Shown in pieces: positions 1 to 64,000 of a stretch of 64,000 nt of DNA. This DNA is from a virus. Its lineage: Duplodnaviria; Heunggongvirae; Uroviricota; Caudoviricetes. Location of the stretch: the IMG/VR virus record IMGVR_UViG_2799112330_000002, positions 32,001 to 96,000 of that record; one strand, given 5' to 3'. The position numbers were made by a program, and so were the translations under genes. How positions within the stretch are numbered: position 1 is the stretch's first letter; each line of letters starts with the position of its first letter. The notes beneath the pieces are model-generated. The model was not told where the DNA came from, did no database searches, and was given only the letters and a program-made list of their open reading frames with translations.

Positions 1-78
1 ATTACTAATGTCATAAAATTAAAATATGTTAAAATATAATTATATAATATATTAATATAGTAAAATTAGCTAATTATA

Positions 79-1167
79 TTATTTTGGAATTCCAATAAAT
101 TCATAAATTTTCTTTTCAGCAAAACTTTTTGCTTGCTCAACATATAAGTCTTTTTTAGCCATTTGGCTTTTCATATTATCAATTTGTTCTTTTGTCTTAT
201 TTAGTAATTCATTATTCTTTATTTGAGCCTGCATTCCTCCTAACATTTCTCCCAAAGAAGATTGAACATTCTTTTGCTTTGCTGTAGTAAATCCCAATGC
301 CGCATTAATATAATTATAACAATAATCTATAGATTGCTCAGCATATAAGTCACATCTATCACTTACATACCATTCACCTTTTGCACAATTTTGAGTGATA
401 TATTCACAACCACATGAACCAGCTTCAACATGTTCACTTAACCAGCCTGTAATATATTTTTTTACTTGTTCTCCTAATGCCTTTATTTTATCCCTTTCAT
501 CTGCTAGCATTTGTTCATTAGATGCTAATGTCTGTTGTTGTAATTGTGCTTGCTCTGTTTCCATTTCTTCTTCTTGTTCAATACCAAATAGATCTTTTCC
601 TTTGCTCTTAAGTCGTGAAACGGTATCTTTAGCATTTGCTATTGTCTCTTTACCACTTTCTATTACATTAGATACCTTGTCTGATGCTTTGTCTAATTCT
701 GCTTTTAAAGCATCAGATGCATCTTTTCCTAATAATTGTCCCATAGCATCGGCAGCTGACATTAACTTAGCCTGTAATGCACTGGCTTTACTATTAGCAA
801 TTGCGTTATCATCCCAGCCAGTCATCTTATTGGGTTCAAGATCAGGTCTTGATATTGATTTAACAGAATTTTTACCTGATGTATCTTTGTCTGCATCTCC
901 GGCCGGCTCAGGTATTGAAATCCATTCTGCTGCATCAACCCCCATAACGGTAAGTGCACCATTTAAGTATGGCATAACCTCTCCAACAATATAATTACGA
1001 ACAGGAGGATGTGTTATAACATGAACTTCTCCCCATATTGTAGGATTAGTATTAAGTATGCAGGTATCTTCTCCATTAGTAAATTTTTGACCAACATTAC
1101 ACTTTTCCCTTAATAGTTTTTTTATTGCTGATACTGGTACTCCTGAGCTGGGTAATTTTGTTGACAT
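79..1167 (-). CDS. hypothetical protein, probably virion/baseplate-associated, coiled-coil centre
   Basis: 362-aa ORF directly downstream of the baseplate spike-like gene; no recognisable family motif. Confidence 0.6.
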   Translation of the reverse strand: MSTKLPSSGVPVSAIKKLLREKCNVGQKFTNGEDTCILNTNPTIWGEVHVITHPPVRNYIVGEVMPYLNGALTVMGVDAAEWISIPEPAGDADKDTSGKNSVKSISRPDLEPNKMTGWDDNAIANSKASALQAKLMSAADAMGQLLGKDASDALKAELDKASDKVSNVIESGKETIANAKDTVSRLKSKGKDLFGIEQEEEMETEQAQLQQQTLASNEQMLADERDKIKALGEQVKKYITGWLSEHVEAGSCGCEYITQNCAKGEWYVSDRCDLYAEQSIDYCYNYINAALGFTTAKQKNVQSSLGEMLGGMQAQIKNNELLNKTKEQIDNMKSQMAKKDLYVEQAKSFAEKKIYEFIGIPK

Positions 1168-1170
1168 ATC

Positions 1171-1854
1171 TTAAGAATTCTTATTTGTTTTTGATAATAT
1201 ATCATTAGCTGCTGTTCTACATTTTGTTCCTAATTCTATTAATGGCTGTCCTAAATGAGAAGTATATGGATTACCACTAGCTAATGTTCCGAGATTCATA
1301 ATATTATTTCCAAGATCTTGCAATAACTTTTGAAGATTTTCTCCTAATACCATACATTGGGCACTTCCTTCTTTTCCCAATATGACTTTACCACCATTTA
1401 GAGAAACTTCTCCTTCTTCATCCTGTAAAGCTATTTTCTTTTGGGCATCAATAAATATTTTAGAAGTACCATTCCAAATGTTTAAACCATCAGAATCATT
1501 AAAGAATATATATGAATCATCATTATCTGAACCCATTCTATGCATCAATACTTCTGAATTCTCTTGAACCATTATCTTGTCTTTAGTAGATGGTTGGAGA
1601 TCAACCATAGGGATATACCAATATTCTTCAGGTTGATTAGGATTATATATCACCCATATCTTAGTATTCTGTTCCATTAATGAATAATGTTGGAATCCAC
1701 CAAAGGTAAGAGGATATATCCATGGCATTGCTTCAGGTGGCACAACATTATTATCAAACAAGTTTGCTACACTTGCCTTCACTCTTCCGATCTTTTCAGG
1801 ATCTTTATTCTCTATAACATTTCCGGGTAAAAATTCGTAATCAGATAATTTCAT
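1171..1854 (-). CDS. baseplate hub/spike protein (gp5/gpV N-terminal OB-fold)
   Basis: G.V.ENKDPEKIGRVKA and PEAMPW..P resemble the gp5/gpV OB-fold signature; C-terminal 'VLGENL..LL' spike-like region. Confidence 0.75.
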   Translation of the reverse strand: MKLSDYEFLPGNVIENKDPEKIGRVKASVANLFDNNVVPPEAMPWIYPLTFGGFQHYSLMEQNTKIWVIYNPNQPEEYWYIPMVDLQPSTKDKIMVQENSEVLMHRMGSDNDDSYIFFNDSDGLNIWNGTSKIFIDAQKKIALQDEEGEVSLNGGKVILGKEGSAQCMVLGENLQKLLQDLGNNIMNLGTLASGNPYTSHLGQPLIELGTKCRTAANDILSKTNKNS

Positions 1855-1880
1855 ATTATATATTCGCCCTCTATATATTT

Positions 1881-2174
1881 TTATTCATCATTTAATATAA
1901 TATCAAGTATTTCTTGAGTTTCCTCTTTTGGCTTTTCATTAAAAATAGTATTATAATCAAACTTATTCTCCAGCTTATGGAATTTTCTAAATACTTTGTT
2001 GATATTTGGTCTTAATGTCATTTCTAGTTTATGTCTTAATTCTCCTAACTTGTCTGTATCTGATATATCCAATAATAAGATTAAAGTCAATAGTTCTGTT
2101 GGTTTTAACTTTAATGATATTAAATGTTCATTTGTATTTTCTAAAATCATTGTTTCTAAATCTTTCATAATCAT
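1881..2174 (-). CDS. hypothetical protein, weak capsid-targeting-like leader (MKDLETMILE from the second Met)
   Basis: 97-aa ORF overlapping the Nudix stop codon. Confidence 0.6.
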   Translation of the reverse strand: MIMKDLETMILENTNEHLISLKLKPTELLTLILLLDISDTDKLGELRHKLEMTLRPNINKVFRKFHKLENKFDYNTIFNEKPKEETQEILDIILNDE

Positions 2175-2623
2175 TATCTTTCATAATATTCTTGTATTAA
2201 TTGGAAGACATCTGGCATCCATTTGAACTGTTTCTGATCATTGTAGTCATACCAGTCATATTTTGAATGCTCTTTAGATATCTTTATATGATCAGTTGGA
2301 GTAGTTTCAAGTTTTGTTAAGAAATAATAAGATATTGAATTGTCTTTGTTCTTTATCTTCTTGAATTCTTTCATGTCATGTTCTTCATTCCAAGTCAATT
2401 CAAGTCCAGTCTCTTCTTTTAGTTCTCTTATAGCTCCATCTTTTATTGTTTTGTCTTTTCCCTTTTCATATGATCCACCAGGAAAACCCCAAAGTCCAGG
2501 GAATTTCTTCATATAATTTGCTCTACGCATAATTAAGATCTCATCATTATCCGAAATGACTATAGTATTGACATATATTTTGTCATCATTGCTTTCTAAT
2601 ATAAATTCCCCAAACTTCTTCAT
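2174..2623 (-). CDS. Nudix hydrolase with capsid-targeting-like leader
   Basis: Nudix box WGFPGG...GAIRELKEETGL; N-terminus MKKFGEFILE. Confidence 0.9.
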   Translation of the reverse strand: MKKFGEFILESNDDKIYVNTIVISDNDEILIMRRANYMKKFPGLWGFPGGSYEKGKDKTIKDGAIRELKEETGLELTWNEEHDMKEFKKIKNKDNSISYYFLTKLETTPTDHIKISKEHSKYDWYDYNDQKQFKWMPDVFQLIQEYYER

Positions 2624-2656
2624 TTATTGTTTAATATGATTATTTAATATATATTT

Positions 2657-4444
2657 TTATGCTTGAGTAGTTGCGGTTGATTCTGGTTGTACATCTCCAA
2701 GCATTTCATCATCAATGTCTCCACCACCTTCGTCAGATTCTGGTTCTTCACCACCGAGGTCTTCACCACCTCCTTCATCGCCACCGCCTAATTCTTCATC
2801 TTCATCGCCTCCTTCTTCATCTTCACCGCCTCCTTCTTTCTTACCAGCTAACTCATCTTCTTTCTTATACTTTTCATTAAGTTCAAGATCAGCTTCAGAC
2901 ATCTTAAGATATTTAAGTATCAAGAATTTTGGTGAGAAGTATGGATTTTCATTTCCTTCGTCATCTGTTATTGTCAATGAATCTTTCATAGTTCCAATAA
3001 ATTCTACTCTCTTACTCATTATCTCTATATTTGCCATCTCTTCAAATTGGTTGTAACTATTCCATCTAAGAGATACAGCATCCAATATACGTTTGTCATT
3101 CTTTATATCAGGTATAGATAATGACAATTGAATACGTAATGGTTTAAGCATAATTTCAGCAAATGCATTTCTTATTCTTGTAACAAATCGGCCAAAATTG
3201 ATCTCTTCACGTAATTGCTGAGTAGGATCACTTCCAAACCAAGTTGATTGGGCGTCTTTGTCAAATCTTGATGATGGAATCTTACTCATCTTATACAATT
3301 TCTCTTCAAAGTATTTCAATTGGTCTGAATCATTAAGCATTGGTCCATTGTCTACTAATGTTTCAATCTCAGGAGTACCAGCTTCATTTTGAGGCATCCA
3401 ATATTCTTTATTGAAAGGAAGGTTCATCTTACCATTTATCATAAGTTCTCCAGTGTCTGTATTGAAAGATATGTCTTCTTTATATCTGTTCATAGCTTGA
3501 GACAATGTTTGCATACCTTTTGCCTTGTTCATACCATTAAGTGGTATTGTGAACTTTGTCTTGAATGAAGCCTGTGTAACTGTCCAAATGACCTGTGCTT
3601 GCTCAACAATACGATAGATATTGAATGGACGAATAAGTCTCTCAAGATATGATTGTCTAGTTGATACACCAGAGTCTTCATATTTGATATAGATGACTTG
3701 TGAGTCTAATAGTCTTCTTTCTCTTCCAACTATGTCTTTGAATTGGACCCAGTATGTGATATTGTTTTCTATGACTTTTGTTAATGTAGCTGGATCAATT
3801 TGTATAAGACCGATTATTGTCTTCGGTGATTCTAGACTATCATATACAATTTCATAAGCAAGTACACCCTCAATAAGATATCTTTTGAATATGTTCCATG
3901 CATTTCTTTTCCAGTCTAACAACATATATAACTTATAGAATGATGTTTCAACTGATGCATTAATCTCACTTGCAGACTTTTCATTAAGCTCTTGAATCAA
4001 AGCAGTATCTAAGAAAGGAGTACAAATATAAGCTTCATTGTCATCATATACAACACATTCATTTGCCATGATATCCAAGATGTCTTCTAGCTCTGAATGC
4101 ATTGCCATCTTTCTCAATATCTCTCTTTTCTGGTCTAATGTCTTTTCTGTAAAGTTTTTCTCTTCATCAGACTTTATCTTCCAGTTATTGAGAAATCCAG
4201 TTCCATATAATGTTTGTTGTAATAGGGGATCTTTAGGTTGGAGAGCTTTATCTGCAGGAACAGCAATCATGTTTTGATATACCTTGTCAGAATAGTTCAT
4301 CCCATAATGAGACAACGAGGTAAGAATCTTTGACATAACTGTTGGCTTCTTAATAGGGGCTGCATTGTTAAGCATACTATTCTGAATAGCTTCCATTATA
4401 TGTTGATCTCCGTCAAAAACACTTTCTAAATTTCCAAAAATCAT
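2657..4444 (-). CDS. gp20: portal protein (T4 gp20-like)
   Basis: ELEDILDIMANE, SYLERLIRPFN, KEYWMP...GTPEIETL, LKYFEEKLY...IPSSRF, REEINFGRFVTRIR..F; acidic G/E/D tail. Confidence 0.9.
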   Translation of the reverse strand: MIFGNLESVFDGDQHIMEAIQNSMLNNAAPIKKPTVMSKILTSLSHYGMNYSDKVYQNMIAVPADKALQPKDPLLQQTLYGTGFLNNWKIKSDEEKNFTEKTLDQKREILRKMAMHSELEDILDIMANECVVYDDNEAYICTPFLDTALIQELNEKSASEINASVETSFYKLYMLLDWKRNAWNIFKRYLIEGVLAYEIVYDSLESPKTIIGLIQIDPATLTKVIENNITYWVQFKDIVGRERRLLDSQVIYIKYEDSGVSTRQSYLERLIRPFNIYRIVEQAQVIWTVTQASFKTKFTIPLNGMNKAKGMQTLSQAMNRYKEDISFNTDTGELMINGKMNLPFNKEYWMPQNEAGTPEIETLVDNGPMLNDSDQLKYFEEKLYKMSKIPSSRFDKDAQSTWFGSDPTQQLREEINFGRFVTRIRNAFAEIMLKPLRIQLSLSIPDIKNDKRILDAVSLRWNSYNQFEEMANIEIMSKRVEFIGTMKDSLTITDDEGNENPYFSPKFLILKYLKMSEADLELNEKYKKEDELAGKKEGGGEDEEGGDEDEELGGGDEGGGEDLGGEEPESDEGGGDIDDEMLGDVQPESTATTQA

Positions 4445-4480
4445 AGAATATTATCGTAATTAAACTATTTTTGATATTAT

Positions 4481-4490
4481 ATAAAAATAA
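4481..4490 (-). promoter_or_regulatory. TTATTTTTA(T/A) putative late-promoter motif upstream of portal
   Basis: same motif precedes most structural genes (see findings). Confidence 0.5.
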
Positions 4491-4550
4491 AAACCAAAAA
4501 TTAAACAATATGAAAATACATATAATTTATTTTAAAAAAGATACAAATGA

Positions 4551-4582
4551 TTGAAATTATGTAAACTTGTGAACTATATTAT
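4551..4582 (+). promoter_or_regulatory. putative early promoter TTGAAA-N18-TATATT
   Basis: matches similar elements at 11009, 13495 and 54682. Confidence 0.5.
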
Positions 4583-4740
4583 ATTAAATTTTATTTATAA
4601 TTATAATAAGCTATGCCAGATAAAGAGAACAATAACTATTTTGCAGAAACATGGCCAGTTAATGAAAATAAGACAAAACCATCTACACTGGCTAACGAAA
4701 CAATTGAATATTTTAAGAAATTTTTTAATAAGTAAGATGT

Positions 4741-5055
4741 ATGAAGATAACTATTGAAAACTATGAAGAATATATTCCAGAAAAGGATATGAAATTGTTC
4801 TATTCTCTATTAATGGATCTTGAGGAATTCAATAATAAATTAGATACAAACAATCTAGAAAACAAGAAACTATACATTGATTATCAAGATTTCCATAATA
4901 ATTATAGTTGTGAAAGAACAGATCCATGTCCAGACTACTATGGATATTATAGATTGAAATTTGAGGAAGATCATACAGAATGTGTTGGAACAGAAATGAC
5001 AATTGATGACTTAGATAATGCATTATGTGTTCTCATTAATTTTATTGATTTCTAA
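4741..5055 (+). CDS. hypothetical protein
   Basis: 104-aa ORF with phage-like composition. Confidence 0.65.
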   Translation: MKITIENYEEYIPEKDMKLFYSLLMDLEEFNNKLDTNNLENKKLYIDYQDFHNNYSCERTDPCPDYYGYYRLKFEEDHTECVGTEMTIDDLDNALCVLINFIDF

Positions 5056-5060
5056 TATTA

Positions 5061-5717
5061 TTGATGAATGAAATATCACTAGACGAATCTAAGAAAATAA
5101 AGTTGTTCAATAGAAAGGAGACTAAATATAAATGTAGTTTTCTTGAATATTGTTGTATTATAAAATATCTTTATGATAACTATTTAATAGTAACAAACAA
5201 TAACAATACTTTATTTTCTTATGTATCTATCTATTTTGATACTAATGATCTAATAATGTATAATGAACATAAGAATGACAAAATAAATAGGCAAAAGATT
5301 AGAGTAAGAGAATATGACAATGGAGAAAAATATCTAGAAATTAAGAAGAAGACAGAAGATCATCATACAATAAAGACAAGAATACCAATAGACAATGTTG
5401 ACATAAACAATAACTTCAATTGGATAAAAGACAATCTTAAATATAAAGTTGATAATCTTCAGAATGTTCTTAACGTAAGATATAAGAGAATGACATTCAT
5501 TAGTAAGAACAAACTTGAAAGAATAACTATAGATATTGATATTGAATTCTTCAACCAATTAAATAATATATCAAAGAAAATTAATGACATTATTATTGAG
5601 ATAAAAGAAGAAGGAAATCATAGAAGTAGTTTTCATAAAATACTTAATAGTTTTAATATATATGAATGTAAGTTTTCAAAGTATTTTAATGGTCTAACAT
5701 ATACAATGAATGAATAA
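5061..5717 (+). CDS. VTC (polyphosphate polymerase)/CYTH-like domain protein
   Basis: RKETKY, SIYFDT, RQKIRVREY, YLEIKKK, YKRMTF, ERITID, IIEIK, FSKY. Confidence 0.85.
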   Translation: MMNEISLDESKKIKLFNRKETKYKCSFLEYCCIIKYLYDNYLIVTNNNNTLFSYVSIYFDTNDLIMYNEHKNDKINRQKIRVREYDNGEKYLEIKKKTEDHHTIKTRIPIDNVDINNNFNWIKDNLKYKVDNLQNVLNVRYKRMTFISKNKLERITIDIDIEFFNQLNNISKKINDIIIEIKEEGNHRSSFHKILNSFNIYECKFSKYFNGLTYTMNE

Positions 5718-5789
5718 AATGTTTATTATTTAATAACTGAAAAAATAGAGTATACAAATTACACTTAAATAAAGAAAGAAGAAAAGAAG

Positions 5790-7388
5790 ATGAAAAAGTT
5801 AATTTTAATGATTATGATGCTTTTTAGCATGAGTTTATGCTTTGCGGATGTTAGCTATGATGAAACAACCAAGACATTAACCGTTATTGGGTACACTAAT
5901 TCTGGAGAAATTTCTCCATATTCTCAAGCTACCACATTAGTAATTCAAGATGCTTCTGGATTTGTTAATATGGCGAATCAATATGGGCAAAATCTCCCTA
6001 ATTTGGAGACTTTAGTGTTACCGACTAGTATAACGGAGGTACCAAGTCAAGTATTTAAGAATTGTAAGAAACTTGTAAATGTAAATTGGGGGGCTTTAAC
6101 TAATCTTAAGACTATTGGTGAGGAGGCATTTATGGATACTGGGATTGGTCCTGATTTTATAGTTCCAAATTCAGTAGAAGAAATTAAAAATGGAGCGTTT
6201 CGAGATTGTTATAACATAAAGACTTTAACTTTTACTGAAGATTCAAATATATCTCATATATATGAGAATGCATTTTATATGACAGATGAAGGTAAAAGTG
6301 TTTTATCAGATGTATATGTAAATTGTATAAAAGAGATTGAATGTGATAAAGGCGCATTTGATAAAACTAACACATGTAATCAAACAAATGTTGGTACGGT
6401 GAAAACACGTTTACATTATCCCCCTAAATATTTTGAGCATTATGTTGGAGCATATAAATCTGAATTATACGACCAAAACTATAAAGACGCTAATGGAAAT
6501 TACATTAAGGGGGTTATAACGCAAACTATCATTGACCAAGCATATAGCGGTGCAAATAACGGATGGCAACAATTTTTCTCATCTGGTGTGCCAATTGGTT
6601 CTAAATCACTTTATCGTACATATTCTGATAATGTAGCATATAAAGTTCCGAGTAATAGTGCTCTTCAAGTATTTTTAGTATATGATTACGATAAGGAAAG
6701 GAATGTGGCATATTGTATAAAAATGAAAGAAGGAGATATAATTCCAGCTTATACTGGAGTTATTGTTCATAGTACACGTGTATCTACAGTATATATGGAA
6801 TATGTAAAAAACCCTTCGATAACAAATCCATATAATAATGAATCATATCCCAATAATTTATATCATTATCATGGAACTGAATGGTATAAAAACTATCTAA
6901 AGCCTATAAATGGTTCATTACATATAGATAATGTAGAGATTGTAGATGGCGTAAAGACATATAGAAATTATTTCTTTAATAAAGGAACAACTGCGGCTTT
7001 ACGTCCTGGTCCTGATTGGAAAGAAGAATATACTACTTTAGGTTGGGGATTCTTTAGAGCAGTAAGTAATAATTATAGAGTATTTAATAAAGCATTCTTA
7101 CATCTTCCTGCAAGTATGACTGAAGCAAGTTCTACACATATTGATGATAGTGGTAATTTACCACAGGACAATGCACAGTCACAAAATAACTCAAAGGAAA
7201 GTTTTACAATGTTTATTTCAAATTGGGAGGATATGATCATTGAACCAACAAACTTTGGTATTGCAACAAATGTCAATAATGCAGTAAAAAGAATAGATAA
7301 TAATTATTATACACTACAAGGAATTAAAGTTAAGAACCCTTCTAAAGGGATATATATTAAGAATAGTAAAAAAGTAATAGTTAAGTAA
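5790..7388 (+). CDS. secreted LRR_5/BspA-like surface protein with Prevotella-type C-terminal sorting domain
   Basis: signal peptide MKKLILMIMMLFSMSLCFA; LRRs LPTSITEV..F, LKTIGEEAF, PNSVEEIKNGAF; C-terminus YYTLQGIKVKNPSKGIYIKNSKKVIVK. Confidence 0.8.
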   Translation: MKKLILMIMMLFSMSLCFADVSYDETTKTLTVIGYTNSGEISPYSQATTLVIQDASGFVNMANQYGQNLPNLETLVLPTSITEVPSQVFKNCKKLVNVNWGALTNLKTIGEEAFMDTGIGPDFIVPNSVEEIKNGAFRDCYNIKTLTFTEDSNISHIYENAFYMTDEGKSVLSDVYVNCIKEIECDKGAFDKTNTCNQTNVGTVKTRLHYPPKYFEHYVGAYKSELYDQNYKDANGNYIKGVITQTIIDQAYSGANNGWQQFFSSGVPIGSKSLYRTYSDNVAYKVPSNSALQVFLVYDYDKERNVAYCIKMKEGDIIPAYTGVIVHSTRVSTVYMEYVKNPSITNPYNNESYPNNLYHYHGTEWYKNYLKPINGSLHIDNVEIVDGVKTYRNYFFNKGTTAALRPGPDWKEEYTTLGWGFFRAVSNNYRVFNKAFLHLPASMTEASSTHIDDSGNLPQDNAQSQNNSKESFTMFISNWEDMIIEPTNFGIATNVNNAVKRIDNNYYTLQGIKVKNPSKGIYIKNSKKVIVK

Positions 7389-7394
7389 AAAGTT

Positions 7395-7583
7395 ATGAAA
7401 AAGTTATATTTAAAACCTAGTATTGAATCCATTGTTTTAAAAAGCGAAGTAGGATTTATGAATGGCTCTGAACCAGAGGTTAGTGGAAATATTGGTGCAA
7501 AAGAAAACTCATGGTTTGATTTTGATTGGGATGATGATGAATTTGCTGATTTATGGGCAGAAGATGAAGATAAAGATATTTAA
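7395..7583 (+). CDS. small Prevotella-type peptide (MKK.Y.KP.I leader, acidic Trp-rich tail)
   Basis: 62 aa, MKKLYLKPSIESIVL...NGS...WDDDE. Confidence 0.65.
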   Translation: MKKLYLKPSIESIVLKSEVGFMNGSEPEVSGNIGAKENSWFDFDWDDDEFADLWAEDEDKDI

Positions 7584-7606
7584 TTAAATCTAATATATAT
7601 GAAATG

Positions 7607-7641
7607 AATTGGTAATCTTTTTTATAAGGTTACCAATTTTT
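7607..7641 (+). terminator. intrinsic terminator
   Basis: AATTGGTAATCTT/AAGGTTACCAATT stem followed by T-run. Confidence 0.65.
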
Positions 7642-7643
7642 GT

Positions 7644-8378
7644 ATGAATTCGTTTAAACATTTTAACTATTTTAAATATAAAATATACATTACTTTTAAT
7701 ATGAATATAGATATTGATAAAGATTTGGTATATAATACCGAGAAGACTATTAAAGATTGGGTTGATCATTGTATAAATAAACTTGGTGCTGAAAGATTCT
7801 ACAAATATGTTTCAGATAACTGGGAGACAGTTAGTTTTCCAATAGAATGCTATATATTAGATTATATTAGTTCTAAGTCAAAGCCACAAAAGATTGAGAC
7901 AATTGAAGATCTTGCTAAACTTCTTGATGGGAATGAATATAGAGATGAATTAGATAATATGGCAAATATTAATGTTATTGATCTTTGTAAAGAAAAGGGT
8001 TGGATTGTTGTCTACGGAGCTTCTGATGATTTATTAGAGATTGATGGTGCTATATCTGATGAATTAGGCGCATGGGAAGGATGTGTTGCTAAATTCTATA
8101 AGAAAGGAGAATTCTACCCTGAATATGAGGAAGAAGATATATATCATAAAGCATCTGAAGATAGTTTCTTTGCAATAGATGATAAAGAACTTAATAGAAT
8201 AAAATTTGCTAAAGAAGATGCATTAATTATTGAATCTGTTTGGAGCCCATCTGGAAAAGATGTATCTTGGGAAATTAATTGTACAGGAGCTCCACATGTA
8301 AGTTTTAATGTTATGGAGGATGATGAAGTATACTGTGAAGCTTTAGTAATAGACATATCTAAGTTTATTAGTAAATAA
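7644..8378 (+). CDS. conserved phage hypothetical protein (start probably 7701)
   Basis: VVYGASDDLLEIDGAISDE motif seen in phage hypotheticals. Confidence 0.7.
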   Translation: MNSFKHFNYFKYKIYITFNMNIDIDKDLVYNTEKTIKDWVDHCINKLGAERFYKYVSDNWETVSFPIECYILDYISSKSKPQKIETIEDLAKLLDGNEYRDELDNMANINVIDLCKEKGWIVVYGASDDLLEIDGAISDELGAWEGCVAKFYKKGEFYPEYEEEDIYHKASEDSFFAIDDKELNRIKFAKEDALIIESVWSPSGKDVSWEINCTGAPHVSFNVMEDDEVYCEALVIDISKFISK

Positions 8379-8420
8379 AGAAATTATTTATTTTTAATAA
8401 AACTATAATAAATAACAATT

Positions 8421-8726
8421 ATGAAAGACATTAAAGATTATATATTTGAGAGTGAAGATAATATCACACAAGATGACGCACAACGTGAGTTATTACCACC
8501 AGAAGAAAGATATTGTGTAGTTCAAACAGGTGGATCAATTGGTGAACAATCTAGTTTTAAGTATCGTTTAGGAGGACAAGCATGCCGAATAACAAGAGAT
8601 AATATGACTAATGAAGAAGCAAAAGAATACGCAAAACGAATGAGAAAATTCTTAACACCAGGAGAGAGAAGATATTATGGAATATCATATAAAGCAGTAT
8701 TATTTAGTAAACTAAAGGAAATTTAA
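8421..8726 (+). CDS. leader-bearing putative internal head protein
   Basis: N-terminus MKDIKDYIFE; TTATTTTTAA at 8388. Confidence 0.7.
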   Translation: MKDIKDYIFESEDNITQDDAQRELLPPEERYCVVQTGGSIGEQSSFKYRLGGQACRITRDNMTNEEAKEYAKRMRKFLTPGERRYYGISYKAVLFSKLKEI

Positions 8727-8734
8727 AATATCAA

Positions 8735-8762
8735 AAAAGCAAGTACTTAAGTACTTGCTTTT
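8735..8762. terminator. bidirectional terminator, perfect 28-bp palindrome centred on CTTAAG
   Basis: AAAAGCAAGTACTTAAGTACTTGCTTTT between convergent genes. Confidence 0.8.
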
Positions 8763-8765
8763 GTT

Positions 8766-9128
8766 TTATATATCTTCTTTATGTCTTTTATTGAAGCATT
8801 CTTTACAGAACGGATATATCCAATGATGCTTTACAATAGGTTGATCAATATGCTTACCACAGATTTCACAAACATTATATGATTCATCTTCAGCCTTGTC
8901 TATCATTTTATCAAGTTCTTCAGTATAATAGTTTGTATAAAATCTTAGACCTCCATATTTTTCTTTTATCTGGTGAATCTTGATTGGATTGTCTTCATGT
9001 GTCTTGTTATATTCAATAATATATTCAATTATTGGTTCATATAACTTCTTCCATCCAGATTCACATTCAATACCAAATAGTTCAAATGGCCATTGAGGAT
9101 TGTTGTTATCGTTATTCATAGGCATCAT
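8766..9128 (-). CDS. conserved phage protein with C-terminal Zn finger
   Basis: QIKEKYGGLRFY; CEICG...CKEC. Confidence 0.75.
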   Translation of the reverse strand: MMPMNNDNNNPQWPFELFGIECESGWKKLYEPIIEYIIEYNKTHEDNPIKIHQIKEKYGGLRFYTNYYTEELDKMIDKAEDESYNVCEICGKHIDQPIVKHHWIYPFCKECFNKRHKEDI

Positions 9129-10047
9129 TAATATATTTTAAGTTATTCATATTGTTATTATATATATTGCCATCAATGTGTTCTACATATCCATTAAACA
9201 GGTCTATGCTATCATCAATGAAATTCTTATAAATCAATAATGATACTGGTATGATGGGGTTTTCTATACATAGTTCTTTCCCATTCTTATATTTATGTAA
9301 TTTACATTCTTCTTCAATTAAGTCATCTTTTTGAATATATGATTCTGAAATATAATCTAAATCAACCGTATCTTTGAATCTGTAAACATAACCAGTATTT
9401 GATAGTATAATATAGTTATTGTTTTCTAAAAATACAATTCTAAAGTCTTCCTTAATATTGTTTCTATATTTAGCAAGATCCTTTTTGAATTGATCAGTCT
9501 TAGAATAATTACATTTACTCATCCATTCAGGACAGAATCCTCTATAGATACATTCGGGAACACATTTACTTCTCAATACTGGATCAACCTTCTCTAGTTC
9601 ATCCATTACTTGATTCCATGCTTCTCTTGTCTCTTTTGATGCACAGTTGCATAATCGTTTTCTTGAAATGCTTATTAATGCTTGAGCATTGCAAGTCATA
9701 TCCATATCATTCTTAGCTCCCTGGTAGATATGGTCTCTGTCACAAGGCAGCTCTCTTCTGTCTCCTCGTTGAGAATGAACAAACTTTTCACAACCTTCAT
9801 GATGTCTTACAAGATGAGCAGTCACCCATTGTCTTATATTGTTCCATCCAAAGTCATATTCCAACAATCTGATTGGCGAATGCTCAGCTAACAGGATCTT
9901 TGCTTTCCAAGAATCTGATGGCTCATTAGGTACAGGATTCTTGCCAATTGTTCTACGAGCAGCATTCAATACTCTTTTCCACGATGTAGCACAATAAAGA
10001 TGATCTAGTTCTGTTGTGCCATTAAGCATATCTTCATTTGTCTGCAT
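9112..10047 (-). CDS. thyX: FAD-dependent thymidylate synthase ThyX with C-terminal degenerate HNH-like extension
   Basis: AEHSPIR, HLVRHH...HSQRGDR, NAQAL...RKRLC..AS.ETR, VPECIYRGFCPE; tail VEHIDGNIYNNNMNNL. Confidence 0.8.
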   Translation of the reverse strand: MQTNEDMLNGTTELDHLYCATSWKRVLNAARRTIGKNPVPNEPSDSWKAKILLAEHSPIRLLEYDFGWNNIRQWVTAHLVRHHEGCEKFVHSQRGDRRELPCDRDHIYQGAKNDMDMTCNAQALISISRKRLCNCASKETREAWNQVMDELEKVDPVLRSKCVPECIYRGFCPEWMSKCNYSKTDQFKKDLAKYRNNIKEDFRIVFLENNNYIILSNTGYVYRFKDTVDLDYISESYIQKDDLIEEECKLHKYKNGKELCIENPIIPVSLLIYKNFIDDSIDLFNGYVEHIDGNIYNNNMNNLKYINDAYE

Positions 10048-10897
10048 TCTTCTTATTCAATAGCATATTTTTCTTATGAGCCCAAGCATATACTTTATCC
10101 ATGAATTCTTTGTCATATGGGAATGCAGGATTATGTATAGCATACATTTTGTTTGATTCTGGGATAATCTGCCCAGGTAATTGGACAATAATACAATCAA
10201 CAACACTTCCCTTAGGGATATAGTTTTCATTTTCTAAAGCTGTCTTGTAGAAATAGACCTGCATTGTGTATGTATACCAGTTCAATGCTAACATGTCTTT
10301 ACAGGGTCCCAATAGATATCCTGTCCATGGGCTTGGCTTCTTGTCTACACTACCACTGCTCTTCCAGTCTACAATAAGATAATGCCCATTGTCAGTATTA
10401 TAGAACAATGCATCAAATCTTCCCTTTATGTAGAGATCTGTATTCGGAACATTATAATACAAAGTCTTTTCTCTTGTCACAAACTGAAGATTTGGATGTG
10501 TATCAAGTATTTCTTGTACAAATGCATCAAAAGAGCTACAAACTCCATTCAATCTTTCATCACCATCTCTATCATAGTCAAGATTGAACAGCTCTAACTC
10601 ATCTTCTTGTTTGTTCAATATCATACCAATATAGTTATCCAAAAGACTTCCATAATGGCATGATGCTGCTCCCTTAGCATTCCACATCTCACAAATCTCT
10701 TCAATAGACTTTTGGTAATATTCACTATTCGGATTGTCATGATGCTTGTTGTAAGTCTTTGTTGCAACACCTATCTGATCAAATGGTTCTTGAATCAAAC
10801 CTAATACTGTTGAAATACTAATGTATTTGTCACTTGTCGGTTTTTGTACTTCATTGATATTGTTCTCTAAACTTTCTCTAATTTCTTTTATTTCCAT
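10034..10897 (-). CDS. PD-(D/E)xK (Cas4/RecB-like) exonuclease
   Basis: SISTVL, E..L, KGRFDAL, IVDWKS, Y..QVYFY. Confidence 0.8.
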   Translation of the reverse strand: MEIKEIRESLENNINEVQKPTSDKYISISTVLGLIQEPFDQIGVATKTYNKHHDNPNSEYYQKSIEEICEMWNAKGAASCHYGSLLDNYIGMILNKQEDELELFNLDYDRDGDERLNGVCSSFDAFVQEILDTHPNLQFVTREKTLYYNVPNTDLYIKGRFDALFYNTDNGHYLIVDWKSSGSVDKKPSPWTGYLLGPCKDMLALNWYTYTMQVYFYKTALENENYIPKGSVVDCIIVQLPGQIIPESNKMYAIHNPAFPYDKEFMDKVYAWAHKKNMLLNKKNADK

Positions 10898-11008
10898 TTT
10901 TCTTTCTTCTTTTTTATTTTTTATTTCGTATTTTTTATTTCTTATTTTTTATTCTGTTATTTCTTTAACTTTATTTTAACTTTATTATATATATAAAATA
11001 GTTTTCTA

Positions 11009-11038
11009 TTGAAATAGTTTTCAATTTAACTATATTAT
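11009..11038 (+). promoter_or_regulatory. putative early promoter TTGAAA-N16-TATATT
   Basis: motif family shared with 4551, 13495 and 54682. Confidence 0.5.
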
Positions 11039-11068
11039 TATTGTAATTAATATTAAAATTTAAGGATT

Positions 11069-11692
11069 ATGTATACTACAAGAGACATCACATTGGTTAC
11101 TCGCAACATTGATTGCTCAAACATTACTGTAGAGCAGTTCATTTCTGCAATGTTTTCAGATTTCCTTGAGGCTGAGGAGAAGTACAATGAGCTTTATGTT
11201 CCGGAATGGGAAGCTTCGAAGGTCAGGTCCTTTGAACGTTATATGAAATGGGCTAAAGAACATGCTATCAAGTTTGCGGAAAAGACTTGGAAGACCGAGA
11301 AACGTCGTAATCTTTTCATTACTACGGAAGTAAAGAAGGCCCGCGAATCTTATAATTGGCCTGATTATTATTATAGTCTTTCATTCTTTGATTTTGATGT
11401 TAATCCAGGCCATAATGGTCTCTCAGGTAACTGTTGCATCTCTTATAAAGAATTAACTCCACGAGCTTTGGAACGTTGTTTCAATGAGGTAAAGGACAAT
11501 AAGTACTTCAAGAAAGCTCATGGATGGATGCTCACTTATAATGCTTGTGAAGGTTCTTACCAGAACAATTCTCGTCCACAGATTAAGCTTATTGTAGATG
11601 CAGAAACTGATGCTCAAATGAAAAAGGATGCTCAGGATCTTGCAGATTCAATCCGCGAGTTCTATAAGGACTGTCACTACTGGGGAGACTAA
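11069..11692 (+). CDS. hypothetical protein ending YWGD, apparent paralog of 35996..36745
   Basis: 207-aa ORF; alignable C-terminal half. Confidence 0.7.
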   Translation: MYTTRDITLVTRNIDCSNITVEQFISAMFSDFLEAEEKYNELYVPEWEASKVRSFERYMKWAKEHAIKFAEKTWKTEKRRNLFITTEVKKARESYNWPDYYYSLSFFDFDVNPGHNGLSGNCCISYKELTPRALERCFNEVKDNKYFKKAHGWMLTYNACEGSYQNNSRPQIKLIVDAETDAQMKKDAQDLADSIREFYKDCHYWGD

Positions 11693-11735
11693 TATATACT
11701 CCCCATTATATATAAATTAATTAAAATTATTCATT

Positions 11736-11951
11736 ATGTATAACAATAGTTTTTTCATAGGATGCTTGTCAATCCTGCTTATTATAGTTGCTTTAGGAGC
11801 TATTGAAGGTCTTGTTCTTATGCTTTTGTGGAATTGGCTTGCTCCATTGTTCTGGTCAAATGCTCCAATATTGTCATTCTGGCAAGCATGGGGAATATTG
11901 GTATTGTTGAATTTGATTTTCTCACCATTCAAGAGTTCATCTAACAAATAA
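11736..11951 (+). CDS. small membrane protein
   Basis: two hydrophobic segments, LWNW..P and LSFWQAWG motifs. Confidence 0.7.
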   Translation: MYNNSFFIGCLSILLIIVALGAIEGLVLMLLWNWLAPLFWSNAPILSFWQAWGILVLLNLIFSPFKSSSNK

Positions 11952-11963
11952 AACATAAATAAT

Positions 11964-13280
11964 ATGATTGAATTAGTTGGAAAATATACAACCGCAAGGA
12001 TATATGCTGAAACTATTGAAGAAGGCGTATATTCTCAGGTCTATGATATAATAAATTGCAAGGCATTTGAAGGACAGAAAGTTGTCTGTATGCCTGATGT
12101 ACATGTAGGAGCAAGTGGCCCATGTGGACTTGTTGCTACAATTGGTGATTATGTTTGCCCTGAGCATGTTGGAGTAGACATAGGCTGTCGTGTATCTATG
12201 ATCTTGCTTGACAAATGTCTGCCTAAGGATAAATACGCAGAGTTTGAACGAAGACTAAAGAATAGTATTCCAACAGGATTCAATATCAATAAGAAAACAG
12301 TTTTTGATGAAAAGGAATTCTATAAGTTTTTGTCGCAAGGATTTCAGAAGTATAGAAACTATTGGCCAGAGATGTTGGCAGATCTACCATCACAGGTAAC
12401 TGAGAAATGGATATCTGATGTATGCAGAAGAATTGGGCTTGATGAAGGTGTGTTCTATCATTCTATTTGTTCAATTGGTGGTGGTAATCATTATGAAGAA
12501 TACGGGGAGACTGAAGACGGTAATCTGGCTGGATTCTCTGTTCATTGTGGTTCTCGTAATTTTGGTCTTAAGATCTGTAAATATTGGACAAATCTAGCAA
12601 AAGGCGGTGCATTGTCAAAGTCAGAAATCAAGGATTTTACCAAAGAATTCAAGAAGACTTATTTAAAGACTCATGAGAATATGACTAACTTCAAGAAGGA
12701 CTTAAATAAGTTTATTGAATCTAAAAAGGAAGGACATATTGACGGCTATCTGACAGGTGACAATATGAAGGGGTATCTTTGCGATATGGCTTTGGGAGAA
12801 CTTTATGCTGAATGGAATCATAAGTGCTTGTTACAGAAAGCTACAGAACTGCTTAAGAAATATAATATAAAGCCAATCAGAACAATCTCATCTGTACATA
12901 ACTTCATAGATTTACATGATCATACACTACGTAAGTCATCAATTCGTTCTTATGAAGGTGAAGAGATGCTTGTCCCATTCAATATGAGAGATGGAGTAGC
13001 TATTTGTGAAGGTTTATCAAATCCTGACTGGTTGAATTCGTGTGCTCATGGTGCTGGTCGTAAGATGTCTCGTTCAAAAGCAAAAGCAAACATCTCTATG
13101 GATGAATTCAAAGAATCTATGAAAGATGTATATTCTACAACAGTTTGCAAAGGAACAATTGATGAATCACCTATGGCTTACAAAGATACTGATGAGATAA
13201 AGGATTTGATACAGGAAACTTGCAAGATCAAATTCATGATGATCCCAAAGATCAATATAAAGGCAACGGATGGAGAGTGA
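11964..13280 (+). CDS. rtcB: RtcB RNA ligase
   Basis: MPDVHVG, GVDIGC, GGGNHY, HCGSR, HNFID, HGAGRKMSR, DESPMAYK. Confidence 0.95.
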   Translation: MIELVGKYTTARIYAETIEEGVYSQVYDIINCKAFEGQKVVCMPDVHVGASGPCGLVATIGDYVCPEHVGVDIGCRVSMILLDKCLPKDKYAEFERRLKNSIPTGFNINKKTVFDEKEFYKFLSQGFQKYRNYWPEMLADLPSQVTEKWISDVCRRIGLDEGVFYHSICSIGGGNHYEEYGETEDGNLAGFSVHCGSRNFGLKICKYWTNLAKGGALSKSEIKDFTKEFKKTYLKTHENMTNFKKDLNKFIESKKEGHIDGYLTGDNMKGYLCDMALGELYAEWNHKCLLQKATELLKKYNIKPIRTISSVHNFIDLHDHTLRKSSIRSYEGEEMLVPFNMRDGVAICEGLSNPDWLNSCAHGAGRKMSRSKAKANISMDEFKESMKDVYSTTVCKGTIDESPMAYKDTDEIKDLIQETCKIKFMMIPKINIKATDGE

Positions 13281-13327
13281 TATCTTTATGTATCATTTTC
13301 ATAACAAAAGAAAACAATACAAAAAAA

Positions 13328-13489
13328 ATGAAAATTATAACAATCAAAAATCATAAAGGGGAAACTTGTGACTATCGTCCTTATATTGATATAGATATAA
13401 ATGAAGAGGTAGAGAATATGCAGAAGCTTATAGATAAATGTAAGCAAAAAATGTATGAAACTACAGGAATCCCCAAAAATAGAATTTAA
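13328..13489 (+). CDS. small hypothetical protein
   Basis: ATG at 13328 after an A-run, within track ORF 13220..13489. Confidence 0.5.
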   Translation: MKIITIKNHKGETCDYRPYIDIDINEEVENMQKLIDKCKQKMYETTGIPKNRI

Positions 13490-13494
13490 ATTTG

Positions 13495-13524
13495 TTGAAT
13501 ATTATGTATTTTTTACTATATTAT
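13495..13524 (+). promoter_or_regulatory. putative early promoter TTGAAT-N16-TATATT
   Basis: motif family. Confidence 0.5.
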
Positions 13525-13609
13525 ATATGTAATTAAAATATAAAATTTCACAAGCTATTGAAACATTGTATCATATGAAAGAATGTGGAAAATTTAAAAA
13601 GTAAAAAAT

Positions 13610-13909
13610 ATGAAAATTTTATTTGAAAAATATGATATAGCATCAAGAGATTTGTGTCAGATATCAAATCGTATATCATCTGTTGTAACTAATTATATAA
13701 AAGAAACAGTTGGATTTGCTGGTGAAGCCGGTGATAAGAATAATATTGGCAAAACTAATCCTTATGAAATTGGTTGGATTATATTAGATAATGATACAAT
13801 TCAAATTTCATATAGCCCATATAAAGATCAATGGCTTGATTATTGGGATGATGAAAAGTATATTAAAGTGAAGTATGATGAATTGATGAAATATGAGCAG
13901 GTTTACTAA
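13610..13909 (+). CDS. hypothetical protein
   Basis: 99-aa ORF in co-oriented cluster. Confidence 0.65.
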   Translation: MKILFEKYDIASRDLCQISNRISSVVTNYIKETVGFAGEAGDKNNIGKTNPYEIGWIILDNDTIQISYSPYKDQWLDYWDDEKYIKVKYDELMKYEQVY

Positions 13910-14114
13910 ACGTAGAAAGCAATTTCGTAAAAATCAAGAAATTAGCTTAAAACAAAAGGAAGAGAATTCTAAGAAATTTGAGAAAGCAATGCAAGATCAT
14001 ATTGAGACATGCAGGATTATTAAAAAAAATTATCCTGGGTTTGATAATATGAAGCCTGAAAACGCACTTAAATTATATAATGAAATATATAATGAAGTTC
14101 ATGTTAAAAAATAG
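13893..14114 (+). CDS. hypothetical basic protein
   Basis: 73-aa ORF overlapping the previous stop. Confidence 0.55.
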   Translation: MSRFTKRRKQFRKNQEISLKQKEENSKKFEKAMQDHIETCRIIKKNYPGFDNMKPENALKLYNEIYNEVHVKK

Positions 14115-14135
14115 AATAGAACAAATAAAACATAT

Positions 14136-14513
14136 TTGATTATGAGCAAGAAACTTACAAAATCACAGATTAGAGAGCATGAAAGACAAAAACTAGTAAA
14201 GCAATTAGAGCATAAATACTCTTCATATATTGATCTTGCTACATTATATAAAGAACTTTGGCATAAAACAACAAATGAATTAGGTAAGCTTCGTCAAGAA
14301 TATGATATTATCAAAGGAAAGAATGCTGAGCTTGAAGAGTCTGTTCGTAATTATAAAGATTGGGTAAGACGTATGCAAGAATTCATGGATCTTCCAGAGG
14401 AACAACGTTCTGAAGCGTTCAAAGAATATTGTGATTCATTGAAAAGTTCCAAAAGATTTCATGAGATGACAGATGCATATATAAGTATGATTGATAGATT
14501 TTTTGTATTGTAA
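14136..14513 (+). CDS. hypothetical coiled-coil protein (start probably 14142)
   Basis: heptad-rich ORF. Confidence 0.65.
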   Translation: MIMSKKLTKSQIREHERQKLVKQLEHKYSSYIDLATLYKELWHKTTNELGKLRQEYDIIKGKNAELEESVRNYKDWVRRMQEFMDLPEEQRSEAFKEYCDSLKSSKRFHEMTDAYISMIDRFFVL

Positions 14514-14531
14514 AAATATTTTTATGATTTT

Positions 14532-15212
14532 ATGAAGATAGCAGCTATTAGTGACATGCATGGAATTCTTGATTTCAACATTGAGAAGTCAGATATTCTA
14601 TTTATTTGTGGAGACATTGTTCCACTTAAGATACAAGGTTATAGTAAAGAATCTAAGAGATGGTTTAAGAACACATTTATTTCTTGGTGCAAGAACCAGC
14701 CAGTAAATGATATATATCTTGTTGGTGGTAATCATGACTGGTGGATCTATAGACATCCAGAGCAAGTAAAAGAATGTTGTAAAGAACTTCCGAATCTACA
14801 TTATCTGTTAGATGAAGAAGCAGTCTATATGGATGAAGATGGAACAGCTTATAAGATCTATGGTACTCCTTGGTGTCATCAGTTTGGAGACTGGGCATTT
14901 ATGGGCTATTCTGATAATGCATTAGCTCAAAAGTTTATGAATATGGGAGATGACATTGATTTCCTAATCACTCATGATGCTCCCTATGGGGTATCAGATA
15001 TTTGTGATTCATTTTGGAATAGAGGTGAGCATATAGGTAGTCATGGGCTTGCTTATGCTATTGCTCAAAGACAACCCAAATATAATTTTCATGGACACCT
15101 GCATTCTTCTAATCATGGATGTGAAATGCTTGAAAATACACAAGTTTATAATGTGTCAATGATTAATGAGCAATACAAGTTAAGATACTATCCGTTGTAT
15201 TTGGAGCTCTAA
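14532..15212 (+). CDS. calcineurin-like metallophosphoesterase
   Basis: SDMHG, CGD, GNHD, THDAP, GHLH. Confidence 0.9.
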   Translation: MKIAAISDMHGILDFNIEKSDILFICGDIVPLKIQGYSKESKRWFKNTFISWCKNQPVNDIYLVGGNHDWWIYRHPEQVKECCKELPNLHYLLDEEAVYMDEDGTAYKIYGTPWCHQFGDWAFMGYSDNALAQKFMNMGDDIDFLITHDAPYGVSDICDSFWNRGEHIGSHGLAYAIAQRQPKYNFHGHLHSSNHGCEMLENTQVYNVSMINEQYKLRYYPLYLEL

Positions 15213-15239
15213 CAAAATTATTTTATATATATAATAAGA

Positions 15240-15533
15240 ATGATTGATGATAAAAAGATAAGAAAAGAACTTGTTAGCTTTATAGGAAAGAAAAACTTGA
15301 AGATGTTAGCTAAGTTCTATAAAGAACATAAACTACTGTTTCCACCAATTGTAGAAGATGGAATAATCATATATACAAGACAAGTCTATGGAGATGCAAT
15401 TAGTAATCATATAAATGAAAAGTTTCATATTCATCCTGACATAATTGAAGACTGGACAGAATTTGATGACTACATCTACTACACATTGATTGATATATTG
15501 CAAGAAAAGAAATATATTAAAGAAAACTGTTAA
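15240..15533 (+). CDS. hypothetical protein
   Basis: 97-aa ORF. Confidence 0.6.
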   Translation: MIDDKKIRKELVSFIGKKNLKMLAKFYKEHKLLFPPIVEDGIIIYTRQVYGDAISNHINEKFHIHPDIIEDWTEFDDYIYYTLIDILQEKKYIKENC

Positions 15534-15688
15534 AAAATTAACATAAATTAATTTTGAGGCGGTTTTCTATAGAAATCACATAATTTCTTATAACTTAGAA
15601 ATACCTATGGTTATTTTAAAATATAAATAATAAGTATATACCGGACACTTATTATTTGCCATAAATATATCTAAAGTTATAAGAAATT

Positions 15689-16075
15689 ATGAAAAAGTTT
15701 TTATTAGTTTTAGTATTTGCATTAGCTTTCGGATTGCAGTCTTTTGCTAATGATAAATTTACAGTAGATGACAAAATAGAATATTTGACTAATGATTCTA
15801 TTGTCATGACAAGTATCAACAAATCTATCAATCGTTATCTTAATATCAAAGATGATCAGATATTATTCTATGATATATTTAACGATATGTATGATTACAT
15901 TAATGTTCTAGACAAAGAACAGGATAAGATTGTCAAAGAATTCAATATGCATCTAAAGCATGACTTAAATTTAAGTAAGATGATTCTTGATGATACTCAG
16001 TATAAGAAGTATCTTCTAGTTTTGAATCAGACTCTTTATAATAAAGATCTTCTTAAATATATTAATAATAATTAA
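15689..16075 (+). CDS. secreted/periplasmic protein resembling a Bacteroidota family
   Basis: signal peptide MKKFLLVLVFALAFGLQSFA; C-terminus IL...QYKKYL.VLN.TL.N. Confidence 0.7.
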   Translation: MKKFLLVLVFALAFGLQSFANDKFTVDDKIEYLTNDSIVMTSINKSINRYLNIKDDQILFYDIFNDMYDYINVLDKEQDKIVKEFNMHLKHDLNLSKMILDDTQYKKYLLVLNQTLYNKDLLKYINNN

Positions 16076-16121
16076 GTTTTGTCATGGAGAATAAAAATAT
16101 TGAAAAAAGAACTAATTGTGG

Positions 16122-16159
16122 ATGTATGGTAGGTCTTTTTGATCTATCATACATTTTTT
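16122..16159 (+). terminator. intrinsic terminator
   Basis: ATGTATGGTAGGTC/GATCTATCATACAT stem (G-U pairs) plus T-run at a convergent junction. Confidence 0.6.
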
Positions 16160-16167
16160 CTTTGTTC

Positions 16168-18657
16168 TTATCTCATTGCAGCCATCATTGCTCTGTATTC
16201 TTCCATGTCTTCACAGAACTGTTTATATTTAGCAGTCTGTTCTAATAATGGTATTTGAGCCAAAGTCATTACAATATCATCATGCCCATAAGATGCTGCA
16301 TAGTTTCCATTTCCTGACTTGTCTTCAAAGTTCTCTATTTCTGTTATTGTGAAATAGTCATATATTACAAGATAACCATTTTCTAATATAAGTTTCAACA
16401 ATGAACATGCTGTCTGTTTATTTGATCCATTGAATCTTACACCAGGTATTTGTTTTGTTTTCTTGACTTTTGTTCCTCCTTCATCAACTTCAAACTTCAT
16501 CTTATATCTTACTATAGCTGTTGTATCAAATTCTTCTGCAATGTTGAATCTCCACCCATATTCTCTTTTGTATTCTTCTTCATTGAGATTCAACAGATAT
16601 TGGAAGAACAATGCTCCATAAGTATTCCATTCTATACTATATATGCAATGATCAGGATTGTCTCTGAACAATTGAGAGAATAGAAGCCAGAATTCAAGTG
16701 CAGCAAGTTCAAGATTCACTTTATTAGAATGCCAATACCCAACCTGTTCATATCTGTTCTTTTCTTTAAGTTCTAATATATTGAATGTTGTATAGTCATT
16801 TCCTCCACCTTCAGCAAGATCAACTAATACTATATAGAACCCATAGTCAAATCTAGAAAAATCATAATTGGGATTAAGATATAGACAATCAGAATATAAT
16901 ATAGAAATGTCAAATGTGAACTCAATATTATGCTCATCATGGAAATATTTGATAAGAGATGGTATGTTCAGGAACTTTACTTCCGAATCATGCAGTTCTT
17001 CAAGCTTTACACGATTGACAATACATTTGTCACTTGCTGAGAATTGTGTTCCGTATTGATAGTAGAAGTTTGCTTCACCACCAAGAATACCAACCATCTT
17101 CTCTTTCCATTCATTTGTACGTTTCTCCCATTGATGTGTGTCCATATTGTAGTTAGGTACTTGATCCCAATCGACTTTGAATGGAGCATAACCATTCCAA
17201 TCTTTACCGATTTCATTAGCACCTTTCCATAATGTATAGAAGAAATTGAAACCGTTTTGAGTAGACATTATACATACATTTGAGTCAGGCATTGTTGTGA
17301 TAGTAGGAATGATGTTCATATAGAACAATTCTACTTCATTGTTTGGACACCACGCAAACTCATCAAGAATAAGAAAATTAATTGTCTTACCAAGACCTGC
17401 TGTTGGAGAGAAAGCTTCAGTAGCAATTTTAGAGTTATTGTCAAAAGCAATCTCATGCTGATTCCATTTGTATATACCAGGCTTGAGATAATATGGGAGA
17501 TTCAAGAACATATCTTTTATCTTTGACAATAAGTCAATACCTGCGGGGCCAGACTTGGAAAGAATAAGTCCTGATTTGTCTATGCTAAATAATATCTTCC
17601 AAAGACAATATATAGCTGTTGTAGTAGAATTATGACTTAAAATACCATTTGAATAAAATCTATGATTATGATCATTAACACAAGTATCACACATAGATAT
17701 CTTTTGAGATTTATATTCAATATTTATTACTTCTTGAAGACCTTGATCAGTTTGAATATAATCATGAATTTTCAAATCTTGTACATATATTTCTTTAAAG
17801 TCTTTATTAAAAACCCTATGTTCATCTGCACAATTCAATTGATAACCATTTTTAAGAGTTATTATATATTGTTCAAATGGTTTTGTTATTGTTATACATG
17901 ATAAAGGCTTAAAACCAGTATCCGATAATATTTCTATATTATTTAAATCTATTTCATCAATAGTCTTATAATTATCTAATAGTTTTTCTTTCTTAATATA
18001 ATGATAATCTATATAATCTAATAATGAAATAAGTTTAAAGCATATATTAATTATATTTATTTTCTTTTTCCCCTTATAAGTTAATTTATACATCAATTTA
18101 TATAAAGAATATTTAAGTTTCCATATTAATGAATGATTACAATACAAATTATATAATTCAAAAATAGGTAAACAATATATATTATCCTTTATATAATAAT
18201 GAAGTATCTTTTTAACTTCTGGACAATTTTCTTTATTAAATTTAACGGTAATATTTGACAAGAGGTTAAGAGATTTTCCAGACTGTCTTGCTGCTAATAG
18301 GATACTGAATCTATTATTCTGTAAATGCTCTAGATAGTCTTCCTGATAGTCTCTTAACTTACAAGGCTTTAATCCTTCAGGTGACATAAGATAGCATTTA
18401 GAAGCAAAATAGACAACATCCTGCATACAATGGATATAGTCTTCTATCTCTTCATCTGTACGACGAAATACCAGTTCTGGCTTAAGCAGTCTTGTATTAT
18501 TTCCAATGAATGGGTTCACTTTAAGAGGAAGACCTTGCTTCATAGCATCAACTGCTTTGTCTAATGCCTTTGTCGTCCATATTACTTGCTTAGCTTGATC
18601 ATTACCTTTTAGTTCTTTTACCGGATCAAATTCATATTCAAATTCTTTCTTTGACAT
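16168..18657 (-). CDS. gp17: terminase large subunit (T4 gp17-like) containing an intein
   Basis: LRDYQ, ARQSGK[S] Walker A, LILDEFAW Walker B, MSTQNG, VDLAEGGGNDY, HDDIVM. Confidence 0.92.
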   Translation of the reverse strand: MSKKEFEYEFDPVKELKGNDQAKQVIWTTKALDKAVDAMKQGLPLKVNPFIGNNTRLLKPELVFRRTDEEIEDYIHCMQDVVYFASKCYLMSPEGLKPCKLRDYQEDYLEHLQNNRFSILLAARQSGKSLNLLSNITVKFNKENCPEVKKILHYYIKDNIYCLPIFELYNLYCNHSLIWKLKYSLYKLMYKLTYKGKKKINIINICFKLISLLDYIDYHYIKKEKLLDNYKTIDEIDLNNIEILSDTGFKPLSCITITKPFEQYIITLKNGYQLNCADEHRVFNKDFKEIYVQDLKIHDYIQTDQGLQEVINIEYKSQKISMCDTCVNDHNHRFYSNGILSHNSTTTAIYCLWKILFSIDKSGLILSKSGPAGIDLLSKIKDMFLNLPYYLKPGIYKWNQHEIAFDNNSKIATEAFSPTAGLGKTINFLILDEFAWCPNNEVELFYMNIIPTITTMPDSNVCIMSTQNGFNFFYTLWKGANEIGKDWNGYAPFKVDWDQVPNYNMDTHQWEKRTNEWKEKMVGILGGEANFYYQYGTQFSASDKCIVNRVKLEELHDSEVKFLNIPSLIKYFHDEHNIEFTFDISILYSDCLYLNPNYDFSRFDYGFYIVLVDLAEGGGNDYTTFNILELKEKNRYEQVGYWHSNKVNLELAALEFWLLFSQLFRDNPDHCIYSIEWNTYGALFFQYLLNLNEEEYKREYGWRFNIAEEFDTTAIVRYKMKFEVDEGGTKVKKTKQIPGVRFNGSNKQTACSLLKLILENGYLVIYDYFTITEIENFEDKSGNGNYAASYGHDDIVMTLAQIPLLEQTAKYKQFCEDMEEYRAMMAAMR
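17629..18273 (-). mobile_element. mini-intein (about 215 aa) inserted in the terminase Walker A
   Basis: GK|SLNLLSNITV...CADEHRVF...DTCVNDHNHRFYSNGILSHN|STTT; even more AT-rich than its flanks; no LAGLIDADG seen. Confidence 0.88.
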
Positions 18658-18862
18658 ATAAAACTATACAATAATTGAATAAGTTAATTTTGTTATTTAA
18701 TAATTAATAATAATATTATTTAACTTATCCAGTTATTGTATATATACGTTAAAATCATCATAAATGATAGACCCTCATCTAAAATATTGGAGATATTAGT
18801 TTATATGTCTTTTATAGTTGAAGGGAATCTGGATGAAGAGAGGGCCATCTGTGTGAATATTT

Positions 18863-19084
18863 CTAATCAATCCGCAATTCAATACATTGACACTCATGAT
18901 CAAAGGTCATTTTTGCCCTTTGTACAACTTCACATATATCATCATAGATAACAGAATTAACATAGGGAGACTTCGATACCCATATACCTAATTCAGTATT
19001 CTTTGTCGGTTCTTCAGTAAACATGACAACTTTTCCATTCTTGTTTACAGCAAACCATATCATTTGAGAAGTATATTCTTTCAT
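18863..19084 (-). CDS. hypothetical protein
   Basis: 73 aa, WFAVNKNG...F...P phage-like motif; ACTATATT upstream on the minus strand. Confidence 0.6.
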   Translation of the reverse strand: MKEYTSQMIWFAVNKNGKVVMFTEEPTKNTELGIWVSKSPYVNSVIYDDICEVVQRAKMTFDHECQCIELRID

Positions 19085-19201
19085 AAAAACATGTTTAATA
19101 AATAATGATTATAATCAATATAGTCATTTCTAGTTTTTATTTTTAATATATAGTATATAAATATATATAGAGGAGCAAAATATATATTTATACTACATGT
19201 T

Positions 19202-19600
19202 ATGTTAAATGAATCTTTAAATATAGTTACAAAATGTATTATGAGTGCGAATAAAAAAGGTTTTTTCAGAAAACTAATGGATAAAAATGATCCTGAAATA
19301 GCTGCAAGTAACTTCTTTGTTATTTGTGTATTAGCTATTGGACTAGTATTGTTAGCTGTTCCTATCTTTGCCCTTATTATTGAGGCTTGGTTTAATCATA
19401 CTATTAGTACTGATCTTAATGGAATGGCTGCTTATATCATGGCTGTTGCTGCAATATTTACTTCTGCTGGCATCACAAAAATAGGTGTGCATTATACTGA
19501 CAACAAATATCTTGAAAGTAGAATGAAAGAAAGAGAATTTGAAAGAAGAGAAGATAATTGTGGTGAGGAAGAACATAATGAAGAAATAATTAGTGATTAA
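19202..19600 (+). CDS. two-TM membrane protein, holin-like
   Basis: two hydrophobic helices, charged C-tail; late motif at 19137. Confidence 0.55.
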   Translation: MLNESLNIVTKCIMSANKKGFFRKLMDKNDPEIAASNFFVICVLAIGLVLLAVPIFALIIEAWFNHTISTDLNGMAAYIMAVAAIFTSAGITKIGVHYTDNKYLESRMKEREFERREDNCGEEEHNEEIISD

Positions 19601-19602
19601 AT

Positions 19603-20133
19603 ATGAAGAAATTAAATCAGTTCATAGCAGAAAAGTTTAGGATATCAAAAGATAATCTTGAACCTCATTACAATTATCAACCTAAGACAAAAAATGAACT
19701 AAAACAATTAGCAGATAAATTAATTAAAGAAAGAGGCAATGATGCTGATCTAAATGATATAGATACTTCGGAAATTACTGATATGTCTTCCATGTTTGAA
19801 GATTCAAAGTTTAATGGAGATATATCTAATTGGGATGTATCAAAAGTCAAAGACATGGAAGCAATGTTTGCTAGTTCTGAATTCAATGGAGATATATCTA
19901 ACTGGGATGTAAGTAAGGTTAAAAATATGAATAGGATGTTTTGGGGAACAAAATTTAACGGAGATATTTCTCAATGGGATGTAAGTAATGTTGAAGAAAT
20001 GTTTGGCATGTTTAGTTATTCTGAATTTAATGGTGATATTTCTCAATGGGATGTTAGCAATGTTGAAAATATGGGATGGGTGTTTAATTTTTGCCCATTA
20101 CATAAGAATCCACCAAAATGGTATAAAGAATAA
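19603..20133 (+). CDS. DUF285/BspA-like repeat protein with leader (4 x 24-aa repeats)
   Basis: MKKLNQFIAEKFRISKDNL; DLNDIDTSEITDM; FNGDIS.WDVS.V..M..MF repeats. Confidence 0.85.
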   Translation: MKKLNQFIAEKFRISKDNLEPHYNYQPKTKNELKQLADKLIKERGNDADLNDIDTSEITDMSSMFEDSKFNGDISNWDVSKVKDMEAMFASSEFNGDISNWDVSKVKNMNRMFWGTKFNGDISQWDVSNVEEMFGMFSYSEFNGDISQWDVSNVENMGWVFNFCPLHKNPPKWYKE

Positions 20134-20943
20134 ATAAAGTAATAATATATATGAAGAAATTAAGTACATTTATAACGGAGAAGTTTAGGATATCAAAAGA
20201 CAATCTTAAAGAACTAACATATAATTATTATCCAAAGACAAGATCTGAACTAGAAGATTTAATAGATGAGTTGATTAAAGAAAGAGGTAATGATGCTAAT
20301 CTAAATGATATAGATACTTCTGAAATTACTGATATGGCACAGTTATTTTATTATCGTAGTTTTAATGGAGATATATCTAAATGGGATGTAAGCAATGTTA
20401 AAGATATGAGTGGATTGTTTAGAGATTCTCAATTTAATGGAGACATATCTAGTTGGGATGTACATAATGTTGAAAATATGCGTTATATGTTTGCTGACAC
20501 TATTTTTAATGGGGATATATCTAATTGGAACGTAAGTAATGTTAACAATATGTATGGTATGTTTATTGATTCCAAATTTAATGGAGATATCTCTCAATGG
20601 GATGTAAGTAATGTTACACTTATGAGAGCTATGTTTATGGATTCTCAATTCAACGGAGATATATCTAAATGGAATGTAAGTAAAGTTGAAAATATGATAA
20701 ATATGTTTAAATGTTCTAAATTTAATGGAGATATATCTGATTGGGATGTAAGTAATGTCAAAAAGATGTCATGGATGTTTGAAGGATCGAAATTTAATGG
20801 AGATATATCTAAATGGGATGTAAGTAATGTTAAAGATATGAGTGGTATGTTTAAAGATTGTTCATTAAAAAAGAACCTGCCAGCATGGTATTTTGCGTGG
20901 TTATAAAGAATAAATAAAGTAATAATATATATGAAGAAATTAA
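20122..20943 (+). repeat. 42-bp identical direct repeat (20122-20163, 20902-20943) flanking gene 20151
   Basis: TATAAAGAATAAATAAAGTAATAATATATATGAAGAAATTAA twice. Confidence 0.85.
20151..20906 (+). CDS. DUF285/BspA-like repeat protein with leader (7 repeats)
   Basis: MKKLSTFITEKFRISKDNL; FNGDIS repeats. Confidence 0.85.
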   Translation: MKKLSTFITEKFRISKDNLKELTYNYYPKTRSELEDLIDELIKERGNDANLNDIDTSEITDMAQLFYYRSFNGDISKWDVSNVKDMSGLFRDSQFNGDISSWDVHNVENMRYMFADTIFNGDISNWNVSNVNNMYGMFIDSKFNGDISQWDVSNVTLMRAMFMDSQFNGDISKWNVSKVENMINMFKCSKFNGDISDWDVSNVKKMSWMFEGSKFNGDISKWDVSNVKDMSGMFKDCSLKKNLPAWYFAWL

Positions 20944-21704
20944 ATCAGTTCATTATAGAAAAATTCAGGCTATCAAAAGATAATCTTATACGCAAGTATA
21001 ACTATCATCCTAAGACAAGAGATGAACTAAAAGATTTAATAGATGATTTAATTAAGGAAAGAGGTAATGAGGCTGATCTAAATGATATAGATACTTCTGT
21101 AATTACTGATATGTCTTTTTTATTTATGAATTCTAAATTCACCGGAAATATTTCTGAATGGGATGTAAGTAATGTTAAGGATATGCAATTTATGTTTGCT
21201 TATTCTGAATTTAATGAGGATATCTCTAATTGGGATGTAAATAAGGTTGAACATATGCAATGTATGTTTAAAAATTCTGTATTTAATGAGGATATATCTA
21301 AATGGGATGTAAGTAAAGTTGAAAACATGAGAGGTATGTTTAAAGATTCTGTATTTAATGGAGATATATCTAATTGGGATGTAAGTAATGTTAAAGATAT
21401 GCAATCAATGTTTTCACATTCTGAATTCAATGGAGATATCTCAAAATGGGATGTAAGTAATGTTAAAGATATGCCATGGATGTTTAAAAATTCTGTATTT
21501 AATGGGGATATATCTAATTGGAATGTAAGTAATGTTGAAGATATGTCATGGGTGTTTCAAGGATCTAAATTTAATGGAGACATATCTTTATGGGACGTTA
21601 GTAATGTTAAAAGTATGAGATCTATGTTTGTTAGTAATGTTAAACATGTGGATTATATATTTAATAATTGCCCATTAGAAGATAATCCACCAGCATGGTA
21701 TTAA
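20931..21704 (+). CDS. DUF285/BspA-like repeat protein with leader (7 repeats)
   Basis: MKKLNQFIIEKFRLSKDNL; FN[GE]DIS repeats. Confidence 0.85.
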   Translation: MKKLNQFIIEKFRLSKDNLIRKYNYHPKTRDELKDLIDDLIKERGNEADLNDIDTSVITDMSFLFMNSKFTGNISEWDVSNVKDMQFMFAYSEFNEDISNWDVNKVEHMQCMFKNSVFNEDISKWDVSKVENMRGMFKDSVFNGDISNWDVSNVKDMQSMFSHSEFNGDISKWDVSNVKDMPWMFKNSVFNGDISNWNVSNVEDMSWVFQGSKFNGDISLWDVSNVKSMRSMFVSNVKHVDYIFNNCPLEDNPPAWY

Positions 21705-21740
21705 AAAATAAAGAATATAATAATATAATAATTAAACAAT

Positions 21741-22193
21741 ATGAAGAAACTTAATCAGTTCATTATAGAGAAATTCAGGTTATCAAAAGACAATTTGAAT
21801 AAACAACAAAGAGATTTATCAAATACTGATATCTCTAAGGTAAAGCAATTAATGCGTTTTAAAACTCCTCGAGAAGAAAATATGAATTGGGTCAAAATGG
21901 AACAATATTTTAATAAAAAGTCTAATCCACAAAGATTAGTAAACAGTATTAAAGATGATAGAAAACTATTGTTTCGTTGGTATATTTGTGTATATAATGG
22001 ATATTCTGATTATTATCCAACATTTAGAGAAGCCATTGTTGAAAGAGATATATGTAATGAAGATCAATTAGATGCATATATATTATTTAAGTATAATTCA
22101 ACATACGGAGGAAATTCGACATATACAAAAAGTATTAGAGAACGTCTTGAAGAATATTTAGATACCTATGATGTAAAATATGATAAAAAATAA
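21741..22193 (+). CDS. leader-bearing putative internal head protein, non-DUF285 body
   Basis: MKKLNQFIIEKFRLSKDNL followed by unrelated sequence. Confidence 0.75.
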   Translation: MKKLNQFIIEKFRLSKDNLNKQQRDLSNTDISKVKQLMRFKTPREENMNWVKMEQYFNKKSNPQRLVNSIKDDRKLLFRWYICVYNGYSDYYPTFREAIVERDICNEDQLDAYILFKYNSTYGGNSTYTKSIRERLEEYLDTYDVKYDKK

Positions 22194-22196
22194 AAA

Positions 22197-22700
22197 ATGA
22201 AGAAATTAAGTCGGTTCATTACAGAGAAATTCAGGTTATCAAAAGATAATCTAAAAGATATATGTCTATATGATGAATCAATAATAGACATTACTATTGA
22301 TAACTTTAGGCAATTAGTTGATGTTTTAGAAGAGTATTTTAAGTCATCTGATAAATATAAAATAACAGCGGCATTACCAAAGACTCAGCAAAGACAAATT
22401 AATGGTCCAAATCTAATTATATATGCTAATAATTGCGCATTTATAGATATTAAAGACTTGGAAAAGGATTTTATAATTGCTAGACTAATTGTTATTGTTA
22501 ATTATAGAAAGGGTGCTTATTTTCAAGCTTGGATAGTTGGTAAAGAACCAAATGATAAAGGAATAACTGAAACTCTAATTATGGCGCCTGAGCATCAATT
22601 TGAGTTTGGACATAATTTTAGAGATTGGCTTATGACAATTAATAATAGTAAGTTAAAAGACAAATATAAAAACATATTGAATTTATTTTTCCAAACATAA
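22197..22700 (+). CDS. leader-bearing putative internal head protein, non-DUF285 body
   Basis: MKKLSRFITEKFRLSKDNL followed by unrelated sequence. Confidence 0.75.
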   Translation: MKKLSRFITEKFRLSKDNLKDICLYDESIIDITIDNFRQLVDVLEEYFKSSDKYKITAALPKTQQRQINGPNLIIYANNCAFIDIKDLEKDFIIARLIVIVNYRKGAYFQAWIVGKEPNDKGITETLIMAPEHQFEFGHNFRDWLMTINNSKLKDKYKNILNLFFQT

Positions 22701-22703
22701 TAA

Positions 22704-22731
22704 AAAAGAGGAATCTTAAGATTCCTCTTTT
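22704..22731. terminator. bidirectional terminator, perfect 28-bp palindrome centred on CTTAAG
   Basis: AAAAGAGGAATCTTAAGATTCCTCTTTT. Confidence 0.8.
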
Positions 22732-22739
22732 ATTTTGTT

Positions 22740-23117
22740 TTATTCTTCTTCTTTCTTTACCTTTTCTTCAAGATCTTCTTGATTTTCTAATTCATCTTGA
22801 TAGTCAAATAGTTCTCCTAAAGTAACTTCAAGTTTTTTAGTTTTTTGAGCATATTGCTCATTAGAAGAATTCTTTTGTTGTTTTCTTATTGATTGTATAG
22901 CTTGTTGAAGAATTTCAGTATCTGTTTCTTTGTCTTTGCATATAGTAACAGTTACCTTATTACCATCAATAGCATAGTTTTCTTTTCCTTCGAATGACTT
23001 TACTGTTTCTTCTCCATTTTCTATATCAGTAAAATCAAATGTAAATGTTTTAGAATCAGTACATTCAGCAGCTTCGCTAACATTAGATTCAATAAGATAT
23101 TCTTTTAAACTTCTCAT
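22740..23117 (-). CDS. leader-bearing acidic putative internal head protein
   Basis: MRSLKEYLIE. Confidence 0.7.
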   Translation of the reverse strand: MRSLKEYLIESNVSEAAECTDSKTFTFDFTDIENGEETVKSFEGKENYAIDGNKVTVTICKDKETDTEILQQAIQSIRKQQKNSSNEQYAQKTKKLEVTLGELFDYQDELENQEDLEEKVKKEEE

Positions 23118-23123
23118 AAATTT

Positions 23124-23786
23124 TTATTGTTTATATTTATTATAATATTTTTTAATTCCTTCTACATGAATATTGATTATATCATTAAGACCAGAACTAC
23201 TTAATAGATAGTCAACATCTAATCTATTGTCCATAAACATGTTTTCCGTCAATACAGCAGGACAATTAGATCCCTTTGTTATTTGAAAACCAGCTTCCCA
23301 GTCTTTGTCTCCATCTGAAAAATCTGTTCTAATTGGTTTTTGCGACTGATGACCTTTGAATGTATTAATAAAGTCTTTGTTAGAATATAATACTTGTTCA
23401 GCCACTTCATAAAGACAATCAGCAAATTTATCTGAATTGTTTTGTCCTCTTGTTGTCCAAGCTGACCATCCTCTTGCATTCATCCATCCGCCATTACCTG
23501 CGGCATTTACATGAACAGACAACATTATACAATTTTTTGTTCCATATTTTGTACAATAATTATTGATTCTTTTGACTCTAGAGCCTAATGGTACATCATA
23601 TTCTTCTGGTGTGATCATTATTATTTCTATATCCTTATTGTCTTCAAATCTTGCTTTTATTCCAGCAGTTACTTCTCTACAATATTCCCATTCATAGAAT
23701 CTTGTACCATCCTGTAATAATGGGCTTCTTTTGCCTGGTGTATTATTGCCATGACCATTGTCTAACAATACATATAGTTTACTCAT
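23124..23786 (-). CDS. N-acetylmuramoyl-L-alanine amidase (Amidase_3), endolysin candidate
   Basis: LDNGHG, FYEWE, SVHVNA, PAVLTENMFMDN. Confidence 0.92.
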   Translation of the reverse strand: MSKLYVLLDNGHGNNTPGKRSPLLQDGTRFYEWEYCREVTAGIKARFEDNKDIEIIMITPEEYDVPLGSRVKRINNYCTKYGTKNCIMLSVHVNAAGNGGWMNARGWSAWTTRGQNNSDKFADCLYEVAEQVLYSNKDFINTFKGHQSQKPIRTDFSDGDKDWEAGFQITKGSNCPAVLTENMFMDNRLDVDYLLSSSGLNDIINIHVEGIKKYYNKYKQ

Positions 23787-23791
23787 AATAG

Positions 23792-25030
23792 TTAGAACTG
23801 AAGTTTTGGGAACAATTCACCAAATGCTTCTCCATATATCTTTATCTTATTTGTGTTTTCATCTATCTTACAGTTAAGTACATAGTCTAAAATTTTCAAG
23901 AAATCATTAAGCTTCTTATATTCTGCTGGACTATTTGTAAGATTTGCATTATTACCACAACCACAGAATCTTTGAGATACACTGCTGAAATCAAGATTGT
24001 AGTCTAATGCCATGAATTCTTTCAAGAACAATTGTAATGCTTCTATAAGTAGTTCATTTGGAACATATTCATTTTCAGTTAATTGTATCATAAACCAGTC
24101 TTCATAGAACTCAGGATCACCAAACATTTGTTGAGCATATAATAGCATCGCTTGCTGATATTGGTCTATACAAGGAGAATTGAATGATGTTGAAGTTCCA
24201 GTTGTACATCCACAATTTTGAGGATCTAATGTAGGCATAGTAGTGAAAGTATATTGACCATTCATTATTGTACTTAATATAATAGATGCTTCATCAACTT
24301 TTCCTTTCGCAAAATAGTTCAATACAATGTCATAGATCTGGTTCTTTGCTTTATTAGCAATTTCTGGGTGATCTTTTATTGTAGTGTAATTCAATATGAT
24401 CTGTGCAAAAGTTTGGAAGAAATTATTTAGTTCTTCTTCTGAATATGTATTTTCTAATAGTTTGTTTCTGTTATTGAAGAAATCTAAGTTAGTATAGTCC
24501 TTGATGAACTCATTAGAAAGATCTTCAAAATATACAGTCAACTTACCCTTATCATCAATATAGTCAGGTAGTTTTATTGTTGAATAGTCAAAGTCTTCAT
24601 CAGCAATAATGAGATTTGTATTCATTAGATAATTGAACAATGTAGAGTTAAGATAGTAGTCTACACCAGGACGGAATCCCTCTATACCAGTACTATATAT
24701 CTCGTTGTCTTTTGCTGACTTCAATATGAATTCTTGAAACTTTGACTGATCAGACATAAAGTTGTCAGTTATCATTATATATAGTCTTGGTATGTCTATG
24801 ACTGTTGTTTCATTTAATGAGTTTTCCAATAGAATTCCAAACATATTATTTGTCTCTAATGAAAGGAATATACCATCTGATGATTCTGTCAATAAATAGT
24901 TCTCAAAGAAATAGTCAATGCCCCATACATTATAGTTGATAGCATAATGACATCTAAGGCTTTCAGGAATCAATTCATGATCTGAGAACTTTATGATATT
25001 TGGCTGTATATGTCTATAGAAAGTATTCAC
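23792..25030 (-). CDS. hypothetical protein, probably structural
   Basis: 412-aa ORF, GTG start, late motif at 25055-25064 (minus strand). Confidence 0.65.
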   Translation of the reverse strand: MNTFYRHIQPNIIKFSDHELIPESLRCHYAINYNVWGIDYFFENYLLTESSDGIFLSLETNNMFGILLENSLNETTVIDIPRLYIMITDNFMSDQSKFQEFILKSAKDNEIYSTGIEGFRPGVDYYLNSTLFNYLMNTNLIIADEDFDYSTIKLPDYIDDKGKLTVYFEDLSNEFIKDYTNLDFFNNRNKLLENTYSEEELNNFFQTFAQIILNYTTIKDHPEIANKAKNQIYDIVLNYFAKGKVDEASIILSTIMNGQYTFTTMPTLDPQNCGCTTGTSTSFNSPCIDQYQQAMLLYAQQMFGDPEFYEDWFMIQLTENEYVPNELLIEALQLFLKEFMALDYNLDFSSVSQRFCGCGNNANLTNSPAEYKKLNDFLKILDYVLNCKIDENTNKIKIYGEAFGELFPKLQF

Positions 25031-25148
25031 TGTTCTTAAAATATATTTAATTTAATAAAAATAAAAACTATTCAATCAATACTAAAATTTGTACCAAAAA
25101 ATTATTTTTAATTAAATTAAATAATATATTATTGAGGCGAATATAAAA

Positions 25149-25739
25149 ATGAAAAAGAGTGATGTATATTCTTATATTGTATCATCAATAGACATAATAG
25201 ACAAGAAGGTGAATGTACAAGAAAAAAATGTTGTCAGTCTCTTTTCTTATCTATATAATTATAATGTATTACTTGAGAATAATATAACTGATCTGAATCT
25301 AAATATTGCTAAATATGAAAGTCAGTTGTCAAAATATCAAAATGAAATTGATAAATATAATGCATCAATAAAAGAGTATCAAAAGGAAATAAAAGAACTT
25401 AAGGATGCTAATAATGACTATGAAAAGAAAATGACAAAGATGACAAGTGACATCAATGCATTCAAAAAGGATGTATCAAAGACATTGTCTAAGAAGATCA
25501 ATAATATTGTAATCAATGAGATACATGAGGAATATAATATATCAAAATGGTTTCATAAGCAATGGGATAAGATAAAAAACTTTTTCAATACTCAATATGA
25601 TAAAATATATAAGATAATCAATAGAAAGAAGATAGAGCAAGAAATAGAAGAACAAAAGCAAAAAGAACTTAAAGAGGCGGAAGAGAAAAGACAAGAAAAA
25701 CTAAAAGCAATCAAAAATATACTTCAGAACCAGAAATAA
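25149..25739 (+). CDS. coiled-coil hypothetical protein
   Basis: heptad K/E-rich; late motif at 25102. Confidence 0.65.
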   Translation: MKKSDVYSYIVSSIDIIDKKVNVQEKNVVSLFSYLYNYNVLLENNITDLNLNIAKYESQLSKYQNEIDKYNASIKEYQKEIKELKDANNDYEKKMTKMTSDINAFKKDVSKTLSKKINNIVINEIHEEYNISKWFHKQWDKIKNFFNTQYDKIYKIINRKKIEQEIEEQKQKELKEAEEKRQEKLKAIKNILQNQK

Positions 25740-25742
25740 GAA

Positions 25743-25988
25743 ATGGACATAAAACAAAGCTTAACATATATGAATGATACGTATGAAAATATTGATAAGT
25801 ATACTCATACTGGCTTCAATAACTACAATTACTATCAAGATGGTATATTACGTAAATGTATGCCAAAAGTATTGTTTAAGGGAAATTCTATTCTGGTAAC
25901 ATTCTTGCAGCTTATAGATCTAAAATTGATTCTTATAATGAAGTATATAGATAGACTAAAAAGATTCAAATATATTTCTTGGTATTAA
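25743..25988 (+). CDS. small hypothetical protein, possibly baseplate
   Basis: 81-aa ORF in tightly packed operon. Confidence 0.6.
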   Translation: MDIKQSLTYMNDTYENIDKYTHTGFNNYNYYQDGILRKCMPKVLFKGNSILVTFLQLIDLKLILIMKYIDRLKRFKYISWY

Positions 25989-25994
25989 TATTCC

Positions 25995-28214
25995 ATGAAA
26001 AATTTTCCAAGTACGTTAATAAAGCAGGAAACAACAAAAAACTTATTGGGCAACAATATAAGAGAAGGTGTGACAAACATTGCTAAGCTAGCAGCTAGAT
26101 CATTGTTTGCAAATACTTTTGGGCTTGGAAACTACAATGAGTTTGCAATCAATAAAGCTTTTGATGAAGGATACGAAATATCTGACTATGCATCATTAGC
26201 AAGCGAAAGCAATATATTCACTAATAATGTATACAGTAAGACAAGAATATCAAAAGCAACAATCAATGATGGATATGATATCTTCACAAACAATCTATTT
26301 GGATGGAAAGAGCATTATCATTATGAAGACCCATTCAAGATTGGTGCTAATGTAGCTGCTGTTGTCAATAACTATAAATATACTTTTACTAATGCTATTC
26401 CTGAACAACTTGAAAGCGTTGCTATGGATGCAAGTAATGTGAATGATGAGGGAGAAGGTGCTGGTGAAGGGCATATGACAATACTTGAAAGTATCAATGT
26501 TCCTTCATTATTCAATCCCTATGCATCTATTAATGTTATTGGAATTACAGAAAACATTCCATTGATAAATGATTCTTCTGTTGATGCTAGTGTATTGAAT
26601 GAGCAATTAGGTAGTAGTATAGGAGAAGACAATTTAGATAATTTTGTACAAAGTGGCGGAATGAAAAAAGGAGCTAATGAGACCGAATCACTTACTCTTA
26701 ATACCCAAGTTGCATCTAAAGATCCAACAATTGGTGATTGTTCTATTACTGCATTAGTAAATGAATCTAATAAAGCTGGTGGAGGTTGTCTTGGTTTAGC
26801 CACTTATAGATATGCTGATTTCATGTACTGTAAAGATGTAGGTAAGATACCAAACAACAGATTGATAACATTAAGAAGATTCCCTGGCCCAATTGGAGAC
26901 AACATATTCAGATCAGCGCATCCTAAAGCTGGTAGTAAGAAAAATCCTGCTCGTGCATATCAAGACATTGGAAGATTGATAACATGGTTTGACAATGATG
27001 ACAATAAGTTAGAAGATATATGCAGATATAATTATAGAGCTACATGGAAGCCAATGACGGCTGAAATTGACAAAAGACCATCGGAACAAAGAGATGATGG
27101 CGCACTAGATAGAATTGCTAATTTCTTAAGCCCTGGAAACAATATACTTGTAGGACAGGGATTTAGTGGGCATACTGGACTATTAAGTTCTGTTCTTGGT
27201 AAGATTAATGTTTTTGATATACCTATGGATAAGATGAATCAGCCATATTATAGTAATGTTTTTCTTTCAAACTATGACAAGCATAGAATATATGAACCGC
27301 CTAATAGAGTATGGGATACACATAAATATGAAGGAAAATTAGAATTCTCACAAGAAATATCTTTGACATTCAGATATTCATTACGTAGTTATGCAAATAT
27401 CAATCCAAAGAGTGCATTCTTAGATCTTATTGGAAATATTCAAGCAGTTACATATAGAAAGGGATCATTCTGGGGTGGTGAGAATTCAGTATATGGCCCA
27501 TCTGGAAATGTTTCTGTATATAATAAAGCTAATGCATGGATAGATAATGCTTTTGATAAAGTGGGAGGATTCTGGCATGCCTTTTCTGAAGGAAGTATTG
27601 ATGTTCATGCTTTACAAGAATGGATAAATAATGCTATTGAAGGTGCTAAACAAGTATTGAACAAAGGTATGGAAAAGGCTAGTGATGTAATAAATGACCC
27701 TAGTCAAGCCGTTGAAGACACAAAAACAAAAGTTCAAGAAGTATTACCGGGTATTGCTGGTAAAGTAGAAAAGTGGAATTCAAAATACCACTGGACAGAT
27801 GCGTTGAAAGGTATGATAAAGAACCAATTAGGACGTCCTGCTATGTATGCATTCAACTCATTATTGACAGGTGAAGCTGTTGGTCCTTGGCATTTGACAA
27901 TAGGTAATCCAAAGAATCCTATATTAGTAATGGGAAATATGATAATGGAAGATGCAGAGACAACTCATTCTGGTCCATTAGGCATTGATGACTTCCCAAC
28001 AGAGATAAAGGTAACAGTAAAGCTTAAGCATGGTAAATCAAGAGATTCTGTAGACATTCAAAAGATGTATACTAAGGGTATTAGCAGTATCTATCATTCA
28101 ATGAAGTTTGTTAAGTCTCAGAACTACTGGTTCAATGAAGCAGCATTTGGAGATGTAAAAGATGTATTGACACATGATCCTATGCTATTGAGAAAAGCAT
28201 TGTCATTCATCTAA
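25995..28214 (+). CDS. putative baseplate/tail-tube-initiator structural protein
   Basis: 739 aa; IPNNRLITLRRFP, ISLTFRYSLR, WHLTIGNP.NP, DDFPTEIKVTVKL resemble jumbo-phage tube-fold baseplate proteins. Confidence 0.55.
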   Translation: MKNFPSTLIKQETTKNLLGNNIREGVTNIAKLAARSLFANTFGLGNYNEFAINKAFDEGYEISDYASLASESNIFTNNVYSKTRISKATINDGYDIFTNNLFGWKEHYHYEDPFKIGANVAAVVNNYKYTFTNAIPEQLESVAMDASNVNDEGEGAGEGHMTILESINVPSLFNPYASINVIGITENIPLINDSSVDASVLNEQLGSSIGEDNLDNFVQSGGMKKGANETESLTLNTQVASKDPTIGDCSITALVNESNKAGGGCLGLATYRYADFMYCKDVGKIPNNRLITLRRFPGPIGDNIFRSAHPKAGSKKNPARAYQDIGRLITWFDNDDNKLEDICRYNYRATWKPMTAEIDKRPSEQRDDGALDRIANFLSPGNNILVGQGFSGHTGLLSSVLGKINVFDIPMDKMNQPYYSNVFLSNYDKHRIYEPPNRVWDTHKYEGKLEFSQEISLTFRYSLRSYANINPKSAFLDLIGNIQAVTYRKGSFWGGENSVYGPSGNVSVYNKANAWIDNAFDKVGGFWHAFSEGSIDVHALQEWINNAIEGAKQVLNKGMEKASDVINDPSQAVEDTKTKVQEVLPGIAGKVEKWNSKYHWTDALKGMIKNQLGRPAMYAFNSLLTGEAVGPWHLTIGNPKNPILVMGNMIMEDAETTHSGPLGIDDFPTEIKVTVKLKHGKSRDSVDIQKMYTKGISSIYHSMKFVKSQNYWFNEAAFGDVKDVLTHDPMLLRKALSFI

Positions 28215-28238
28215 ATAAATTAAAGAATTATATATTAT

Positions 28239-28994
28239 ATGGAGATCACAGATAAAGCTGAAGTTTCACCTTATGATGAAACTATAGAAAAATATGCTAA
28301 GCTTAGATTAGATCTAATAAAAGAATGCTATGAATCTTTAGGTATGGATCTATTAGATACAGATAATCAGATTCTATATAAGAACTATTTGATGAATGAT
28401 GCTCAAATGTTTGGTGGTGGTGCTGGCTGTGATTTAGGCGATACAAATGTTAGTGGTATACCAAAGATGACAGCTAATGCAGAAAAGAATAAAGCTGCAT
28501 GGAGAGCAGCATTAGCTAAATTTAGCGGTGTAATGGGTCTTAATAAAGTTGGGCAAGTTGTTATAGAAGCTAATGTGATTGTTGAATCTGGTAACTATAA
28601 CTTCTTTTCCGAAATCGGACAAGGGCGTGGTAAAGCTTATGGAAAACCGGCTGGTCCTTATGGACAGATATATTATGGGCGAGGTCCTATTCAAGTAACA
28701 TGGTATGATGGCTATAAGCGAATATATGAGAAGTTCTTCATACCAAATGGATTAGGACAATATGATATTGTAAGAAATCCTGACTTAGGAACAGATCCAA
28801 CAATCGGAAGTTATATGAGTATTGGATGGTTCATAGTTGTCAATAATAGAGTAGCTATTAAAGCCGCAAATGCTGGTAAGGTAAAAGCTTGTTGTAAAGC
28901 AATTAATGGTGGTTATAACCATCTAAAACAAAGACAAGATGCAGCAATACAATTAGCAGAACAAGCAGGAGTACAAATTTATATTGATGAATAA
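28239..28994 (+). CDS. glycoside hydrolase family 19 (lysozyme/chitinase-like) protein
   Basis: VESG, YYGRGPIQVTW, NPDL, KAINGGYNH..QR. Confidence 0.85.
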   Translation: MEITDKAEVSPYDETIEKYAKLRLDLIKECYESLGMDLLDTDNQILYKNYLMNDAQMFGGGAGCDLGDTNVSGIPKMTANAEKNKAAWRAALAKFSGVMGLNKVGQVVIEANVIVESGNYNFFSEIGQGRGKAYGKPAGPYGQIYYGRGPIQVTWYDGYKRIYEKFFIPNGLGQYDIVRNPDLGTDPTIGSYMSIGWFIVVNNRVAIKAANAGKVKACCKAINGGYNHLKQRQDAAIQLAEQAGVQIYIDE

Positions 28995-28996
28995 AG

Positions 28997-29590
28997 ATGT
29001 CAGAAGATGCTAATAGAATATATACTGATGATACAGGATTAAACTATACTAAACAAAGAACACTTGAAAGTCTTTTTGATTTAGCAAGTGGTGCTGTGTT
29101 TTGTGGTGCTGTAAATGGAAACTGGTTAGCTACCGTAACAAATATGGGTAAATGGTACGAAGCAAATATACATACATATCAAACAGGAACAGATGGTAGA
29201 GCACATGGTAGAAAGGGCTGGTATAGATGTCCAATAACAAATACTAATGTTGCTGATGACTGTTCAGGATTTGTACAAGCTTGTCTATTAGCTTTTGGTG
29301 TGAAATGCCCTCAGATTACAACAGAAAGCATGAATGGAGATGCATTTATGAAACTAATGGAAAGTGCAGGATTTATACATTATACTGGAATATTTAATAA
29401 AAACAATAGTCAACCTGGAGACATACTTTGTGGTAAACCTCGAACTCATACAGAAATCTATGCAGGTGATGGCAAGTCATGGAGCTGGGGAAATATACAT
29501 GATGGCAAAAACGGTAAAAAGGGAATGCCATGCGGTTTTTGCCCTATAGACAGTAAAGGTGGATATATACATTGCTGGAGAAAAAGTTAA
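28997..29590 (+). CDS. NlpC/P60-like peptidoglycan peptidase
   Basis: DDCSGFV, PGDIL, HTEIY. Confidence 0.8.
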   Translation: MSEDANRIYTDDTGLNYTKQRTLESLFDLASGAVFCGAVNGNWLATVTNMGKWYEANIHTYQTGTDGRAHGRKGWYRCPITNTNVADDCSGFVQACLLAFGVKCPQITTESMNGDAFMKLMESAGFIHYTGIFNKNNSQPGDILCGKPRTHTEIYAGDGKSWSWGNIHDGKNGKKGMPCGFCPIDSKGGYIHCWRKS

Positions 29591-29607
29591 ATATATAATT
29601 TGAATGA

Positions 29608-31248
29608 ATGGACTTTAATTCTTTTAATTTATGTGGTGGGTGTATGCCTACTCAAATTGTAAATCTCAATTTTGCATTCAATAATCTAAATGGATTGAAG
29701 ATATACAACAAATGTGATGAGCCTTATGATTTGAACACATTACAGTTTGCTTATAGTATTGATTCAGTTTGTTGGTCATGTTGGATGAGTTATTCTGATC
29801 TGTTAAGAAACACAATTGAAATGAATAGTGACTTTTATGCTAAAGTAAAAGTTCAAGGTGATGTATCAAGAATAACTATAGATGATGAGCCTTATTATAA
29901 CTATTCTACACAATTAGACTCTGAATTCAGTTTTTCATATTGTGATTCAAATCCTAATGTATATAGTCCTTATAACAATATGGAAGGCGCTATCAATCTT
30001 TATCAGAATTTGTCTAATACAGTATCATGCATAACAGGAATCCCTATATATTATTTCAAACTATCTCCAAATGCTGGTTCAACAGATCTCACATTCAAAG
30101 AATATGCATTAATGGATGTGGAGTCAGTAAAACAGATAAAGCTGATCATAAATGACAATCAAATGCCATCATCTAAACCTGAATTTTCTGATTTTGGATT
30201 AGAATGGCAAACAGATTGGGAAACAGAAATACCAAAGGGAATATTTGCAACAGCATTTGGGCCAACAGCTCAACCAACAGAAGGTGATCTTATATATATT
30301 CCTATGATGAAGAGAATGTGGATGGTCAATGAAGCATATGAAGAGAAAAGAGATTCATTTATGTGGATTGCAACAACATTCAAGGTAACACTAGTAAAAT
30401 ACCAAGAAAAGGATTCAGTTGATCTCAAAGATACTGAGGCTATGGTGAATTCATTTGTAAAGAACAAATATGAAGACATCTTTGGTGAAGATGAAGATAC
30501 AATGGGTAGTGGTGAAGAGTTCAATGATGCTCCATTGTATGCTGCAGATTCTCTTTATCCAATATATGAATCAGATTCTCAACGTAAATATGTATCATGT
30601 GAAGGCGTAGACATATTAGATGAATCAACACATTTCAAGGGAACTGTAATATCAGACAAGATGTATAAGTTTGATAACATGTCATTACAAAGAAAGATTG
30701 TATATCAAAGACTATTCTGTGGAGAAAATGCAACAATATCATTCATCATAAAGCCAGAACCTTGGTATAATGACTATGACGGATCATTACTTTCTATAGG
30801 AAGATTTAAGATAAAGATTCATCAAGAAAACAATATGACATATCTTAGCTTGAATAAGAATGAAAACGTACAACTTCAGTTAGAGAACAATACTACATAT
30901 TTTGTATATGCAAGATGGTCAAAAGAACTAAATGTTGTAGAGATGTCAGCAGCAAAATATGTATGGCCAGACTCTATTCCAATATATAAATTGAATTCAC
31001 ATCATTATTGGTATGACATGGACAATATGATGACGTCAACGGGGAAATATAATATAGAATTCAATATAGACAAGAAGACAGAAGTTATGTTGGAAGGATT
31101 CTATGGTAAGATAACAAACATAAAGATATTTGATATATACAATGATAACATATCTGAAGTTCTTATGATGTACCCAAACAATAAGAGACTGTTGATAAAT
31201 GATACAGCTAGAAACATTATAGGAATGAGTGGGCATGTTGTAAGTTAA
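29608..31248 (+). CDS. neck/head-completion protein (T4 gp14-like core with extensions)
   Basis: G.PIYYF, EFSDFGLE, F...FG...PTEGDLIYIPM..MW.VN. Confidence 0.65.
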   Translation: MDFNSFNLCGGCMPTQIVNLNFAFNNLNGLKIYNKCDEPYDLNTLQFAYSIDSVCWSCWMSYSDLLRNTIEMNSDFYAKVKVQGDVSRITIDDEPYYNYSTQLDSEFSFSYCDSNPNVYSPYNNMEGAINLYQNLSNTVSCITGIPIYYFKLSPNAGSTDLTFKEYALMDVESVKQIKLIINDNQMPSSKPEFSDFGLEWQTDWETEIPKGIFATAFGPTAQPTEGDLIYIPMMKRMWMVNEAYEEKRDSFMWIATTFKVTLVKYQEKDSVDLKDTEAMVNSFVKNKYEDIFGEDEDTMGSGEEFNDAPLYAADSLYPIYESDSQRKYVSCEGVDILDESTHFKGTVISDKMYKFDNMSLQRKIVYQRLFCGENATISFIIKPEPWYNDYDGSLLSIGRFKIKIHQENNMTYLSLNKNENVQLQLENNTTYFVYARWSKELNVVEMSAAKYVWPDSIPIYKLNSHHYWYDMDNMMTSTGKYNIEFNIDKKTEVMLEGFYGKITNIKIFDIYNDNISEVLMMYPNNKRLLINDTARNIIGMSGHVVS

Positions 31249-31273
31249 ATAAATATATAAAGAAGAGGCAAAA

Positions 31274-31549
31274 ATGAACAAATTATTTTCAATTATCAAT
31301 ACAGTAAACAAACAGGCAGTACAAACTTATGGAGAACTAATAAGTACAGATTCACCAAAAACTAATATAGTCAATAAGTTGTCACAGGAAGAGAAAGAAG
31401 TATATGAAGAAATTCAGAACAAAGACAAGGAAAGACTTATTGACAGCGCCGGAAACAATAGAGAAAAAGATAACTCTATAACATTCAATAAGCCAAACAA
31501 GAAGACAGTAGTAATACCCGGAATAGGTGAAGTCACGCAAATGATGTAA
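31274..31549 (+). CDS. hypothetical protein
   Basis: 91-aa ORF. Confidence 0.6.
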   Translation: MNKLFSIINTVNKQAVQTYGELISTDSPKTNIVNKLSQEEKEVYEEIQNKDKERLIDSAGNNREKDNSITFNKPNKKTVVIPGIGEVTQMM

Positions 31550-31586
31550 AAATATATATTAATTCTAAAGTTTAATAAGATATATT

Positions 31587-31892
31587 ATGAAGACAATTAC
31601 TAATTTCATTAACGAGTCATTATCAGGAAAACAAAAGGAAATCATAGGAGAAATATTTTCTAAGTTATTCAAAGGATCATCATTATCAAAAGATCAGATC
31701 ATTATATTATTGAATAACATAGATGACAAAGAAATCATCTACTGTATATCAAAATATTTTTCTGAAAATGACACATCAAACTATCTTGCTTATGAGCCAT
31801 CCGATGACTTATTTATCAATTATGAATCTACTAAGAAAAAAATTATAGAACAACTAGCAGAATTCATATATAAGTATAAAATAATGAAATGA
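31587..31892 (+). CDS. leader-bearing putative internal head protein
   Basis: MKTITNFINE. Confidence 0.7.
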   Translation: MKTITNFINESLSGKQKEIIGEIFSKLFKGSSLSKDQIIILLNNIDDKEIIYCISKYFSENDTSNYLAYEPSDDLFINYESTKKKIIEQLAEFIYKYKIMK

Positions 31893-31964
31893 AAAAAAGT
31901 TATTTTTAATATATAAAATATCAACATATATCAAACATATAAAATATAACAATATAATATCAAT

Positions 31965-33266
31965 ATGAAGAAAACTAATAGTTTAGAAGACTTTATAGCT
32001 AACAAGTCAAGTTTTTCTAGAAAAACAAGCATTATGGAAGCTAGAAGAAAAAAAGATGAGTCTGATGTAAAGCAGGAAGATGTAGAAGGATTGTCTGCTG
32101 AAGAAAACGGCTCAGAAGGAAAATGGGCAGTTGAGCCACCAACAGATGATGATCTATTAAAAGGTATTGATAGAGAAACTCTTACAAAGAACAAGAAACG
32201 TATATTATTACGTATGAAAGCTAACAAACCATTCTTTGTTGAAGGTAGAGCTGGTTGGGGTAAGACAAGTATCATTACAAAGTTAGCTCATCAATGTAAA
32301 CGTACAGTAATTACAGTATATCTTGATAAGATTCCACCTGAGGATCTTGGTGGTACTCCTGTTCCATTCAAATCAAAGAAGGGTGGTGACTATGTAAAGA
32401 CACTTATGCCAGGATGGGCAGTAATTATGTATGATAATCCTGATACAGATTACTTATTGTTCTTTGATGAAATGAATCAGGCAGATCCTCAAGTAATGAA
32501 TGCATTGATGCCTATTGTATTGAAGAATGTAATTTGCGGTGTTCAATTCAAGAACTTCATCGTTGGTGGTGCTGGTAACCTCGAAGATGAAAACCAGGGC
32601 GGTGTAAACCAACTTTCAAAACCATTGAGATCTCGTTTTGGTGGTATTATTAAATGGGAAGATGGTGACTGGGCAAGTTCATTTGACTTCCTTCATAAGA
32701 AATGGGACGCAAAACTAGGCCGTAAATTTGTTGACAGAATTCAAGACAACTGTGAATGCTTTGATAACCCTAGAGATATTGACAATCATATTATTGACAC
32801 TATTGCAAATATCAAAGCAGGTAAAGAAGATGCAGATATCTTTGATGCTTCTGACTGGTTAGACCAATTGAATGACTTGGCAAAAGAAGATCTATCACAC
32901 ACTCAAGAACATAATCTTGAAGAATTGGCAGACTACATCTACAATTATGTAAATGGAAATGAAGATGAAGATGATGATAGAACAGGTTCAAGTAAAGACA
33001 TCAATATGGTAGATGAAAAGGTAATTGCATTTATCAAGAAAATTATGACTAGAGGATGGGTAGAAGATCCACATAGCCCACAGAAGAAGTATGGTGTATC
33101 TAGAGAGAACCTGAAGGGAATAGCTGAAGAACTTCTTCCAAATGGTGAGTTAGTTGAAATCATTCTCGATAAGTTAGAAGCTGAAGGTGCTAAGTTCAAA
33201 TATGAAACAAATGCAGAATGGAAGAAAGCTAATCCTAAGTTATTAGACCCTGATGCAGAAGATTAA
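31965..33266 (+). CDS. MoxR-family AAA+ ATPase
   Basis: GRAGWGKTS, LLFFDEMNQA, GAGN, L..PLRSRF. Confidence 0.88.
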   Translation: MKKTNSLEDFIANKSSFSRKTSIMEARRKKDESDVKQEDVEGLSAEENGSEGKWAVEPPTDDDLLKGIDRETLTKNKKRILLRMKANKPFFVEGRAGWGKTSIITKLAHQCKRTVITVYLDKIPPEDLGGTPVPFKSKKGGDYVKTLMPGWAVIMYDNPDTDYLLFFDEMNQADPQVMNALMPIVLKNVICGVQFKNFIVGGAGNLEDENQGGVNQLSKPLRSRFGGIIKWEDGDWASSFDFLHKKWDAKLGRKFVDRIQDNCECFDNPRDIDNHIIDTIANIKAGKEDADIFDASDWLDQLNDLAKEDLSHTQEHNLEELADYIYNYVNGNEDEDDDRTGSSKDINMVDEKVIAFIKKIMTRGWVEDPHSPQKKYGVSRENLKGIAEELLPNGELVEIILDKLEAEGAKFKYETNAEWKKANPKLLDPDAED

Positions 33267-33324
33267 ATAATATCTAATAAATGACTATTATATTTATATA
33301 AATTAATTTATAAAACAAATAGCT

Positions 33325-33642
33325 ATGTTAATAAAACCAAGAAACATATTACAATTTGATAATGATGATGAGTTTGACAGATATTGCATTGTCCCTAAAC
33401 TTGTCAAGAAATCATATGTAAAGAAGGATGGAAGTAATAGTGATTATATAGATTTTGACTTTACTCCTGAATATGAAGATTCTGTAAAGAACAATGATGC
33501 GTTCATTATTTTAGACAGAGATTCAGCAACTCTAAGAAGAAAATGTGTATCATATAGAACAATTGCAAAGAAAGTAAAGAATCTATATCCTTGGTATTAT
33601 GAAAAGATCTTTAATAAAAACAAAAAGGTAAAGACAATTTAA
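33325..33642 (+). CDS. hypothetical protein
   Basis: 105-aa ORF between MoxR and VWA genes. Confidence 0.6.
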   Translation: MLIKPRNILQFDNDDEFDRYCIVPKLVKKSYVKKDGSNSDYIDFDFTPEYEDSVKNNDAFIILDRDSATLRRKCVSYRTIAKKVKNLYPWYYEKIFNKNKKVKTI

Positions 33643-33643
33643 T

Positions 33644-35899
33644 ATGATAGAAATAAAAAGTACAATACTTAATTCAAAGAGTTTACGACATGTCAAGGAT
33701 AGTCTTATTGAAATATCCGAAATTGATCATGAAGAAACTTTCCGTGTAAAGGCTCTTGAATATATTAATTTTAGTTCATTGGAACAGGATGACCGATATT
33801 TCTATGATATGATGGAGTTTGTTCGCTTTCTAGATCCATCTTCAGACGCAATTGCTTATACTACACCAGAACATCTTATATATCTTAATGCTCCTAATAA
33901 TAAAATTGATAAGAATGTCAGATATTGGGAATTCATATTTGATCATGAATGCTTGCACCAGTTATGGGATACTTTTGGTGTAGAAAAGAAGATTAAAGAA
34001 TCTGGGGCAGTATTTGATCATTATATATTGAATGTAGCATCTGATTGTGTCATTAATGACTATTTGGCAAACATTAGAAAGAAAGCTTTGCCAAATGGTG
34101 GATTGATAACACCTGATCTTATATATAAAGAGACAGGAGTTGTATATGATAGAAAAAAGGATACACAGTTCTCATTATATATGAAATTGATAGCACAGAA
34201 AGATAAGGTGGACAAAAGTAATGCTCTTAAGAAAGCAGAAGAATTTGAAGGTAAATTGACTCCTAAATCAGTTCAAAAACAGCAGGTACCACCAGGTCCT
34301 CCACCTCCTCCAGGTGGCAAATTTTCAGATGAATATATTCAGGGAAGAATAGATGGTATACAAGATGTATTAGACAAGAAAGTTGATCCACATAAATTTA
34401 CACCAAAGACACCAGAAGATGATGATTACAATAAAGGTTATAATGATGTTATTGCAGAGATCAAAGAGGGATTAGACAAAGGAATCACATTACCCGATAG
34501 CCCAAGCGGAGGTGGAGGTGGTGATGATAATGGTCTACCACAAGTTCCATGGGATATTCCACAAGATCAGAAACAAAGTGGTCAATCTGATGGAGAAGGA
34601 GCTCAGCAAAATGGAGAAGGAGCTCAGCAAAATGATAGTATACCAAATAATGCTGAAGGTGCTCAAGATGCTGCTGATCAAGCTAAAGATGCCGCTGATA
34701 AAGCTCAGGATGCTGCTGATAAAGCCCAAGAAAATGCAGAAAAGGCTGAAAAGCAAGCAAAGTCTTCAGGTAAGCAAGAAGATAAAGAGACATTAGAAAA
34801 AGCTAAGAAGATAGCTGATCAAGCAAAGAAGGCAGCAAAAGAAGCTAAAGAAGCTGCAGATAAAGCTCAAAAGGCCGCAGACAAAGCTAAGGATGCTGCT
34901 GGAAATGATGGTAAAGACAAAAAGGATGCTAAAGGAAAAGATGGTACATCATCAAAAGAGTCAGATGCTGCAAAAGAAGCAAAAGATCAAATGCAGAAAG
35001 CTAAAGATGCTCAAGCAACAGCAGAAGCATGTAGTAAAGGCCAAGATCCAAGTAACCAAAAAAATAACAATTCATCACAAGGTGCTGGTAAAGGTCATAT
35101 AGCTCCAACTTTGTCAGATGCTGATCTTGAAGAAATAAGAGCAAAAGCTGCTAAGATCATTGAAAAGTATAAGAACAAAATATCTGGAGAATTTGGTAAG
35201 TTCATTTCAAAATGTCGTTCAAGCTTTACAATGAAAAAAGAAGGTCTTGTTGCCCAGATCAGTAAAGGAACAATGTGGAACAAACAAATGAACTCTATTT
35301 TACTTGGATATATCAAACAAAAGGTATTAATGAAGAAGAGACAATATGAGCCATCCTTCAAACGAGTAAAGAGAGGAACAGGATTTGTGAACTATGGAGA
35401 TCCATTACGTAAGGGAAAGATTCGTAAAGATGACAAACTATTGATAAATGGTGCTTTCTATGCTGATAGATCAGGAAGTATGGGTGGTACAATCAAGAAT
35501 GTTGTAAAAGCTATCTATGCAATTAGTGAATCATTGAAGAAATTGTTCGGTGGTGAAAGAGTTGTTGAAGATACAGTATTCAAATTGTATGCATTTGATG
35601 ACTATATGAAAGAAATTCCATGGGGTAAGTCATTCACTGATGGTGGTGGTACAATGCCATTTGATGAATTATTAGGAAAGATAATGGATCAGGATGAACA
35701 ATATCTATTCAATATTGTCATAACAGATGCAGAATTCCCTAGTATCAATAGAGCAAAAGTAAATCAATTCTTGAAGGATATCCCAGGAATAGTAATATTC
35801 ATCACTAATCATGACAATGATATAATGAAAGAAATTTCTAAAGATCATCCAACAAAACTTTTCTATATTTTGGCAGATTCTAATTTTGAAATTGAATAA
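33644..35899 (+). CDS. metallopeptidase-like (HExxH) plus VWA domain protein, MoxR partner
   Basis: HECLH...NVASDCVIN; low-complexity linker; MIDAS DRSGSM, GGGT, ITDAE. Confidence 0.85.
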   Translation: MIEIKSTILNSKSLRHVKDSLIEISEIDHEETFRVKALEYINFSSLEQDDRYFYDMMEFVRFLDPSSDAIAYTTPEHLIYLNAPNNKIDKNVRYWEFIFDHECLHQLWDTFGVEKKIKESGAVFDHYILNVASDCVINDYLANIRKKALPNGGLITPDLIYKETGVVYDRKKDTQFSLYMKLIAQKDKVDKSNALKKAEEFEGKLTPKSVQKQQVPPGPPPPPGGKFSDEYIQGRIDGIQDVLDKKVDPHKFTPKTPEDDDYNKGYNDVIAEIKEGLDKGITLPDSPSGGGGGDDNGLPQVPWDIPQDQKQSGQSDGEGAQQNGEGAQQNDSIPNNAEGAQDAADQAKDAADKAQDAADKAQENAEKAEKQAKSSGKQEDKETLEKAKKIADQAKKAAKEAKEAADKAQKAADKAKDAAGNDGKDKKDAKGKDGTSSKESDAAKEAKDQMQKAKDAQATAEACSKGQDPSNQKNNNSSQGAGKGHIAPTLSDADLEEIRAKAAKIIEKYKNKISGEFGKFISKCRSSFTMKKEGLVAQISKGTMWNKQMNSILLGYIKQKVLMKKRQYEPSFKRVKRGTGFVNYGDPLRKGKIRKDDKLLINGAFYADRSGSMGGTIKNVVKAIYAISESLKKLFGGERVVEDTVFKLYAFDDYMKEIPWGKSFTDGGGTMPFDELLGKIMDQDEQYLFNIVITDAEFPSINRAKVNQFLKDIPGIVIFITNHDNDIMKEISKDHPTKLFYILADSNFEIE
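34590..34631 (+). repeat. exact 21-bp tandem duplication within VWA gene linker
   Basis: ATGGAGAAGGAGCTCAGCAAA x2 (GEGAQQN), followed by DAADKAQ-type repeats. Confidence 0.85.
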
Positions 35900-35928
35900 A
35901 GTAATACATAAAAATTAAATAACCTAAT

Positions 35929-35971
35929 AAAAAGATCTATATTTTATATATAGGTCTTTTTTTATTTTTAT
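35929..35971 (+). terminator. AGATCT/AGGTCT-type terminator fused to TTATTTTTA motif
   Basis: AAAAGATCTATAT...ATATAGGTCTTTT then TTATTTTTAT. Confidence 0.65.
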
Positions 35972-35995
35972 ATATAAAGTTATGATTATAATAAT

Positions 35996-36745
35996 ATGAT
36001 AACATTAAGAGAATATATATTAGAAGAGAAAATTCTGAATAAAGACAATGTATTTGTTTGGAATTATGCTCAATTTGATAAATGGGATGAGACAAAAGTA
36101 CTTGCGGAACTTAAAGAACAACTTGTCAAATTCCAGTTATCTTGTATTGTTACTATGGTAGGTGCAGCAAATGACAAAATGGAAAAAGATGAAAAAGAAT
36201 ATCCAGAAAAACTACGTAATGCTGCTATCAAAGCATCCAAAGAATACAAGTCATTTGAAAAGATGAATGATGAGAAAAAAGAACAATGGATTCTCAATAA
36301 GATAGAAGAAATCAAGAAGAATGCTGAGTATCTTACAAAGGACAATGGTAGATATAAGCATTTAGCTAAGAATTCTACAAAGGTTCCATTAATAGTTCCA
36401 CCAACAAAAATAGATACAACAACAATTGGTATTGATAATTTCAGAATACTAGTACGTAATGACATATATTCACAGCATTCTTCACAATTAATACATTGGG
36501 ATTCTACAGATATGGATCAATTGGCTAAATCAATATTCAAAGCTTTTCCTGATGACAATGAATTCAAAGATCATTTTAGAGGATTTGCGATATATACTGA
36601 TCAAAAGAACATAACTAGTTTTAATGCAATAAACATTACTTTTATGTTTGATGAAGAATTTGAAAACCAATTAGATAAATCTGTTAATCAATTTGCTGAT
36701 TTTATGCATCAAGAATATCAATCTGGAAGATATATGGGAGATTAA
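35996..36745 (+). CDS. leader-bearing protein, paralog of 11069..11692
   Basis: MITLREYILE; C-terminus GRYMGD. Confidence 0.75.
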   Translation: MITLREYILEEKILNKDNVFVWNYAQFDKWDETKVLAELKEQLVKFQLSCIVTMVGAANDKMEKDEKEYPEKLRNAAIKASKEYKSFEKMNDEKKEQWILNKIEEIKKNAEYLTKDNGRYKHLAKNSTKVPLIVPPTKIDTTTIGIDNFRILVRNDIYSQHSSQLIHWDSTDMDQLAKSIFKAFPDDNEFKDHFRGFAIYTDQKNITSFNAINITFMFDEEFENQLDKSVNQFADFMHQEYQSGRYMGD

Positions 36746-36776
36746 ATAAATTCATACTAGATAAAGAAGAAAATAA

Positions 36777-37610
36777 ATGAAAAGGTTGATAGATTATATT
36801 TGTGAATTAAGAGATGAAACATACTTTAAAGTTGCCCGTAAAAGAAATGAACAAGGCAAAGATATATCTGATATAATTTCGCATGCTAATGAAAGAATAA
36901 CTAAAGATTTTATCAAGGAATTGACATCATCAGATTGGTATAAAACATATGTAAAGAAAATAGAATACTCAGATGATTCATCAACTATTAAACTATTGTT
37001 GTCAGAACAAATGAGAGATGAATATGGGGCTGATCCAAAGTATGAAAATGAAAGACAGGAAATGTATGATAATCTTAAAACCCTTGCAAGAAAATATGGG
37101 CGTTTAATTCATGGATTACGATTTATGAACTGTTATGCAAATGAAGAACCAACTATTCTATTCTATTTGTTAGATAGAAAAAAATATTTGAAAGATATCA
37201 ATAAAGATACTATACTATATCATGTTACTTCAAAATTAGAAAATGCAAACAAAATTATTGAAAATGGAATTATAGTTAGTCAGCCGATTTTTACAACGTA
37301 TACATATAAATGTGTATTCGCATTCAAATCTAAAAGATTTATTGATATGTTTAGTAAAAAATTCTTAAAAAAGAAACAATATTATGTAATAGAATTCAAG
37401 GCTGGTGATAATATATATTTTGATGATTGGATGCTAAATAGTGAATTAATAACAGAATTACAATATAAATCACCTGGTGGCAATATGGATTCAATAAGAA
37501 AACGTGCATCACAAGCCATATTTACATTATCTAATATTGATAAAGAACAAATAGTTTCAGTAACAGAAATCAATGGTAAAAATAATAATGTAATATATTC
37601 AAAAGACTAA
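36777..37610 (+). CDS. leader-bearing protein with possible ADP-ribosyltransferase/Tpt1-like domain
   Basis: MKRLIDYICE; LYHVTS..NA.KI.ENGI. Confidence 0.6.
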   Translation: MKRLIDYICELRDETYFKVARKRNEQGKDISDIISHANERITKDFIKELTSSDWYKTYVKKIEYSDDSSTIKLLLSEQMRDEYGADPKYENERQEMYDNLKTLARKYGRLIHGLRFMNCYANEEPTILFYLLDRKKYLKDINKDTILYHVTSKLENANKIIENGIIVSQPIFTTYTYKCVFAFKSKRFIDMFSKKFLKKKQYYVIEFKAGDNIYFDDWMLNSELITELQYKSPGGNMDSIRKRASQAIFTLSNIDKEQIVSVTEINGKNNNVIYSKD

Positions 37611-37612
37611 TT

Positions 37613-37804
37613 ATGAAATCATTAAGACAATATCTAACCGAGGATTTACATGATGTTATTGTTAAAGTAGGAGACTACTGGAGAATAAAGGGACATGCTG
37701 GCAAGGGAACAAACACTCCTAAACGTGGATATTGGAAAGCTAAATATAAGACAAGAGAAAAAGCTGAAAATGCTTTGAAAGCATATTTTGCTAATAAAGG
37801 ATAA
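37613..37804 (+). CDS. small basic leader-bearing protein
   Basis: MKSLRQYLTE; YKTREKAE.ALKAY. Confidence 0.7.
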   Translation: MKSLRQYLTEDLHDVIVKVGDYWRIKGHAGKGTNTPKRGYWKAKYKTREKAENALKAYFANKG

Positions 37805-37828
37805 AAAATAAATAAAGAATATAAACTT

Positions 37829-38281
37829 ATGAAATCCTTAAATAATTATATAAATGAATCATTAGGTTATTATAAAACTTTATCAAATTTCTTAGAAACA
37901 TTTTGGTCTGAAGAAGATTGGTATGATGACATAAATGGAGCATTAGATGATAATGATGAACAAACTAGATTAAATTTAATTGATAACGGATATTGTTTGA
38001 CTGTATGTAATTGTGTATCATTTTTAGAAGACGAACCATTTTATGATGATGTTGAATATTACTTATTAGATGATGGTGGTTCAAGTTATCATTTCTTTAT
38101 GAAATATAAAGATCTTTATTATGATGCTTATAATTATAAAGGAGTAAAAAAATTATCAGATTTACAATTTTGCAAAAAATATATGAAAGGCAAATCTGAA
38201 GAATATTTAAATAAAAATTTAACTTTAGTAGGAAAAGGTGCCGATTTTAATTATGAAAAAGCACAAAGTTATATAAAATAA
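37829..38281 (+). CDS. leader-bearing protein, possible papain/transglutaminase-like Cys-His-Asp fold
   Basis: MKSLNNYINE; NGYC...YHFF...YYDA..YKG. Confidence 0.6.
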   Translation: MKSLNNYINESLGYYKTLSNFLETFWSEEDWYDDINGALDDNDEQTRLNLIDNGYCLTVCNCVSFLEDEPFYDDVEYYLLDDGGSSYHFFMKYKDLYYDAYNYKGVKKLSDLQFCKKYMKGKSEEYLNKNLTLVGKGADFNYEKAQSYIK

Positions 38282-38308
38282 TAAAAAAACATTCCTAAAA
38301 CATAAACC

Positions 38309-38758
38309 ATGAAGAATATTACTGAATATATAATAGAAGCTGCAAAATTCAATTATTGGGAAGATGTTATTGGATTTCCAGGCTATGAATTGAAAGTTCC
38401 TAAAAAATATATAAAGCCAATTAATAATACTAAATATTATCAAGCAGAATTTTTAGAAAAATATTTTGGTTGGCTTAACCAATGGATTGATAAGAATATT
38501 AAAAAGATAGTTCAAATAGTAACTAAAGAAAATAAAGATTTTCCAAAAGAAATTTCAATTAAGTTGCCAAGTGAATTAGGCGGTAGTTTACAATTGGACT
38601 GGGACTGCGGATGGACGGATAATATACCTCATGGTTCTGTTCGTGATGTTGAATTAAAAGTAAACAACGTTTCTCCATCATCAATGAGTCATAGTTCATT
38701 CTATCAAGCTCAAGAAGATTTAACTAGTTTTAAATTAATTAATGAAATTAAATTTTAA
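38309..38758 (+). CDS. leader-bearing protein
   Basis: MKNITEYIIE. Confidence 0.7.
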   Translation: MKNITEYIIEAAKFNYWEDVIGFPGYELKVPKKYIKPINNTKYYQAEFLEKYFGWLNQWIDKNIKKIVQIVTKENKDFPKEISIKLPSELGGSLQLDWDCGWTDNIPHGSVRDVELKVNNVSPSSMSHSSFYQAQEDLTSFKLINEIKF

Positions 38759-38777
38759 AATACATAAAATATAATAT

Positions 38778-39422
38778 ATGAAATCATTAATACAATACAT
38801 AACAGAACGAGTAAAAGATCTACCAAAGTCTATTACAGGATTAATTGTTTTTGATATTGATGATACTTTATTGAAAAGTAATCCTGCAACAATTGGTATA
38901 TATAAGAAAGAACCAGGGAAACCTGAAAAACGATTGACAACTGAAGAATTCGCAAAAGATCCAGATGCTGGTGATCCATCAAAGAAATCATGGTTTGACT
39001 ATAGAGAATTCAATGATCCAGTAAAAGTATATAACTCAATCATATCAGGAACGCCATTGATTAGAAATCTTAGAATAATGGATGACTATATTGAAGCCGG
39101 CTATGAATTCTGTTTTCTTACTGCAAGAAGTTGTGAAGAGACAATAAAGAAAGCTTTGAATGATTTCCTTAAAGTAAAGAAGACTGATGGTGCATTACAG
39201 GAACTTGGTGATATATTTAATAAGACATTATCACATGCAATAAATGATTCTTCTAAACAATATCCAGGCAGTTCTGATGCAGAAAAGAAAGCAAATGTAT
39301 TAAGAAAGCTTTGTAGTAAATATGATAGAGTTGTATTTGTTGATGATGACAGAAAAAATGTTATAGCAGCAAGAGAACTTAATCTTCCAAATCTTAAAGT
39401 CATAAAAGCATGGGATAACTAA
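38778..39422 (+). CDS. leader-bearing HAD-superfamily phosphatase
   Basis: MKSLIQYITE; VFDIDDTL, FLTAR, K, FVDDD..N. Confidence 0.85.
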   Translation: MKSLIQYITERVKDLPKSITGLIVFDIDDTLLKSNPATIGIYKKEPGKPEKRLTTEEFAKDPDAGDPSKKSWFDYREFNDPVKVYNSIISGTPLIRNLRIMDDYIEAGYEFCFLTARSCEETIKKALNDFLKVKKTDGALQELGDIFNKTLSHAINDSSKQYPGSSDAEKKANVLRKLCSKYDRVVFVDDDRKNVIAARELNLPNLKVIKAWDN

Positions 39423-39440
39423 ATAAGAAAATATGATAAT

Positions 39441-39508
39441 ATATTAAAATCAATACTAAAATGTTAGAAGATCTGTGTAAATACGTAGGTCTTCTTTTTT
39501 ATTTTTAT
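39441..39508 (+). repeat. repeated terminator plus promoter cassette (copy 1; copy 2 at 46970-47038)
   Basis: ATATTAAAATCAATACTAAAATG.TTAGAAGATCTGT...G[GA]TCTTCTTTTTTATTTTTA. Confidence 0.8.
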
Positions 39509-39535
39509 ATATAAGAATAAATTTGTTATATAATT

Positions 39536-40804
39536 ATGAAGCGACTTAAAGATTATATTTTTGAAAGTACATCAGATTTTATATTATTAAAAACATTTGA
39601 AGATGCTAAACAATGGTTTGAAAATACTGGGTGGATTAAAAATAATGATGATTCTAAACTTAAAGAAAAAATGAAAATTTCTTTAAATGATATATTAACT
39701 ATTTATGATATAGCTGATGAACATAATAAAATAGCACCATTAGTTGGTAATTATAAATCTAAAAGAGTATTTGCTATGCGTAGATGGATTGATAATTATA
39801 TTGATGAATGGTCAAAAATATCAAAAAATTCAAATATTACAGATGATTGGTTTTGGACTCCTATAAAAGGAATTTACGGTGGTCCTCATAACACAAATCT
39901 TAAAGAAGATGGATCATTTCAACCTACAGCAGAAGATATGGAATCTGTAATTAGTTTTGCGTATAATCATTTATCTAATGAAGAATATGATGATTATGAA
40001 AATATGAATTATGTTTGTAATTCTTCTAAAAATAAACCTAATCAAAAAGTAGAAAATTTATTAAATTATTATCAAGATGAAAAAAGATTTATGGATGGAT
40101 GTGCAAATGCATTAATTAAATTTATAAATAATAAATCTTTAAAATTTCATAAATTATTAACTAATGGGAAAACTTGCACGGAATTATGGAAAAAATTAGG
40201 AACATATGAAGAAGCTAATGAAAAAGTAAATAATACACCTAAAACAGATATTATATCATCAGATAATCAATATAAAATATCATTAAAAAAAGCTCATGGA
40301 TCTCAACTAATGTCAGGAGCATATTGTGAAAGTAAAGCAACAATAATGAGTATTGCAAAAGACACACTTAATAATGATGATTTTAAATTATTAGAAGATT
40401 TATTAAATGTAGATAAAAAATGGGCAAAATTATCTGGTAATAATAAAGGTATTGCAAAACAAAAAATAAATGGTTCTGATGAAATTAAAAAAATAATTAA
40501 TGATTCTGAGAATGCTGCTAATGATGTTAATAAAATATTAAATAATTTATTAGATCATAATGAAGAATTTAAAAAGGCATTATTATATGAAGCAATGACA
40601 GGAGAAATTAAATTTGGGGAAGAATCATTATTAGCAGCTAATTATGTATTTGTTTGGTCAACCAAAGAAACTGAAAATAAATTATATACAGTTAAAGATT
40701 ATCTTACATATTTATTAAGTAATAAATGTAAATTAAAAATTGAAGTTTCTTGGAAAACTGGTGGATCTACTTCATATCAAACATTAAGAATTGTAACAAA
40801 TTAA
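39536..40804 (+). CDS. leader-bearing protein, possible PD-(D/E)xK nuclease-like
   Basis: MKRLKDYIFE; E...TPKTDII...KISLKK..GSQLMSG. Confidence 0.6.
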   Translation: MKRLKDYIFESTSDFILLKTFEDAKQWFENTGWIKNNDDSKLKEKMKISLNDILTIYDIADEHNKIAPLVGNYKSKRVFAMRRWIDNYIDEWSKISKNSNITDDWFWTPIKGIYGGPHNTNLKEDGSFQPTAEDMESVISFAYNHLSNEEYDDYENMNYVCNSSKNKPNQKVENLLNYYQDEKRFMDGCANALIKFINNKSLKFHKLLTNGKTCTELWKKLGTYEEANEKVNNTPKTDIISSDNQYKISLKKAHGSQLMSGAYCESKATIMSIAKDTLNNDDFKLLEDLLNVDKKWAKLSGNNKGIAKQKINGSDEIKKIINDSENAANDVNKILNNLLDHNEEFKKALLYEAMTGEIKFGEESLLAANYVFVWSTKETENKLYTVKDYLTYLLSNKCKLKIEVSWKTGGSTSYQTLRIVTN

Positions 40805-40820
40805 ATAAGTAATATAAATT

Positions 40821-41924
40821 ATGTCAAAACAAAAATTAAATATAGCAATCGGTCGTTTTCAACCATTTACTCAAGGCCATTTGAACATGGTTAATGAAGG
40901 TGAAGGACCATGTATAGTATATAGAATCAATTCATCAAATAAGACTATTGAACGTAAGAAGAAAGGAATTAAGATTGGTAGTAAGTCTTGGACTGATGAA
41001 TCTGTAAATAAGGTTATAGCTTATATTGATAATCCAACAGGTGACTTAACTGAGCAAGAAAAGGAGCTTCTTAAACGTCCTTTCACAAATGAATTAATTG
41101 ACAAAGAACTTGAGTCAGTCAAGAAGGCTAATAAGAATATAATTGATGTTGTTCCTGTTACTCATGTTTATGATGCTTTAGGAAGATTTAATGCATTTCT
41201 TACTGAACATTCTGATGAATATGAACCAGGATATTGGATGTGTGGAGATGATCGTAAAGCTGACTTTGAAAGTAATATTGAAAAGATGGCTAAATATACA
41301 GATCTTGAAACAGAATTCAAATCGGGAAAAACATATCCAAATATTCTTATTGGAAAACTTAAAGTGAATACTGGCAAGGGGCGTACTGAAGGAGTTTCTG
41401 GAACAGCAGTTCGTAAATCTATTCTCAATAAAGACAAAGCTGCATTTGAAAAAATAATGCCTAAGGGCGCAGGATCTTTATTCAATGATTTCACTAAAGC
41501 ATTTGATGAATTTAAAGCTCAATTACAAAATATCATTAAAGAACATAAGATGATGACACTTAAAGAATATATTTTTGAAGCACAAAAAACTTGGCAAACA
41601 GAAATAATAGATATTGCTAAACAATATATTATTGAACCAAATAATGGAGAATATGATATATCAGATATTACAAAAATGATCAATACTAAAAAAATAGATG
41701 AATATTTAATTGGCTATTTATGTGAATATCTTGCTTATTCTGTAACAAATAGATATGGGGATGATTTAACTGTTGATGAAATTGTGGACAAAATGAAATC
41801 TCAATCACGAAAAGAAGCATATTTAAAATTGCAAAACTATGAAGATTCAGATAAAGAAATAACTGATTTGATAATTCAAGGATTACAAAAAGGATTAAGG
41901 AGAAATCCTAATTTTCCAGAATAA
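40821..41924 (+). CDS. cytidyltransferase-like (HxGH-type) nucleotidyltransferase with internal leader and fused C-terminal domain
   Basis: GRFQPFTQGH, GDDR, VSGTAVR; MMTLKEYIFE at aa 244-253. Confidence 0.8.
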   Translation: MSKQKLNIAIGRFQPFTQGHLNMVNEGEGPCIVYRINSSNKTIERKKKGIKIGSKSWTDESVNKVIAYIDNPTGDLTEQEKELLKRPFTNELIDKELESVKKANKNIIDVVPVTHVYDALGRFNAFLTEHSDEYEPGYWMCGDDRKADFESNIEKMAKYTDLETEFKSGKTYPNILIGKLKVNTGKGRTEGVSGTAVRKSILNKDKAAFEKIMPKGAGSLFNDFTKAFDEFKAQLQNIIKEHKMMTLKEYIFEAQKTWQTEIIDIAKQYIIEPNNGEYDISDITKMINTKKIDEYLIGYLCEYLAYSVTNRYGDDLTVDEIVDKMKSQSRKEAYLKLQNYEDSDKEITDLIIQGLQKGLRRNPNFPE

Positions 41925-41971
41925 AAAATATAATTAAAGAACATAAAATGCTGACACTTAAAGAATATATT
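41535..41971 (+). repeat. 39-bp direct repeat (41535-41573, 41933-41971; 2 mismatches)
   Basis: ATTAAAGAACATAA[GA]ATG[AC]TGACACTTAAAGAATATATT. Confidence 0.85.
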
Positions 41972-42322
41972 ACGGAAACAAAAGTTACAGATAACCAATT
42001 ATATGAAAATATAGAATGGTGTTTATCTGATTTATTAGAATTTAATGATGTCGATGAAAATTATTTATTATTGGCTATTGATGAATTTAATTCAGTTTAT
42101 AAAGCATTAACTGAAAAAAATGTAAAATATGATATTGATTTTATTTGGAAAACTTTATTAGAAAAATATGAAGATTTAATATATGAAAAAATAAATAAAA
42201 ATACATTTTTAAATATAATCAAAAAATATGATAAACAATTAACAGAAAATATATTGTTAAATGCAAAGGATAGTATAAAAGATATAAAAGACGAAATACA
42301 AAAAACAGGTAAATTAAGTTAA
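41948..42322 (+). CDS. leader-bearing protein
   Basis: MLTLKEYITE. Confidence 0.7.
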   Translation: MLTLKEYITETKVTDNQLYENIEWCLSDLLEFNDVDENYLLLAIDEFNSVYKALTEKNVKYDIDFIWKTLLEKYEDLIYEKINKNTFLNIIKKYDKQLTENILLNAKDSIKDIKDEIQKTGKLS

Positions 42323-42333
42323 TAAAAATTATT

Positions 42334-42627
42334 ATGAAATCAATTAATCAATATATTTCAGAATCACAGGATAAGTATTTTACACAACAAGAAATTGGTA
42401 AAATAACTAAAGATATGTGGGATAAGAATGGTCAATTTTATAAATTTATAAAAGATAAAGTTGATTCATTATCTAAAGAGGACATTAATGATTATCTTGA
42501 CCAATGTCTCGATGATGATAGATGCACAGCTGAATTTGCTTCCTATATTGAAATGATTATAGGACGTCATAACTTCAGTTTAGAACAAGTACAGCAGTTC
42601 ATAAATACAGAAGATTTAAAAGGATGA
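42334..42627 (+). CDS. leader-bearing protein
   Basis: MKSINQYISE. Confidence 0.7.
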   Translation: MKSINQYISESQDKYFTQQEIGKITKDMWDKNGQFYKFIKDKVDSLSKEDINDYLDQCLDDDRCTAEFASYIEMIIGRHNFSLEQVQQFINTEDLKG

Positions 42628-42664
42628 AAGTAGTGAAAAATAAATATATTTAAATATTAATAAC

Positions 42665-43615
42665 ATGAAATCAATTAGAGAATATATTAATGAAGCATAT
42701 CAAGCAACATATTTAAAAGGTTGGAAACCCGTAGAACAATTAGATAATAAACATCATATTACTGTTAAAGATGATAATATATTAGGAGTATTTTTTGATA
42801 ATACATGGAAATGGCATCATAAGAGATATGGTAATATATATATAGGAATGCTTAATAAAAATGAAATATCTAATCCAGAAATTAAACTTTATAGTGATAA
42901 AGGAGTTTTCACAAGTATTAAAGAAATTCAAGATGCATATAATACTACTGAAAAGAATTTGTCAAAATTAGTTAAAGAAAATAAAATTAAAATGTCATTA
43001 GTACTTAATAATTTTAATATATATGTTAAAATAATAAAACGAAATGATCTTTGGTATGATGAGATTGCAGCAGCGGGATTAAAATTAGCAGGTGTAGGTA
43101 AATCATTAGGTAAATGTTCATTTGAAACATTCTCAGTTGTTGATATAGATTTATCAAATCCAGATAATAATGATGCAAAATATGTATATAAAAATTATTC
43201 TCAAATATCTATTAAAAACCAAGTTGAAACAAGTGCAAGAAAAGATGGCGGCAGAAAAGTAACAGGATATTGTGCATTTACATTTGTCCCATATCATAAT
43301 TATGAAGATATTGAAACTGATGTTATTAAAGATAATGTAGATAGAAATTTATTACCTGCATTATTACTTCAATATTTGAAAAATACAAATATAACATTTG
43401 ATGATAAAAAAATATCATTATCATTAATTAAGAATCAATTAGAATTACAAGAAGATAAATATAAAGAGTTTAAAGAATTTATAGATAATCATATTAAAAG
43501 TTTAAATGCTGATGTTTTAAAACGTCATGAAGAATACTTACAATCTGATGATTATAAAAATGGAGAAGCTAGTAGAAAACATGATGATTATTTATTAATG
43601 ACAAATGGAATGTAA
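42665..43615 (+). CDS. leader-bearing protein
   Basis: MKSIREYINE. Confidence 0.72.
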   Translation: MKSIREYINEAYQATYLKGWKPVEQLDNKHHITVKDDNILGVFFDNTWKWHHKRYGNIYIGMLNKNEISNPEIKLYSDKGVFTSIKEIQDAYNTTEKNLSKLVKENKIKMSLVLNNFNIYVKIIKRNDLWYDEIAAAGLKLAGVGKSLGKCSFETFSVVDIDLSNPDNNDAKYVYKNYSQISIKNQVETSARKDGGRKVTGYCAFTFVPYHNYEDIETDVIKDNVDRNLLPALLLQYLKNTNITFDDKKISLSLIKNQLELQEDKYKEFKEFIDNHIKSLNADVLKRHEEYLQSDDYKNGEASRKHDDYLLMTNGM

Positions 43616-43714
43616 TAAAAATAAACTATGAAATACACTTATTTAAAAAATTAAAATACATAATTTTAGTTTAGAACAAGTACAGCAGTTCATAAATACA
43701 GAAGATTTAAAGGG

Positions 43715-44062
43715 ATGAAAGACTTAAGTAATTTTATAATTGAAAGAGGAGCAGCTCCTAATGTTAATATTGATAAAAGCAAAGTTATGTCAAAATATCC
43801 TCATGTAAATATGGTTATGTCTATTATCGATGAGTTAAAGAAGCATAATGACTGTAAGTTTGATGGTAAACAATGGTCTGGTAATGATGCTGATTTATGG
43901 AAAGGTGCAGGACAATTCTTATTTGACTATATGAAAGAATTAGGACAAAAAGAACTAAAAGATATTGTTGCACATTTTGGATGGGAGGAATATATAACAG
44001 ATTTAAACAAGATCTATCCAGCAGAAATTTCTATATGTATGGCTCAAGAATTACAAAAATAA
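43715..44062 (+). CDS. leader-bearing protein
   Basis: MKDLSNFIIE. Confidence 0.72.
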   Translation: MKDLSNFIIERGAAPNVNIDKSKVMSKYPHVNMVMSIIDELKKHNDCKFDGKQWSGNDADLWKGAGQFLFDYMKELGQKELKDIVAHFGWEEYITDLNKIYPAEISICMAQELQK

Positions 44063-44164
44063 CATATATAATATATAGAGATAATATTGGATGTCATAAT
44101 TTTAGTTTAGAGCAAGTATAATAATTTATAAATATAGAAGATTTAAAAGGATAAAAAATAAACT

Positions 44165-44836
44165 ATGTTAACTTTATTAGAATATATCAATGCAGAACGT
44201 TCTAATTTTCCAGATGAAGTTTGGTTTAATGATAAATGGTATAACACAGAATCAAAATATGCTCGTCCATTCATCATTAATATAAAAACACACCAATCAT
44301 TATTTGGAGAAATTGGTCAATATCATTGTAAAATGTCTAAATTAAAAATAATGTTAAAATTTTTTTGTACATGGGATAGCTTAAAAGACGAATATAGAGT
44401 TAAAACATCAACATATCATGGGAGAATATGGGTAATTAATGATACAGATATAAATACCGTGTTAATATGTTGGTGGGAAGACTTAAATGATCAAAATTTT
44501 TATGAACTTAACAAAGAATTAATATTAAAATACAATAAAAAATTTAATACAAATATAACAAAAGCATTAGTAGTTAATAATAATGATGAATTTGTTAATT
44601 TTGACATAAATAATAAAAACATTGAACATATTAAACCACGTTCTTCTGATAATAAAAAACTAAAAGAAATGCATAAAATTATTCATTTGGCTTCTCAAAA
44701 GGATAAAGAAGAATACTTTAAACAATTTAAGAAAATAAGAGATGAAAATAATCAAACAAAATATTATAATCATACAAAATCAAAAACAGAAGCTGAATGG
44801 AGAAGTATTAAATATCAAGAAAGTTTAGAAGAATAA
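44165..44836 (+). CDS. leader-bearing protein
   Basis: MLTLLEYINAE. Confidence 0.7.
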   Translation: MLTLLEYINAERSNFPDEVWFNDKWYNTESKYARPFIINIKTHQSLFGEIGQYHCKMSKLKIMLKFFCTWDSLKDEYRVKTSTYHGRIWVINDTDINTVLICWWEDLNDQNFYELNKELILKYNKKFNTNITKALVVNNNDEFVNFDINNKNIEHIKPRSSDNKKLKEMHKIIHLASQKDKEEYFKQFKKIRDENNQTKYYNHTKSKTEAEWRSIKYQESLEE

Positions 44837-44856
44837 AATAAATAATAAATTTTAAT

Positions 44857-45207
44857 ATGAAATCTATTAATGAATATATAACGGAATCTGTAGCATCAAT
44901 TAAAGTGAATAAGATGAAACAAGAATTCAAACAGAAATTTGATAATAAAGTGACTATAGGTTCAGGCCGGGCAAATCATCAACAATTATATGATGTATAT
45001 ATCTATGATGATAAAATGAATACTCTGAAAGAAGTAAATGAAATTCTTAAACGTTATTTGAAAAAATGGAAAGGATTTAGTTATAAAGAATTAAAAGATA
45101 AACTTAAAGAAAAGGGAGATTTCTTTAAAGATTATCAAGATGATGATTTATGCACATTAGATAGATATCCAGTTGAATTTATCAGATTTACTTCCAGAGA
45201 TTTATAA
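44857..45207 (+). CDS. leader-bearing protein
   Basis: MKSINEYITE. Confidence 0.72.
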   Translation: MKSINEYITESVASIKVNKMKQEFKQKFDNKVTIGSGRANHQQLYDVYIYDDKMNTLKEVNEILKRYLKKWKGFSYKELKDKLKEKGDFFKDYQDDDLCTLDRYPVEFIRFTSRDL

Positions 45208-45215
45208 AGTACTAT

Positions 45216-45245
45216 AGAAGATCTAATCAATAGGTCTTCTTTTTT
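45216..45245 (+). terminator. AGAAGATCT/AGGTCTTCT-type terminator
   Basis: AGAAGATCTA-ATCAA-TAGGTCTTCT-TTTTT. Confidence 0.7.
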
Positions 45246-45315
45246 ATTCATTTCCTTATAATATTTTTTTTTATTTTTAACTATATTATAAATGTATAAA
45301 TAAAATAGATCAATT

Positions 45316-45615
45316 ATGAAAGATATTAAACAATACATTACAGAAGGCAAAAATGGATGGGAATTTTTTGATAGTGCAACCGATACTTTTGGCGGTGGAA
45401 TAGAACTATCTGGACTTGAAAATAAAAAAATAAAATGGCTTTTAGTCAATACAGATTCAGAAATTATTGCTGGTGTTACAGAATATAATTTAGATTCATG
45501 GGCAGAGGATGATGAATATTTTAAAGATGCTGCAAAAGCAATCAAATCATTAAAGATAGGAGACTCTTATGATGCTGATGGCGGTATAAATATTTATCTT
45601 AGAATTAGAAAATAA
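45316..45615 (+). CDS. leader-bearing protein (possible distant paralog of 46691)
   Basis: MKDIKQYITE; IKSLKIGDSY...RIRK. Confidence 0.7.
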   Translation: MKDIKQYITEGKNGWEFFDSATDTFGGGIELSGLENKKIKWLLVNTDSEIIAGVTEYNLDSWAEDDEYFKDAAKAIKSLKIGDSYDADGGINIYLRIRK

Positions 45616-45637
45616 AAATAAAATATTAGTAAATAGT

Positions 45638-46138
45638 ATGAAAAGTATTAATGCATACATAACAGAAAGATATCAGAATAATGCATCAAATAAAGAGGCT
45701 ATGTTCTTGCATTTAGATGGTTTGCGTCAATCAGAAGGATTTTCATTTACCGAAGGAGAAAAGGCTTTACTTTTAAAATATGATACTGATGGATATCGTA
45801 TTCAAGTTAGAGGTATTGTAGAAATTGAAAAGGTACTTAAGAACAGTATTCGTATAAAGACCGAAGATGCAGATTCAACCGATTTTTATCATAGTTTAAA
45901 ATTTGATAAGACTGGTATTGCTATAGTTAAGACAAATAGCAAATATCGTGGTAAGTCAACAGCATATTGGGTTCTATATAATAAAGAACTTATCAATAGT
46001 GATAAAGATGGTAAGGATATTACTGAAATATTAAATACTAAGGGTAATATCTGGGGATTCCATTTATATGGTCATGAAGATTTCCAAAAACAAGATCTTA
46101 AAGATCTTAAAAAATATGTTAAAGAAATGAATAAATAA
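45638..46138 (+). CDS. leader-bearing protein
   Basis: MKSINAYITE. Confidence 0.72.
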   Translation: MKSINAYITERYQNNASNKEAMFLHLDGLRQSEGFSFTEGEKALLLKYDTDGYRIQVRGIVEIEKVLKNSIRIKTEDADSTDFYHSLKFDKTGIAIVKTNSKYRGKSTAYWVLYNKELINSDKDGKDITEILNTKGNIWGFHLYGHEDFQKQDLKDLKKYVKEMNK

Positions 46139-46140
46139 AT

Positions 46141-46383
46141 ATGAAAGACATAATGAATTTTTTGATAAATGAATCTAGAACAAGATTTATAGACATTGAA
46201 CAATATGGAAATTCATGGATAAAAGAATGGGGTTCTGAATATTGTGGGGATGTTTTGAAAAACTTTATAAAAGGAGTTGAAAGAGGTATGAAATGTCTTA
46301 AATCAGATGATGCCAAATTTCAAAAACGTTGTGAAGATTGTATTAGTGAAATATTAGAAAAAATAAATAAAGACATATATTAA
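46141..46383 (+). CDS. leader-bearing protein, tandem paralog A
   Basis: MKDIMNFLINE; SWIKEWGSEYCG...FQKRCEDCI. Confidence 0.75.
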   Translation: MKDIMNFLINESRTRFIDIEQYGNSWIKEWGSEYCGDVLKNFIKGVERGMKCLKSDDAKFQKRCEDCISEILEKINKDIY

Positions 46384-46385
46384 AT

Positions 46386-46655
46386 ATGAAGAACTTAAAA
46401 GAAAAGTTAATAAATGAAGCAAAGAAAACAGATTTTGAAAAAATAGAAGATCTTGGTGCTTCATGGATAAAAGAATGGGGATCTGAATATTGTGGTAATA
46501 TTCTTAGTTCTGTTATAAAAGGAATTCAGAAAGGAATAAAAGAAAATCCATATACTAATGATAAGAATGCATATCCAGCAAATAATACATTTCAGAAACG
46601 TTGTGAAGACTGCATTAAGAAAATCCTTAATGAAATAAATGAAGACATATATTAA
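46386..46655 (+). CDS. leader-bearing protein, tandem paralog B
   Basis: MKNLKEKLINE; SWIKEWGSEYCG...FQKRCEDCI. Confidence 0.75.
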   Translation: MKNLKEKLINEAKKTDFEKIEDLGASWIKEWGSEYCGNILSSVIKGIQKGIKENPYTNDKNAYPANNTFQKRCEDCIKKILNEINEDIY

Positions 46656-46690
46656 ATATGAAGAACTTAAAAAATATTATATATTAAATT

Positions 46691-46963
46691 ATGAAAGACA
46701 TTAAAAACTATTTAGTTAATGAAGCAAAATCATATAATTTTAAAGATATTAAATATACAATGATATCCTATTATAAACCAGAAGATCCATTAGCATTTTT
46801 ATTAGAAGATATATCAGAAATAAGTGATATATATTATGATTGGGATTTTAAACCTGAAGATGTCGATAAAATTATAGAAGAAGTTAATAAGCTTCAAGTA
46901 AATGAATGTTATGTAAATAAATCTGGCACAAATGATTTTGAAGTTATTTCAAGAATTAAATAA
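46691..46963 (+). CDS. leader-bearing protein
   Basis: MKDIKNYLVNE. Confidence 0.7.
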   Translation: MKDIKNYLVNEAKSYNFKDIKYTMISYYKPEDPLAFLLEDISEISDIYYDWDFKPEDVDKIIEEVNKLQVNECYVNKSGTNDFEVISRIK

Positions 46964-46969
46964 ATTATA

Positions 46970-47038
46970 ATATTAAAATCAATACTAAAATGATTAGAAG
47001 ATCTGTATGAATATATGGATCTTCTTTTTTATTTTTAA
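46970..47038 (+). repeat. repeated terminator plus promoter cassette (copy 2)
   Basis: near-identical to 39441-39508. Confidence 0.8.
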
Positions 47039-47062
47039 CTATATATTTAATTATTAAAGATT

Positions 47063-47383
47063 ATGGAAACAATTATAAGCTTTTTCTCAGATCATTTTTG
47101 GGCAACTTGTGCAATGCTGTCATCAATTACTGTAATTATTGCAGGTTATTTCAATGCATTATTGAATACAAATAAGATATGGAAACAAGTTGTATCTTGG
47201 TTAACTAGTATCATATTGACTGTAGGAGGTTATTTTGCTGGAACTATAACACTTAATGAGCCAGTATGGTTGACAATTATCTTAACAGGTATTATTGTTG
47301 GTTTGTCATCAAATGGTATCTATGATATTCCTAAGATCAAGGAGCTAATAAACAAAATAACTAAAAACATTCCTAAAGCATAA
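47063..47383 (+). CDS. putative holin (3 TM)
   Basis: three hydrophobic helices, G.IVGLSSNGIYD, basic tail. Confidence 0.7.
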   Translation: METIISFFSDHFWATCAMLSSITVIIAGYFNALLNTNKIWKQVVSWLTSIILTVGGYFAGTITLNEPVWLTIILTGIIVGLSSNGIYDIPKIKELINKITKNIPKA

Positions 47384-47386
47384 GCT

Positions 47387-47794
47387 ATGAAAAAATTCTT
47401 TAGTAAAATTTGGAATTGGATCAAAGGATTATTCTTTGATAAGAAGATCAAATATGAAGATGAAATATTATTGACTTGGAATCCTAGTTGTCCCAAATGT
47501 GGAACAACAATGGGATATTTTGACACAGGTGTTGTTGAAGTTAAATATGAATGGTTTACCGGAGGAATACGAACACATATATCTGGTCATGGTTCACAAG
47601 AATATCAATTCCATTATTATAAATGTGGTCGTTGTGGAGAATGGCAGATGTATGAATACCGAGAAACTCCATCATGGTGGGATGATCTATGGGGAAATGA
47701 TTGCCCATTTACTCGAGGAGACATCATAAAGAAATGGCAAAATAATGAATTCCGTATGAAGGAATATGAAGGTCATACAATAACAAAATGGTAA
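47387..47794 (+). CDS. Zn-ribbon protein
   Basis: amphipathic N-terminus KIWNWIKGLF; CPKCG, CGRCG. Confidence 0.65.
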   Translation: MKKFFSKIWNWIKGLFFDKKIKYEDEILLTWNPSCPKCGTTMGYFDTGVVEVKYEWFTGGIRTHISGHGSQEYQFHYYKCGRCGEWQMYEYRETPSWWDDLWGNDCPFTRGDIIKKWQNNEFRMKEYEGHTITKW

Positions 47795-47815
47795 ACAAAA
47801 AATTAATATATAGTT

Positions 47816-48388
47816 ATGAAATCATTAAAACAATTTATAAATGAAACTATTAATAAATCATTAGATGAAATCATTTTTGAAGGATTTTTAGATAAATTAA
47901 AGAATGCTATTAGTGATGTGATTGATAATCCACAAAAATATATTGATAATGTCAAATCACAGGTTGATGAGTTAAAAAAGACAACATATATGCGGTATAA
48001 AAACAAAGAAAATATTGAAGCTGTAGCAAAAGAACTTGATAAATTAAATAATGATGAAAGCCTAAAGAACATATATAATTATGTTAAACAGATATTTAAT
48101 GGCAAAGATAAGCAATTAAAATTTGGTTTATTAGGTGATTCTGGATATTTAGAAGATATATTCAAAGATGTTGAAAAAACATTTAATTCTGATGATAATA
48201 AAACATTTGCTATTGTACAGATTGCAAATGCTATAGCTATAGCAACAAAAGATAAATTTCATGTTCCATCCGCATCAGATTATTATAGTAATTCGCATTC
48301 ACATAATAGTTATCATTCAAGTAAATCATCAAGAAAAGCAGGTATGATTTCAGCCGCAGTAGGAGCCGGAATGGCAATGAGAAGATAA
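47816..48388 (+). CDS. leader-bearing protein with Ser/His-rich region and Gly/Ala hydrophobic tail
   Basis: MKSLKQFINE; AGMISAAVGAGMAMRR. Confidence 0.7.
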   Translation: MKSLKQFINETINKSLDEIIFEGFLDKLKNAISDVIDNPQKYIDNVKSQVDELKKTTYMRYKNKENIEAVAKELDKLNNDESLKNIYNYVKQIFNGKDKQLKFGLLGDSGYLEDIFKDVEKTFNSDDNKTFAIVQIANAIAIATKDKFHVPSASDYYSNSHSHNSYHSSKSSRKAGMISAAVGAGMAMRR

Positions 48389-48420
48389 AGAAATATTAAA
48401 TAAACATAACAAATAATTTT

Positions 48421-49713
48421 ATGAAATCACTTATACAATATATTTCAGAAACTGAAAGAATATCATCAATAGATGATTATATACATGAAGCCTTGCAACC
48501 AATTTTAGAAGGTGGTGCTGGTGGTCACATGGCTCATCCTTTTGATTATACTGACTTTACAGCAAACGACTTGATAGAATTAGTTGACTCATTATTTCAA
48601 GGCAAGGTTGAAGACTTAAAAGAAAAACTTGATGGATTCAATATTGAAGCAACAATGAATAATGATGGTCAAGTTGTATTTGTAAGAAATGATGAGGAAC
48701 GAAATTCTGAACAAGGTGGTATTACTATTGATGAAATGTATAAGAAATGGGAAGGCAAAGATCAACAGATAAAAGTATATACATCTTCAGGAAAAGTCAT
48801 TGAACAGATTTTCAAGAAATTCCCTGTTAAGTTTTTCAATCCAGATCCCAATCATCGTAAAATGTATAATTGTGAATGCATAGTTTCAGGACAGACAAAC
48901 ATTATGCCTTATGCTGCTGATAGGGTAGCGTTTCATGGATATAAGATTTATGAAAAGGGAATAGGAACAAAGAAAGGTAAGTTCTTTAATAAGGAAGTTT
49001 GGAATGTTGTTGAAGACGTAGAAGGAAATGTTGATGATATCTATAAAGCTGCTGAAGGAATAGACAAAGCTAAGCCACGTCCTAATTTGGTTATACGTTC
49101 ATTAGAAGATGGAATTAAGTTTGCAAAGAAATTCTCACAAGACATATCTAAATTATGGTCTGATGAAGGATTAGAAAATACTGCTTCTGTGGAAGACTGG
49201 AAAAAGTCTAGATTTAGAAAATTTGCTCCTGCTTGGTGTAAAGATGATGATCGTATATTTAATCGTCTATGCAATGCTGACAAAACAGTCAACTTGAGAT
49301 TATTGAAAAAAGAATATGAAGATCATATTGATGAATTGAATGAGCTTGATAAGAAGGAAGGAAAGAAACTTGTGGGCAAGATCATGGAACCAATGGACAA
49401 TCTTTTCTTATCAATAGGTAATGAACTTATTGATCAACTTGATGGATTCATTAATTCAGGTTCAAAGGAAAAGATTGTAGCTCAATTGAAGGCAGATATG
49501 GAATCAACAGTTAAAGCAGTTGAAGCATCAGATTCTGTTGATGCAAAAGATAAACTTGAAAAATCAATACAACGTCTTCAAGCATTGAATAATAAGTATA
49601 ATGCAGCTGAAGGAATTGTAATAATGTATAAAGGTAGAAGAATGAAATTCACTGGAAGTTTTGCTCCATTGAATGCTGCCTTAGGGACAAGATTTATGTT
49701 AGAAGAAAAATAA
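48421..49713 (+). CDS. leader-bearing ATP-dependent ligase/nucleotidyltransferase-fold protein (DUF6267-like)
   Basis: MKSLIQYISE; EGGAGGHMAHPFD; motif I EKLDG, III E, IIIa FHG, IV EGIV, V MKFTG. Confidence 0.7.
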   Translation: MKSLIQYISETERISSIDDYIHEALQPILEGGAGGHMAHPFDYTDFTANDLIELVDSLFQGKVEDLKEKLDGFNIEATMNNDGQVVFVRNDEERNSEQGGITIDEMYKKWEGKDQQIKVYTSSGKVIEQIFKKFPVKFFNPDPNHRKMYNCECIVSGQTNIMPYAADRVAFHGYKIYEKGIGTKKGKFFNKEVWNVVEDVEGNVDDIYKAAEGIDKAKPRPNLVIRSLEDGIKFAKKFSQDISKLWSDEGLENTASVEDWKKSRFRKFAPAWCKDDDRIFNRLCNADKTVNLRLLKKEYEDHIDELNELDKKEGKKLVGKIMEPMDNLFLSIGNELIDQLDGFINSGSKEKIVAQLKADMESTVKAVEASDSVDAKDKLEKSIQRLQALNNKYNAAEGIVIMYKGRRMKFTGSFAPLNAALGTRFMLEEK

Positions 49714-49727
49714 TAATAAAATAAATT

Positions 49728-50075
49728 ATGAAATCTATAACTCAATATTTAAAGGAAGACAGATTCAGTGATTATGAAAACAAAGCTTCCGAACATATTA
49801 TAAATGTTTTGCAAGATTATGCAGATTTAGAAACTCCAATTGAAAAGAATGATTATGTTATAAAGTTAAATTCAAATATCAAAAAGTCAGATCTTAAAGA
49901 TATAGATAAAGAATTATGTAAAGTACTTGCATCTCATGAAGTTTCTGTAGGATTAAAAAGTCTATCTGTCAATGTATTCAAAGAACCATTACTATCAATA
50001 TCTGAAGTTAATGGAAAATATATTGTTTGCTTAAAGGGCAAAGCAAAGACATACTATGAAAATAATTTTAAATAA
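49728..50075 (+). CDS. leader-bearing protein
   Basis: MKSITQYLKE. Confidence 0.7.
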   Translation: MKSITQYLKEDRFSDYENKASEHIINVLQDYADLETPIEKNDYVIKLNSNIKKSDLKDIDKELCKVLASHEVSVGLKSLSVNVFKEPLLSISEVNGKYIVCLKGKAKTYYENNFK

Positions 50076-50087
50076 ATATTATAAAAC

Positions 50088-50119
50088 AAAAAGGGAGTAA
50101 CTTAAGTTACTCCTTTTTT
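50088..50119. terminator. bidirectional terminator centred on CTTAAG
   Basis: AAAAAGGGAGTAACTTAAGTTACTCCTTTTTT at a convergent junction. Confidence 0.8.
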
Positions 50120-50765
50120 ATGATTGTTCTGCAAAAAGCGATAGTTGTTTAGATTCATTGGCTTTGTCTTCTTGTTTCTTGTTTTGTGTAATGCCTCGTT
50201 GTATCAATGAATTGATGAATTCTCTTGATCCTCTTACACGTTTTGTTCCATTCTCTTCATCCTCTTCAAGATCTTTCTCTTCAAATGTTTTCTCACAATT
50301 CTCTTGCATTTCTTTGAAGATATCTTCTACATCATTTGTAAGTTTGTTTAATTGTGCTTGGATAGATAATGTAGTATTTTGAAGAGATGTCAAAGACTGA
50401 TATAGACTTCCCTTTCCTGCATTTATAGTAATATTTTGAATCAATGAATCTTGTGCAGCCTCATTCACAGAAAGCATTTTCAATAGTCTTCTTATATTAT
50501 TGATCTCTTGACTAATTTTGTTTCTTAGATATGGATGCTCTTCAAGATATTTCTCATCAAAATAATAGTTAGACAAGCGTTCAGTAATCTCTGTTGCTTC
50601 CTGTCTAGCTGCTTCATTAATTTCATCAAGATTCAATATCAATGTTGGATTGTCTAATTCTTCTTCCGCATCATCTATAATTGGGTAATTAGAATCAACA
50701 TAAAGATCATTGATATTGATTTCGTTTTTATTATTAGATAAATTATCCCATTCAATTTCTTTCAT
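50118..50765 (-). CDS. hypothetical protein, possible terminase small subunit (gp16-like)
   Basis: helical LYQSLTSLQ...L followed by RGSREFI, reminiscent of gp16 YEV..L / GST.DL. Confidence 0.45.
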   Translation of the reverse strand: MKEIEWDNLSNNKNEININDLYVDSNYPIIDDAEEELDNPTLILNLDEINEAARQEATEITERLSNYYFDEKYLEEHPYLRNKISQEINNIRRLLKMLSVNEAAQDSLIQNITINAGKGSLYQSLTSLQNTTLSIQAQLNKLTNDVEDIFKEMQENCEKTFEEKDLEEDEENGTKRVRGSREFINSLIQRGITQNKKQEDKANESKQLSLFAEQS

Positions 50766-50909
50766 AATAGAAAAAAGTTGTTAAAATATATAATATTTAA
50801 TATAGTTAATAATAATTTTTTATTTTTAATAAAACTTAAAATTTGTTTTATTTTTAATTATAATTATTGACACACATATAATAAATATATTCAAATATAC
50901 AAAGCTTAA

Positions 50910-52607
50910 ATGGCAAACAAAAAATGTATGGTATTTGAGACCATGAACAATATCAACTCTAGTATGCATATTGTTGAGTCTTCAAATCCAAAAGAAATTC
51001 GTTTAACGGGTGTATTTGGTGTTGCAGGTGTTAAGAATAACAATAATCGTATTTATGACAAGAAAAACTATGGGATGATGGTTGAGTCACTTCAGAAGGT
51101 TATAACTACTGAAGGTTGTCTTGGTGAATTAGAGCATCCAAACTCTATGAACATCAATCTCAATAATGTATCTCATAAGATTGAGTCAATTCAAATGAAT
51201 GAAGATGGTACAGTAGTTGGAACAATAGTATTGCTTGATACTGATAAAGGTAGAAATGCAAAAGCTATTATTGAAGGTGGAGTTCCATTATACATTTCAT
51301 CTCGTGCTGCTGGATCAATTGATGCTTCTGGTCATGTTACATTGACAACTCTTAAGACTTACGATCTAGTTGGTACCCCTGGTTTTAGTCAAGCAAAACT
51401 TAATCTTTCTGAAAATCAGACATTTGAATCTTTGAATGAGTCAATGTGCGTTATATATGAGAATGATGACGAAGGTGATGATCTCTTAGGCGATGATACA
51501 GATGACAAGAAAGAAGAAAAAGATTCTAAAGATGAAAAAGATTCTAAAGAAGAAAAGGATTCTAAAGAAGACAAAGATTCTAAGGATGATGATAAGAAAG
51601 ATGAAGACAAAAAGGATTCTAAAGAAAAAGAAGAAAATAACAAAAATAAAGAAGATAATAACATTACTATGAAAGATGTAAAAGAAGCTATTGATAAACT
51701 AACTGAAAAAGTTGAATCACTTCAAGCCGATTTACATGTAGCTCAAGAAAGCTTAGAGGAAAAAGATCAAAAAATTCAAGAATTAACAGAAAAACTTGAA
51801 AGTAATAAAGTAGATTATCCTGCTATTCAGGAATGGGTAGAAACAGAATTTGCTAATAACTTCAAGAGTGATATCCTTGAATCAGTTGATGAATCAATTA
51901 AAGAATCAGCTGGTAAGAATGATCTTGATTCTATCAAAGAGTGGATTAATGAAGAATTTGCTCCTGTATTAGAAGAGTGGATTACAGAAGAATTCGCTCC
52001 AGAAATACAGAATTGGGTTACAGAAGAATTTGCTCCAGAAGTACAAAACTGGGTATGTGAAGAATTTGCTCCAGAAGTACAAGGATGGATCACAGAAGAA
52101 TTTGCTCCAGAAGTACAAAACTGGGTATGTGAAGAATTTGCTCCAGAAGTACAAGGATGGATCACTGAGGAATTTGCTCCTGTAGTTGATTCTTGGATCA
52201 ATGAGGAATGCATTCCTGAAAATGTAAACAAGATCTTTGAAACTCGTAAGAGTGAAAGTCTTAGTTCAATTGACAGCTTATTAGAAGCTATTGAAGGCAA
52301 CAACAAGCCAAATGAAGCTCTTGAACTACTTAAAGAAAAGCAAGTAGATGAAAAGTATAAAGGTGTCTATGTTGTTGAAAACATGCCAAGTGAATATATG
52401 CCTCAATGGTCAATGGTATCTGAAGCTAAACAACAAGATATCATTAGAAGATCAAAGATGTATGATTTCACAAAACAAGGCGTACTTGAATCATTCTGGG
52501 CTAGTGTAGACTTTACTGAACTTCCAAAGGAAACTATCAATGAAAGCAATGTAGACAGCTATCATGCAAACATTTTCCAGAGAATGAAGTCATTACGTAA
52601 GTTCTAA
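50910..52607 (+). CDS. gp21: prohead protease (gp21-like) fused to scaffold-like acidic repeat domain
   Basis: KNNNNRIY, GELEHP, ISSRAAGS, TYDLVGTPG; long acidic coiled-coil C-terminus; immediately upstream of MCP. Confidence 0.88.
   Translation: MANKKCMVFETMNNINSSMHIVESSNPKEIRLTGVFGVAGVKNNNNRIYDKKNYGMMVESLQKVITTEGCLGELEHPNSMNINLNNVSHKIESIQMNEDGTVVGTIVLLDTDKGRNAKAIIEGGVPLYISSRAAGSIDASGHVTLTTLKTYDLVGTPGFSQAKLNLSENQTFESLNESMCVIYENDDEGDDLLGDDTDDKKEEKDSKDEKDSKEEKDSKEDKDSKDDDKKDEDKKDSKEKEENNKNKEDNNITMKDVKEAIDKLTEKVESLQADLHVAQESLEEKDQKIQELTEKLESNKVDYPAIQEWVETEFANNFKSDILESVDESIKESAGKNDLDSIKEWINEEFAPVLEEWITEEFAPEIQNWVTEEFAPEVQNWVCEEFAPEVQGWITEEFAPEVQNWVCEEFAPEVQGWITEEFAPVVDSWINEECIPENVNKIFETRKSESLSSIDSLLEAIEGNNKPNEALELLKEKQVDEKYKGVYVVENMPSEYMPQWSMVSEAKQQDIIRRSKMYDFTKQGVLESFWASVDFTELPKETINESNVDSYHANIFQRMKSLRKF
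51942..52220 (+). repeat. 36-bp (12-aa) tandem repeat, about 8 units, W[IV]xEEFAPE[VI]Qx
   Basis: GAAGAATTTGCTCCAGAAGTACAA recurring; includes an exact 72-bp duplication. Confidence 0.9.
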
Positions 52608-52743
52608 TAGACCGATTAACACTTAAACATAAGCTTTTAGAAAATTTTATTTTTATATAAAATTAATTGCTTGTATTATAAGTTTTCGTATATACATATA
52701 CAAAAATATAAAATATAACAAATAAATTTTTAATTATAATTTA

Positions 52744-54540
52744 ATGATTACAAATACAAATGGCCAAGAAACATGGTCAAAACTTTTAACTGAACAGTTT
52801 GATATTAAAGATCAAAGTAAGTTAAATTGGGTATCTGAATACGCTGCTATTCATGAAATTCATGAAAGTATGTTAGGTGTAAATGCTACTCCAGCTCAAC
52901 CATCTTTAGTACCAAATATTCCTGCTGAAACTGGTGTAGGTCCTGTTTATTCTACTCCTCTTAACACACACGGTATAGGAAATCCTTATGCTCCAGGTCA
53001 GTTGAGCACTATTTCTGCTAAACCTTCTGATCTTTGGACACAAATGCCAGGATCTGGTGATATTCCAGTATCTACTCTTCCTATGGCATTAAATATTGCT
53101 CTTATGACAATTGGTTTCGAATTACTTCCTGTAGTTCCTGCTAAGGGTCCATGGCAAATGCTTTCTTATATGGACTTCCCATATGCTAACGGTAAGTTAG
53201 GTCGTCCAAATGAAGTAAAGGGTATTGACGGTATCGGGGACAATAGAGAGAACAAACCTCTTTATGTTAAGTTCATGGTAGATGCAGCTCCTATTCTTGA
53301 TGAAGATGGTAATGTAGATGTACAAGCTCAAGAAGCTAGAGATACTGCTATTAAAGCTCTTAAAGCTGCTGCTAAAGAAGAAAAAGAAAATGCTGCTGTT
53401 ACTGTTAGTGGTAATGGTGTTACATTCAATGGTTTCTTCAAGACATTTGGTAGAATGGATGGTGGTATCATCGTAGAAGTTAAGGATTGCAAGAAGGGTA
53501 ATGACAATGCTGCTATTGCTGATCTATTTGATGGAGATGCAGCTGTAACTCTTACTTTAGGTTCTGCTTCTGTTGAATTGCATCATGTTGACTATGCTCA
53601 GACAATGGTTGACTTCGTAGATGGTTTCGCTAACTTTGCAACTGGTAAGAAAGAACCAATGACACGTGCTCAGAATGAAACTGGTACTGGTAATGCTCTT
53701 TCTTTGAGATTGTTCACAAAGTGGGTTGAAATGGGTTCTTATGAAGTAACTGGTTCTGTAACTCGTCAGCAACTTCAGGATCTTCCATTATATGGAGTTG
53801 ATGCTGTTGCTAAGATCATGGAAGCAATGCAGAATGAAATCTCTCAGACAATCAATGCTCGTATCCTTGAACACGTATTCCAACTTGGTGTAACTAATGC
53901 TTTACATCAGAGATTATATCAAGGTGTAGACCTCAACTTACACATGGGTACATCTGATACAAATATGAAAGATACATCTGCTAAAGAATATACAGACGTA
54001 TTTGGTGTTGATCATAAGGAAACTTGGGGAATTATTGCTAACTCAGAAGTCAATACTTCTGCAGAAAACTTACACACACGTCAACGTCGTATCATGAGCC
54101 GTATCCTTGCAGCTGCTAACTTAATCCAGATCACTGGTCGTCGTGGACGCCCAACATGGATTGTAACTAATGGTCAGATTGCTACTGCTCTTCAGGACTG
54201 CGCTGGTTATGTAGTTGCTCCAATGGTTAACGGTATGGTACAGGATGGTTCTAAGGACCTTTACATGGCTGGTTCAGTAGCTGGTCTTAAGGTTTATGTA
54301 GATCCTTACATGGCTTGGGAAGATACACGTATCTGTGTTGGTCGTAAGGGTAATGGTAACGAACCTGGTGCAATCTTCATGCCTTATATCCTTGCTGATA
54401 CAGTATCTATTACTGCTGAGGGTACTATGGCTCCTAAGATGCTTATTAACTCAAGATATGCTATCGTTGATGCTGGTTTCTTCCCAGAAACACAGTATTA
54501 TACATTCGTTGTTGATAGCCCTGAGTTCGGTATCATCTAA
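52744..54540 (+). CDS. gp23: major capsid protein (T4 gp23-like)
   Basis: QLQDL..YGVDA......MQNEISQTIN, AANLI...GRRG, AG.KVYVDPY, VGRKG...PGAIFMPY, PKMLINSRY; highly biased codons. Confidence 0.92.
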   Translation: MITNTNGQETWSKLLTEQFDIKDQSKLNWVSEYAAIHEIHESMLGVNATPAQPSLVPNIPAETGVGPVYSTPLNTHGIGNPYAPGQLSTISAKPSDLWTQMPGSGDIPVSTLPMALNIALMTIGFELLPVVPAKGPWQMLSYMDFPYANGKLGRPNEVKGIDGIGDNRENKPLYVKFMVDAAPILDEDGNVDVQAQEARDTAIKALKAAAKEEKENAAVTVSGNGVTFNGFFKTFGRMDGGIIVEVKDCKKGNDNAAIADLFDGDAAVTLTLGSASVELHHVDYAQTMVDFVDGFANFATGKKEPMTRAQNETGTGNALSLRLFTKWVEMGSYEVTGSVTRQQLQDLPLYGVDAVAKIMEAMQNEISQTINARILEHVFQLGVTNALHQRLYQGVDLNLHMGTSDTNMKDTSAKEYTDVFGVDHKETWGIIANSEVNTSAENLHTRQRRIMSRILAAANLIQITGRRGRPTWIVTNGQIATALQDCAGYVVAPMVNGMVQDGSKDLYMAGSVAGLKVYVDPYMAWEDTRICVGRKGNGNEPGAIFMPYILADTVSITAEGTMAPKMLINSRYAIVDAGFFPETQYYTFVVDSPEFGII

Positions 54541-54611
54541 AAACTCTAATAGATATATAAGCGAAAATATATATTCGCCTCTATATATATTTACAAGTTT
54601 AAATACTTGGG

Positions 54612-54641
54612 AAGAACGGAATTTAGTTCCGTTCTTTTTTT
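54612..54641 (+). terminator. intrinsic terminator after MCP
   Basis: AAGAACGGAA-TTTAG-TTCCGTTCTT-TTTTT. Confidence 0.8.
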
Positions 54642-54681
54642 GTGTATTAATAAATATCTATCTAAATAATAGACTAATCAT

Positions 54682-54712
54682 TTGAATTTTTCTTTATTAT
54701 TTACTATATTAT
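54682..54712 (+). promoter_or_regulatory. putative early promoter TTGAAT-N17-TATATT
   Basis: motif family. Confidence 0.5.
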
Positions 54713-54736
54713 TATTGAACTTAAAATTTATTAGTT

Positions 54737-55459
54737 ATGTTAGTTACAAAGGAATGGATTTCAAAGAATTACGCCAAGTTCAATAAGTTGTATTGGAATG
54801 ATCAACTTCCACACAATCTGAAGTTCAAGCTTTCTAGTGCAAAGAAATCATGGGGTTTTGCAGCATTCAAATATGACTACCCAAACAATACAATTATTCC
54901 TACCGAATTGACTATTTCTAACTATTATGATTCTCCAGAGGAAGTCAAACTGCATACATTACTTCATGAAATGATACATATTGCAGACTACACTTTTCAC
55001 CCTGAGCATTTCATTAAGAATCACCGAGCAGTTCACGGTAGACATTATGACGCTCACGGTTGGTGGTTTTTGAAAGAAGCAGAAAGAATCAATAAGTTTG
55101 GCTGGCATGTATCAAATATTGTAACAAATGAAGAAATAAAAGCTTCTAGACTTTCTGTAAGATCTCAAAGAAGTGAAAGTACAAAGAAAGCCAATGCTAT
55201 CATATGCGTCATCTATGGTACAAACTGCAATTTCTACTTCAAGACAGACGTAAATAAAATTGAAAATGTAAAGAATGCAATTAACCGATATACATTCATT
55301 AAGATTGGAGATATCAAAAAGGTAAAATACTACAAGTTTGACAATAAATCTATGGCAATGAGAAGAAGCTGTTCAAATTCATTAATAGGATGGTTTGCAA
55401 CTTATCAACAAACAATGAACATGCTTCAAAAGATAAAAGCAACAGAAGTAAGATTTTAA
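54737..55459 (+). CDS. SprT-like zinc metalloprotease
   Basis: FNKLYW..L, TLLHEMIH, HGWWF...A.RIN. Confidence 0.85.
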   Translation: MLVTKEWISKNYAKFNKLYWNDQLPHNLKFKLSSAKKSWGFAAFKYDYPNNTIIPTELTISNYYDSPEEVKLHTLLHEMIHIADYTFHPEHFIKNHRAVHGRHYDAHGWWFLKEAERINKFGWHVSNIVTNEEIKASRLSVRSQRSESTKKANAIICVIYGTNCNFYFKTDVNKIENVKNAINRYTFIKIGDIKKVKYYKFDNKSMAMRRSCSNSLIGWFATYQQTMNMLQKIKATEVRF

Positions 55460-55473
55460 AAATATATATAATC

Positions 55474-55752
55474 ATGAAAGAGTTTAAAGTAATTCAGATT
55501 AAAACATCAGAATTTGATGGTCGTATGTATTATGATTCATTTGAATATGTTTCTGGAATTATAACAGATTATCGTGGTAATATTAAAATTACTATATGTG
55601 AAGATGTTCTTGATGCTATGAGATTTAATGATTGGCATGTATTAGATGATCATGAGAAAAAAGTTCGGGACAAATTCTTGGATCTTGTCAAATCATATTT
55701 TCCAAAGAAAGATTATGAAATAACGTATCATACAGTAAAAATAGTTTATTAG
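55474..55752 (+). CDS. hypothetical protein (start refined from track ORF 55390)
   Basis: ATG at 55474 after the SprT stop. Confidence 0.6.
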   Translation: MKEFKVIQIKTSEFDGRMYYDSFEYVSGIITDYRGNIKITICEDVLDAMRFNDWHVLDDHEKKVRDKFLDLVKSYFPKKDYEITYHTVKIVY

Positions 55753-55756
55753 AAAT

Positions 55757-55954
55757 ATGAATACAATTATATCAGCATTAATAGTTACTATTATATTATG
55801 GATGATTACTCGTTTATATATTATCTATAATATGGGTAAGTCAAGTATCAATGAGAATGCTAAAGATGCTATTATGACAATATATTATTTCCTTACAGGA
55901 GTAATTATAGGGCTTAGCATAGGATATATTATTATAACATTCAATAATATATAG
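55757..55954 (+). CDS. small two-TM membrane protein
   Basis: two hydrophobic segments. Confidence 0.6.
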   Translation: MNTIISALIVTIILWMITRLYIIYNMGKSSINENAKDAIMTIYYFLTGVIIGLSIGYIIITFNNI

Positions 55955-55966
55955 TAACAATAACCA

Positions 55967-56275
55967 ATGAGTGATTTACTAGAAGCACTTACCATTCTTT
56001 GGAAGTATATTGCCGGATATCATGAAAAATATCCATTGCATTGCGAGCATGATGTTCTCTTTGTTTGCGGAATTGATTTCTCCATTATGGATCATAAGAC
56101 AATAAAGAAACTTATAGAGTTTGGATTCATACCTGGGATTGATGATGATTGGGATACTGTAGAGGCAATGCTTGGCAAGAATTTTGATTGGGATGATATG
56201 ACTGAAGAAGAATGGAAGAAAATTTCCCCAAACATTACCGCTTGCATGCATTCTTATAGATACGGTAGTTGTTGA
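55967..56275 (+). CDS. conserved phage hypothetical protein
   Basis: DLLEAL.IL.KY..P.HCEHD.L...SYRYGSC. Confidence 0.7.
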   Translation: MSDLLEALTILWKYIAGYHEKYPLHCEHDVLFVCGIDFSIMDHKTIKKLIEFGFIPGIDDDWDTVEAMLGKNFDWDDMTEEEWKKISPNITACMHSYRYGSC

Positions 56276-56433
56276 ATATACTTATTCTATATTATATTTT
56301 AACTTGAATACTTTGTCAATAAAGATAAAGTATTCTTTTTGTGTATTTATTGGCATTAAAAAGTTTTATTTTTAATTATAAAATTGGAAAACGCAAAAAA
56401 ATAATAAATATATACAAAAAGATAAATTATAAA

Positions 56434-59400
56434 ATGATTCCTGTATATTTACAACAATTCAAAGCTGCAGGTATTTATCGTGTAGTTTTTGATAAATCAA
56501 CAATTTTAAATGTCGATAGCGAAATTTTAAGATTAGTTGTAGGATATTCTGAAAAGGGACCTTTTAATATTCCAGTATATATTACAAATGTTACAGAATT
56601 CAAGATGTATTTCGGTGACATTTCTAAGAAATTGGAAAAGAGAGGTATCTATTTTCATCGTTTAGCTTTACAAGCTTTACAGGCAGGACCTATTCTTTGT
56701 CTTAACTTGAAGAAATTCAAGAATGAGGCTGTAGGCGGTTCCACAATTAGTACTACATTTAATTCTAAGTACGAGATCATTGAAAATGTCAAACTAAAGG
56801 TTGAAGACATTTACAATACTTCTAGATTCTGGGAACTTGATGCAGACAAATTGAATAACCTTAAGTCAATAGATGGACAAGTAATGGATCAATATATCAA
56901 TATTGCTACTACTAATACTAAAGAGTCATCTGCTTCATATTTTATTCGTAAAGCATCAGGAAATAAGGTATCACAGTTCAATATCACAGTATCTGATTGG
57001 TATAGTGATAGACAAGATGAAATGCCTGATTTCTTAGAGCCTTATAAGAATAGTCTTGTTAGTGACTTCTTTGCTGAAATCTATGTATTCGGCACAAAAT
57101 TTACTGCTGCACAAGTATTGTCTTCTAGTACATTGAAGAAATATTTTGAAGTAATCATCAATGAAGATGGTGCAATTGTAACAGATGATAACAATGAACC
57201 AGTATTGAGATTAGTAAATCATGTTACAGATGCTTATGGAGATTGGGTTGATACCCTTGATGAACTTTATAAGGATCCAACTTCTCATGCAATTGGTCAT
57301 TATGTAGGATGTCTTATTCCTGAATTTAGAGACAAGCAAGGTAACTATGCATCATTAGACACTGTATTCAATCAAGAACAAAGTGAGCATAACATGATGA
57401 TGGCATTCAATGTTGATATGCTTTATGAAGATGAGACTGCTGAAATTGATCTTTCAGGTCGTCTTGCTATTATCAATGAAAACAATACTACAGAAACAGC
57501 TCAAACCAATAAGTTGACATTGAAGAATATATTCAATGGAACAGCAACTACAAACTTACTTGGTAACTCTACTTCTAAAGTCATTGCAAACAAGATAACA
57601 TTCTATAACAATGCTGTTAAGTTTGATGAAAACGGTGAATTAGAACCAATTATTCCATTCAATAATACTCAAAAGAAGATCACTGGTACATTATTTGTAA
57701 GCGGTTATTCTTTAGGTACAAATGAAGGTGAATATTCTATTACATTACAACAGATTGGCCCTGGTAAAAATGGAGAAAATCCTGATTCAGTAACAATCAA
57801 GATTGGTAGTGATGAATATGCTAAGGCTGAGTTCTATAAATTAGCTGTAAGACTTGGATTTGGTTATGAAGTATTAGCAACATCTGAAGGTGCTGAAAAA
57901 ATCATTCAAAGAGATGGTATTACAAGATACTATAAGTTATATAAGAGTGGTTATGGTACATATTATAATCCAATGGAAGATGCTAATGTTTCTGCTGATC
58001 AAGCTGCAACATCTACTCCTTTCATTGAACAAGATGGTAATGTTAAATCATTTGTATTTGACGGACCACAAAAGGTAATTACTGCTATTACAAGAATTGA
58101 CAGAACAAATGAATCTTCAATTTATGATGATAGTGATAGAAACTTGAAGGCATCTATTATGGATGTAACTATTTCTATGGTAAATGATGAAGAAGATTCA
58201 GTATATGGAAATTCTATATCATTCATTCCTATTATTGATAATAACTGGGAAAATGGAAGTATCAATGGATCATTTGCATTAGTAACAGAAGAGATTTCCG
58301 ATATCTCTCTATATTCTATTGTAAAAGTTGGTGATTGCTTCCTTGCTGCTCATGAAGAAACAGATATAAATAATACAGATGTTAAAGTCAAGTATTATGA
58401 TAATGTATTTGTTCAAGAAGTAGGAGAAGAAAGAGATGCAGATGGTATAATCACAAAGTATTACATTAAGTTTGCTGGTGTTGGTAGAGATAGTAATAAT
58501 CCTTATACTGGAGAACCAGAATTCTATTCTAATGGAGATACAACTTATCTTGTAAGAATTGATCAGGCTCTTAACCAAGAAATTGGTACATTAAGCCCAC
58601 AATATCTTGAAGGTTATACATATGAATCTGCTAAACCCGCATCACCTACAATGTATGACAAGTTACAATGGCAGAAGTTTATTCTTTCAGCATTAACTGA
58701 GTATAAGGGTCTTAGAACTGGTCTTCTTAACAAGTCTGATATTGATTATCGTTACATTGTTGATACATTTGATTCTTATGTTGATAGTTCATTGAAGTCA
58801 ACATTAAGTTATCTTGCTAAGCAGAAAGAATCAGCATTTGCTATTCTTAACTTCCCAGCAGTAAAGACATTCATCAAGTGCCCATATACTTCATTCACAA
58901 ATTCTGAGGGTGTATTTGATGTCAACTATATTGCTAAGGGATACAACAAGAAGAAAGCTACATACATTAAGTTCAGCTTACCAGAAGATATTGAAGGTGC
59001 TTCATTCTGCGCATTCTATACTCCTCTTAAGTTCTCTGATGGTTATGTAGATTCAATTATTCCAGCAGCTGGTCTTGTATCTAACTTATTCATTGATAAG
59101 TATACATCACGTCAACCATATTACATTATTGCTGGTCCTACTTATGGTAAGATTACTGCATCTAACTTGATTGGTCCTGACTATAACTACTGTAAGGAAG
59201 AACTTTATGTAATGGAACCATTTGGAGTTAACTGTATGGTTTATCGTCCAAACTTTGGTACATTCATCAATTCTAACCAGACAGCTAAACAGACTCCTGT
59301 ATCAGCACTTTCTAAAGTCAATATTCGTGAGTTGGTTATCTACTTACAAGATGAGATTGAGAAAGTATTACAGCAATATCAATGGGATTTCAACAACCAA

Positions 59401-59637
59401 GTTACACGTAATGCAATCCTTGAAAGAGCTAATGCTATTTGTTCAAGAGTTCAAGCTAATGGTGGTATTGAAGTATTCCGTAACGTTATGGATGAATCTA
59501 ACAATACTCCTGAAATCATTGAAAATGAAATGGCAATCTTGTCTACATCAATTGAACCAGGATTTGGTTGTGGTAAGATGGTACAAGAACTTACTCTTTA
59601 TAGAAGAGGCATGCTTAAAGCATCTATTCAAGATTAA
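56434..59637 (+). CDS. gp18: tail sheath protein (gp18-like) with large central insertion
   Basis: AAGIYRV, VVGYSEKGPFNIPV, AGPTYG, SALSKVNIREL, QWDFN, MDESNNTPEIIEN; start refined to ATG 56434. Confidence 0.9.
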   Translation: MIPVYLQQFKAAGIYRVVFDKSTILNVDSEILRLVVGYSEKGPFNIPVYITNVTEFKMYFGDISKKLEKRGIYFHRLALQALQAGPILCLNLKKFKNEAVGGSTISTTFNSKYEIIENVKLKVEDIYNTSRFWELDADKLNNLKSIDGQVMDQYINIATTNTKESSASYFIRKASGNKVSQFNITVSDWYSDRQDEMPDFLEPYKNSLVSDFFAEIYVFGTKFTAAQVLSSSTLKKYFEVIINEDGAIVTDDNNEPVLRLVNHVTDAYGDWVDTLDELYKDPTSHAIGHYVGCLIPEFRDKQGNYASLDTVFNQEQSEHNMMMAFNVDMLYEDETAEIDLSGRLAIINENNTTETAQTNKLTLKNIFNGTATTNLLGNSTSKVIANKITFYNNAVKFDENGELEPIIPFNNTQKKITGTLFVSGYSLGTNEGEYSITLQQIGPGKNGENPDSVTIKIGSDEYAKAEFYKLAVRLGFGYEVLATSEGAEKIIQRDGITRYYKLYKSGYGTYYNPMEDANVSADQAATSTPFIEQDGNVKSFVFDGPQKVITAITRIDRTNESSIYDDSDRNLKASIMDVTISMVNDEEDSVYGNSISFIPIIDNNWENGSINGSFALVTEEISDISLYSIVKVGDCFLAAHEETDINNTDVKVKYYDNVFVQEVGEERDADGIITKYYIKFAGVGRDSNNPYTGEPEFYSNGDTTYLVRIDQALNQEIGTLSPQYLEGYTYESAKPASPTMYDKLQWQKFILSALTEYKGLRTGLLNKSDIDYRYIVDTFDSYVDSSLKSTLSYLAKQKESAFAILNFPAVKTFIKCPYTSFTNSEGVFDVNYIAKGYNKKKATYIKFSLPEDIEGASFCAFYTPLKFSDGYVDSIIPAAGLVSNLFIDKYTSRQPYYIIAGPTYGKITASNLIGPDYNYCKEELYVMEPFGVNCMVYRPNFGTFINSNQTAKQTPVSALSKVNIRELVIYLQDEIEKVLQQYQWDFNNQVTRNAILERANAICSRVQANGGIEVFRNVMDESNNTPEIIENEMAILSTSIEPGFGCGKMVQELTLYRRGMLKASIQD

Positions 59638-59673
59638 TTCTAATTAAAAAATATATTTTATAAAAATTATAAA

Positions 59674-60306
59674 ATGTCACAACAAATTTCACATTTACCA
59701 CATATAAAAACAGTTGAAGCCGGTATCAATAGATGGGATCCGATGCATCAATCAATCTATGAGGTAATGTTTACTACTCCAGTAGGACTTGAAGGTGTTG
59801 TAAGTGGTGAAGATTTCAATATTCTTAGCCAGCAAGTAATTTCAGTTTCTGGTTTGGATGCATTACAGAAGATTGCAGCAGCAGGTTCTCAAAAGTTCTT
59901 AGGAGTTGATGTATCATTCCTAAATCCTGTTCTTGATACAACATATGTAGAATTTACAATTAATTTCAACTTGAACATTAGAGACAATAATGATGCTTAT
60001 GTATTAAGACTATTCAAGGAATGGGGTAAACTATCATATGATATTGGTAAGGGACTTAGACGTCTTAAGAAAGACTATATGTGCGAAGCTATGACAATCA
60101 ATGAAGCTAACCGTGATGGTAGAGTTTGGAGACATGTTGTATTCCATGATGTATTCATTACAGGTATGACTGGTCTTGAAACATTAGACTACCAATCATC
60201 TGAAGCTCGTCAATTGTCTGTAACTTTCCGTTCTGACTACTGGGATGAATCTACAACAACTTATACAGTTGGTTGGGATGCTGAATTATTGGAAGGTGGA
60301 GAGTAA
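59674..60306 (+). CDS. gp19: tail tube protein (gp19-like) 1
   Basis: follows sheath; YEV.F, LF.EW, KKDY, NRDG, LDY, VTFRSDYW. Confidence 0.85.
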   Translation: MSQQISHLPHIKTVEAGINRWDPMHQSIYEVMFTTPVGLEGVVSGEDFNILSQQVISVSGLDALQKIAAAGSQKFLGVDVSFLNPVLDTTYVEFTINFNLNIRDNNDAYVLRLFKEWGKLSYDIGKGLRRLKKDYMCEAMTINEANRDGRVWRHVVFHDVFITGMTGLETLDYQSSEARQLSVTFRSDYWDESTTTYTVGWDAELLEGGE

Positions 60307-60340
60307 TACATATATGAAAATATAATCAAAATTAATAATC

Positions 60341-60370
60341 AAATGGGTGGACTTAAGTCCACCCATTTTT
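60341..60370 (+). terminator. terminator, perfect 28-bp palindrome centred on CTTAAG
   Basis: AAATGGGTGGACTTAAGTCCACCCATTT(TT). Confidence 0.8.
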
Positions 60371-60407
60371 ATTTTTAATTATATAGAAATAAATACTTTT
60401 ATAATAA

Positions 60408-60995
60408 ATGCCATATCAAATAGCACATTTACCTCATTTGAAGAATGCTCCAGCAGCAATTGAAAGATGGGATCCTGTACACAATTCATTATTCAAAGTC
60501 ATTTTTAGTGTACCGGCTTCTATGAAAGGTGAATATAATTTGGAAGAATTAGACATTTTGAGTTCACAAATTATATCTATAGATGGTTTGGACAATCTAC
60601 AAAAACAAATACAAACTTATAAGAAAAAGCATTTGGGAATTGAGGTGACCTTTGTGAAGCCATTTGTCGAATCTACCGGAATTGAATTCACAATATCTTT
60701 TAATCTTAATCTTAGAAAGATATCTGATAACTATGTGTTTAAACTGTTCAAGGAATGGTTAGACACTATCTACAATCTTGCAACAGGTATGCAGACATTA
60801 AAATTCCAATATATGGCGGAAAACATGACTATCTTTCAGGCAAATAGAGATGGTACAATATGGCGTCAAATTGATCTTAAGAATGTATTTATTACTAATA
60901 TAGGTGGTCTTAACAATTTAGACTATTCAAGTTCTGATGCTCAAAATCTTAATGTTACATTTTTTGCTGAATATTGGGATGAGCATATAGCATAA
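60408..60995 (+). CDS. tail tube paralog 2
   Basis: colinear with 59674 (HLPH, RWDP.H, FNLN.R, LFKEW, ANRDG, LDY, YWDE). Confidence 0.82.
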   Translation: MPYQIAHLPHLKNAPAAIERWDPVHNSLFKVIFSVPASMKGEYNLEELDILSSQIISIDGLDNLQKQIQTYKKKHLGIEVTFVKPFVESTGIEFTISFNLNLRKISDNYVFKLFKEWLDTIYNLATGMQTLKFQYMAENMTIFQANRDGTIWRQIDLKNVFITNIGGLNNLDYSSSDAQNLNVTFFAEYWDEHIA

Positions 60996-61076
60996 TTTTA
61001 TAATCCTCCTTTATAAAATTTTATTTTTAATAAAGCATTTAATTAAAAAATATATAATATATTATAGATAATATTT

Positions 61077-64000
61077 ATGGCCACAAAACTTTTTACTGGA
61101 GACATTGATAAGAATGTTGATTGGGGCGGTGATCAAGAACATACTCAAGGATTGCCTGTATGTGGTGAAAAGGTCCAGAAATTTATCAAAGATACATTAA
61201 ACCAGAAATTTGGTTCTTTGTATTTTGATAATGAAAAGCTTCCTGAACCATACGCACAATACACTGGAACTAACCAATATATCATATTCTCTGATGATGC
61301 CGATAAAGCTAAATGGTTAAAAGATCCTGTTACTAATGCTGGATTGGTATTAGGTAGATTTGATGCACCAGCACCAGCAAGAATTCTTATTTCTAACCAA
61401 TCACTTATTAGCAATAATATTTTGCTTAATAACATTGGTGCAAGAAATGAAGATACTGGCGTAAGCAATACAACAATCTATTTTGATTACAGCATTGTTG
61501 ATAACTCTGATCAAGTTCAACCATCTCCAATTACTGTAAACATTACTATAAGTAATGCAACTTATGGAAATGTTGTACTATCACCTCAAACTGTTCCATT
61601 TACACCAAAGAAAGATGAAAATGGTGTAGAAGTGGAAGGTGTAGCACATTATGCAAAAGAAATTGGTGAATATCTTAATGAAGGTACAAATATCATTACA
61701 GTTACTGTTCTTTCTAACTTATTCAATGTATCAACAACTTTGATGTATACATTCAATATTTTGGACTTACAGATCAGATCTACATTCAACAACGATTTAG
61801 CTGATGGAGAAGATTCAAACAATGTATATAGAGCATTCAAACCAATTTCTAATCAAAATGAATCATTTACATTTGGTGTTACTGCAATAAGTACAGGGGC
61901 AAAATACCTTAGAGTATTTATTGACGGCAAACCAGTTGATTTAAGAGCTACAGCTACTGCTCAACCTGACAAGAATCTTTATTTGGGAACTGATAGACAA
62001 GTTGATAAGAATGTTATTGTCTATTTGGCTGATCTTGATGCTGACATGAAGACAAATACAAAGCATAGCTTACAGTTCTATTTCTATGCTAATGAAGAAT
62101 CATTAAAGTCTAATACACTTTATTATGATTTTGTATTTACAAATGGAGTTGGTCAAGACTCTAAGGAATTTGTATTGTTTAATAAAGAATTGTCTGCTGG
62201 TAAGATCTTAACATCTACAGAGGAACTATTCAACTTAGATTGCTATCAATATGACAAGATTGAAATTCCTTATGCTGTAGTTAAACAAAATTCTACAAAT
62301 CCATTAACTGTAAACATTAGAGTTATTAATAATGATACAGAGTCAGAGGTATATAAAGAATCTCCAGAAATTGGTTCTGGTAAGAAAGGAGAATTCAGAT
62401 ATACATTCTTGACATCAGGTAATATGTCAGTAATATTTGATGTAAACGGTAATGATGAAACAGCTATTCCATCAAAAGTAGAACCAATGAATTTAGGATT
62501 TACTGAAGTTGTTGATGAGACATTGATGATTAAATTATCTGCAGTAAATAAGAACAATTTGACTAATGCCAATTCTTGGGAACCTGAAATAATCAGCACA
62601 TATATTGAAGAAGCATTCAATGCTGCTGGTGGTGTACAATTTAGTGATAACTTTGCTTGGACTGACAAACAAAACGGTTGGATAGACAATACATTAGTTT
62701 TGAACAATAATACAACCGTTACAATACCAATTAATATTTTTGCACAAAAATCACCTAATGGATTGACATTTGAAATTGATTTTGAAACAAGAAATGTTCA
62801 AGATGATGATGCTATCATTATGAACTATAGTGGTGATACAGAAGCTGTTATAGCTGAAAAGGATGCTTCAGGTGGTAATGCCGGAAAACTTAAGACAACT
62901 GGTATTTTGATCAAAGCATGTGAAGCACAATTTAGGGGATCAGATGTATTGACAACAAACTATAAAGAGAATTCTAGACAAAAGATGCAATTCATTATTG
63001 TTGGTAATAATGATATGAATGCTGGTCTTATGTATATTGTTGTAAATGGTATTCTTGATAGAGTCACTACATTAGATTCAAACCAATTATTCAATGGTCA
63101 ATTGAATGAGTTTGTCATTGGTAATACAAACAATATGGCAGAAACTCGTATACATGGAATTAGAATATATAGTAAAGCATTATCACTTGATCAATGTGTA
63201 AATCATTATATTCTTGACTCTGATAATGTAAAGACTAATTATGACAAAAACAATATCTATGTTGAAAATAGCACAAATATAGATATTGATAATTTATTGA
63301 ATCAGAATATTCCTGTAATGATTATTTATGGAGATATTTCTAATTCAATTGAAGCAAAATTTGATAAGAAGGCAAATGTCCCTGTAGATGTATTATATAG
63401 AGACAACCTTCATCCAGAATTCAATTTCTTTGCTCTTAATGCTTGGATGTCTAATCAAGGTACTTCTTCAATGAACTACCCAAGACGTAATCTGAGACTT
63501 TATTTGAACAAGAAGCCAGATGCAAAGTCAGTTAGAGGATTTGCTCCAGCAACCGCATATCGTTATGAAACTGTTTTCTTGCCTGGATTGAAAAATACAC
63601 AAGAGGTAGAAAATTATATAACTAGGTTACAAGAATGTGTCGTAGATAGTGAACAAATTGATATTATGCCTGATATAGATGCATTAACTACTGATATATT
63701 AAGTGCTGGAAATTGTAAAACTCCAAGATATAATAGTAAGACTCTTAAGAGTAAATATTATGTTGTAGATGCTGATTTAGCTAGAGAATATGTACATGCT
63801 GGTATTAAATTGTATACACGTACATTGGATGAAAATACTGGTAAATATATATACAATAAACTTAAGCCAGCTAATTTCTCTAAAGCCTTCAAGGACAATG
63901 GAACAGTATATGCTCTAGGTGGTTATACCAAGTTCATGACTAAATCATTATATACAGATCGTTGGACATTGAAATGTGACTATGCTGAATCTTCAATGAC
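61077..64000 (+). CDS. large tail-associated protein (partial, runs off the window), LamG-like and CotH-kinase-like regions
   Basis: absent from the ORF track; ATG 61077 MATKLFTGDIDKNVDWGGD...GLPV.G..VQKFIK; same frame gives QGTSSMNYPRRNLRLY (about 63456) and WTLKCDYAESSM at the end; late motif at 61021. Confidence 0.8.
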   Translation, partial: MATKLFTGDIDKNVDWGGDQEHTQGLPVCGEKVQKFIKDTLNQKFGSLYFDNEKLPEPYAQYTGTNQYIIFSDDADKAKWLKDPVTNAGLVLGRFDAPAPARILISNQSLISNNILLNNIGARNEDTGVSNTTIYFDYSIVDNSDQVQPSPITVNITISNATYGNVVLSPQTVPFTPKKDENGVEVEGVAHYAKEIGEYLNEGTNIITVTVLSNLFNVSTTLMYTFNILDLQIRSTFNNDLADGEDSNNVYRAFKPISNQNESFTFGVTAISTGAKYLRVFIDGKPVDLRATATAQPDKNLYLGTDRQVDKNVIVYLADLDADMKTNTKHSLQFYFYANEESLKSNTLYYDFVFTNGVGQDSKEFVLFNKELSAGKILTSTEELFNLDCYQYDKIEIPYAVVKQNSTNPLTVNIRVINNDTESEVYKESPEIGSGKKGEFRYTFLTSGNMSVIFDVNGNDETAIPSKVEPMNLGFTEVVDETLMIKLSAVNKNNLTNANSWEPEIISTYIEEAFNAAGGVQFSDNFAWTDKQNGWIDNTLVLNNNTTVTIPINIFAQKSPNGLTFEIDFETRNVQDDDAIIMNYSGDTEAVIAEKDASGGNAGKLKTTGILIKACEAQFRGSDVLTTNYKENSRQKMQFIIVGNNDMNAGLMYIVVNGILDRVTTLDSNQLFNGQLNEFVIGNTNNMAETRIHGIRIYSKALSLDQCVNHYILDSDNVKTNYDKNNIYVENSTNIDIDNLLNQNIPVMIIYGDISNSIEAKFDKKANVPVDVLYRDNLHPEFNFFALNAWMSNQGTSSMNYPRRNLRLYLNKKPDAKSVRGFAPATAYRYETVFLPGLKNTQEVENYITRLQECVVDSEQIDIMPDIDALTTDILSAGNCKTPRYNSKTLKSKYYVVDADLAREYVHAGIKLYTRTLDENTGKYIYNKLKPANFSKAFKDNGTVYALGGYTKFMTKSLYTDRWTLKCDYAESSM

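Follow-up and report, generated by a model that had tools for sequence, protein, structure and literature searches.

Does the run of small genes at this locus exchange its members as cassettes, through direct repeats that overlap the start of a shared leader, or do the repeats have another origin? The window, a stretch of 64,000 nucleotides, is part of the 410-kb contig of an uncultured jumbo myophage. An earlier note had claimed that cargo genes lie here between four pairs of direct repeats and are gained and lost in integron-like fashion. All four pairs exist: (a) at 42568-42630 and 43659-43721 (60/63 identical, longest perfect run 44 nt), (b) at 41535-41573 and 41933-41971 (37/39), (c) at 46371-46400 and 46643-46672 (30/30), and (d) at 20122-20163 and 20902-20943 (42/42). 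The cassette interpretation survives in part: gene gain or loss at a single site at (a) and fusions at the leader at (b) held up, whereas (c), (d), the integron-like behavior and the novelty did not, cassette shuffling in T4-type phages and its comparison with integrons having been published already (Arbiol et al., 2010, PMC2839356). General recombination at leaders and gene junctions probably reshuffles a hyperplastic array of internal-protein genes, the repeats being its scars, and the locus is best read as a new example of the gene shuffling already known for T4-type phages, not as an integron-like machine.

The phage contig encodes a T4-type head, with genes for portal, terminase, a gp23-family capsid protein (Gp23 match of 102.9 bits), sheath and a Peptidase_S77 protease, the last located as follows:

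50910-52607, plus strand: prohead protease, T4 gp21 family (Pfam Peptidase_S77, 44.5 bits, cut-off 27; PHROG head maturation protease)

This protease would be expected to process the I-x-E end of a leader, M-K-x-[LI]-x-x-[YF]-I-x-E, that begins about 100 genes of the contig. The pattern opens 103 of 670 ORFs of at least 60 aa on the phage contig, compared to 34 of 1718 on other contigs, and its final glutamate is present in 86 of those 103; between 35996 and 50075, 21 of 24 genes open with it. In T4, positions 4, 7, 8, and 10 of the capsid targeting sequence matter for targeting and cleavage (PMC9026906). The traits of a T4-type cargo locus, an N-terminal leader of about ten residues that is hydrophobic at positions 4 and 7 and ends in an I/L-x-E cleavage site, are also found in this phage. 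The leader genes probably encode head-packaged ("internal") proteins, and the leader would have a capsid-targeting role.

Junction (a) is built around a conserved gene, here called U:

42334-42627, plus strand: gene U (97 aa, leader MKSINQYISE), whose 3′ end is the 63-bp junction; conserved in relatives
42568-42630, plus strand: R1, the last 20 codons of U, where stop and start overlap in ATGA and the start is dead (ATG AAA GTA TAG)
42631-43658, plus strand: insert with leader gene 42665-43615 (316 aa), missing from all related loci compared
43659-43721, plus strand: R2, a non-coding copy of the U 3′ end, 60/63 identical to R1, whose ATG starts gene 43715
43715-44062, plus strand: leader gene 43715 (115 aa), ATGA-coupled straight to U in five relatives
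about 44083-44157, plus strand: R3, a third and decayed copy of the 3′ end of U, with ATG changed to ATA and in-frame stops (nhmmer E = 1.2e-15)
44165-44836, plus strand: leader gene 44165 (223 aa), in this genome only among the sequences compared
44857-45207, plus strand: leader gene 44857 (116 aa), whose partner is ATGA-coupled to U in five relatives

As described before, R1 supplies through GGATGAAAG the stop codon for 42334 together with an ATG meeting TAG after three codons, and the ATG of R2 starts 43715. A 63-mer search allowing up to three mismatches returned exactly two copies, and none of 100 dinucleotide-preserving shuffles gave any match. R1 and R2 both carry a variant confined to the lineage of the window; GCAGTTC in R2 is common to R1 and the related locus L030 only. 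R3 is 83% identical to R1 and reaches no more than 88% identity with the 3′ end of U in the relatives (nearest L022, L019, and L014), and is thus older than R2. A fourth remnant before 44857 is marginal, with 10 of 500 shuffles scoring equally well.

Gene U is kept at 60-98% amino-acid identity in at least 25 related loci, and its neighbor varies. A homolog of 43715 is ATGA-coupled to U in L008, L012, L014, L017, and L021 (amino-acid identity 83% in L014, 61% in L021, and 47% in the other three), the very arrangement that removal of one repeat plus the insert had been predicted to restore. A homolog of 44857 occupies this position, likewise ATGA-coupled, in L005, L006, L010, L022, and L024, and other genes follow U in L007, L011, L018, L020, L023, L025, L026, L027, and L030. 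In L014, where the U and 43715 homologs are contiguous, R1 and R2 both align to one and the same stretch (2395-2456), which thus represents the predicted empty site; L014 2395-2811 aligns unbroken across R2 and gene 43715. Homologs of the inserted gene 42665 form 19 clusters in public data, at 46-99% identity. The repeats are no general attachment site: the duplicated 63-bp junction occurs in this genome only, among about 25 relatives, and L030 has a different insert at the same U junction with no flanking duplicate. The scars therefore say little about how most exchanges happen.

Mobile elements that might account for the insert were considered. A transposable element was rejected, as no terminal inverted repeats were found at the insert ends (42631 and 43658), no transposase family was matched in Pfam or PHROG, and the duplication measures 63 bp, as against the short duplication of a target site. 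Intronless homing by a free-standing endonuclease was also rejected, the insert genes having no GIY-YIG, HNH, or similar nuclease match; no nuclease was matched in Pfam or PHROG by genes 42665, 44165, and 43715 or by the inserted module of junction (b).

Junction (b) comprises the following features:

40821-41924, plus strand: cytidylyltransferase-like gene (Pfam CTP_transf_like), lacking a leader at its N-terminus and joined in frame to a C-terminal module of 114 aa
41524-41585, plus strand: copy 1 of repeat (b), coding 3′ end of the transferase (QNIIKEHK) with an embedded leader
41580-41921, plus strand: module A, the inserted C-terminal module of 40821, with no counterpart among the relatives compared
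41922-41983, plus strand: copy 2 of repeat (b), a non-coding remnant of the transferase 3′ end (26 nt) and the leader of gene 41948
41948-42322, plus strand: leader gene 41948 (124 aa, MLTLKEYITE)

Beyond the 39-nt core noticed earlier, repeat (b) extends over 62 nt at 85% identity (41524-41585 and 41922-41983). The fusion in gene 40821 runs through an internal leader-like motif, MMTLKEYIFE, starting at 41550. Relatives match the gene over residues 4-254 only, and the nucleotidyltransferase homology stops where the embedded leader ends, at 41579-41582; other modules are fused there in relatives, which supports exchange of C-terminal modules at the leader. Module A has no match in 29 related loci and is unrelated to gene 41948 outside the leader. 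Copy 2 is closer to the transferase 3′ ends of L014 (96%) and L006 (93%) than to its own copy 1. The leader-like motif stands at the end of the nucleotidyltransferase in 15 of 15 homologs, seven of which carry an in-frame fusion at that motif, the modules being of at least four kinds. Two of them exist as separate leader genes in other genomes: that of L022 is 94% identical, from residue 13 onward, to the free-standing window gene 37829, and that of L026 is 89% identical to a free-standing L007 gene adjoining the transferase there. The crossover is therefore placed inside the leader, where the switch of parentage in the fusions also falls.

Repeats (c) and (d) belong to tandem gene families:

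46141-46672, plus strand: tandem paralogs 46141-46383 and 46386-46655, with a dead start of 15 nt behind them (46658-46672)
19603-22700, plus strand: five tandem paralogous repeat proteins (MKKLNQFIxEKFRxSKDNL; 72-nt units), holding the 42-bp pair (d)

Genes 46141 and 46386 share about 80% DNA identity over their whole length, with a 24-nt indel and a best block of 84 nt at 85%, and the perfect 30-nt core of (c) is the best-preserved piece of this whole-gene paralogy. For the gene after the dead start, homology to L004 begins at 46670. The earlier reading of (c) and (d) as foreign cargo between repeats was consequently rejected; both are tandem duplications of paralogs.

Across the array, the number, order, and identity of genes vary widely among relatives, and blocks of homology between the window and its relatives stop at gene borders. 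Left ends fall within 30 nt of a gene start in 68% of cases, compared to 11% for random positions, and 94% of right ends fall within 30 nt of a gene end or leader end. Comparison with relatives, which the earlier note had set as its test, thus came out in favor of exchange at gene borders. In the proposed mechanism, short homologies would be supplied by the leader-coding stretch of roughly 30 nt and by the conserved terminus of the gene before it, and general recombination could act on them between co-infecting relatives and between neighboring genes. Whole genes would be swapped, added, deleted, duplicated, or even fused by such crossovers, which would mostly keep the reading frame and fall at gene borders. 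At (a), a gene would have entered between U and 43715, duplicating 63 bp, R3 being left by an older event of similar kind; at (b), a module would have been stacked onto the leader-like motif that ends the transferase; and (c) and (d) would reflect unequal crossing-over among tandem paralogs. These directions are the presumed ones, and deletion between R1 and R2 would make the event at (a) reversible. The phage encodes RecA (contig position 273225-274007, 418 bits), a candidate for the recombining enzyme. Against recombination of the RecA type, however, copies of the leader are short and diverged, about 70-88% identical over some 30 nt. At their left borders, R2, R3, and copy 2 of (b) each show a novel joint where no homology can be seen, and each event would thus require at least one illegitimate join. 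A bolder version, in which leader DNA would not just offer passive homology but form, with the ATGA junctions, a universal in-frame joint that is active at measurable frequency in each infection, seems unlikely; cargo would then be excised, circularized, re-inserted, and fused, including the docking of modules onto enzymes with a C-terminal copy of the motif. If it were true, the phage population would carry a combinatorial library of injected proteins.

Other explanations of the junctions fare differently. There is some chance, though we would not put it high, that the 63-bp junction is a regulatory module, a phage late-type promoter plus the translation start of the next gene, that travels with genes much as in the cassettes of PeSL and of T-even internal-protein loci, so that the repeats would be selected and not neutral scars; such a module can be compatible with recombination over short homologies. 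TATAAATA lies upstream of 14 of 109 leader genes and 14 of 213 other long ORFs, against about 1.4% expected, with start positions clustering at -30 to -21. The box at -24 of the junction reads TATAAATA in R3 and most relatives and CATAAATA in R1 and R2, R2 stands intact directly before gene 43715, and a Sigma70_r2 match above cut-off is present on the phage contig. However, the box doubles as coding sequence of U (F-I-N-T) in relatives, so that coding constraint may fully explain why it is conserved. The 8-mer is disrupted by a synonymous change in the window's lineage, seven relatives are without even ATAAATA at the junction, and no homolog of T4 gp55 was found with the T4 protein as query. 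Matches to sigma-70-type promoters are not enriched (52 found, 62.6 expected), and the junction has no hairpin. The alternative that the repeats at (a) descend from an older tandem duplication of U, foreign genes having overwritten copies 2 and 3 except for their 3′ ends, strikes us as quite improbable. L005/L006 and L029 do have two tandem U paralogs, and R3 extends some 10 nt farther upstream than R2, with far more divergence, as expected under independent decay. But the duplicated stretch takes in ATGAAAG, the first 7 nt of gene 43715, which fits insertion into an existing U|43715 junction, although the seventh base is just a single informative position. At 1091 and 436 nt, the spacings between the repeats are at odds with a U gene of 294 nt, and a recent duplicate of U would have to have been overwritten at once, since R1 and R2 share a young lineage-specific variant.

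A dedicated site-specific cassette system, in which an unrecognized recombinase or nuclease would act at the junction or leader on circular cassettes as in an integron, is disfavored and very improbable. The cargo genes do lie all in one orientation, genes 42665, 43715, and 44165 follow in succession in this genome, each behind one copy of the junction element, many ORFs of the contig have no known function, and U weakly resembles, below threshold, the N-terminal SAM-like domain of integrases (E = 0.002; 18.9 bits, cut-off 27). However, neither a tyrosine recombinase/integrase (PF00589) nor a resolvase/serine recombinase (PF00239) was matched on the whole 410-kb contig, which extends the earlier remark that no integrase is visible; the matches in the metagenome bin, four of them to PF00589, are all on other contigs. 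No hairpins were found in R1, R2, R3, or the copies of (b), with DNA-fold z-scores of -1.7 to +1.9 against shuffles (-0.2, -1.7, and +1.9 for the three junction copies). The left borders of R2 and R3 differ, crossover points vary between leader and upstream gene end, and relatives gain and lose genes at the U junction without duplicating it. Hardly credible is an assembly artefact in which strain variants with different genes after U were joined through their common junction. The bin that holds the contig has 7% contamination, and such variants co-occur in related samples, but a loop in the assembly graph would yield identical copies, whereas the three junction copies differ mutually by 3 and about 10 substitutions and R3 shows mutations of decay. 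The joints at the left borders of R2 and R3 are each unique and must be present in reads.

Recombination over short homologies has close published parallels. The hypervariable internal-protein loci of T-even phages (Repoila et al., 1994, EMBO J 13:4181, cited for these loci by Arbiol et al., 2010) are, as far as they are summarized in PMC2839356 and PMC3012670, similar in their unrelated small genes with a common capsid-targeting leader and a gp21-type protease, in the differing number, order, and identity of genes among relatives, and in conserved flanking sequences proposed to mediate shuffling. T-even phages have a handful of leader genes, compared to about 100 on 410 kb here. The crossover is here placed inside leader DNA, with in-frame fusions to an enzyme that has a C-terminal leader-like motif, and both host and phage lineage are different, the phage being uncultured. 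With integrons, the locus shares promoterless cassettes of the same orientation stacked at one junction, and the analogy drawn in the earlier note concerns their insertion and excision as units; it differs in having no IntI-type recombinase, attC hairpin, or attI site and in its breakpoints, which are not fixed.

PeSL (promoter-early stem-loop) cassettes are described in the T4-type phages RB49 and phi1, where the intergenic element of about 100 bp combines a strong sigma-70-like early promoter with a terminator stem-loop, and mini-circles were demonstrated by inverse PCR (Arbiol et al., 2010, PMC2839356; Comeau et al., 2014, PMC4122927). As there, a single non-essential ORF lies between two direct copies of an element (63 bp here), a close relative lacks the ORF and has a single copy of the element (here L014 2395-2456), and general recombination of the phage is invoked in place of an integrase, with events limited to hyperplastic regions. 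Unlike PeSL, the element here is made of coding sequence, the 3′ end of the preceding gene, with a start codon or leader, has no stem-loop, and is duplicated in this genome only; circles would here be predicted products. The best reading is the published model of T-even internal-protein loci and PeSL, here with a coding joint. Separately, modules of a hairpin plus AT-rich sequence, more like PeSL, occur in the array near 39441, 45216, and 46996.

Phage anti-defence and host-takeover genes turn over quickly and, to our knowledge, it is only partly understood how this proceeds without mobile-element enzymes. The locus considered here offers clean natural examples, comprising both an empty and a filled site and, in addition, in-frame fusions with free-standing gene counterparts. 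The phage contig (410,106 bp, 29% G+C, with the window at bases 32001-96000) was binned together with a 1.9-Mb low-G+C genome. It encodes a portal, large terminase, tail sheath, Gp23-family capsid protein and Peptidase_S77 (T4 gp21-family) prohead protease, identifying the phage as a jumbo myophage with a T4-type head. A start of the form M-K-x-[LI]-x-x-[YF]-I is found in 103 of its 670 ORFs of at least 60 aa, 86 of which add a closing glutamate, compared with 34 of 1718 ORFs on other contigs. Between 35996 and 50075 in the window, 21 of 24 genes carry this leader. Its fixed positions 4, 7, 8, and 10 are those on which the T4 capsid targeting sequence depends, where positions 4 and 7 decide targeting and 8 and 10 decide cleavage (PMC9026906). 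From the leader pattern together with the protease and capsid families, we infer that the leader proteins may be cargo packaged in the head.

An earlier note proposed that cargo genes in this array lie between direct repeats and come and go by recombination between them. The four repeat pairs it listed are real: (a) 42568-42630/43659-43721, identical at 60 of 63 nt; (b) from 41535 and 41933, 37 of 39; (c) 46371-46400/46643-46672, 30 of 30; and (d) flanking gene 20151, 42 of 42. For the 63-mer of (a), shuffles gave no chance expectation. The features around (a) are:

42334-42627, gene U, the 3′ end of which is the 63-bp junction
42568-42630, R1, first junction copy
42665, start of the insert gene
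43659-43721, R2, second junction copy
43715, start of the gene following R2
about 44083-44157, R3, decayed third junction copy, 83% identical, with ATG changed to ATA and containing stops
44165 and 44857, starts of later genes

The comparison set comprised 5 IMG/VR stretches and 23 metagenome stretches related to the window, among which gene content and order differ widely. U is conserved (60–98% amino-acid identity among relatives) and the gene after it varies, being a homologue of 43715 in L008, L012, L014, L017, and L021, a homologue of 44857 in L005, L006, L010, L022, and L024, and some other gene in L007, L011, L018, L020, L023, L025, L026, L027, and L030. The 3′ end of U is the insertion hot spot. 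The empty site predicted for (a) exists in L014, where a U homologue (90%) is ATGA-coupled to a 43715 homologue (83%); one stretch, L014 2395-2456, aligns to R1 and also to R2, unbroken through gene 43715. Deletion between R1 and R2, which share a 44-nt perfect run, would exactly restore this arrangement. The variant GCAGTTC is common to R1 and R2 and occurs in only one relative, L030, which marks the duplication as young and as having arisen within the window’s own lineage. R3 is at most 88% identical to the 3′ end of U in any relative, and is older than the R1/R2 duplication. In front of 44857, a possible fourth copy is of marginal significance (10 of 500 shuffles score as well).

At the junction after U, the gene in L030 is a different one of 167 aa, and a suspected junction remnant there was not significant (188 of 500 shuffles as good). 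An exact 17-mer junction scan of viral_contigs returned four already known relatives plus chance matches only. Gene 42665 has 19 homologue clusters in public data (46–99% identity), none of them in the related loci read; no match came from scans of viral_contigs (single protein and alignment), genome_contigs (alignment), or 300 host-family genomes, nor from a viral_contigs scan for 44165. The integrase N-terminal SAM-like domain is matched weakly by U itself, below the threshold (18.9 bits vs. a cut-off of 27; E = 0.002), probably by chance.

The most informative of the four cases is (b), at the end of a nucleotidyltransferase gene (40821-41924), where the repeat measures 62 nt and is thus longer than first stated. 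All 15 homologues of the transferase end in QNIIKEHK followed by a leader-like motif, e.g., MTLKEYIxE, the general form being QNIIKEHK-x-[MI][ST]LKE[YF]I-x-E (window 41524-41585 and homologues in L004-L028); in the four most distant homologues the motif has diverged and ends in DLKTYITE. The transferase has no N-terminal leader, and its C-terminal motif may be a capsid-targeting or cleavage signal; T4 Alt is reportedly processed at both ends (PMC9026906). After the motif, the ORF stops within a few codons in 8 of the 15 homologues; in the other 7 it stays open in frame and takes in a further module, of which there are at least four unrelated ones. Two of the fused modules are free-standing leader genes elsewhere: that of L022 is 94% identical to window gene 37829, counted from residue 13 of the latter on, and that of L026 is 89% identical to the gene that directly follows the transferase of L007. 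In the DNA itself, parentage switches within the leader, which is direct comparative evidence that leader-coding DNA acts as a recombination joint.

Module A of the window (41580-41921) is placed between the real transferase end and the second copy of (b), in which 26 non-coding bases of a transferase 3′ end precede leader gene 41948. This second copy is nearer to the L014 transferase (96%) than to its own first copy, which points to exchange between genomes. A tandem-paralogue origin of module A and gene 41948 was rejected, as the leader is the sole part that they share. In two relatives, L029 (5936-7291, 451 aa) and L031 (1135-2889, 584 aa), a U homologue forms the C-terminal part of a much longer ORF starting MDYL[VI]DKYLKKP, apparently another in-frame fusion in the array. 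The 5′ end of a 430-aa leader protein (48421-48502) is unlike that of its homologues; homology to all relatives begins at 48503, and these start ML-x-LQRYI, 18 residues shorter, so that the leader segment has apparently been swapped.

Contrary to the earlier note, the remaining two pairs do not flank inserted cargo. Two tandem paralogues, about 80% identical overall, have their best-kept stretch in repeat (c), and (d) belongs to an array of five paralogous repeat proteins in tandem; unequal crossing-over between tandem paralogues therefore explains both. The second paralogue of (c) is followed by a dead start of 15 nt, just where homology between L004 and the next gene sets in (46670); this is another break within a leader. 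Blastn blocks shared by the window and its relatives have 68% of their left ends no more than 30 nt from a gene start (vs. 11% of random positions) and 94% of their right ends no more than 30 nt from the end of a gene or leader; as the relatives are not independent, these figures are descriptive only.

The earlier note saw no integrase in the window, and this extends to the whole phage contig, which has neither a tyrosine nor a serine recombinase. The integron-like behaviour it suggested was not borne out: an integron was rejected on the lack of an integrase and of hairpins, the junction copies not folding into any. A transposon was likewise rejected, as the insert of (a) has no terminal inverted repeats and no transposase was found, and so was a homing endonuclease, for want of a nuclease domain; cargo genes matched no nuclease or transposase families. 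The contig does encode a full-length, bacterial-type RecA (G000:C82:273225-274007, 418 bits to Pfam RecA), separate from that of the host bin on contig C37. Taken together, these absences and the phage’s own RecA suggest that the repeats are scars of general, short-homology recombination, although each duplication also requires a joint at which no homology is visible.

One possible reason for the retention of about 60 nt of upstream sequence in the repeats is a promoter. Across the contig, TATAAATA is enriched 5–9 times within 70 nt upstream of starts, peaking at -30 to -21, and the junction has (T/C)ATAAATA at -24; however, the box is also part of the coding sequence of U, and some relatives lack it. 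TATAAATA is the T4 late-promoter word and occurs in the window at, e.g., 44122 and 45291. A Sigma70_r2 match lies on the contig at 248862-248999, but a search with the T4 protein found no gp55 homologue on it.

The model of recombination between short repeats is one already published for T4-type phages. In promoter-early stem-loop (PeSL) cassettes, an ORF lies between two copies of the element and a close relative keeps a single copy; mini-circles form, an integrase is absent, and the authors explicitly drew the integron analogy (PMC2839356). The hypervariable internal-protein (IP) loci of T-even phages, as outlined in later accounts, are the other precedent (Repoila 1994, via PMC2839356, PMC3012670). 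Unlike in either, the joint here is coding (a sorting leader plus the upstream gene’s end), in-frame fusions at a C-terminal copy of the motif form a family, and the scale is much larger. The finding is thus an extension of a known model and no new principle, carrying what was proposed for IP loci and PeSLs over to uncultured phages of very large size, with around a hundred such genes. The examples show that the DNA encoding a protein-sorting signal can also act as a recombination joint, so that new cargo stays in frame and correctly addressed, which suggests a simple rule for spotting exchangeable cargo in metagenomes.

Three terminator-like hairpins (39441-39507, 45216-45310, and 46996-47062) divide the array into blocks, and an AT-rich stretch common to all three (TTTTTATTTTTAACTATAT) comes after each. 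The second and third have the stem AGAAGATC in common, identity between the modules near 39441 and 46996 is 90% over 68 nt, and L024 retains the one near 45216 at 93%. These modules look more PeSL-like than the 63-bp junction does.
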